Assembly: GCA_002104945.1 (NCBI GenBank)
Contig: MCFH01000077.1
Coordinates: 62,001 to 126,000, forward strand
Length of the DNA: 64,000 bases
Direction: 5' to 3'
Source of the DNA: Piromyces finnis finn
Taxonomy: Eukaryota; Fungi; Neocallimastigomycota
In this document: positions 1 through 64,000 of the stretch, in pieces
Numbering within the stretch: position 1 is the stretch's first letter
Layout of the letters: each line of letters opens with the position of its first letter
Translations under genes and position numbers: made by a program
Notes under the pieces: generated by a model
What the model saw: the letters and a program-made list of their open reading frames with translations, nothing else
Database searches by the model: none
Told to the model about the DNA's origin: nothing

Positions 1-94
1 TTTATTTTTTACTTTTATTTAAAAAAACTATTTCATTAGATATTATCCTTCAAATTTAAAAATAGTTTGCGCTTGAACCATTATTCTCAACGTA

Positions 95-1345
95 TTAAAC
101 AATTTTAACCATTTCTCCCATATTTCTTCTTCGCATTTCTACCAAAAAGGCTATTATATTTTTCATCTCTTTTCCAGCATATTTCATTGCTGTATCTCCA
201 TAGTCATTCTTAATATTCAAATCCGCTCCACGATCCAATAATAGTTTGATGATTTTAACACGACAGTACATAACTGCCAACATTAGGGGCGTAAAGCCAT
301 GATAATTATCACCACCCTGAAAATTAACATCAACACCACGATCCAATAATACTTCGACGGTTTTTAGTGCTCCATTCATGGATGCTCTTAGTAACGCTAT
401 TCCTTTATCGACTCCACAATCCAATAAAAATTCAGTCATTTTTATATAATCTTTCTTGACAGCTACTTCTAGTGAATTTTCCATCAAATTATCCCAAATA
501 TTACTACGACGTTTGGCTCCACGATCCAACAAAAGCTTGGCTGCTTCTATATTCTCATTCTTGATTGCCCATTCTAGTGCTGTATAATTATCATCACCTT
601 CAAGATCAATACTGGCACCTCGATCTAACAATAACTGGACAATTTCTGTATGTCCGTTTTTGGCTGCCTCTGTTAGTGCTGTTTCATTAATACCATGATG
701 ATACTCTTCAAATATACCAAATTTTTCACGATGATCTATTTCAGCATCAAGATCTAACAACGATTTGACTATTTCTGTTTTTCCTTTCCTAGCTGCAATA
801 ACTAGATCCATATCGGAAAACACTTCAGTTTCCAATAACAGTTTGACAGTTTCGGTATGTCCGTTTTCATAGGCCACTTTTAATGGTGTATCAACTTCAT
901 CATTCATATTATTATAAAATAACTCATAATCAAAATACCCATCTAAACTCAACAAAATTCTGACAATCTCTGTATGACCTCCCCTTGCAGCATTCATTGT
1001 TGCTCTATCATCAAGATGGATATAATCGTCTCTAATTAAATATTGAGCTATGTCATTGTCACTTGTTCTTTTCTGATTCTTATAGAGATAAAGTAAACTT
1101 AAAACTTTATCTTTTCTTCCAAGCAATAGCATTCTTATTATATCTATATGACCGCCTTCTGCAGCTTTCATTATTGCTGTATTTCCATCTTTGTCTTCAT
1201 AATTAATATCTATACCTTTGTTCATTAAAGACTTCATCTTTTCAATATCACCATCCAGTGCTGCTTTTAACCATGCTTCACCGTCTTTCGACTCAGATTC
1301 TACACCTTTCGTCGGTTGATCTAGATGGTTAGGAAGTTCATCAGC
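95..1345 (-). CDS. Ankyrin-repeat protein (main exon; a 5' exon probably lies upstream)
   Basis: The 380-aa ORF 95..1237 has repeated ankyrin motifs (TAIMKAAEGGH, TPLKVAYENGH, TALTEAAKNGH, TPLMLAVMY). The frame stays open upstream (DELPNHLDQ...AWLKAALDGDIEK) to a CAG acceptor near 1345. I could not fix the true start. Confidence 0.85.
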   Translation of the reverse strand, partial: ADELPNHLDQPTKGVESESKDGEAWLKAALDGDIEKMKSLMNKGIDINYEDKDGNTAIMKAAEGGHIDIIRMLLLGRKDKVLSLLYLYKNQKRTSDNDIAQYLIRDDYIHLDDRATMNAARGGHTEIVRILLSLDGYFDYELFYNNMNDEVDTPLKVAYENGHTETVKLLLETEVFSDMDLVIAARKGKTEIVKSLLDLDAEIDHREKFGIFEEYHHGINETALTEAAKNGHTEIVQLLLDRGASIDLEGDDNYTALEWAIKNENIEAAKLLLDRGAKRRSNIWDNLMENSLEVAVKKDYIKMTEFLLDCGVDKGIALLRASMNGALKTVEVLLDRGVDVNFQGGDNYHGFTPLMLAVMYCRVKIIKLLLDRGADLNIKNDYGDTAMKYAGKEMKNIIAFLVEMRRRNMGEMVKIV

Positions 1346-1493
1346 TGTTTTTTATTATTTAGTTGGGTTAAAAATAAATGTAATAATATTAGGTATTATA
1401 CAGAAATAGAATTAATAAACCAGACTTTAAAAGCGAATAAAAAAAAAAAAAAAGAGTATCATTTGATAATTTTTTTACTTTTTTCCATTTTAA

Positions 1494-1524
<31 letters not shown>

Positions 1525-1688
1525 AAATAAAAAATGACTATTGTTTATATTTATAAATAGATTTTTCTCTTTTTTTTTTTTTTTTACTAAAAGTACCAGG
1601 CAGGTCTAAACTTTTTTTCTTAAAAAAAAATAAACAAAAAACTGAAAATTTAAAACTCATTTTTTTAATACAAATTAGTTCATCCATC

Positions 1689-1697
1689 AGCCAATCA
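1689..1697 (+). promoter_or_regulatory. Candidate CCAAT box (AGCCAATCA)
   Basis: Match to the NF-Y/HAP consensus in AT-rich DNA upstream of the ankyrin gene; motif match only. Confidence 0.3.
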
Positions 1698-2339
1698 TAT
1701 TTCTATTATTACATTTTAAAATGTAAAAAAAAAAATTAAAAAATGGTGAAATTTTTTTTCCCAATTGTCCCATCCACCACCACTTTCACAAAATAAAATA
1801 ATAACAAATGGTTTCTTTACCAAGTTTTTTTAAAATGCAAACACACACGTTGAAGAACTTTTTTTTTTTATATTTTTTTTTTTTATTTGTCTTTTTTATC
1901 AACAAAATTATTAATTCATAACAATACAATAATAATAAAAAAATTTTATGAATTAATATTCTAGTATTTATGGTATATTAATTGTCAATAAAAAAAACGT
2001 TTTTTTTTTTTTTAAAAAAATTATTTCATTTTTTTATAAATAAAAGAAATTATGGAATAAATAAATTAGGTTGTTTTGGCATAAAAAAAGTACCCAAAGT
2101 ATCAACAACAAGCTATCTCCTCACACTTTTTTTATCCTTAGTATTATTGGTATATAGAATAGTAGTAAAAAAAAAAATTTAAAAGCTTAATATAAACTTT
2201 AAATCTTTTCTTACCAAGCCTTTAAAGTTTACATACAACTTTTTATAAATAAATATTTATAGCTTTAGTGATGAATTTTTATGTGTCGTCATCACTTTCT
2301 ATATTTTGGTTGTTCAATTTAACTTTTTTGCGTTATTTT

Positions 2340-2606
2340 TTAACATTCAAAAATATAGGCACCTGGAGTCATTTGCATACGCATAACACGTAATTCACAA
2401 TAATCCTTGTAATATAATCTTGAAATTGGAACTGACTTTCTGTCATATTCTTCTTCAGACATCATTGTAAATGTATCAGTATTTTCACAAAAACTAACTC
2501 TCTTTTCAGTAAGAGAAGTCATACTACCAGCATCAGAAGAGACATCGGAGGCATCAGAGAAAACAGAGGATTTTCTTCTTAAAATTGGATGTGGGAATTC
2601 TGGCAT
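2340..2606 (-). CDS. 88-aa protein with a PP1-docking RVxF motif followed by a YDR motif (neurabin/Phactr/Bni4-like)
   Basis: Starting at the ATG at 2606 it reads MPEFPHPILRRKSS...KRVSFCENTDTFTMMSEEEYDRKSVPISRL. It is a GC-enriched island with coding-like codon use, flanked by AT-rich DNA. Confidence 0.7.
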   Translation of the reverse strand: MPEFPHPILRRKSSVFSDASDVSSDAGSMTSLTEKRVSFCENTDTFTMMSEEEYDRKSVPISRLYYKDYCELRVMRMQMTPGAYIFEC

Positions 2607-3507
2607 TGTTAATAAATGTTTTAATTGGATTTGATTAATATTATACAATTGCAAAAAGTTTTTTGTTTTTACTATTCTAACTTGATAATACGTTTATTTT
2701 TTTATGTATTTCAAATTTATCAATAGCTTTTTTGTTATGAAAAAGTTGAAATTGATTGTTTTTTCACACTCAATTTTTTATCAAAAATAAATAATTTTTA
2801 TATTTAGGTGAAATCAAAAATTTTTTGCTTTTTTTTAGCACTCCAATAGTTAAAAAAAATAAACAAAGAAAACAGTGAAGAAAATGGGAAAAAAAAAAAA
2901 GAAAATTTTTTTCTTTTTATACAAAAAAATCAATATAATAATAATATAAATATAGTTATATTATAATATATGGTTATTTATATTTATAAATTAGTTTATT
3001 ATATATTATGATTATATTAAACTTTAAATGGCATTATTTATTTTGACGGTATGGAGAATAAAAAAAAATTATGACGAAAATAGACGATGCTATTAGGAAA
3101 ATAGTAAAAAATTTTTTTATTATGAAATAAGTTGAGCCTAAAAAGTTTAGAAATAAAATTCAATAAGAAATATCATTTTAATATAAATACAATATATTAT
3201 AATATATGAAGTTCATTAATTTTTTATGGATGAATAGGACTATGGAATTAATATAATAAATTTAAATTGTATTGAGTAATATATTAATAATATATGAAAT
3301 AATAAAAAGTATCAATGGCCTCATCAATGTGGTTGTTTATAGTATCAAAAGAAAATCTTAATTTTTAAACTTTTATAATATATTAAAATATATTGCAATT
3401 AATATAATAAATATATTGATAATTTATATTATTAAACTAATTAATTCAATTATAATAAATAAATTAAATATAATTTAAACCATAAATAACTCATGGGTTA
3501 ATAAATA

Positions 3508-3647
3508 TGAATGAATAAAACAATAATAAATTAAATAAATAAATAGATAGAGATGTTATGTGAATGAATAAAACAATAATAAATTAAATAAATAAATAGA
3601 TAGAGATGTTATGTGAATGAATGAAATAATAATAAATTAAATAAATG
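3508..3647. repeat. 53-bp tandem repeat, about 2.6 copies
   Basis: GATGTTATG recurs at 3552 and 3605; CAATAAT recurs at 3521 and 3574. Confidence 0.9.
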
Positions 3648-3927
3648 GATAATATGGCACGGATCCTGGCCAAAATTTCACCAGAAAATAAAATTATTTA
3701 ACCATAATTTTTTTCGATATTTTCCACCTGATCCTTTAACCACGCCCGACATCCCATCATAGGAAGTATGACCTATCTACTCTTCCAATAACCAGTCAAG
3801 AGAATATATAGGAAGAGAGTTGATATTGAAATAAAATTTTTAAAATTTTATGATTTTATGATACTATGATGATTAAAACGGCTACATTGTAACAATAATA
3901 GAAATAACAATAATAAAAGTGCTAAAT

Positions 3928-4035
3928 AATAATAATAGTAATGTTGTTATTATTAATTATTATTTAATACTGCGATTATTAATAATAATAGTAATGTTGT
4001 TATTATTAATTATTATTTAATACTGCGATTATTAA
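3928..4035. repeat. 53-bp tandem duplication
   Basis: TGCGATT at 3971 and 4024; GTAATGTTG at 3938 and 3991. Confidence 0.9.
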
Positions 4036-4896
4036 TTGTTTTATTATCAATTATTATTTATTATTAATTAATTATTTGTTAATTATTATTTATTAATTAT
4101 TAATATTCTTTTATTATTTATTTAATAAAGTATTTATTCATTCATTTATATTTATTCATATACATTTATTTAACGCATTCATCCATATAACATTAATTCA
4201 TTTATTAATTATTAATATTCTTTTTATTCTTTTTTATTTAATAAATTATTTATTCATTTATTTATATATCTTTATTTTATTTATTTAGTTTATTATTGAT
4301 TCATTCATTCATATTTATTAATAGGCATTTATTTAATTCATTCATTTATTTATTAGTATTAGAATTCATTACTATAAAAAGTTTATTTTTAATAGAAATG
4401 AGTATATTATATTATATTGTAATATATTGCAATTGATTATATTTTTTATAATAAATAAAGTTACATTTTGATAATAAAAGAGTTTTTTAATTTTAATTAA
4501 TTAAATGAAATAAATGAATTAATTTTTTATTAATTAATTAAAATGGCATAATACAATATAATCCTATATAATGCAATATATACTAAAAATTAAATAGAAT
4601 AGAATTTTAATTCTTAATAAAATCAAAAAAAATACAGAAAAAAGTTTGAAAATAAAATTAATTAAAAAAGTGGAAAAAAATTTGGTTAAAGAAAGGACAA
4701 GGAAAAGGAGAAAGGAAGGAAGAAAGGAAAAAAAAAAAAAGTATGTCGTTGGTAATAAAAAAAAAAGTATTAATTATAAAAAGTTAAAGAATTTCATAAT
4801 GGTTAAGAATATCAAAATAAGGAATAAAATTAAATAGTATTTAATATCCGATTGCAACTATTAAAGAGGATAGTTGAACTAGTTGAAGTTGACTGA

Positions 4897-5025
4897 AATT
4901 GGAATGATTTAATAATGAAAAAAACCAAAAAAACAAAAAAAATTGGAATGATTTAATAATGAAAAAAACCAAAAAACAAAAAAAATTGGAATGATTTAAT
5001 AATGAAAAAAACCAAAAAAACAAAA
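4897..5025. repeat. 43-44-bp tandem repeat, 3 copies
   Basis: TTGGAATGATTTAATAATGAAAAAAACC starts at 4899, 4943 and 4986. Confidence 0.9.
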
Positions 5026-6559
5026 ATATATATATGCATATATGTATATACATATTTGTGTGTTAATTGTCATCATTATTGTCATTGTTTTTTTTTTATG
5101 GAATACCATACTTTTAATACAATGACATTACCCAAAAGATGATGACAATACTCTATTGGTATTTCTATTATTCTATTATTAGACGATTGGAAAATTTTTA
5201 TATTTATTTAATGAATACCATTAAATAAATATACTATCTATAATCTTTATATCATAAATCATAAATGGCTTTAGACTTTTTATATTTTTAAAGTTTGCTT
5301 ATTGGAATTTATTATTTATATTTTTTAATAATGTCTCTAAAATAAATAATATTCAGGAAATATTAGAATTGGTTAAAAATAAAATATAATCTATATTAAA
5401 GGAAAATAATAATAATCATAATATTCCTATTTTTATTTTAAATTATAATTATAAAAAAAAAAGGGATTAAAGTTAATTACATAAAGCTTAAAAAATCCCA
5501 AAAGAACTGAAAAAAAAAAGAGATAAAAATAAAAGGAGATAAAAAAAGAGAAAGAGAAAGAAACTTCTTTTTTCCCAGTAAAAAAAAAATCATCAAGTAT
5601 TCTTTTAAACCAAGCACAAAAAAAAAATTAATTATTGAAAATTCTTTTTTCAAGAACCTTTTTTTTTTTTTTTAATTCAATTTTCTGTTAATAATATTTT
5701 TTTTATTATAATAAAAAGTATAAAGTATTTTTTAATAGGCATTGAAATAAAAAGAAAAAAAGTATTTCTTATTTTAATATTCATAAAATTTAATAAAATA
5801 AAAAAAAAATAGTATTGTTTGATTTCATTGTTTATTAAGAATAGTTTTCATTGGCATTTTTGGATTTTAATAAGTGATAAAAACAAAAATAGTTTAATTA
5901 AAATTTATTAAATAACCGTGTAGAAATGTATGAATAATAATTCTAAATTAGACCAAACTAAAAAAAAAAAAACCATATTAATAAAAAAGAATATTAAAAA
6001 AGGGTTTTATTTTTCTTTATTATTTTAATTAATTAATTAATTATACAATAATAATTTAATCATGATAAAGAAATTACAATAATAAAAGAAAATAGTATGA
6101 ATTAATAAAGAAATAATAATTTAATAACATATTAATGTATTAATGTATTAATTTATAATAATGTCTAATATAATTAATAAATTCCTTAATTATAATAATA
6201 ATAGTGGAGGTTTAAAGAATATGAAAATACTTTCTTTTTATAAACTTTCAAGTTACAAAAAATGTGTAATAATTTTTTATTTATTAAAGTTTTTTTTTTT
6301 TTATTCATTAAACTATCAAACGATCACTGCATAAAAAATGAATTTAATATTTTTACTAATAAATAAAATTTTAAATAGTGTTGTTAGTATAAAAGGAAAA
6401 AAAAACTTTAAAAAAAGACAATTTTTTTGCTGGTCTTTTAAAAAAAAAATTGACAGTTTTTAAAAAAAAATTAAACTTTAAAAAGAAATAATTAAAAAAT
6501 TAAATTTTAATATATACAAAAAAAGAAAAATAAAATATACTTTTTTAATTAAAAAATAA

Positions 6560-6596
6560 TAATTAGAATAATAATTATAAATTAATAATAATAAAC

Positions 6597-6634
<38 letters not shown>

Positions 6635-6635
6635 C

Positions 6636-6676
<41 letters not shown>

Positions 6677-6710
6677 TAGAATAATAATAATAATAATAAT
6701 AATAATAAAC

Positions 6711-6754
<44 letters not shown>

Positions 6755-6756
6755 TA

Positions 6757-6811
<55 letters not shown>

Positions 6812-6813
6812 TA

Positions 6814-6862
<49 letters not shown>

Positions 6863-6905
6863 CAGAATAATTAGAATAATAATAATTAGAATAATAATAT
6901 TAATA
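6560..6905. repeat. Compound (AAT)n microsatellite interrupted by TTAGA and AAACAT
   Basis: Directly visible in the sequence. Confidence 0.95.
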
Positions 6906-8339
6906 TTAATCTCTAATAATTACCTTTTTTTTAAAAAGTTATATATATAAATAAATCATCAGAGTTATCATAGTATCAAAAAAAAAGTTTAAACTTTATA
7001 TATTTGTCCTTTTGGTAGTTATTGAAAAATAAAGTTTAATTTATTTTCATGAGAATTAGAATAACTCGAATAGTTATTATTTTAAAATAATATATCAATA
7101 TAAATATCAATAAAACTTTAAATATAAAAGTGAATATATATTTATATTGTCATACTCTTAAGAATAAAGTTATTATTAATTATTTTTTGTTTTTTGTTTA
7201 ATTTTGTATGAAATAAAAATAAATGAAGAGGAATAAGAAAAAGAAAATAAAATTTGATATGCTATTATATATATAATATATATATACAAAAAATATCAAA
7301 AGTAAAAAAAAAAAAAATATTATGACAACTATTAAATTAATTATTTTTATTTAATACATACACCTGATATTGTTAAAGTTTTAATAAATTATTAAAGTTC
7401 ATGAATGACCATCTCAAAACTATGAAAATATTATCTAGTTCATTATAAATCAAGGTTAAAGTTTCTCATTTATATAGAATGGCAAGAAGAATTTTGTATT
7501 TCTTTTTCTTTTTCAAAAGTAAAAAAAAAATTTCTTTTTTTTTTTTTTAATAAACTATTTATAATTAATACTATATTTATTTTATCCTATATTTTTTTTT
7601 TACTGCTTAATCTACCAAGTATTTTCATATATTAATATATAATAAAAAAATAAACTTTATAAGGTTTATTAAAGTTATCATCATCATCAACGTTTTTATT
7701 CTTGTATACCATATTTAATCGATCAAATTTAAAAAAAAAAAAAAAAAATTAAAAGGGTTATATAAAATAGACATCATTGAATTTAAATTAAATGATATAA
7801 AGAAATAATATAATTGAATTTTATTATTTCAAATTTTCATTAGATTCAAATTATAATAATAAATAAACTAATATTTTTTTTTCAAAATTTTTTTTACATT
7901 TATACTTTGAATGCATTATTTATAAACTTTATATTCTTTTTTTTTGAATAAGAACATTCTTTTATTATTTATGAATAAGGATAATAGAATGAAAAACATC
8001 CATAATAATATATACATTATAAATTATTTATTATTATAGTTCTTTCTCTACTAATGATTAATATTTTTTTCAATTCCAAGTACATTTTCAATCGTCTATT
8101 CGAGTAATTTTAATATTTAGTAGTTCTTTGAGAAATATTGACTGCTTTATATTTCACACCAACAATACTTTTTATTACATGATATAAAAACAATAGGTGA
8201 CTTGAACCTATTGTTCTATTAGTCTATTTTTCCTAATATTGAATTTATATAGTATGAATTATTTCTACAATGTAAGAGAATGTAAATAATATATGGCAAA
8301 TGTAAGAACATATAATGTAAAAGAATAATGTAAATGTAT

Positions 8340-8940
8340 AATCCATATAATTCCAGCCTCATCATTGGACAATTAATTATTAAGTAAGGCTCATTAGCTT
8401 AAATAGATTAGGAATAAGTATTATTAAGAAGGTTTCTTGTTTTTAGTTAAAAGTCTAATAGTTAACAACGGCAGAATTAACGTTTTAGTATTTTGATAGA
8501 ATAGAAATATTAGAACGTAATAAAGTTATTAATAAAACATAAAGTTAAATACTTACTATATAAAATTAACCCGTATCATACATTTACACACTTGTATTAC
8601 ATTACATTATTGGTATTGTACGTACAATTTCTCAATCTCATGATTCTATTCCATAGTTAGAGGATCATAGGTTTATGTATATACAACCCATATGGAATGA
8701 TGTTTTGTATTTTTTGACATTCCGATAATGTCATCAAATGTAATTAGTTTTCTAATTCGGAGCTGATCTTTTATACAAAGCCCTCCCAGTATGGCAAGAT
8801 GAAAATTCATTATTATAATAAGTAGAATAAAAAAATTAATTACTATTTTCCAAAATCATCATCACCTAACCTTGGTAATATTTGACGGGTACAACCGGCA
8901 TAAATCCTTAGGTATTTAATGGGTAATACCTTTATACTAA
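8340..8940 (-). mobile_element. Probable highly decayed non-LTR retrotransposon fragment
   Basis: Broken minus-strand frames give VLPIKYLRI (like the KYLG motif after the RT core) and ILPYWEG / GGLCIKDQ (like LPxxxGGLG of LINE thumb regions), with many stops and frameshifts. Confidence 0.35.
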
Positions 8941-9309
8941 TATATTATAATTCATATTATAATAGTAATTTACTATAAAACCTTTTAATTACAATCTATT
9001 GTAATAAATTAATTATTGTATAATTTTATTTATATTCTTACACTATTAATTCAACACTTTTAAATATTCATAATAAAATTATCCATTAATCATGTGTTTA
9101 AGAAAAAGAAAAAAGTGTAATAATTAATAAAGTATTTATTATCCGACACCATGATTTTACGAATTTATTTCTTTTTTTTTCTTTTTTTTAGAAATATAAA
9201 GAAAAAAAAAACCAATGTATCATTTAATTTAATAGAAAAAATGAACATTAAGAAATTTAAAAAAAAATTAAATAGTTATAGATATAATAATAGTCATTGT
9301 AAATAACTT

Positions 9310-9487
9310 TAAATTCAAAGGTCCATTAGCATCATCATCACCACACAACACTGTAAATTCAAAGGTCCATTAGCATCATCATCACCACACAACACTGTAA
9401 ATTCAAAGGTCCATTAGCATCATCATCACCACACAACACTGTAAATTCAAAGGTCCATTAGACCATCACTACTCAACACTGTAAATT
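9310..9487. repeat. 44-bp minisatellite, 3 perfect copies plus 1 degenerate copy
   Basis: TAAATTCAAAGGTCCATTAGCATCATCATCACCACACAACACTG starts at 9310, 9354 and 9398; a degenerate copy starts at 9442. Confidence 0.95.
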
Positions 9488-10402
9488 TATTCACTTTTTT
9501 CGATTTCAATGATTTCAATTAGGGATGAGGATGAAATCCGTTAATTCTTTTAAATTCAATATGACACTATGACAATATTGTCTTTTTTTCATAACAATAA
9601 TAACTTTTTATATTAATAAATTAAAATTTTCTTAAACTTTAATTATTAATAAAATGTATTTTATTATGTTTTGTGTAACATTATCTTTATTAAAACGTAA
9701 TGTATTTGAAATGTATAATAATGTAATAGGAAATGATATTTTTTGAAATTTAAAAAAAAACAATCCTCTTTTTACTCTCACATATTATAATTAATTGTTT
9801 AGTTCTTTTTCTTTTCATGCCTAATATGCCTAATATCATTATTAAATAGAAACGGAAAAGGTAAATCTTTTAAATAAAGTTTTATATACTAGGTAGTAAA
9901 TAAATAAATAAAATTATAACAAAAATAAAATATAATACTAAATAATTAATTAATGAACAAAATGACAGGTAAATTTTTTTAAATAATTAAATATGAAACT
10001 GATTTTACGCTTTTTTTTTTTTTAAATAGAAAAAAAGGTCATCGGTAGTATGTTGAAATTATAAAAATAATCGTAAGTAAAAATAATGTTTTTTTCTTTT
10101 TAGTATTATTTTATTTTCTATTTAAAGTACTTTTTCGTTTTCTAGTAGAATCGCTTTCTTTTTACTTTCTTTTTTTTTAAAAAAAAAAAAAAAAGAATTG
10201 CTAAGCAACAATATTAAAATAATATAAATGACTAATTCTATATAAAATGAATCATCAATTCAAATTAATATATTGTTAAATTATATTTTATATATTAAGT
10301 AATATAATAAATTCATCTTGAATTTTTAAAAAATTTTTATTATAAAAACCAAAAAATTTTACTACTTTTCATTTAAAAAAATAAATTTAATAATAAAAAA
10401 AA

Positions 10403-13400
10403 ATGAAATTATCAACGCTAATAATTCTGTTAATTATACAATTAGTCAGCATTGTGGTAAGCATTATAATAGGAATAATGTCCTAATTTTAATATTTATA
10501 TTTAAAATATTAAGAAAAAATAACAGTTGTTAAAAAAAATATAACATTCATTTAAAAAAAAAGTAAATTGTATTAACGAATTATTGTATATTATTTTTTT
10601 TGTTGTCACATATTTTATTTTTAAAAATGAAATGAAAAAAAAATTGATAAATAATTATAAAAAAGTTTGCTGAAACTATAACTTTCAAACAACAAGGTGG
10701 AAGTGCAGAATTAAATGTTGAAAAAAACTCTACATTTAATGTTGAATTAAAAGGTAATCCAACTACCGGTTATAGCTGGTATTTAGATAATGTCAATGAT
10801 ATTGAAGACGCCATTGAATTATTAAATGGTGATGGTGATTACATTCAAGATAAATCTAAACCAGGAATGGTTGGTGTTGGTGGTACTTTTATTTTCAAAT
10901 TCCAAGTCAAGAAAACTGATAAATTACCAACCATAAAATTTGTTTATAAGAGAGTCTGGGAAGAAACTTCTATAGCTACTGCTGAAGTTATTTTAAAAAG
11001 TAATGCCAATGACTATGTTGAAGCTGAAAATGTTGTTTCTTTCACACAAAAAGGTGGTGTTCAAGAATTAGAAGTTAAAAAAGGTTTAAATTTTGATGTT
11101 AAATTAAGTGGTAATCCAACTACCGGTTATAGCTGGTATTTAGATAATGTCAATGATATTGAAGACGCCATTGAATTATTAAATGGTGATGGTGATTACA
11201 TTCAAGATAAATCTAAACCAGGAATGGTTGGTGTTGGTGGTACTTTTATTTTCAAATTCCAAGTCAAGAAAACTGATAAATTACCAAGCTTGAGATTTGT
11301 TTATAAGAGAATCTGGGAAGAAACTTCTATAGCTACTGCTGAAGTTATTTTAAAAAGTAATGCCAATGACTATGTTGAAGCTGAAAATGTTGTTTCTTTC
11401 ACACAAAAAGGTGGTGTTCAAGAATTAGAAGTTAAAAAAGGTTTAAATTTTGATGTTAAATTAAGTGGTAATCCAACTACCGGTTATAGCTGGTATTTAG
11501 ATAATATTAATGATATTGAAGACGCCATTGAATTATTAAATGGTGATGGTGATTACATTCCAGATGAATCTAAACCAGGAATGGGTGGTGTTGGTGGTGC
11601 TTTTATTTTCAAATTCCAAGTCAAGAAAACTGATAAATTACCAAGCTTGAGATTTGTTTATAAGAGAATCTGGGAAGAAACTTCTATAGCTACTGCTGAA
11701 GTTATTTTAAAAAGTAATGCCAATGACTATGTTGAAGCTGAAAATGTTGTTTCTTTCACACAAAAAGGTGGTGTTCAAGAATTAGAAGTTAAAAAAGGTT
11801 TAAATTTTGATGTTAAATTAAGTGGTAATCCAACTACCGGTTATAGCTGGTATTTAGATAATATTAATGATATTGAAGACGCCATTGAATTATTAAATGG
11901 TGATGGTGATTACATTCAAGATAAATTTAAACCAGGAATGGTTGGTGTTGGTGGTACTTTTATTTTCAAATTCCAAGTCAAGAAAACTGATAAATTACCA
12001 AGCTTGAGATTTGTTTATAAGAGAATCTGGGAAGAAACTTTCATAGCTACTGCTGAAGTTATTTTAAAAAGTAATGCCAATGACTATGTTGAAGCTGAAA
12101 ATGTCGTTTCTTTCACACAAAAAGGTGGTATTCAAGAATTAGAAGTTGAAGAAGGTTCATACTTTGATGTCAAATTAAGTGGTAATCCAACTACCGGTTA
12201 TAGCTGGTATTTAGATAATATTAATGATATTGAAGACGCCATTGAATTATTAAATGGTGATGGTGATTACATTCAAGATAAATCTAAACCAGGAATGAGT
12301 GGTGTTGGTGGTACTTTTATTTTCAAATTCCAAGTCAAGAAAACTGATAAATTACCAAGCTTGAGATTTGTTTATAAGAGAATCTGGGAAGAAACTTCTA
12401 TAGCTACTGCTGAAGTTATTTTAAAAAGTAATGACAATGCCTATGTTGAAGCTGAAAATGTTGTTTCTTTCACACAAAAAGGTGGTGTTCAAGAATTAGA
12501 AGTTAAAAAAGGTTTAAATTTTGATGTTAAATTAAGTGGTAATCCAACTACCGGTTATAACTGGTATTTAGATAATGTCAATGATATTGAAGATACCATT
12601 GAATTATTAAATGGTGATGGTGATTACATTCAAGATAAATCTAAACCAGGAATGGTTGGTGTTGGTGGTACTTTTATTTTCAAATTCCAAGTCAAGAAAA
12701 CTGATAAATTACCAGCCATAAAATTTGTTTATAGAAGATCTTGGGAAGGAGCTTCTATAGCTAATGCTAAAGTTATTTTAAAAATTAATGGCTATATTGA
12801 AGCTGAAAATGTTGTCACATTTACACAAAATAGTGGTGTTCAAAAATTGGAAGTTGGAGAAGGTTCATTCTTTGATGTCAGATTACCTGGTAATCCAAGT
12901 ACTGGTTACAATTGGAGTTTAGATAATATTGATGACATTAAAGATACTGTTGAATTATTGAAAAATGAAAACGGACTTAGTGATTACTATTACATCCCAA
13001 ATAATCCAGATCCAATGTTAATTGGTGGTGGTGGTTCTTATATTTTCAAATTCCAAGTCAAGAAAACTGATAAATTACCAACCTTGAAATTTGTTTATAA
13101 GAGATCCTGGTCAAGTGATCCAAAGAGTACAGTTGAAGTTGTTTTAAAAAGTAACATCTACGTTGAAGCTGAAAATGTTGTCACTTTTACACAAGATGGT
13201 GGTATTCAAGAATTGGAGGTTGAAGAAGGTTCATACTTTGATGTCAAATTAAGTACTAACCCAAGTACTGGTTACAACTGGTATTTAGATAATGCTGATG
13301 ACATTAAGGATGCCATCGAAGTATTAAATGATGATGGTGATTACATTCCAGATGAATCTAAACCTATCATGCCTGGTAGTGGTGGTACTATTGCTTTTCA

Positions 13401-14211
13401 ATTCCAAGTCAAAAAAACTGATAAATTACCAACCTTGAAATTTGTTTATAAGAGAATCTGGGAAGAAACTTTCATAGCTACTGCTGAAGTTATTTTAAAA
13501 AGTAATGACAATGACTATGTTGAAGCTGAAAATGTTGTTTCTTTCACACAAGATGGTGGTATTCAAGAATTGAAAGTTGAAAAAGGTTTATCTTTTGATG
13601 TCAAATTAAGTGGTAACCCAACTACAGGTTTCTTTTGGTTTTTAGAAAATGCCAGAGACATTAAGGATGCTATTGAAGTATTAAATGACGTTAATGACAA
13701 TTACGTTCCAGATGAATCTAAACCAGGAATGGTTGGTGTTGGTGGTACCTTTATTTTCAAATTCCAAGTTAAAGAAACTGATGAATTACCAACTTTAAAG
13801 TTTGTTTACAAGGGTGTAAGACGCCAAGCAATAAGTACTGCTGAAGTCATTTTAAAGGATAATAGCAACATTGACGACGAAAATGTTGTTTCTTTCACAC
13901 AAAGGGGTGGTGTTCAAGAATTAAAAGTTAAAAAAGGTTTATCTTTTGATGTCAAATTAAGTGGTAACCCAACTACAGGTTTCTTTTGGTTTTTAGAAAA
14001 TGCCAGAGACATTAAGGATGCTATTGAAGTATTAAATGACGTTAATGACAATTACGTTCCAGATGAATCTAAACCAGGAATGGTTGGTGTTGGTGGTACC
14101 TTTATTTTCAAATTCCAAGTTAAAGAAACTGATGAATTACCAACTTTAAAGTTTGTTTACAAGGGTGTAAGACGCCAAGCAATAAGTACTGCTGAGCTTA
14201 ACCTTTTATAA
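10403..14211 (+). CDS. Secreted protein of ten tandem chagasin-family (I42) cysteine-peptidase inhibitor domains; join(10403..10456,10666..14211), 1199 aa
   Basis: Exon 1 encodes a signal peptide (MKLSTLIILLIIQLVSIV) followed by a GTAAGC donor at 10457; an AG acceptor at 10664-10665 rejoins in frame. NP(T/S)TG(Y/F)xW occurs ten times (10756, 11113, 11470, 11827, 12184, 12541, 12892, 13258, 13615, 13966), each followed by a GxGG loop and usually an RxW loop, the three chagasin signature loops. Confidence 0.9.
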
Positions 14212-14350
14212 TAAATTTATTCCATTAAAGATGAATTTAAAGTTTCCTTTTCAAACGATGATAAGGAAATTAAATGCTGTTGTCAAATCAGCTTAATAAA
14301 TTAAAATATTTATAATCAAAAAAAAAAATAAAATATAATAATAAGGATAA

Positions 14351-14472
14351 TTAATAATAATACATTAAAAAAAAAAAAAAAGCATATATCATATATACAT
14401 ACAAATACACATAAATAATAATAATACATTAAAAAAAAAAAGCGTATATCATATATACATACAAATACACAT
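14351..14472. repeat. About 60-bp tandem duplication downstream of the chagasin gene
   Basis: AGC(A/G)TATATCATATATACATACAAATACAC at 14381 and 14441. Confidence 0.8.
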
Positions 14473-16173
14473 ATAAATATACATAAATATATACATTGTA
14501 TAAAAAGAAATATATAATTATTAAAATAAATTAAAATATAACATCATTCCTTTATTATATTAATAAATAGTTTAATATAATAAAATGTAAATTAGTAGTC
14601 TATATTTATATAAAAAAAAATATCATATCATATATTTAAAAAAATAAAATAAATAAAAAATTAAAATATATAAAATAAAACTTTTTATAAAGTACTTTTT
14701 TTTTTTTATTTATTTATTCTAGTGTAAAACGAAAGGTGAAGGGGATTAGTTAATACTATTATTGTTATTGTTATAGATTTTTCTTTTTTTGTATCTTCAA
14801 AATGTTTTTCATTTTGGCCTTAAGCCTATTTTATAATTCATAAAGAAAAATGTCACTTTTCAAATAAAACAAAATAAAATTTTAGGAGTAAAAAATAATA
14901 ATAGTTAAAGTTGTTTTTTTGGTAGGATGCATAAAATGGTTTTAAATTAAAAATATTATGAATGAATAGAGAAGGAGGAAGAGTATCTGAATTTGATAAA
15001 TAAAAGGAAAAAATATTAAATGCTATTATTATTTCTATTTAACCTATTTGTGTATATATATATTACCTTTACTCCTGTAAAAAAAAAAAAAAAAATTCAA
15101 AGATTCTAATCAAATTAAATATATTTTCATTTATCTTTTTTCTTTTTCAGTTTGAAAAATAAGTATATATATATATTAAAAACTTAGGTTATCACCACTT
15201 TTAACTGAAATAGTGGTTATAAAATACTTAGCCTTTTCCTTATGATACTAAGATTAAGATTAAAATGAAAATAACACAATAATTGTTGGAATTAAATATT
15301 AAAAATGGAATATAATAATAAATAAACTTTAATGTTACTGTAACCAATTGTAACAAAAAAAAAAAAAAAAGCTGAAAAGTTGAACAAACTTTTCTTTTTT
15401 TTTTTACCATATTATTTTAGATTGATATTTTTATTAGTATTATATATATATAATAATATCTTTTATTTTAAATAAATAAATATCACACACTGACAATATA
15501 AAATAAAGGAATAAGACTAATTAAAAAAAAAAGAAAAAAAAGAGGACACATTATTTATCCATATAATTCTATATTTCTTATTCATATTTAATAATCTAAT
15601 CCTTAGTTAAAAGAAAATTATTTATTTATTTATTTATTAATATAATATAAATTGTATATTAAAAATTTATTATAAATTTTATTTAAAAAGAAGCTACTAA
15701 AAATTGTTTTGTATAAAAAAATAAAAACAATGAGATTTTAACAAAATATATAATTTAAAAAAAAAACAAAAACAAATTGTTAAATAATAAATTAAGAAGA
15801 AGAAGAATAAAAAAAATTAATTCATATCTCATTGTTAATAAATAAATAAAAGGTAATAATAATAGTATCTATATATTTATTTATTTAATATATAAGAAAG
15901 GAAAATATAAATAAAAATGTATTATAATGCCAGTGAAATTATCCATTTTATACACTAACTTTTTTTTTTAATATTTAAATATTGTTTTATATAAATATTA
16001 ATATTTTTTTTATACTTTACATTTGAATAATATATATTTCGCTCATTTATACACATACACATACATATATATATATCATATCATATCATATTTATTGAAA
16101 ATGTTTTCATAATTCATTATAAATGCCAATAAATTCAACTTATATCAAATTCAATTTTTTTTTTAAAAAAAGA

Positions 16174-22429
<6,256 letters not shown>

Positions 22430-22510
22430 AATTTATGAAAAAAAAGATAAATAAAAATAAATATACAAATATAATCAAATCAAATCCTTATTTAAATAAT
22501 CAACAATATA

Positions 22511-22543
<33 letters not shown>

Positions 22544-23257
22544 AAAAAAAAATAAAGGCACATAGAATAATACATATCTATAAACTTTTTATTAATAAGC
22601 ACAATAGTTGTATTATATATATTATAGATAGTATAATGTTTTTTTAAAAAAAAAAAATAAAAATAAAAATAAAAATAAAAATATATAAATTACATCTTAA
22701 TCCTCATATCATAAAAATTCTATAGTAGTAATCTATTTTTTGAAACGATACAATTAAAACTTTTAAAAATACCAAGAGATACACAACTTTTTTTTTTTTT
22801 TTTTTTTTTGAGTAATATATATATAGGAATAGGAGAATAATAAAAAAAATGCAATACTAAAAATATTTACCATTATCTTACATAATACTTTAATAAATAA
22901 AAAAAAAAAAAAACTTTTTATAAATTTTCATTTGAAATTCATTTCAAATTTCTTTTTCTTTTTTTTTTTTTCATAAAAATAAATAAATAAAAAAATAGTA
23001 TAAACTACCGTTGAATTAATATTTTTTTATTTTTTAATTTTTAGCTTTTTTTTTTTTATTTTTTCATAATTTAATATTTCTTTTTCTATGATTCAATTTA
23101 AAAAAAAAAAAAGGAAACTCTATTATTTTGTTATTTCGTTATTGGTTATTATTATATAACAATTTTTTTTTGGTTGGTTAGCATTCGTTATAGAATTAAT
23201 AAAAGTAGAAATAAATAGGATTGATTTTTTAAATCTTGATAAACGTTTTATTATTTA

Positions 23258-23764
23258 TTAATTATTATTGTTTCTGCAGTAATTATGAATTCTTTGAATA
23301 TCTTCATATCTTCTTCTTAATCCTATATTTTCTCTTCCTCTAATTAACATGTCATTAGATTTTCTGTAGTTTTCATAAAAATTACTATAGAATCTATTTC
23401 TTTGAATAGTTTTTTCTTCTTCATTAATTCCATCTTGGTTTACTTTTGGAGTTTTTTCCTGTATTTTTGTTTTTAATTGACTTGTTTTAGTTTTAATAGA
23501 ATTCATCAAATGGTTGGATGATGAAGGTGGTTGTTCTTTATTCTCTTCAATGGTATTATTATCATTAGTATTATTGGCTGTTGTTGTGGAAGGAGTAGCA
23601 ACATCAGAATTTAATTTATTAGCTTCTTTTAATTTTTCTTGTTCAAGCTTTTCATAATATTCAGCTTCAATTCTCTTGGTTGATGGTTTACTTTTATAAA
23701 TAAGATAACCACCAGCACCACCTAATAATCCTAATGAAATAATTTGTCCAATATTAAAAATCAT
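23258..23764 (-). CDS. Hypothetical 168-aa protein with an N-terminal membrane anchor
   Basis: Single ORF: hydrophobic, Gly-rich N-terminus (IGQIISLGLLGGAGGYLIY), then basic residues, a charged helix, a T/N-rich linker and a basic C-terminal helix. Composition is coding-like. Confidence 0.65.
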   Translation of the reverse strand: MIFNIGQIISLGLLGGAGGYLIYKSKPSTKRIEAEYYEKLEQEKLKEANKLNSDVATPSTTTANNTNDNNTIEENKEQPPSSSNHLMNSIKTKTSQLKTKIQEKTPKVNQDGINEEEKTIQRNRFYSNFYENYRKSNDMLIRGRENIGLRRRYEDIQRIHNYCRNNNN

Positions 23765-24120
23765 TGTATATGTATTATTTTATTTTATATAACAATAATA
23801 TTATTATTTTGTTTGTTTTGTTTGTTTGTTTTATTTATTTTCTATAAAAAAAAAAAAAAAAAAAGCAAAGTTTTATTATTTTTTTTGTAAAAGAGAGTGA
23901 GTTTTAAATTTTGAAAAATAAATAAAAAAAGAAAGAAATGACTTTTTTTTTTTTTAAAAAAAAATAATAACAAAATTTTTGTACCACCCTAAAACTTGAT
24001 TTATTAAAAAAACAAATTCTAAATACCAAAATTTATTTAGTTGATTATATATTCATTCATTTATTTATTTATTCATTTATATAGTTAATTATATATTTAT
24101 TTATTTAGTTAATTATATAT

Positions 24121-24199
<79 letters not shown>

Positions 24200-24404
24200 C
24201 TTTTACTTTTATGTCTATACATATATTATAATCTAATTTTCTATTTAATTACTTTATGATATAGATTAATTATTATATTCTCTTTTTTTTTTTCAATAAA
24301 TTAAAAGTTTCTTTTCTAAAAACTTTAAACCAGAAATTCAAAGGAATCAATTTTGTCTTTAGGCACTTTTACTTTGCATACAAAAAACTTAAAAAATATA
24401 GATA

Positions 24405-24413
24405 TGATTGGTC
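24405..24413 (-). promoter_or_regulatory. Candidate CCAAT box (GACCAATCA on the minus strand)
   Basis: Consensus match about 640 bp upstream of the 168-aa gene; motif match only. Confidence 0.3.
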
Positions 24414-26444
24414 GAAATTTTTAAAAAAGGATAATGAAACAAAAAAACTTTTTTTTTTTTTTTTATAATTATAATTATAATAATTAACAATTTAAATAAA
24501 AGAAATATAAAAAATAAAAAGCAAATTTTAAAGCAAGTGGTGGTATGGTATTATGGTGTTATTATAAGTATTTTTATTCTAATAAAGTTTTTATTAGGTT
24601 TTTTTTTTTTTATAATTTATTGGTGTGGGGTTGAAAAAAAGGAATATCAAAAAACTTATTTCTTTAGAATATAAAATATATATAATAGAATACGTTGTTT
24701 TTTAGACAATGAATTCATTTCTTTTCATTGATAATTGATGTTGGCAGTATTGTGGTTGTTTTTTTCTTTCTTTCCTTTTTTACGATAATATCTGTTGGTG
24801 GTGGTGGTGGTTGCTATTTTTTTTATCAATCTGTAAAAAAAATGCTTTTTAATTTTTATATGTAACACAATACAATTTAATATATTGAAGAATGAATTTA
24901 AATTTAAAAAAAAATTTCAATCCTTTTTTTTTTTTTTTTAATTTTTTGCTTGCTCTTTAAAAATTCTCTTTTTAACTTTCAATTAAACCTTTTTTTAAAA
25001 AAAAAAGTTTAGAGATAATAATAATAAACCCATCTTCCTTTTATTATTATTTATTTTGCTTTTGAAAAAACGTATAAACAAAAAAATATATTTTATTTAT
25101 TATTAATTATATAATAAAATAAACTAAAATAAAAAGCAAATAATTTCAATCCAATTATATTTAAAAAAAAGGAAAAATAATAGGAAAAAAAAAAATAAAT
25201 TAAAACCACAAATATAGATTATACACACAAAACAATATCAATAAAATATATTTTATTTCAATTTCAATTGAATAACACTTGTTTTCTATAAATAAATATA
25301 TAAAACTTTTCAATAGTGCTATTGAATTATTATAAAACAAGAAAATCATTTAAATTATTTAAAATTTCATATTCTTTAATTATTTATTAAATATTTTATT
25401 TCTTTAACAAAGGTAAAAAAAAGAAAACCTTTTTTTTTTTATTTGTTATACAAAGATTATTATTGGAAAATATATATATATATATATATATATATCAAAT
25501 TTCTTAAAATAATGAATATATAGAAATGGATTTTAGAAATTTAAATAAAATAAATATACATAGATAAAACGTAATATTATTTTTGCAGTAAAGAAAAATA
25601 TTTATAACCTTTTCAAAACTTTTTAAATAATTTGTTAATCAACCTAATAGTAAGAATGATATATGATATAGATTAATATGATATGGAATATTTAATAACA
25701 ACAAAAAATAAATATATACAAAGTAGAGGAATAACTTGAAAAAAAAAAAACTTTTATTTTCGAAAGAATAGCATCCCCCAAAAAAAAGACGAATAATAAA
25801 TATATTTTTACAAAAAAAAAAAAAAAAAAAAATCACTAAACAATAGTATACATAACATTTTATATAGGAATAATATAATTATTAATTTTGATAATATAAA
25901 AAAAAAAACAATATGTTTTAATCCATCATCGCAATTTATAATTTTATATTAATAAAAGATAATCAATATTAAAATAAACTTTATAGTGTGGTAAAGATAG
26001 CCTAAACTTTTAAAATGTTCGCCTTTAATTTAAACCAATTAATAAATTAAAATAATTTAAATACATTTATATATTTATATGTATTTTCCTATCCAATAAA
26101 ATTTCGACAAAGACACATTATTAAATTTAATTTAATAAATTTTATTATTAATAATATAATAAAATAAAAAAAAAGCTTTCAAAAAAATAATAGTAATAGT
26201 AAAAAAGAACACTTTTATCTGATAAAAATAATAAAGATTTAAAGCAATAAAAAGAAAAGAAAAAAAAAGGAATAGTTTATATATTTGAAAAAAAAAAGAA
26301 AATATTCCACTAATAAATATAAACAACTAAAGAAACGAAATATAAATAAAAATTTCATTTAAAAAAAAAAAAAAAAGTAGAATATAGATTATAAAATAAA
26401 AACAAAATCCAATTAATATAGATATTTATATATGAATATTTAAA

Positions 26445-28475
26445 ATGAAGTTAAAGACTCGTATTATTACTATTTTTTCCATCACTCTAACCATTTGTAT
26501 TTTATTTTATTTAAATAAAAAAAGTAATATAAAACTAAATTTAGACAATATGAGTTCTATCGACAAAAAAACTGAAAGCATTGTAGTCATTGGTTCTGGT
26601 TTAGCAGGTTTAACTGCTACCATTGAAGCATACCAAACTGCTAAGAAAATATACAAAGATGAAATTGAAAAGAATCACTCTTTCCCAAAAATTTATTTAA
26701 TTGAAAAGGAAAAGAGTATTGGAGGTAATTCAGCAAAGGCTACCTCTGGTATTAATGGCGCTTTAACTAAATATCAAAAGGAACTCGGAATTGAAGATTC
26801 ACTTGAACAATTTTCAAAAGATACTTTAGTTTCAGGAGGTAATCTTAATGTTCCATCCCTTGTTAATACTTTAGTACACGATAGTAAGGATGCTGTTGAA
26901 TGGTTATCTCAATTTAATTTAATTCTTTCTGCTATCTCTCAATGTGGTGGTCATGAAATTCCACGTACTCACCGTCAAGCTCCAAGAGCAGATGGTAAAC
27001 CATCCCCAGTTGGTTGGAATATCATTTCTGCTTTAAAGAATTACATTCAAAATGATTTAAAGGATAATGTTGAAATTTTATTTAATACTCGTGTTCAAAA
27101 CATTCTTACCAATGATGACGGTAGTAAGGTTATTGGTGTCCAATATGAAACTACTAATTTAGAAACAAAGGAAACCAAACAAGATACTTTAGCTGCTGAT
27201 GCTATTATTTTAGCATCTGGTGGTTATGCTCATGATTGGACTGACACTTCCTTACTTCGTCGTTTTGGTGAAAAATCACTTGAAAATGTTCCAACTACCA
27301 ATGGTCCATTCGCCACTGGTGATGGTGTTAAGATGGGTACTGCTATCGGTGCCGCTGTTGTTAACATGGACAAAGTTCAAGTTCACCCAACTGGTTTTAT
27401 TAAATTAGCTGATCCATTTAACCCAACTAAATTCTTAGCCCCAGAAGCTTTACGTGGTTATGGTGGTATCTTATTAAACTCTGAAGGTCAACGTTTCGTT
27501 AACGAATTAAGTACTCGTGATTTAGTTTCTGAAGCTATCTTTAAAAATTGTTCTAATGTCGTTATGAAACACTACGATGCTAAGCAAGAAAAAGAAATTG
27601 AAAAGAAAATTGTTCGTGCTTGGCTTATAATGAATGAAGAAGGTGCTAAAGCTTTCGATATTGGTAGTATCAATTTCTATGCTAAGGTCGGTAATATTCA
27701 TATCATTGATGGTGTTGAAAAGGTTGCCGAACTCACTAACATTCCAGTTGATACCTTAAAGGCTACCATCAAAAAGTATAATGAAGATGCTGATAAGGGT
27801 TTTGATGAATTTGGCAAAACTAAATTCCCATTCAAATTCGCAGATGATAACAAATTCTACGTTTCTGCCATTACTCCATCTATCCACTACACTATGGGTG
27901 GTTTAGCTGTTAACTCTGTTGGTGAAATTCTTAAGCCAAGAAACAAGGTTGAAGTTAGCGAATTATTAAATACCCCAACTACTGTTGATGATCAAGTTGA
28001 CTTAAAACCTGTTCTTGCTTTATATGGTGCTGGTGAAGTTACTGGTGGAGTTCACGGTAAAAACAGATTAGCTGGTAATTCATTATTAGAATGTGCCGTT
28101 TTCGGTCGTCAAGCTGGTCGTCGTGCTGCTGAATCTGTTCTCTACTATAATAAGAATAGTGAAAATGAAGAAAATATTGAAACTCAATCTGGTCTTTCCA
28201 AGACTGATTATACTAGTCTTACTTTCCGTGAATACCATGAATCTGATGATAAGGTATACCTTAATCTTAAGAGTACCTTCCAATACGTTAAGCCAAAGCA
28301 AGCTTTATTAATCCAAAATCCAGAAAACCAAACCACTCAACAAGTTATTTGTTCTAATTTAGAAGATGGTGGTGATTATGGTGTTATTAAGATTTCCATG
28401 AATCAATTCAAGGAAGATAATTTAGGATTAAAGAACTTAGCTCCAGGAGATGCCGTACAAGTTAAACTTGCTTAA
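26445..28475 (+). CDS. OSM1: FAD-dependent fumarate reductase (Osm1/Frd1 flavoprotein family) with an N-terminal hydrophobic leader and a C-terminal extension
   Basis: Intronless 676-aa ORF with GSGLAGL, GGNSAKATSGING, GGHxxxRTH, QVHPTG, LAPEALRG, HYTMGG and GGVHGKNRLAGNSLLECAVFG. Confidence 0.92.
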   Translation: MKLKTRIITIFSITLTICILFYLNKKSNIKLNLDNMSSIDKKTESIVVIGSGLAGLTATIEAYQTAKKIYKDEIEKNHSFPKIYLIEKEKSIGGNSAKATSGINGALTKYQKELGIEDSLEQFSKDTLVSGGNLNVPSLVNTLVHDSKDAVEWLSQFNLILSAISQCGGHEIPRTHRQAPRADGKPSPVGWNIISALKNYIQNDLKDNVEILFNTRVQNILTNDDGSKVIGVQYETTNLETKETKQDTLAADAIILASGGYAHDWTDTSLLRRFGEKSLENVPTTNGPFATGDGVKMGTAIGAAVVNMDKVQVHPTGFIKLADPFNPTKFLAPEALRGYGGILLNSEGQRFVNELSTRDLVSEAIFKNCSNVVMKHYDAKQEKEIEKKIVRAWLIMNEEGAKAFDIGSINFYAKVGNIHIIDGVEKVAELTNIPVDTLKATIKKYNEDADKGFDEFGKTKFPFKFADDNKFYVSAITPSIHYTMGGLAVNSVGEILKPRNKVEVSELLNTPTTVDDQVDLKPVLALYGAGEVTGGVHGKNRLAGNSLLECAVFGRQAGRRAAESVLYYNKNSENEENIETQSGLSKTDYTSLTFREYHESDDKVYLNLKSTFQYVKPKQALLIQNPENQTTQQVICSNLEDGGDYGVIKISMNQFKEDNLGLKNLAPGDAVQVKLA

Positions 28476-29289
28476 AAAAAAAAAAAAAAAAAAAAAAACA
28501 CCTTTTAATGAAAATAAAACATATTTTAAAATTCTAAAATAAAATAGAATTATTAATTCAGATAAAAAAAAAACAATAATTCACATTAAAAAAAAAATAC
28601 ACAATATTATTATATTCAACAAAAAAAAAAAAGAAAAAGAAAATAGTGCATATATTTATTACTATTTTTTTTTTTTTTTTTTTTTTAATATTATTAGTAT
28701 ATATTTATAACATCATTATCAATTAAACTGAGCACTTTATAAAATAAAAATAAAAAAAAATAAAAATAAAAAAAAAAAATTGAAATATGAGTTTTTTTTT
28801 AATGATATAAAAAGGGTTTTGTATTTTATTATTGTTGTTTTTTTTTTTTTTTTTTTAAGGCAAAAATATTTTGTCATAATCAAGAAAACAAGATTTAATG
28901 TTTTTATTTTAACAAAAAAAAAAAAAAAGTACTAACTATTCTTTATTAATATTGATTACTATTGTTATAAAGTATATTAATATACTAATTGCATTGAAAG
29001 TAAAGGATAATTCGATTACTATCTATTAATAATATATTATCATATCAAATATATTTAATTTTATAAATATGCATTCTAATATTGATGTTTATATTTCAAT
29101 TAAACTACAAGTTATTACATACATAATAAGAGGGAAAAAAATTTTTTTTTTTTTTTTATTAATAATTCATTTAATATATATCATTTTCAATACATATATT
29201 TATATAAAATCAACCGCATACTTTTTTTACATAATCAATTTGTCAACCTAATGTTACATTTATTGTAGCTGTTGGAAATAAATCCTATT

Positions 29290-30678
29290 TTTAGTATAAA
29301 TGTTACTGTATTTGTTGCCAAGTATCATGGCCCTCTCAAGCCGCCGGAGAAATGAGTGACACTATCATAGAAATAAATCAGAAATATTTCTTAATACTGC
29401 TAATAAATATTATAATATTTGGATAAGTATTAGGATTCAACCCCCATAATAAAACTCAAGTTGAAACGTCATTTTGATTAAATAAAGCTAAAACGATTAA
29501 TTGGATTTTTATGTTAAACTATTTTTTTTTATTAAGCTGTATCACCTTATTAAGAATATTTCATTATAAATTTAGTAAATTTTCTTAATATAATAATTTA
29601 TGTTAAAAATCCGATTCTCTAATTTTTGTACTTATAGCTTTTCTTTTCCTTTAAAATAATTTATTAAAACAGATATAGAATTATGATTTCTATTTTTTTT
29701 ATTTTTTATTATCCTTTTCTTTTTCCTTTCTTTTCATTTTTTGTATAGTAATTATAATTATAGATATCACATTTTTCTATACTTTGTAAAGTTTTAATCA
29801 TCAGCATAAATCAAAATTTTTAATAAAGTAATTTCTACAATAATATTTATATATTTATCAATTTCAATTTCATTTATTATATTTTTAATGCAACCTATAA
29901 TACATAATACTATCTTGATTATTCCTTATCCACAGTATTATATTCACTTTTACTAAAAATACCTAAAGTTTTACCAGCCGGATTCAAATGCATTTACATT
30001 AAAATAACTTTCTAAATCTTTGGCTGAAATGGTCTTAACATAGTTGTTATCATTATTAAAAGTTTCATACAGTTCTTCAAGATATTCTTCTAAATTAGAC
30101 AAGAACAATTTATCATCTTAAAAAAAAAAAACCAATTAAATATATATTGTAGATCTTTTTTTATTATCTGTATATATTCATCATCGATCAAGTATCTATA
30201 AGAATTTTCTCTGAGAAACATATCATAATTATCATTGATATTTTTATGGTAATCTAATTCATTTTCATCATTAATTATTTGTGTAATTTTCTTTTTTCCA
30301 TTTTTTCTAATTCATTACCAAACGTATAATAATTGTATAATTCAATTCAGTAGTCAATTTAAAACTTTTATTTATATAACTATTATATTTATTATTCTTT
30401 CCTACTGTAATTACTGTACTGTATACAGCATTGTAAAAACCATTGTTAATTAATATATCAATGACGATTCCGTTTATTGTATCATATAAAATTTCTTCAT
30501 TATTAATTTTGTATAAAATTTTTGTGATAGTCTCGAAAGTAGTGATATTACTATAAAAATTAAATATGATTTCATATATTAAATTATCTATAGACTCTGA
30601 TACCAAATTAAAGTTTTCATCGATGGCATTGGTATCAATTTTTGAATATTTATTTACATTTATTTCATAATTTTCCAC
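29290..30678 (-). pseudogene. Decayed coding sequence of unknown family
   Basis: The 123-aa ORF 30307..30678 is followed by further protein-like segments in shifting frames (ITQIINDENELDYHKNINDNYDMFLRENSYRYLIDDEY; DDKLFLSNLEEYLEELYETF; LLWGLNPNTYPN) broken by stops and frameshifts. Confidence 0.4.
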
Positions 30679-31003
30679 TAAAGTTTAAATATTATGATTA
30701 TTTTTTTTTTTTAATTTTTTTTATTTTTTTTTTATCCTTAAATATAAAAAAGTCTAATTTATTTTAAATAGTTAAAGATTCTTGGATAATAGTTTATACA
30801 AAATTATTTTCTATAGATTTAAAATAATATTATGGATAAATAAAAAAAAAAAAAAAGAATATATATATAAATATTATTTTTCTTAAAAAGTATATAATTA
30901 TTTAATTATTAGATACCCATAATTTCATAATAATGAAAATATAAATTCAAATATAATATATATAATATACATTAAAAATTAGAATTATCAATATTTATTA
31001 TCA

Positions 31004-31034
<31 letters not shown>

Positions 31035-31175
31035 GAAAAAGCAATAAAGATTTAAAACAATATATCTTTTTTAATAATTATTAATTTTGACACTATAATA
31101 AAAAAAAAAAAAAAAAAAAAGAGAAAAAGAAGAGTAGGAAAGAAAGAAAGAAAAAGAAAAAAAGAAAAAAAAAAA

Positions 31176-33122
31176 ATGGAGTCATCATCATCAGAGGAAA
31201 GTTTAAATATGGTAAATGTTTTATTAGGTAATTATGATAGAGATCATCAGGAAGAAAGTAATATAGAAAAAAAGGAATTTTTACATGCCGCTGAAAAAGG
31301 AAATATCGATCGAATTAAATATCTTTATGAAAAAAATAATGATATTATTAATGTTAGGGATAAGGATAATAAATCATCCATAATAAAAGCAGCTGAATTT
31401 GGAAATATAGAAGTAGTCAAATTTTTATATGACAATGGAGCAGATATTAACGATAAAAGTTTTTATGATCGAACGGCCTTAATCTACGCCATAGCAAATG
31501 AACATTTGGAGGTCGTAGAATTTTTAATTGAAAATGGAGCCACCATGGATTATATTGATGATAATTCCGATAGTACCTTATTAACTCTGGCTTCAAAAAT
31601 AAAAAATACAAAAATTTTAAGATACCTGTTAGATCATGGTGGAAATATTAATGAAAAAGACAATGAAAATTGTACCCTAATAACCTATCCTATTATGAAT
31701 GGAGACTTGGAAACCGTAAAATATTTAGTCGATAAGGAAATTGACCTACACCAAAAAATGTTGAATAAAAACGTAACTCCATTAATTTTAGCAATCATTC
31801 ATCGAAAAGTAGACATTACAAAATTTCTTTTAAATTGTGATATTAATATTAATGAAAAGGATGATGATGGGAAATCCGCTTTAATCTACGCCATCGAAAA
31901 TAACCATTTAAAATCTGTAAAATGTTTAATTGAATGCTACGCCAGTATGAATGAACAAAATAATAAAGGTGAGACACCGGTATTTCTTGCCGCTTCCTCC
32001 GGATTTTTTGATATTGTAAAGTATTTAGTTGAAAAGGGAGTCAATATTAACATTAAAGATCATTGTCAAATGTCACCTCTACTCATTAGTATTCGTAATA
32101 AACATTATGAGGTTGCCAGATTTTTAGTCGATAATGGAGCTAATATTAATGATAAAGATGAAAATGATGTTACCTCACTTCATATGCTCACACAACACGG
32201 TCACTTGGAATTAATTAAATATTTACTGGAACATGGTGTGGATATTGATGCCAAAGATAAAAATAATAATGAAACACCATTGATGATTGCGGCAGCGTCA
32301 GGCGATATGGAAATTGTTCAACTTTTAGTTGAACGTAGAGCCTACATAAATCATAAAAGAAAAGATGGATCGACAGCAGCTATGATTGCTTTACATAAAG
32401 GAAATAATGATATTGGTTATTATTTATTTAAAATTGCCTCCAATGTATATGAAAAAAAAGAAAATAGTACCATGTCCTTCCCATTAATTTCCGAAATTAT
32501 TAAAGGTAATAATGATCGGGTGAAGGAATTAATTGAAAATGAACATGCTAATGTAAATGAAAAAGCTGATAATAATATTACACCATTAATGACGGCAGCA
32601 TCAAAAGGAAATACATCTCTTGTTAGCTATTTATTAGAAAAAGGAGCCGATATCACAGAAAAATCATTTAAAGGTCAAACTGCTCTTCATTATGCCGCAA
32701 AAAATGGACATCTTAATGTTATTAAATATCTTATCGAGAAAAATGTTAATATTAATGAAAAGAATTGTAATGGTATGACCGCATTAATGTTTGCCATATC
32801 AAAAGGACATCTACAAATTGCAAAATCGTTATTGGAAAAGGGAGCCTTAATTAATGATAAGGATGATTCAGGAATGACCCCTTTCCTTTTTGCTATTGAA
32901 AATGGAAATATAGAAATGATTCGATTTCTAGCGGAACAAGGAGCAAAAATCAATGATACCGATAATTCGGGTAGAAGTTCTTTATCCATTGCTACTCGAA
33001 ATAGTAATAAAGAATTAATTGATTATTTAAAAAAGAATGGGGCTAGAAGACTTAGTCTTATGGAAAATATGAAAGCTTATATTAAAAATAAAAAGAATAA
33101 TAGAATATCCGCAGAAATATAA
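31176..33122 (+). CDS. Ankyrin-repeat protein, intronless, 648 aa
   Basis: More than 15 ankyrin repeats (TALIYAIANEHLEVVEFL, TPVFLAASSGFFDIVKYL, TALHYAAKNGHLNVIKYL). Confidence 0.95.
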   Translation: MESSSSEESLNMVNVLLGNYDRDHQEESNIEKKEFLHAAEKGNIDRIKYLYEKNNDIINVRDKDNKSSIIKAAEFGNIEVVKFLYDNGADINDKSFYDRTALIYAIANEHLEVVEFLIENGATMDYIDDNSDSTLLTLASKIKNTKILRYLLDHGGNINEKDNENCTLITYPIMNGDLETVKYLVDKEIDLHQKMLNKNVTPLILAIIHRKVDITKFLLNCDININEKDDDGKSALIYAIENNHLKSVKCLIECYASMNEQNNKGETPVFLAASSGFFDIVKYLVEKGVNINIKDHCQMSPLLISIRNKHYEVARFLVDNGANINDKDENDVTSLHMLTQHGHLELIKYLLEHGVDIDAKDKNNNETPLMIAAASGDMEIVQLLVERRAYINHKRKDGSTAAMIALHKGNNDIGYYLFKIASNVYEKKENSTMSFPLISEIIKGNNDRVKELIENEHANVNEKADNNITPLMTAASKGNTSLVSYLLEKGADITEKSFKGQTALHYAAKNGHLNVIKYLIEKNVNINEKNCNGMTALMFAISKGHLQIAKSLLEKGALINDKDDSGMTPFLFAIENGNIEMIRFLAEQGAKINDTDNSGRSSLSIATRNSNKELIDYLKKNGARRLSLMENMKAYIKNKKNNRISAEI

Positions 33123-33797
33123 TTTCGATTTATTTTTGTGATTTTTTTTTTTTTTTTTTTTGCTTCTGTCGTTGTTGTTTTTTCATTATATAAACATATT
33201 TAAATAGATGTAATAGATATATTGATAGACAATGTTTTTTTTTTTTTTTTTTTTTTTTCTTCGTATGATAAAACTTAAGTATTAATTTAATAATAAATAC
33301 AATAATAATAGATATAACATTTTTTTTAAAAAAAAAAAATAATAATAATAATAATAATAAAAATAATAAATATAAAAAGATTAAATTTAATAAGATTTAT
33401 AAACTTTGCATAGTGTATTAAAGTAGTACTATAAATTAAATATAAAATCCAATAATAATAACTAAATCTTTCCTATAAATTATTACTGATTAACACTTGA
33501 CTCCTGTGCCTAAATATATATTTAATGGAAAAAAAAAAAAAAAAAAATTATGAATAGTATCTCTATAATAAACACTTATAATGAATGAAGATTTATAAAA
33601 AAAAACTTTTTTTATATAATATTTTATTATTATTATTATTATTATTATTTTGTTTTTATTTTTTTTTTTTTTAAAAGAAAAATAATATTTTATATATTTA
33701 TGTTGTCTTTTTTTTTTTATTATTATTATTATTAAAATGTATTGCTAATTAGTATAATATTATTGACAATTTTATCTGTTTTAGCTTGTTTTTTTTT

Positions 33798-33829
<32 letters not shown>

Positions 33830-34255
33830 GTTTTTTTCAAAATTTTTTGCTTTCCTTATTGATAATAATTAATTGTTTTTAAAAACTGGATATTAAATAT
33901 AATTTAAAAAAAAGGGGGGGAGATTTTTTATATTAAATATAAAAATTGTCTATTGAAAATTGAAATATCAATTGTAACAATATTAAATAAATATTTTATA
34001 TAAATTATTTATATATTATATTCTTCTCATAATAAAATAATAGATTATATTTTGGTTCACTTTTTTAATTGTTGTTTTCTTATTTTGTAGATTTCTTGTT
34101 ATAATTATAATTTATATTTAAAAGATTTTAGAAAATTGGATAATTTATTTGTTCGTTTGTTTGCTTTTTTGTAATATTAATTTTTGTTCTTTGATCCAAA
34201 TCTATATATCTAATATAAAAAAAAAAGTTTATTCTTTTTTTTTTCGCTATTAAAT

Positions 34256-37322
<3,067 letters not shown>

Positions 37323-38096
37323 TTTTTTTTTTTCTTTATTTAATGAAATATTAAAATCTTATAAAAATTGAAAATTTGCTTTTTTTTTTTTTTATTTTAC
37401 TCTTTCTTTTAATTTAAAAAAAGAAGGTAGATAAAGAATGTTTTTTTTTTTTTTTTTTGGTAAAACTATTATTTAATTAACTTTAAAAATTAAATCAGTT
37501 AAATTCTATTAATTATAATAATATATTAAAATATATTCATATTATATTTGCACTATTGAATTATTCTATTTAATTAAGGATTAAATAATTTTATTAGATA
37601 TAATTTGATGCAAATAAAAGAGTTGATTAATAATTTATCTATTATCCTAGTTATTTATTCATTTACTATTATTATTTATTTATTACATGATTTATTTATC
37701 TTTATATTTATTCATCCATCTAATTTATTTATAGTTGTTTTTGTTATTCGTTGCTATAATAAACACCTCTATGCTTAATGGATGAGGTAAAACTCTTGTT
37801 TTTATTATAAATTATGTTTTAAAAAAAATAAAATAAAATAATAAAACATCTATTAATAAAAAAATGATAAAATAGTTTTAATGTTTATTTTTTTTTTTTT
37901 TCTTAAAAAATATAGAATAGTATACAAACAAACAAACAAATTTTCTTATTAAAATGATTTTGTTATATCCATATAAAAAGAAAAAAGAAAAAACATTGTT
38001 GACACGATTGAATTAATTATTGTATTTTATTGGTAATTGGAATTTTATTTATGATATTTTATATATACTTTAAAGATATGTAGGACATGTAGATTT

Positions 38097-38129
<33 letters not shown>

Positions 38130-38217
38130 GTATGGTAATATTATACATAATAGATTAACTTTTTTTTTTTTTTAATAAATAATACTTTTATTTTGTTTTT
38201 AATTTTCAATTATTATC

Positions 38218-43239
<5,022 letters not shown>

Positions 43240-45749
43240 TTTTTATTTTTTTTAATTTTATTTTCTTTTTTTTTTATATATATTGTTCTCTTTTTCGCTT
43301 ATTAATTTTGAATATATATAGAGAGAGAGAGAGAGAAAGTGATAATAAATTATTTTTTTTATAAAAAAATTGAAATTATAACGTTGTTGATAATTGAAAA
43401 GAAGAAGAAGAAAAAAAGGAAAAATAAAGGAAAACTGTATATTAAAAGGCATTAAAGAGAAATAAAGATATAAAATAATATATAATAATAAATATAAGTT
43501 TTGTTAGTATCATTTTGTTAAAACAAAGAAATATAACAATAATAATTTGAAAAAAAAGAAAATGAATTACAAATTTAGAATTTATTTTAAAATTATTATT
43601 TCTATATTATCTATGGATAATACATAAATAAGTAGATAGATATAATGATAGTTGTTGTTTTTTTTAAAATATATATATATATATATAATAATACATAAAT
43701 GTCATAATATTAATTCTAATATAATTATTATTATATATATTGTCTCTTAACTTTTTATATTTTATGTAATATACATTTTACAATAAAAATTTAAAATTCT
43801 TTATTAATATGAATTTAAAACTAGTCTTGTATTTCTCCTTATATATATATATATATATGATATTAAAAACAATAATTTTTAACAAGAAAGGAAAAAAGAA
43901 AATGATAAAAAAAGAAAAGAAAAAATATTAATTAATAAATATAATAACAAATAGTGAAACTCTTCCACTAATTTTCCAAATTCTTCATTATATAACTTTA
44001 TTATTTTATTGAAAAGTTATTAATAAAATTCTATTGATTATTTTCTTAATTGTTTCAAATAAATAAATATAAAAAAAAAAAAAGTTTTCTTGTAATAAAA
44101 CTTTGAATTGTGTCTCTATTTATATATATATATCTATATAACTAATCATAATTAATTTATAAAAAAATGAATAATAATATAAAGTTAATTTACAATACAC
44201 TCCAGTAACGTTTGGAAAAGGTATATAAACAAGAGTTTTCAACAATGGATATATATTGAGTTGTTATTGGTTGTTGTCGTCGTTATTGTTTTTATTTTTC
44301 TTTTAATAATTGAATAAAAAAAAAAAAAGAAATTTAATTTATTACTATGAATATATAAAAAAGGTTTGATAATTATATAATTGATAATTGAAAATTTAGC
44401 TTAGAATACTATAGAATTATGTATAGGATAATTAAAATTATTTAAAATAAAATAAAATTATTACTTTTTATAACTCTTTAATGTATTTATTATTTTATTT
44501 TTAATAGGCCAGTTATTTGATGTATTGATAATTTCAATAAAAAAAAATTAAAAAAAGAATATTTTCAATAAAAAAAAAAGATTAAATTGTTTAATATTAA
44601 ATATATATTATATATTTTAAATGTTTGTTTGTTTGTTTGTTTTATGGTTCCCTTTACTTTTTCTTTTATTTTTTTTTTTTTTTTCTTTTTTTCTTTTCTA
44701 TAATTTAACTTTTCGACTTTTTTTTAAAAAAAAAAAATAAAAATAAAAAAATTTGAAATTAAGTTCAACTTTAAAAAAAAAAAAATGAAAAATTTAATTA
44801 AAATCTTTTTTTAATTATAAAACTTAAAAAGTTTTTAAATATAAAAGTTTAAATAGTTTTAATATATTAATTAATGAGGTATTTTTACTTTTTTTTTTTT
44901 TAATTAAAAATGTAGACAAAAAATATAAAGAAGAAACGAAAACGAAAACGAAAACGAAATATTAAAAGTTTTCTTTCTTTCTTCAATTCTAATTCCCAAA
45001 AAAAAAGTAAAAATTCATTGCTTTTTCATGATTAATACAAATAGCCTAATAAATTACTTTTTTTTTTTTTTCTATACTTATTGGGAAGAATAAAGGATAA
45101 TAAATGGTAAATACACTTTATTTCATGATAATACTTTTTATTTTTTATTTTTTTTTTTTTTGTAAAAAAAAAAAAAAAAGAAATTCTTTATTAAATGAAT
45201 AATATTTAATTATCTTTTAGAAATAATTTTTTCTTTAAATACTTTTTTTTTATCTTTTTCTATAATTTATTTATTAATTTATAGGTACTACCTTTTTATT
45301 ATTATAGGGTTTCTTTTTTTCTAACTATCCTACGTCGTTGGATTAATTCATTAACAAAATAACTTTCTAATACTTATTTAATATTAATGAACTAAAATTT
45401 ATATAAAATCTAAAAATATTTAAAAGGGTTAAAGGATTTTTTTTGTTAAAAATTTTTGTTTTATTGGAATAATAGATAAAATTTTTTAAAAAGAAAATCC
45501 TCATATTTAAGTAAAGATATTTCCTTTTTTCTCTATTTTTTAATAACTTTTTTAATAGAATAAATACATTGCTTAAAAAAAAAATAAAATATATAGATTT
45601 ATAAAAGTTTATTTTTATACATAATTTTTTTTTTATTTATTTTTAAAACATTAATTGCATTGCATTATAGGTATGTGAGAGAAAGATATAAAAATTATTT
45701 GGGGTGATTAATTATTAATTTTACGTTTTACATAAATAATTTAACGAAT

Positions 45750-47206
45750 TTAACTTGGTGGGAGAGCAGAAACATCCATAGCTGGTTCATCATCTTCATC
45801 ATCTTCTTCAACTTCTTCGTAAATACCATCAACTGGAGTTCTTGGCATAGCCATCATACCTAGTATAATTTAAACAAATTCAATCACATCATTAATAACA
45901 CGTTTTATTAAATATAAATATAATGATGCAAAAAAAAAAAAATACTACTACACATATTCATTTGTCATCTAAAATGAATTTTTTTTAAATAAAAACTTTA
46001 AATTACCTGAACGAGAAGCTTCAATAATACCGTATGGTCTTAAAAGCTTAATGAAGGAATCAATTCTTTCAGACTTGGCAGATAATTGGATTAATAAACT
46101 TTCATTAGAAATATCAATAATCTTAGCACCGAATTGGTTAGATAAAGCAGTAAGAGCGTTACGTTGTAATGAACTGTCAAGAAGTGGGGAAATACCGCTG
46201 GACTATATATTATTATTTAATATATATTAATTTTTAGTATTGCATTTTAATAATTAGTATTGCTTCTTCATTATACAAAAATATTAAAATGATTATATTA
46301 TGATTAATAATAAAAGTAGTTAGGGTAAAAAATCCATGATATTTACCTTTTCCTTGTTGTCATCGCTGTCACCAAGTAAATCGTTGGAAACATGTGGTGG
46401 AATGGTTGAAACCTTGATGAGTAAAAGTTCTCTTTCAATAACCTTGGTGTTAGTGTAATCTAAAACAGCCCAAACTGGAACAAGATCTTCAACTTGACGA
46501 CGACATTGTTCAATGGAATCGGATTGACCCTTGATAACAATAGTCATACGACTTAAATCTGGAACTTCAGTCTTAGCAACAACAAGACTATCAATGTTGA
46601 AACCTCTACCAGCTAAAATACCAGAAACTCTGGATAAAACACCTGGTTCGTTAGTAACTAAACAGTTAAGAACATGACGCTTAACTGGTTCGTTGGATGG
46701 AATTGGAGTGTTATATAAAATGTTGTTAACAGCTTCTTGAGCAGTTGGTGGGGCTTGGACTTCAACGAGTGGAATCTTTCTTCTTCTACGAACACTTAAA
46801 TTCTTTGGAGTACTGGAAATACTGCAAGCTGGAACAACAGCTCTTAAAACCTATGTTTATAAAAAAAAAGTATTTTTTTAATTATTTATGATTTAAAAAA
46901 AAACCTCTCAACTTGTTGAAATTATTCTATTTAAAATATATAATTTATATTATATAAAAAACTAAATGTCTTATATATATAATTTGTTTATTTTTTCCAA
47001 AGAATAAAAATCAAAAAATCAACATTGATCTTTTTAAAAATATATATACATTTATTATAGCAAGAGAAAATCTTTTTGAATTGATAAACATTTATATATA
47101 TAACAACATTTAGGCAATGCTTTTATACTTTTTAAAATAAAAAAAAAACTCTACTTACACCATTAGAAAGAGAACTACTTAATCTTTTTGATAAAGTGGA
47201 TAACAT
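45750..47206 (-). CDS. ILV6: Acetolactate synthase small (regulatory) subunit with an organellar-type presequence; 4 exons
   Basis: Exon 1 (47159..47206) encodes MLSTLSKRLSSSLSNG and ends at a GTAAGT donor; exon 2 starts at 46850. The product has the ACT domain HVLNCLVTNEPGVLSRVSGILAGRGFNIDSLVV, VIERELLLIKV, RPYGIIEASRSGMMAMPR and the C-terminal LPPS. Confidence 0.93.
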
Positions 47207-48780
47207 CTTGTACTATGATTTTCTTTTCCTTATTTAAATCTATATGTAAATTGATTTATTGTTGTTTTTTTTTTAAAAAAAAAAATAAATACGAATATAT
47301 ATATATATATATAAAAATAAAATATATATTAATAATTGAATGGCTATTAAAATTATATTATTGTTTTTTGTTAAAAAGGCTTAATTCATCTAATAAATGT
47401 AAAAAAAAATAAATAAATAAAAAAAAACATCTTTATCATTGTTGATAGTTGTGCTAAATTTTTATTATAAATGAGACTTTTTTTGGTTGATAATTAAATT
47501 ATTTATTTTTTTTTTTTTTTTACACAAAAGTTCACTTTTTCATACATATGTAAATAAGTAGTTCTAAAGGATATGCAACAAACTTAGCAACAACACTTTT
47601 AGCAATAAAAAAAAAAAAAAGACTTACGTTAACCAAATAAATAATTTGCGATTTGCTAAATAAAAAAAAAAAGAAAACTTTATAGAAAAACAAATAAAAA
47701 AAAAAAAAAAATTATTTATAAAAATGATGATGAATTAAAAAAAAATTTTTTTTGTATTATCATACATATTAATTATATATTAAAGTTATATAAAAAATAA
47801 TAAAAATATATTATGTTAATATATTTTGAATGTAATCCAAGTATATAAATTAAATAAATCAAATCATTCAAACAAACAAAAAAAAAAGACTTTTTGCTAC
47901 TGCATCTATGGAATATATAATAAAATCTATTTCTAACTATATAATGAAGGTTGATAAGTTATTATTGTTGCTATAACTGCTTTTTATATTACGCATTAAA
48001 CAATCATTCCTACTGCATTATTGTCAATTGAATTTAATAAAACATCCAAAAAAAGGTTTTATTCCCCAGTTTCAAAAAAAAAACTTTCATCAATATATCA
48101 TCATTAAACTATGAGGATAACACATAAATACATAAATAGCACCAATAGGAATCATATTTTATAGATGGAATTAAAATTATATTTAATCATTATTATATCA
48201 CATGATGTTATTGAACGGATCAATTTAAATTAAAAAAAATGCTTGAAAAAATCCACCAATAAAATTAAAGCTTGTAATGAACAACTTTTAAAAAAAAAGC
48301 TATCTTTTTTTTTTTTTTTCCTTACCTCAAACGAGATAATTAATTCCTTTTTTAAAAACGTTTTTGGTAGATGGTGGGAGGGAGTAGTAGTAATTGTAGT
48401 GGAAGTAATGGTTGTGGTAATGATTGTGGTAATGGTTAAAATTATTCTTGTACATTTAATATAGGAATAATTTAATATGGACAAGTCAAAAAATTTTAAA
48501 ATCTTTTTTTTTTTGACAAGGCGTTAAAAATAGAAAATTAAAACGCCATCAATATTCATCATTATCTTTCTTTTAGAGAATAAGCATTTTGTATGGCATA
48601 GCATCTTTTTTTTTTAATTCATTTCTTATTATTATTTCTTATTTAATATTTGTTTTTTTTTTTGTTTCTTTTTTTAATAGATGAAAAAGCCTATTTTTAA
48701 AAAAAATTAAAAAAAAGTCTATATTAACTTTAAATAGAAAAGATGAAGAGCTTCTTTTTTTTTTAAATAATTAAATAAGA

Positions 48781-48818
<38 letters not shown>

Positions 48819-49044
48819 AGAGAGAGAGAGAGAGAATAAAAGAAAGGAATAACTATGAATTTTGAAATACTTTATTATTATTTATTTCTTTTTCTAAAAA
48901 AAAATTCTCCTAGATTTATATTTAAAATTCTCTCTAAAAATAATAAAAATAAAAAGGATAATTCCTACAAATATAAAAAAAAAAAAAAAGCTCTTTTCAC
49001 CATAATTAACGCTATTAAAACGCATAATGTTATATATATAGATC

Positions 49045-49076
<32 letters not shown>

Positions 49077-49199
49077 TAATTGTGATATTATTCTATTTCT
49101 TTTATTTATAATAAAAACATATCTTTAAAAAAACGAATCATTCCATTATTGAAATAAAAAATATTATTATTAATTTCATTTTTTATTAGAAATTACATG

Positions 49200-49557
49200 A
49201 AAAAAATTATTCATTTATTCATTTATTCATTTACATTTATTTATTTATTTATGCATTTAATTTGTTGATTAATTATTTATTTATTTACTTATTTATTTAC
49301 TTATTCATTTACATTTATTTATTATTTATTTCTATTTATTTATTTACATTTATTTATTCATATTCATTTATTTATATTTATTTATTTATATTTATTTATT
49401 TATTCATTTATTCATTTATTCATTTACATTTTTTATTCATTTATATTTATATTTATTCATATTTGTTTACTTATTCATTTACATTTTTATTCATATTCAT
49501 TTATTTATATTTATTTATTTATTTACTTATTTATTTATTTATGTATTTAATTTGTTG

Positions 49558-49595
<38 letters not shown>
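49200..49595. repeat. ATTT/ATTC low-complexity tract
   Basis: Directly visible; it explains the spurious ORF 49262..49558. Confidence 0.85.
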
Positions 49596-51252
49596 ATATA
49601 AAATTTATAATTAATATTAAAATTTAAATAATTAATTTTTAAAAAAAATAAAAATATTTATATTAAAAAAAAACAAACAATAATAATAATAATAATAATA
49701 ATCAATTTTAACAATCCTAAAAAATAAGGAAAAAAAGAAACTTTTTAAAACATATTTAATTCATAATTATTATTATTATAACAATTCAAGAGGAATATAA
49801 ATTATATTAAACATTATTTTTATTATTAAGCATTATAAATATATCTTTTATATAAAATATACCTCTTTGTGAAATTATAATCAATAAAAGGTGGTTATTA
49901 CACATATACAAATGTTTTTTTTTTTTTTCTTATTATAGTACTTTTATATATTCAACATAAATATTAAAAAGAATGAATATAAAGTGTAAAGAAATATAAA
50001 TTTATAAGTAATAATAGACGGGAAATATTAAGTTAGTTAAATCAATATTTGATATTTTTTTATTTTGAAAGAAAGAAAATAAATAAATAAAAATTTGTTT
50101 ACAATATATACATTTCATTTACAAGATCAATAATATATGAATGAAGACCACAAAAATGAATAGGCCTATAGCAATAATCTATTTAACTATCCATTTTTTG
50201 CTTTAAAAAGAAAAAATAAGAAGAAAAAATTAAATTTTCAAACTTTTAATTATTTTTTAAATAAAAAGGATAAATAAATAGTATTTATACAAATTACAAA
50301 ATATACATAATAAATTATTTTGTTTATATTTTATTTCCAATACTGCAACTATTAATACTACGACTATTTTATTATTAAAAAGGATTATTCATTCAACCAT
50401 ATATTTATATTTATTATAATCAAAATTAATTATTTTATTATGAATAGATAAAAAAAAGTTAAATTTTATATATATGTTGAAGATTAATGATAACTTACAA
50501 CAGCAATCAAGATAAACACACATATATTTACTTAACCAATTAATTAAAATTATTTAATAATTATAAAGTTAAAATATCCTAAACAATAAAAAATAATAAA
50601 CACTTTTTTTTTTTATGTAAAAAAAATAATAATAATAATTTTATATTTAATTTCATTACAAATATTAACCTTTTTTTAAAAAAAAAAATATTTATAAATT
50701 TTATATACATATACATTATACAACTATTCTCGGCTTATGACAGGAATAAAATGTTTTAATATTTAAAAAATAATAATAATAATAATAATATATTTTTATC
50801 AGTGAATTTCTTTCAATTTCAATTTCAAAAAAAAAAAAAAAAAAAAAAGCAAGAAACAAATAAAAATAAATAAATAAATAAAAAAGAAAGATAATAAAGA
50901 AATATATAAAACAAAAATAATATATAAAACATAAAAACAAATAACAAAAGAATAATAATAAAATTAATTTTATATACATACACTAAATTAAAGAAGAAGA
51001 AAAAAAACCCGGAAAGAATAAAACAAATAAAAAAAAATAATAAAAGCAAAAAGCCTTTATACCTTAAATATTATTTTCCCTTTATCGCTTATATAGATAG
51101 ATAAATAAATAGATTTATTATATTATACAATATTGAATATTTCATAATAAAAGAATACAATACAAATATATTAAAAAAAAAAAAAAAAAAGAAAAAGAAA
51201 AAGAAATTAGTAGTTATTATCATATATTAAATAATATAAAAAAAAAAAAAAA

Positions 51253-52446
51253 ATGCCAACAGATAGAACTAAAGAATTTCAAGCAACCATAGAATCCATA
51301 CTTAATAGAAAAAACGTTTTTGAACAACAACACCTTTTACAAAATCAAAGTAATTCTCCAAAGAGTCAAAAATCTGAATTTAATCATGCAGCCTCTACTA
51401 TCGGTAAAGAAATTAATACAACGGTTGCTAAACTTCAACGTTTAACTCAACTTGCTAAACGTCGTACAATGTTTGATGATAATCCAACAGAAATAAATGA
51501 TTTAATTCAAGTGGTAAAACAAGATATTACACGTATTAATCAACGTATAGACTATTTACAAATGAATTCCCGTAATAGAAATAATAATAGAAAAAATAAT
51601 GAAGAAAATAATGCACAAGCCCTAGAACATTCAAAAAATGTTATTGTTTCACTTCAATCTAAATTAGCCAATACCTCTAATGATTTTAAAAATGTATTAG
51701 AGATAAGAACCCAAAACATGCGTGAACAAAAATCACGACGAGACCAATATGGAGTATCCAATTTATCGACCATGACCACACCTGATTTAGATTCCTTAAA
51801 AAATAATCCATTACCTTTATACCAATCTGCTGTAGCAGCATCTTCTTCAATAAATTCACCAAGAATGCCCAATGCCACCTTTGATACTAATCATGGCACT
51901 GACGTCACTACCCAATCTAATACAAATTCTTTGGGTCTTGGTTTTAACTCTACTTTAAATCGTTCATCGACGACCTCTAATACCTATAATTCACCCTATG
52001 ATGGCAATATACCTATGTATCAACCCTTAAACTCACCTGCTCAAACTGAATCTAAAGAGACCTTTGTTTCCATTGAAATGATGGATACTACACCACCAAA
52101 TGGTTCCCTTGGTCTCAGCAATATTATTGGAGGAGAACAGCAGCAACTTTTAGCTAATCCAATCCATACAGAGTACTTAGAATCTCGTTCTCAGGCCATT
52201 GATTCAATTGAATCCACCATTGCTGAATTAGGACAAATTTATCAACATTTTGCACAAATTCTAGCAGGACAAAGAGAAACAGTGCAACGTATTGATGATA
52301 ACATTGCTGATGTAGAAATGAATGTAGAAGGAGCACAAACCCAATTAATGAAATATTACAATAACATTTCAAGTAATCGTTGGTTATTGTTAAAAGCTCT
52401 CGGTATTATCCTTATATTTTTCTTAATCTTTGTTATGTTTTTATAG
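51253..52446 (+). CDS. SED5: Syntaxin-5/Sed5 cis-Golgi Qa-SNARE, intronless
   Basis: N-terminal DRTxEF peptide, Habc domain (KLQRLTQLAKRRTMFDD, HSKNVIVSLQSKLA), SNARE motif IESTIAELGQIYQ...RIDDN and a C-terminal TM helix. Confidence 0.93.
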   Translation: MPTDRTKEFQATIESILNRKNVFEQQHLLQNQSNSPKSQKSEFNHAASTIGKEINTTVAKLQRLTQLAKRRTMFDDNPTEINDLIQVVKQDITRINQRIDYLQMNSRNRNNNRKNNEENNAQALEHSKNVIVSLQSKLANTSNDFKNVLEIRTQNMREQKSRRDQYGVSNLSTMTTPDLDSLKNNPLPLYQSAVAASSSINSPRMPNATFDTNHGTDVTTQSNTNSLGLGFNSTLNRSSTTSNTYNSPYDGNIPMYQPLNSPAQTESKETFVSIEMMDTTPPNGSLGLSNIIGGEQQQLLANPIHTEYLESRSQAIDSIESTIAELGQIYQHFAQILAGQRETVQRIDDNIADVEMNVEGAQTQLMKYYNNISSNRWLLLKALGIILIFFLIFVMFL

Positions 52447-55400
52447 AAGAAGAGGAAGAAGAAGAAGAAGAAAAAAAAAAAAAAGAAAGAAAAAGGAAAA
52501 GAAAAAGGAAAAGTGTCCATGCAACTCCCTCATCACTAACCGATTTCTTTCTTTTAAAAAAAAAAATAAATAAATATATACCTTTGCTTAATTTTTTTCT
52601 ATAAAAAATATATATATTTTCACCACCCTTTTTATATGTCTCTATATAAATGATAAATAAAAAAGTAATAATATCCATTTCATTAATATAAATAGTAAAA
52701 ACTAGTAAAAATTAATAAAAAAAAAAATGATAATAATAATAATAAATGGTAAAAAGAACTGGACTAGTTTATTTATGATCTATGCTATTCTTTTTTATTA
52801 TTATTTTTACTTTATTTACGAATTTCCCTTTGTTGTATCCTTCATAATTAATATTAAAAAAAAAATTCTATATTTCTAATCGAGATCTATCCTATTAAAA
52901 ATTAGTCAAGCATTAGTATAGTTTTTTTAAAAAAAAAAAAAAAAAATAACACTATTCTTTTTCTTTTACCTCAAAATATATATATATATAATATAAAAAA
53001 ATAATAAATAAATATTCAATAATAAATTATAAACAAATAATTTTCTATTTTCTTTTTATGTATAGCCATAAATCGATAAAGTTTTGTTAAAAGAGTTAAG
53101 CAAAATGAAAAATAAAAGGAATGTTTAAAGACAACGAGAGAGAAATATATTATGAAGTAAACTTTTATGAAAGAATAGAAACTAAAAAATAAAATTAAAA
53201 AAATATAATAATATAATAATATAATAATATAAATAATGATAGTAAATAATAAGTAAACATGAATAGTTTTCTCACTCTCCATATTATAATTTAAAAGGAA
53301 AAGTCTAAAATTAATCTATTTAATTCTTTAGTAAAAATTAAACTACCTCTTTAAAGTAAAATTAAATTTTTATTTAAATATTTTTTTTAAAGCTTTTAAT
53401 TTGAAAGTGTATTCCAACTGTCACAAAGACCCTCTTTTTTTTTTTTTTTTTTTTTAACGACAACAACAACAATTAGAAATTAACAATGACAAAAAGTGTA
53501 TATAAAAAAAAAAGAGTTTATAAATGTTATATTTAAATCACGCATAGTAACAAGATGTAAAAATAAGAATAAAAAAGGCTTTTTTTAATTAAAAAACATA
53601 AAACAAGTAAAAAGCCACGATTTTTTTATCATTTAAATATAAACAATTCATAATTTCCTTTTTTGGTATATTATTAAAAATTTTTATCGCTAAAAGGAAG
53701 AGACCTGCGGTAGGTAAACTTTTAAAAAAGAACGGTTTTGAAATATAATGGATGCTGTGGTAGATGATAGATTACTACACATTTAAAATAGATTGCTTTT
53801 TATAAAAGAAATATGGATGAATGGTGTATTTAATTTTTATCTTTTTATTACCATCCATTTAGGTAGTATTATAGGATAAAGCGAATTAACAAAAATGATG
53901 TTATTAGTACTACCAAATAATCACACCCTTCCTTCCCTTTTTCTAAGTGTTCTTTAAAGAATTTATTGAAAAATATATTTTTTTTTATTGAGAAATTAAA
54001 AAAAAGGTTTTCTTTATTTCTTTAATCCTAACAACTAAGTCACTTTATCCTATTATAATAATAATAATAGTGACATTATCGTTATCGTTAGATGAACACT
54101 TTTTCTTTTATTCATTACAAAAAGTGATATTTTTTATTATTTTTTTGATTTTTTTTTGACTAAAATTTAAATATATTTTAAATTAATTAACAATATATTA
54201 AAAATATATTGATGTATATTTGTTAGTTTACTTTTAATATATTATCAATAGAGTTTAATTAGAATTTAAATTAATTATAAAATAATGTTCCATACAACAC
54301 AAAAAAGTTTATATTGCAAAAAGTAACAAAAAAAAAGAAATAGTATTAAAAATAAAAAAAGTAGAAAAAATGCTTTTTATATTTAAAAATAATGATTATA
54401 AATGAAATATTAAAAGTCTACATGGCACTTTTAACATTATTATGAGAGAAATAGTTAATGGTATGTCTTAGTTGTACTAATAAAAATACTTTTTAAAGTA
54501 TTAAATCTTCAAAGGAAATAAAATGTAAAATATATTTATAATATAATCATAGAATATATTATTATATATTGTAGAATATATTCACTAATATATTAAAAAT
54601 TTTGATCAAAAATATTTTAATCAAAAAAAATATCTCGCGAAGAAAAGTAAAACTAAATGAAATGGTTATACCAGTAACAAACATTACTATCATTTAAATG
54701 ATTCTACTATATTTAAAGAGTATTATTCAAGAGAAATTGATTCATTTATACAATGTCAAGGTTAAAAGCACTTTTTTTTATTTATATTTATTACTTTAAA
54801 TGATTTGCTTAAAATAAAAAAAAAAGAGCAAAAGAAGCATTCTATATAGGAGTGTGAAGGATAGTTCCTGTTTTTGAAATTTTTTTATTTTATTGGTTAA
54901 TTTTTTGATCTATAAACTTTAACATTCTAAAGGTTAGAATTCATTAAAAGAGTTAAAGGGTTATGTTAAATTATTTTAGTAAAAAAAAAAAACTGCTTTC
55001 CTTCCCTTAAGCAATGTTTTTTATCATTATTGCTGTTGCTTGACTTGATTTGTTTTAATTTCAACGATAGGAATTTAATTTTATTAGGATAGCTTTAAAC
55101 AACCTTTAAATACAAGAATTCCTTTATGTAAAATATAAAACTAATCATGAAAGAGTAAAAGGATCTTTTTAATATAAAATTAAAAAAACCATTTTAAAAA
55201 TGCTTTTAGATTTGTTTAAAAATAGGTAAAAAAAAAAAAAAAAACTTCAATAACCTTTTCAGCAATTCATAATTGTATAAGCTTTTTTATTTTTTAAATA
55301 ATAATAAAAAAAGCGAGATGCTGAATTAAAATCTAATAAAAGATATCTTATTCATATCTTAATAATAAAATACATCCCAAATAAAAAAAAATATAATTCT

Positions 55401-56608
55401 TCTTCTTCTTCTCTAATTATAAACACTTTTATATTTTAGCCATCTTAAATGTACAACGCATTTCATTATTAATGAAGGATTCCTTTTTTTTTTAAAAAAA
55501 CACTTTAACTGATTTTTAAAAAACTTTATTTCTTCCTTTCAATATTTAGTTATTATTAGATTTTTTTAAAAAAAAAAAGTAAATTTCCACATTTTTTTTT
55601 ATATTAAAAATTGGTATAAAAAAGGAAATGTAAATTTCTGTATTTTTATTGATACTTTTTTTATTTTAGGAAGAGGTTGCCGTAAAGAAAAGTTAATACT
55701 TTCATTTTAAAAACTTTACATTTATACATGTCTACCTTTCTATATCTGTACTTTTATACAAACACATATCCTACCTTTCCACACACATACACCACTTACA
55801 CACATATACACACCTACATTCTACTTTTTACTTTATTTCTTTTTAGAGCAAGGAATGAAAAAAAAAATTTTGTTTCCAATAGATATAAATGAATACAATA
55901 TATTACAATATAATCATAATATATAAATCTTATTCAAAAACTTTATTAAATTTATTATGAAAATGATGTAACTTTTTTTTATAACTCAGCAAAAGGCAAA
56001 AAAAAAACCCAAAAGGATAGTAAAAGGAAAGGGAATGGATTAAAATAATAAAGAAATATTAAATAACCATGATCATGGTTATACATAAAGTAATACTAGT
56101 ATCTATAGTATTATTAGAGTATTTATTCTTTTTCTTAGTTAATGCTACCTTTTTTTCAATTTTTTTAGGCTATAAAATTTGAAGCTTTTATTATAATATA
56201 TTTAAAAAAAATTTATCGCTTTGATCTTTTTTCATATCTTCTAATTTATTTATTTTATAACAAATTTATTTATTTAATAATTATATAAAATTTATTTATT
56301 TATAATATATATATTTATTTATTAATATACGAATAATAATTTATTAATCATTTATTGTATAATATTAATTTATCTTGTTTACTATTATAATTTATTTTAT
56401 TTATTTATTGATAAGAGGTTCATTTATTTATTTATATATAATATTTATTTTATCTATTAATTAATTAATTAATTATTTATTATTATTTATATTCATTTAT
56501 TTATAAATATAAATTTATTCATTTGTTATATATTTAATAATAAATACGTTCATTTAATTTATAGTATAATTTATTTATTTCATCCATTAATATCAATGTA
56601 TGGTTTGA

Positions 56609-56783
56609 CCACCACCACCCTCCCTTTTTTCTTGGTGAAATGTACGATAAATTTTTTCATTGTTTTTTTTCTTATATTTTTATTCTAGATTATAAAATTC
56701 TATTTTTTTCTATTATTATAAGCCTCTTCTCATCAAAACAAATCAAATAGTATCTGGCGTATAATCAATCAAATGCTTATTGG
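56609..56783 (+). promoter_or_regulatory. Candidate GAPDH upstream elements: CCACCACCACCC (56609) and an inverted CCAAT box (56779)
   Basis: GC-rich motifs in AT-rich upstream DNA; motif-level evidence only. Confidence 0.3.
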
Positions 56784-57510
56784 TTCATTTTAAACTTAAA
56801 TAAATAGATAATATATTACATTATATTATACATATTATATTAATATATGGTAAATACAATAACGAATATAATAACCATATATTAATGAATTTATAAAAAT
56901 TTAATTTATATTAAGAAAATTTTTTTTATTATTCTATCCTTAAATAAGAATAATTGAAATAAATTAATATATGTATAGAGTAGTAACTAATAGATAATAT
57001 TATATAATATATGGATAGAATACTATATAATATATAAAATTAATTATTTTTAATAGTAAAATTTTTTAGACTTTTAAATTAAAAATTTGTTTACATATAA
57101 ATTTATATATTATAATTATATATTAGAATATATTAACTATATTATACCTATTTATCAAAATTTTATTAAAACTTCAAGGGTTTTTTTTTTTTTTTTTTAC
57201 TATAATATATTTTAAATTTAATTTTTTTTTTATTATATGAATTAAATATATTGAGTTATAGTTGATGATTTAATTCTATTTAATTATATAAATTTTTAAA
57301 TAAACAACATTTTTAATTTTATTAAATGGATTGTAATATATTAAAATAAAAAATTTTATATTATAATATATCATATCTATTAGAAATGAACGTATAATAT
57401 TTGATGATGTTGAAAAAATTTTTTTTCTATAAATATAGAAAAAAATCACCATCCTGATTTTTTCTTCACACTCTATTAAATATTTTATTACTTTTTAAAA
57501 TATTAAATAA

Positions 57511-58536
<1,026 letters not shown>

Positions 58537-59335
58537 ATTTGTTAAAATTTAATTTGTAATTGAAGCCAGAAATATTTCATTCAACATAATATTTGAAGAT
58601 GAGATATAAACCATAAATAATATCAACCTTTATATAATAATTTAAATAATTGAAAAATTTCCCCACTTTTTTAATTAAGAATTTTTATAAAATATTATGC
58701 TGTAGGAAATAAATCACTACCCATAATATAAAAAAGCAAATAAAAATAAAAAATGAAATAAAAAAATAAACAAATTAATCAAAACAAAAAATAAAATTGT
58801 CTTTTTTGAAAATTTAGTGTATAAATTGGTGGTTTATTTTTATTATGAAATTGATTTGATTATTGAAAATTTGCTATATATTTAAGTTTATAAGATTAAA
58901 AAGAAGATGTTAACTTGGACTTAATTTTAGTGGAAAATATTTAAATGTAGTATAAGTAAACAATATTGTTAATATATATTATAGAAAAGATATTGTTTAA
59001 CTACTGTAATCTTATTGTTATATAATAGTAAGTAGTAAGGAGTCCGTCAAGGTTGCCCTCTTTCTCCTATTCTCTTTAATCTCTTTATTAATGATATATT
59101 TAGAGAGTGCGAAGATCTAGGAGTCAGTTTAGGTGACACTCGATGCTGTGGTGGACTTTTTGCAGATGATATAGTTATTTGTGCTCCAACAAGAGGATGC
59201 TTAAAAAAGATGCTTAGAAGAGTTAATGAATGGGCATTGTATAATGAAATGGAATTTGGTATCCAGAAATGTTCAACGATGGTGATTCGTCCTGAATCAA
59301 TAGAAAATCAGAACAAGAGAGATCCAACATTTTAT

Positions 59336-59711
59336 TCATGCCTTTTGCTATTGGCCAGCAATGGTCAATGTTCAAAAGGTTTGAAGCAACATCCAAGAGC
59401 GTCAATGCTGAAGAAACAGTAAGACAGGCCAGGAGGGCCAGCGCAACCAATGGAGATCATAATTTTGTCCCATGATAAAATTTTGATCTTTGGCTCGGTG
59501 TCCCATTGGAAGTCAAATACAATTATTATACTTTAGTATGATAGTGGCTTTCTTACTTTAATTAAAATTACTAGAATACATTATACCCAGTTTTTATTCA
59601 TTTGTGTTTATTTAAACATATTTTTTTTATTTTTATTTTTATTTTTAATTTTTTATTACATGTATTATAATTTTAATTAAATTAATAATAAAGTTTAAAA
59701 TATTTGATGCC

Positions 59712-59773
<62 letters not shown>
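59336..59773 (+). mobile_element. Short 3'-end LINE copy (copy A) inserted into the RT ORF, with a 12-bp target-site duplication
   Basis: TCCAACATTTTA flanks it on both sides (59323-59334 and 59774-59785). The insert is the last part of the ORF, the 3' UTR and 59 A residues. Confidence 0.92.
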
Positions 59774-59776
<3 letters not shown>

Positions 59777-59785
59777 AACATTTTA

Positions 59786-61471
59786 CTTAGCAGGACAACC
59801 CATTCCAACTACTGATTGTTATACTTATCTTGGTGTTCCATTTGATAAGAATTTGTCCCTTAAACCAGTAATTAAAGCTCTTAATAACAAGGTTTTGAAA
59901 GGGCTTTTCTCAGTCAGTAAATTCTTAAGAAATCCTAATATTCCTATTCCTTTCAAAAAACTAGTACTTAACTCACAAGTGATTAGCAGAGTTTCATACT
60001 TTGCACCATTACTTGGATCCAACAAAGCTAGGTCTAGGATTGCTCAGAAGCATGTTAACAAAGGAATACGATGGGTTGCCGGAGTTCATAAAGCTGTATC
60101 GTTTATATCTTTATACTCTATTTCAAAAGATTTGAATATTCCTCCATTGTCAGCCAAATGTGGGTTAGCTCAGGTTAGATGTTTTAACAAATGGAAAAAC
60201 TCAAATTGTATTATCTCACACCTTGTCAATTACATTCCTAAATTTAGAAAATACACGTGGTGCAAATCAAGTAGGACACTTGATAAAAAATTAAAGAAAC
60301 ATGGAGATGTTAAAGCAGTTAAAAACTTTTATTGGAAAGATCTCAAAGGGAATTCAATCAAAGCGCAATATTATGATGATAATAAATTTATTGAAACTAA
60401 AGATTTTATTAAATTATGTTATGAGTACCCAGAGTTTGCCTATGGCTTCTACTGGCTATTGAAAGCAAGAAGCGGATACAAGTTGGATGCTAGAGTTGCC
60501 AAAGCTGCCAAATTTGTTGATCCAGTTTGTCCTAACTACTGTCCATGTTGCAAGTGTGGAGATCAAAGTATTAAACATTGGTTATTAGATTGTCCAACAT
60601 TTAGAGATATCCGTATTAAACATTATGATTCTATAGTCCAGCTATTAAATTTTTTCAGTCAACGTAATTCCAATAGTCCTATCAATAATAATGAAATTGA
60701 TAATATCAGTAGAGATAGTAATAACATTAATAGTAATAGTAACAATAGTAGTAATAACAATAGTAATAGTAACAATAGTAATAGTAACAATAGTAATAAT
60801 AACAATAATAGAAATAATAATATTAGTAATGATAGCAATAGTGAAGATAATAATTCTAATTTAAATAGTAATTTAGTTAATGATAGTAATAGTTCTAATA
60901 ATCCGGTGAATATTAATGTGTATGATTATTCTAGTGTGTGCAGTAAAATATTTAAATTCCTTCTTGGGGGAAGAAGTTTTAACAATATTAATTACAATTC
61001 AAGGGAATGGAAAGAACTTTGTAAGCGTCAGATTCAATCTGGTACTAACGAAGGAACACCATTCTTGACGGTAACCGCGGAACTTCTAACCAAAATCATG
61101 CCTTTTGCTATTGGCCAGCAATGGACAATGTTCAAAAGGTTTGAAGCAACATCCAAGAGCGTCAATGCTGAAGAAACAGTAAGACAGGCCAGGAGGGCCA
61201 GCGCAACCAATGGAGATCATAATTTTGTTCCATGACAAAATTTTGATCTTTGGCTCGGTGTCCCATTGGAAGTCAAATACAATTATTATACTTTAGTATG
61301 ATAGTGGCTTTCTTACTTTAATTAAAATTACTAGAATACATTATACCCAATTTTTATTCATTTGTGTTTATTTAAACATATTTTTTTTTATTTTTATTTT
61401 ATTTTAATTTTTATATTACATGTATTATAATTTTAATTAAATTAATAATAAAGTTTAAAATATTTGATGCC

Positions 61472-61522
<51 letters not shown>
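59786..61522 (+). mobile_element. LINE copy B, 3' portion (ORF open to the stop at 61235, 3' UTR, A48 tail)
   Basis: Removing copy A and one TSD joins 59039..59334 to 59786..61235 into one open frame of 582 codons including the stop. Confidence 0.9.
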
Positions 61523-61526
<4 letters not shown>

Positions 61527-63443
61527 CAGATGATATAGTTATTTGTGCTCCAACAAGAGGATGCTTAAAAAAGATGCTTAGAAGAGTTAATGAATGGGCA
61601 TTGTATAATGAAATGGAATTTGGTATCCAGAAATGTTCAACGATGGTGATTCGTCCTGAATCAATAGAAAATCAGAACAAGAGAGATCCAACATTTTACT
61701 TAGCAGGACAACCCATTCCAACTACTGATTGTTATACTTATCTTGGTGTTCCATTTGATAAGAATTTGTCCCTTAAACCAGTAATTAAAGCTCTTAATAA
61801 CAAGGTTTTGAAAGGACTTTTCTCAGTCAGTAAATTCTTAAGAAATCCTAATATTCCTATTCCCTTCAAAAAGCTAGTACTTAACTCACAAGTGATTAGC
61901 AGAGTTTCATACTTTGCACCATTACTTGGATCCAACAAAGCTAGGTCTAGGATTGCTCAGAAGCATGTTAACAAAGGAATACGATGGGTTGCCGGAGTTC
62001 ATAAAGCTGTATCGTTTATATCTTTATACTCTATTTCAAAAGATTTGAATATTCCTCCATTGTCAGCCAAATGTGGGTTAGCTCAGGTTAGATGTTTTAA
62101 CAAATGGAAAAACTCAAATTGTATTATCTCACACCTTGTCAATTACATTCCTAAATTTAGAAAATACACGTGGTGCAAATCAAGTAGGACACTTGATAAA
62201 AAACTAAAGAAGCATGGAGATATTAAAGCAATTAAAAACTTTTATTGGAAAGATCTCAAAGGGAATTCAATCAAAGCGCAATATTATGATGATAATAAAT
62301 TTATTGAAACTAAAGATTTTATTAAATTATGTTATGAGTACCCAGAGTTTGCCTATGGCTTCTACTGGCTATTGAAAGCAAGAAGCGGATACAAGTTGGA
62401 TGCTAGAGTTGCCAAAGCTGCCAAATTTGTTGATCCAGTTTGTCCTAACTACTGTCCATGTTGCAAGTGTGGAGATCAAAGTATTAAGCATTGGTTATTA
62501 GATTGTCCAACATTTAGAGATATTCGTATTAAACATTATGATTCTATAGTCCATCTATTAAATTTTTTCAGTCAACGTAATTCCAATAGTCCTATCAATA
62601 ATAATGAAAATGTTAATATCAGTAGAGATAGCAATAATATTAATAGTAATAGTAACAATAGTAATAATAAAAATAACAATAGTAATAATAACAATAGTAG
62701 TAATAACAATAGTAGTAATAACAATAGTAGTAATAGAAATAATAATATTAGTAATGATAGCAATAGTGAAGATAATAATTCTAATTTAGATAGTAATTTA
62801 GTTAATGATAGTAATAGTTCTAATAATTATACATATTACTAATTATACACATGAATATTAATGTGTATGATTATTCTAGTGTGTGCAGTAAAATATTTAA
62901 ATTCCTTCTTGGGGGAAGAAATTTTAACAATATCAATTACAATTCAAGGGAATGGAAAGAGCTTTGTAAGCGTCAGATTCAATCGGGCACTAACGAAGGA
63001 ATACTATTCTTGACGATAACAACGGAACTTCTAACCAAAATAATGCTTTTTTCTATTGGCCAGCAATGGTCAATGTTCAAAAGGTTTGAAGCAATATCCA
63101 AGAGCGTCAATGATGAAGAAACAGTAAGAAAGGCCAGGAGGGCCAGCGCAACCAATGGAGATCATAATTTTGTCCCATGATAAAATTTTGATCTTTGACT
63201 CGGTGTCCCATTGGAAGTCAAATACAATTATTATACTTTAGTATAATAGTGGCTTTCTTACTTTAATTAAAATTACTAGGATACATTATACCCAATTTTT
63301 ATTCATTTGTGTTTATTTAAACATATTTTTTTTATTTTTATTTTTATTTTTAATTTTTTATTACATGTATTATAATTTTAATTAAATTAATAATAAAGTT
63401 TAAAATATTTGATGCCGTTAAAAAAAGAAAAAAAAAAAAAAAA
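61523..63443 (+). mobile_element. LINE copy C, starting at the FADD motif and disrupted at about 62827-62851
   Basis: It begins TTTGCAGATGAT directly after the poly(A) of copy B. The CCGG of copy B is replaced by 24 nt that introduce a stop at 62840-62842 and a frameshift. The 3' part is more diverged and the tail is short and interrupted by a G. Confidence 0.9.
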
Positions 63444-63530
63444 GTAATAAATACTTATTAAAAAAAAAATTGATGTTAAAATAATTTCAAGTAATAAATG
63501 CTGGCGGAACAAAGATATTTAAATTAACAG

Positions 63531-63836
63531 CTTTACAGTTCATCAGGGTCTCATGTTTCATATGTAGAGGGTGTCGCGGCTTTTCTTACTAAAACAATCC
63601 ATATCATTAGTAGCTCAATGAAGCTACTTTTTGATAGGTTTAGTAAGACACCTAACGTAATCAAGAGCGCCGACGTCGTACTGATATGGCAAAGGAACAT
63701 TTCCAATGTTCCGTACACAGGGTTCAACGTTAGTATTTCCTCAAATTCGAATGAAAACCACTATGAACTCATGGGAGAGTTTAGTGGGCACCACACTATC
63801 ATACCTGATGTTACTTCTCTTTTTTATTTCATTTAA
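63531..63836 (+). pseudogene. GC-richer coding-like fragment, possibly an OTU-deubiquitinase-like remnant
   Basis: The frame of ORF 63618 extends upstream as SGSHVSYVEGVAAFLTKTIHIISS and contains NENHYE. This loosely recalls the OTU C-terminal helix, strand and His loop; no catalytic Cys is visible. Confidence 0.25.
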
Positions 63837-64000
63837 TTTATTAGGTAGGGACCAATCCCACAAAGTACAAATTGTAGAGTTCATTGAACTTTTATGCAAC
63901 TTTAATATTATTTTATATTTATATTTTTATATCTTTATATATATATTATTATTATTATTTTTATTTATTATTCATTATATTAATATGTATTATCACCTAA

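Follow-up and report, generated by a model that had tools for sequence, protein, structure and literature searches.

The locus analysed here raises the question of what an anaerobic gut fungus, Piromyces finnis, would gain from a chain of ten chagasin-type (I42) inhibitor domains. Cystatins and stefins have been reported as lost from fungi (PMC2784779), and the fungal inhibitors of C1 peptidases known so far come from basidiomycetes, namely the mycocypins, clitocypin and macrocypins (PMC7863939). A secreted family of chained chagasin domains in Neocallimastigomycota would represent a third, unrelated solution.

A transcribed gene for ten tandem I42 domains

The I42 gene lies on the forward strand of the window, i.e. 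the whole 64-kb stretch of DNA that was analysed, and consists of two exons (10403-10456 and 10666-14211) whose spliced coding sequence of 3600 nt has a single terminal stop and specifies a 1199-aa product devoid of Cys and His. An RNA contig of run X1 places the 5' end of the transcript near 10300 and continues through the untranslated leader (10300-10402) and exon 1, which starts with the ATG at 10403 and codes for 18 residues, MKLSTLIILLIIQLVSIV, with which the signal peptide begins, as deduced from the sequence, the spliced translation and the identity to the public model P0001. Cleavage of this peptide is likely to occur after ..VFA, two residues into exon 2. The intron (10457-10665; 209 nt, GTAAGC..AAG, 13% GC) is skipped by RNA contigs of runs X1 and X2, which join 10455/6 to 10665/6 across GT..AG ends with zero depth in between. 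Exon 2 continues in phase through the ten tandem domains to a TAA stop at 14209-14211, directly followed by a second TAA. In four RNA runs the word depth of the spliced transcript was high; the gene is real and expressed. Its product is P. finnis BCR36DRAFT_170522, automatically named as an I42-domain protein in UniRef. The search for a further hidden domain or paralogue found none within the 64-kb window, and the neighbouring genes (ankyrin, TPR, FAD-dependent reductase) offer no functional context.

The protein is acidic (pI 4.7, ~132 kDa) and, on the evidence of its signal peptide, would be secreted; homologues are also labelled 'predicted secreted protein' by JGI. No wall anchor was recognised: the C-terminus (..TAELNLL), judged from the sequence rather than with a predictor, has no hydrophobic tail, making a transmembrane segment or a GPI signal unlikely, and the Pfam search revealed neither a dockerin, with no PF02013 match in the 1181-aa mature region, nor any other real domain besides I42. 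The spliced RNA contigs and the spacing of the repeated motifs thus bear out the preliminary description of a signal-peptide exon, one intron and ten units of ~119 aa, forming a chain without Cys, dockerin, membrane or GPI signals.

The same description had assigned the units to the chagasin/I42 family and proposed profile and fold comparisons, both of which returned matches. The Pfam profile PF09394 (Inhibitor_I42) was recognised in ten separate stretches (E 7.6e-174; 565 bits, the curated threshold being 27.2), along with weak I-set/Ig_3 matches. Among solved inhibitors, sequence matches were obtained to amoebiasin-1 (6cjz, 3.8e-9), to the Leishmania, T. brucei and Pseudomonas ICPs and to chagasin, the motifs NPTTGYSW, GxGG and YRRPW/YKRVW being aligned between these proteins and the Piromyces units. 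The AF2 model of a single unit is all-beta (pLDDT 93.7, pTM 0.86), and the top 14 Foldseek hits of this model in the PDB are all I42/ICP inhibitors, the best being 2nqd_A, chagasin bound to cathepsin L (TM 0.68/0.74). A search of a protein atlas returned only 'I42, mostly bacteria'. In a model of three units the domains scored pLDDT 80-90 and the linkers below 50 (residues 114-117 and 233-236), with a pTM of 0.40, which indicates that the units would behave as independent beads on short flexible linkers.

The P. finnis chain therefore shares with T. cruzi chagasin, the ICPs of Leishmania, T. brucei and Pseudomonas aeruginosa and the Entamoeba EhICP1/2 its Pfam family, a predicted Ig-like fold and the loops L2 (NPTTG), L4 (GxGG) and, in 8 of 10 units, L6 (R-x-W). 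It differs from the characterised members, which are single-domain proteins of ~110-130 aa, in carrying ten domains on one predicted-secreted chain in a fungal host and in an L6 without Pro that is lost altogether from units 9 and 10.

Relatives and origin of the gut-fungal chains

The gene is not an isolated case. Chains of 2 to 8 I42 domains were found in Anaeromyces robustus (BCR32DRAFT_240379), Piromyces sp. E2 (PIROE2DRAFT_64148), Neocallimastix (a two-domain protein) and gut metagenomes and, as judged by sequence comparison, they make up an undescribed family spanning the anaerobic gut fungi. Their domains are homologous to those of P. finnis and fall with them in one supported clade (99/96); in P0002, even the signal peptide and the first unit are nearly identical. 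Unlike the P. finnis protein, these chains often have paired Cys residues, linkers that are long and PT/E-rich and, at the C-terminus, a domain of a separate 'cap' subtype. A sister subfamily, also unlike the P. finnis chain, combines I42 with fungal dockerins, i.e. 1-3 CBM_10 (PF02013) modules, which were detected in the paralogues P0007, P0008, P0022, P0027, P0042, P0083 and P0118. P0022 corresponds to the NCBI entry 'Non-catalytic module family DOC2 [Piromyces sp. E2]', and P0083 and P0118 are too diverged to be recognised as I42 by Pfam at the search cut-off of 1e-5. The literature searched on chagasin/I42 in anaerobic fungi or Neocallimastigomycota contained no paper on BCR36DRAFT_170522 or its family. 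What was already available is the I42 label in UniRef; the multi-domain family, its dockerin subfamily, the lineage-specific amplification and the loss of L6 in units 9 and 10 are, on our reading of the sequences, new.

The statement that chagasin/ICP inhibitors are mostly single-domain proteins is roughly right, but it overlooks multi-domain forms occurring in gut fungi as well as in GC-rich bacteria-like matches and one named Phycisphaerae bacterium (e.g. P0009, P0011, P0033, P0066 and P0091). Conversely, a single-domain I42 protein (P0054) encoded on very AT-rich, fungus-like contigs (L087/L088) groups with the fungal clade. Outside the fungi, the highest scores went to AT-rich single-domain proteins from protists of the gut, rumen ciliates among them, the nature of these single-domain relatives being judged by contig context (telomeres, GC content and neighbouring genes). 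The contig search that returned matches used a pattern derived from a 9-sequence alignment; the alignment of 74 sequences had no stretch conserved enough, and the search based on the ten-unit alignment, for which fungus-specific patterns had been chosen, gave no matches.

In our most careful tree the sampled units 1, 2, 7, 8 and 9 of the window form one clade (100/98), as do all ten units in a FastTree run. The units are thus each other's closest relatives in these trees and the amplification to ten is lineage-specific by this evidence, as had been anticipated. The nesting of the fungal domains among bacterial ones, suggested as a test of horizontal acquisition, was not observed: the 43 prokaryotic sequences form a clade of their own from which the fungal domains are excluded (97/88), and the fungal clades group weakly with AT-rich protist sequences, including one from a rumen ciliate (75/97). 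AU tests rejected neither a single fungal clade (p 0.465) nor the grouping of fungi with prokaryotes (p 0.294) and are therefore compatible with more than one donor and direction of transfer. Horizontal acquisition of I42 by the gut fungi is plausible.

A putative multivalent inhibitor of foreign C1 peptidases

Taken as a whole, sequence, models and analogy favour the reading of this protein, with a probability of roughly 0.6, as an extracellular, multivalent beads-on-a-string inhibitor of C1 cysteine peptidases, foreign gut enzymes being the most likely targets. By homology, each domain would fold as an Ig-like beta-sandwich and insert its loops L2, L4 and L6 into the active-site cleft of papain-like peptidases; three loops would thereby be expected to block the C1 active site as they do in chagasin, which binds with Ki values from pM to 100 nM (PMC7863939). 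The outcome would be a tight, reversible and substrate-competitive inhibition as solved for chagasin with cathepsin L, cathepsin B, papain and falcipain-2. A single chain might thus inactivate more than one protease molecule in the surroundings of the fungus, although steric crowding may keep some of the ten sites unoccupied. Inhibition, its stoichiometry and the identity of the targets are inferred here. Candidate targets are the cathepsins of fungus-eating ciliates, plant proteases freed from forage and bacterial C1 enzymes, and the goods to be protected could be the fungal wall, the zoospores and the secreted enzymes. Fungi are among the prey of rumen ciliates, in which cathepsins B and F are strongly expressed; of 41 C01A transcripts, 15 encode a signal peptide (PMC7200989, PMC6925433).

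Plant multicystatins are multi-domain inhibitors of C1 peptidases built on the same design principle. Kininogens and equistatin similarly gain multivalency by placing tandem C1-inhibitory domains in one secreted polypeptide (PMC7863939), but all these proteins use cystatin or thyropin folds unrelated to the chagasin Ig-like sandwich and provide an analogy rather than a homology. Also comparable are the serpins of fungal and bacterial cellulosomes, e.g. the dockerin-bearing ones of Orpinomyces C1A, protease inhibitors that anaerobic gut fungi employ beside their secreted enzymes (PMC4672494), as is proposed for the I42 chains; the serpins belong to a different inhibitor family directed against a different main class of proteases, and in the anaerobic-fungus literature that we covered they are the only inhibitor class named. 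A role of the P. finnis chain itself in cellulosome protection is speculative, since this chain lacks a dockerin, yet the idea finds some footing in the CBM_10 dockerins of the paralogous subfamily.

It is tempting to speculate, although we regard it as rather unlikely, that free and dockerin-tagged cellulosomal chains together make up a gut-fungal armour of chagasin domains. Such armour would have arisen as fungi and predatory ciliates competed in an arms race, the ciliates digesting fungal cells with cathepsins that are secreted or act in food vacuoles; the domain would then have been exchanged directly between ciliates and fungi rather than acquired from bacteria, and the recent expansion to ten units in P. 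finnis would reflect an ongoing adaptation of dosage or valency. If gut fungi do possess a layer of protease defence for themselves and their cellulosomes in a proteolytic, predator-filled gut, it would bear on rumen ecology, i.e. fungus-ciliate interactions and nitrogen turnover, and on industrial fungal cellulosomes, where protease stability matters.

The chain could instead control secreted or vacuolar C1 peptidases of the fungus itself, as chagasin does with cruzipain in Trypanosoma cruzi. In trypanosomatids, control of the organism's own peptidases is the role established for the family (PMC7863939; PMC2680270), and a signal peptide also gives access to the secretory or endolysosomal route. 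We nevertheless consider this improbable: ten domains and a high transcript depth seem more than a housekeeping protease would require for its stoichiometric control, the dockerin-tagged paralogues point to an extracellular action, and no C1 peptidase gene is present within the 64-kb window.

Plants are known to produce multi-inhibitor precursors, and the low confidence predicted for the linkers, which suggests disorder, together with the single-domain protein P0054 grouping with the fungal clade, would fit a polyprotein cut after secretion into ten separate inhibitors. There is little to recommend such processing, however, as the linkers (..KSNANDYVE/AENVV..) display no dibasic or other recognisable cleavage site, the only KR being inside L6, and in the homologues of other genera the linkers are long and rich in Pro/Thr/Glu, as is typical of stable spacers.

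Divergence of the repeat units and their loops

The multivalency proposed for the secreted inhibitor depends on the array itself, for which Tandem Repeats Finder reported a period of 357 with 9.8 copies, 88% matches and a score of 4586 over 10682-14163. NP[ST]TG is present at residues 49, 168, 287, 406, 525, 644, 761, 883, 1002 and 1119; the distance between successive motifs is exactly 119 aa (357 bp) throughout units 1-6, confirming the exact period claimed for them, and then 117, 122, 119 and 117 aa. Unit 1 (10666-11022, 357 bp; L2 GNPTTGYSW, L4 GVGG, L6 KRVW) is diverged from units 2-6 in its first ~30 aa according to the alignment, the loop table and the dN/dS values. Units 2-5 (11023-12450), four repeats of 357 bp with 96-98.6% DNA identity and all three loops canonical (L6 KRIW), are by their sequences the part of the array that is youngest or has been homogenised. 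They are followed by unit 6 (12451-12801, 351 bp; L6 RRSW), by unit 7 (12802-13167, 366 bp; NPSTG, GGGG, KRSW), which is the most divergent with 70-78% nucleotide identity and a 5-aa insertion before L4, and by unit 8 (13168-13524, 357 bp; TNPSTG, GSGG, KRIW). Units 9 and 10 (13525-14208; 351 and 333 bp, the latter truncated at its C-terminal end) are, from their 94.6% nucleotide identity, a recent duplicate pair. Between diverged units dN/dS ranges from 0.35 to 0.6, which argues that the copies are kept under constraint; in the youngest copies it is near or above 1, a value made uninformative by the few changes. Its graded divergence and the loop motif missing from the final two copies make the gene a clear case of a domain amplified in tandem very recently.

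The near-identity of units 2-5 over 357 bp also invites the objection that, in a real gene, the count of ten was collapsed or expanded during assembly, the more so as P0001 has one member on one contig from a single assembly and the repeat is collapsed in RNA contigs built from short reads, one of 339 nt closing on itself with period 357. We give this objection little weight: every unit carries private substitutions with a clear order of divergence, the array of only 3.5 kb fits within a single long read, the genome reportedly having been assembled from PacBio reads, and orthologues in other genera independently contain 5-8 units. RNA k-mer depth was rejected as a repeat counter (in X1 the depth was 3056 on the contig of the collapsed repeat and 335 on the unique 5' one) since coverage is uneven and k-mers are unequally common to the units.

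Chagasin-type loops had been claimed for each unit, and for L2 and L4 this applies to all ten: L2 is NPTTG in eight units and NPSTG in two, with N31, P32, T34 and G35 invariant, and G70, G72 and G73 of the L4 GxGG are likewise invariant. For L6 the claim fails in units 9 and 10, where R-x-W is replaced by KGV-RRQ; in units 1-8 the middle residue is V, I or S, never the Pro of the canonical RPW, which other fungal homologues retain as KRPW. Inhibitor affinity or specificity may therefore differ. This L6 loss, the Ig-like sandwich apparent from the weak I-set/Ig_3 and Foldseek matches and the failure of P0083 and P0118 to reach the Pfam threshold would also suit a structural, adhesive or scaffolding module at the cell surface or on plant fibre, which is nevertheless very unlikely because the protease-contacting L2 and L4, besides their invariance here, rank as the best-conserved columns among 74 diverse homologues, unexpected for a purely structural role. 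As a Cys-free, potentially ten-valent natural inhibitor scaffold, the chain could be of interest to protein engineering; a chagasin-family inhibitor has already served as an epitope scaffold (PDB 5swk).

Domains, loops and proposed targets of the chain

The protein encoded at 10403-14211 on the forward strand matches the Pfam profile PF09394 (Inhibitor_I42, chagasin family) ten times, with an E value of 7.6e-174, confirming the family assignment of the preliminary description. Against solved structures, one unit retrieved Entamoeba amoebiasin-1 (3.8e-9) as well as the Leishmania, T. brucei and Pseudomonas ICPs and T. cruzi chagasin, its three protease-contacting motifs aligning with those of these inhibitors. 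The AlphaFold2 model of unit 2, built on a 74-sequence alignment, is all-beta (pLDDT 93.7, pTM 0.86), and each of its 14 best Foldseek matches in the PDB is a chagasin/ICP inhibitor, the highest-ranking being chagasin bound to human cathepsin L (2nqd_A, TM 0.68/0.74); the chagasin Ig-like fold is thus upheld in the predicted structure. Chagasin-type loops had been claimed for every unit, which holds for L2 (NPTTG or NPSTG) and L4 (GxGG), kept in 10/10 units; L6 reads R-x-W, with the usual Pro absent, in units 1-8 and is replaced by KGV-RRQ in units 9-10. In a three-unit model (pTM 0.40) the domains reach pLDDT 80-90 and the linkers are of low confidence, the units being modelled as flexible beads on a string.

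Inhibitors of this family apply a three-loop wedge to papain-like (C1) peptidases, with Ki values from pM to 100 nM (PMC7863939). Since L2 and L4 are invariant and eight units retain L6, the chain is most simply read as one that, secreted through its putative signal peptide, would block C1 peptidases in a multivalent manner, the target proteases being what we infer. The ecological setting fits this reading: cystatins and stefins are absent from fungi as a group (PMC2784779); rumen ciliates are predators of fungi that highly express cathepsins B and F, a signal peptide being present in 15 of their 41 C01A transcripts (PMC7200989, PMC6925433); P. finnis comes from horse gut (PMC12421816); and serpins are the only inhibitor class that we found described for anaerobic-fungal cellulosomes (PMC4672494). 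Alternatively, the chain could serve as an endogenous regulator, be a polyprotein that is processed, or consist of Ig-like repeats that do not inhibit.

Gene structure and divergence of the repeat array

With 21.8% GC, the window is highly AT-rich. The gene starts with an ATG at 10403 and an exon of 18 codons encoding MKLSTLIILLIIQLVSIV, followed by a 209-nt intron, supported by sequence and RNA contigs, that begins with GTAAGC, ends in an ..AAG acceptor and is in phase with exon 2, a 3.5-kb open frame closed by TAA at 14209-14211. The spliced product of 1199 aa agrees with the signal-peptide exon, single intron and lack of Cys described earlier (0 Cys, 0 His); minus a putative signal peptide of ~20 residues, the mature chain is computed at about 132 kDa and pI 4.67. 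Splicing and transcription were borne out by RNA contigs of two public runs, which begin near 10300 and from which exactly the 209 nt are absent (GT..AG ends, intron depth zero), and by high word depth of the gene in four RNA runs. A minus-strand ankyrin-repeat ORF (95-1237) and, downstream, a 676-aa FAD_binding_2 (fumarate-reductase-like) ORF (26445-28475) are neighbours unrelated to the inhibitor gene; the window holds no CAZyme or protease cluster around it, and no additional I42 segment was found elsewhere in the 64 kb.

Motif spacing and Tandem Repeats Finder (period 357, 9.8 copies, score 4586) agree on ten tandem units of ~119 aa, with a 357-bp period in units 1-6, a count taken from one assembly, the array being collapsed in short-read RNA contigs. 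The NP[ST]TG motif occurs ten times, spaced by exactly 119 residues over units 1-6 and then by 117, 122, 119 and 117. DNA identity is 96-98.6% within units 2-5, 94.6% between units 9 and 10 and 70-78% between unit 7 and the others. Diverged units show dN/dS of 0.35-0.6, the youngest copies carrying too few changes for such a judgement. The raised values of unit 1 against units 2-6 (1.0-1.7) arise because its first ~30 residues (10666-10755) are strongly diverged and the remainder is near-identical, a step that is probably the boundary of a converted or duplicated tract and not a sign of positive selection.

The family in anaerobic gut fungi

The survey of Neocallimastigomycota proposed in the preliminary description yielded multi-domain chains in Anaeromyces robustus (786 aa, 6 domains), Piromyces sp. 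E2 (666 aa) and Neocallimastix (250 aa, 2 domains), along with many gut metagenome and metatranscriptome proteins of up to 8 domains. One homologue, P0002, has a signal peptide and first unit almost equal to those of the window gene. In most of the other fungal chains the last domain is of a distinct conserved subtype (clade support 100/94) finishing in ..VKIKPE or similar, e.g. domain 2 of P0025, 6 of P0004, 7 of P0002 and P0003, and 5 of P0005. This subtype is missing from the P. finnis gene, whose final unit is a truncated duplicate of unit 9.

A more diverged subfamily joins I42 domains to one to three CBM_10 fungal dockerins (P0022, P0007, P0008, P0027, P0042, P0083, P0118). These chains are annotated as DOC2 only or not at all; P0022, from Piromyces sp. 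E2, is labelled 'Non-catalytic module family DOC2, partial' at NCBI, and Pfam reports no I42 domain in P0083 and P0118 at the 1e-5 search cut-off. They are candidate cellulosome-bound cysteine protease inhibitors. The window protein itself gave no dockerin match in the Pfam domain search, as had been stated.

The window protein is 100% identical to P. finnis BCR36DRAFT_170522 (1199 aa), a hypothetical protein at NCBI and an I42 chagasin-domain protein in UniRef; the domain call, already present in automatic annotation, is not new. Literature searches found no paper on chagasin in anaerobic fungi or Neocallimastigomycota, and none concerning these fungi for PF09394, Inhibitor_I42, or I42 with Piromyces. 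The ten-domain architecture, the family-wide presence, the dockerin-tagged branch and the link to ciliate I42 genes all appear new to the literature.

Relatives outside the fungi and origin

An exhaustive profile search over 1.84 billion representatives gave 2712 matches, the best-scoring after the fungal chains being AT-rich single-domain proteins of 110-160 aa with signal peptides. Two such clusters lie on contigs of 15-22% GC with terminal (CCCCAAT)n repeats and Arf/Ras and WD40 neighbours. In published work this telomere identifies the macronuclear chromosomes of rumen ciliates (bioRxiv 10.1101/2022.01.05.474053; PMC6211341), and the contigs are rumen-ciliate macronuclear mini-chromosomes carrying single-domain secreted I42 genes (L001:158-529, also L002; L004:1433-1840), that of L001 starting about 100 bp from the telomere. 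A scan of one prokaryotic genome per species gave 518 relatives in many phyla, the best 80 sharing 30-47% identity with a unit at loci of 39-72% GC.

Five window units were sampled for an IQ-TREE LG+C20 tree of 117 domains, where they make one clade (100/98); all ten group together in a separate FastTree of 441 domains. Most fungal domains, dockerin types included, make up a clade of 33 rows (99/96), and ciliate domains fall into at least two separate lineages, one of which is among the few protist rows grouping weakly with the fungal clades (75/97); deep branches are poorly resolved because the domain is short, at about 110 aligned columns. All 43 prokaryotic rows fall in a separate clade (97/88), at odds with the bacterial nesting that the preliminary description put up for testing, and AU tests rejected neither a single fungal clade (p 0.465) nor fungi and prokaryotes on one side (p 0.294). 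Taken together, the evidence argues against nesting inside the sampled bacteria and fits a putative single acquisition at an early stage of the anaerobic gut fungi, after which the domains multiplied. With a GC3 of 18.5% and a confirmed intron, the gene is fully domesticated.

A further cluster (L085/L086:5001-5429) is a single-domain I42 gene on a compact eukaryotic contig of 31% GC, with axonemal dynein light chain, eIF4E and seryl-tRNA synthetase genes as neighbours; this gut eukaryote is very widespread, its I42 protein occurring in 194 blocks of the collection. Finally, a 5122-bp contig of JGI sample 3300050046 carries two adjoining I42 genes of one domain each (143 and 145 aa), and P0141, which lies on this contig, falls on the weakly supported side of the tree shared with the fungal clades.
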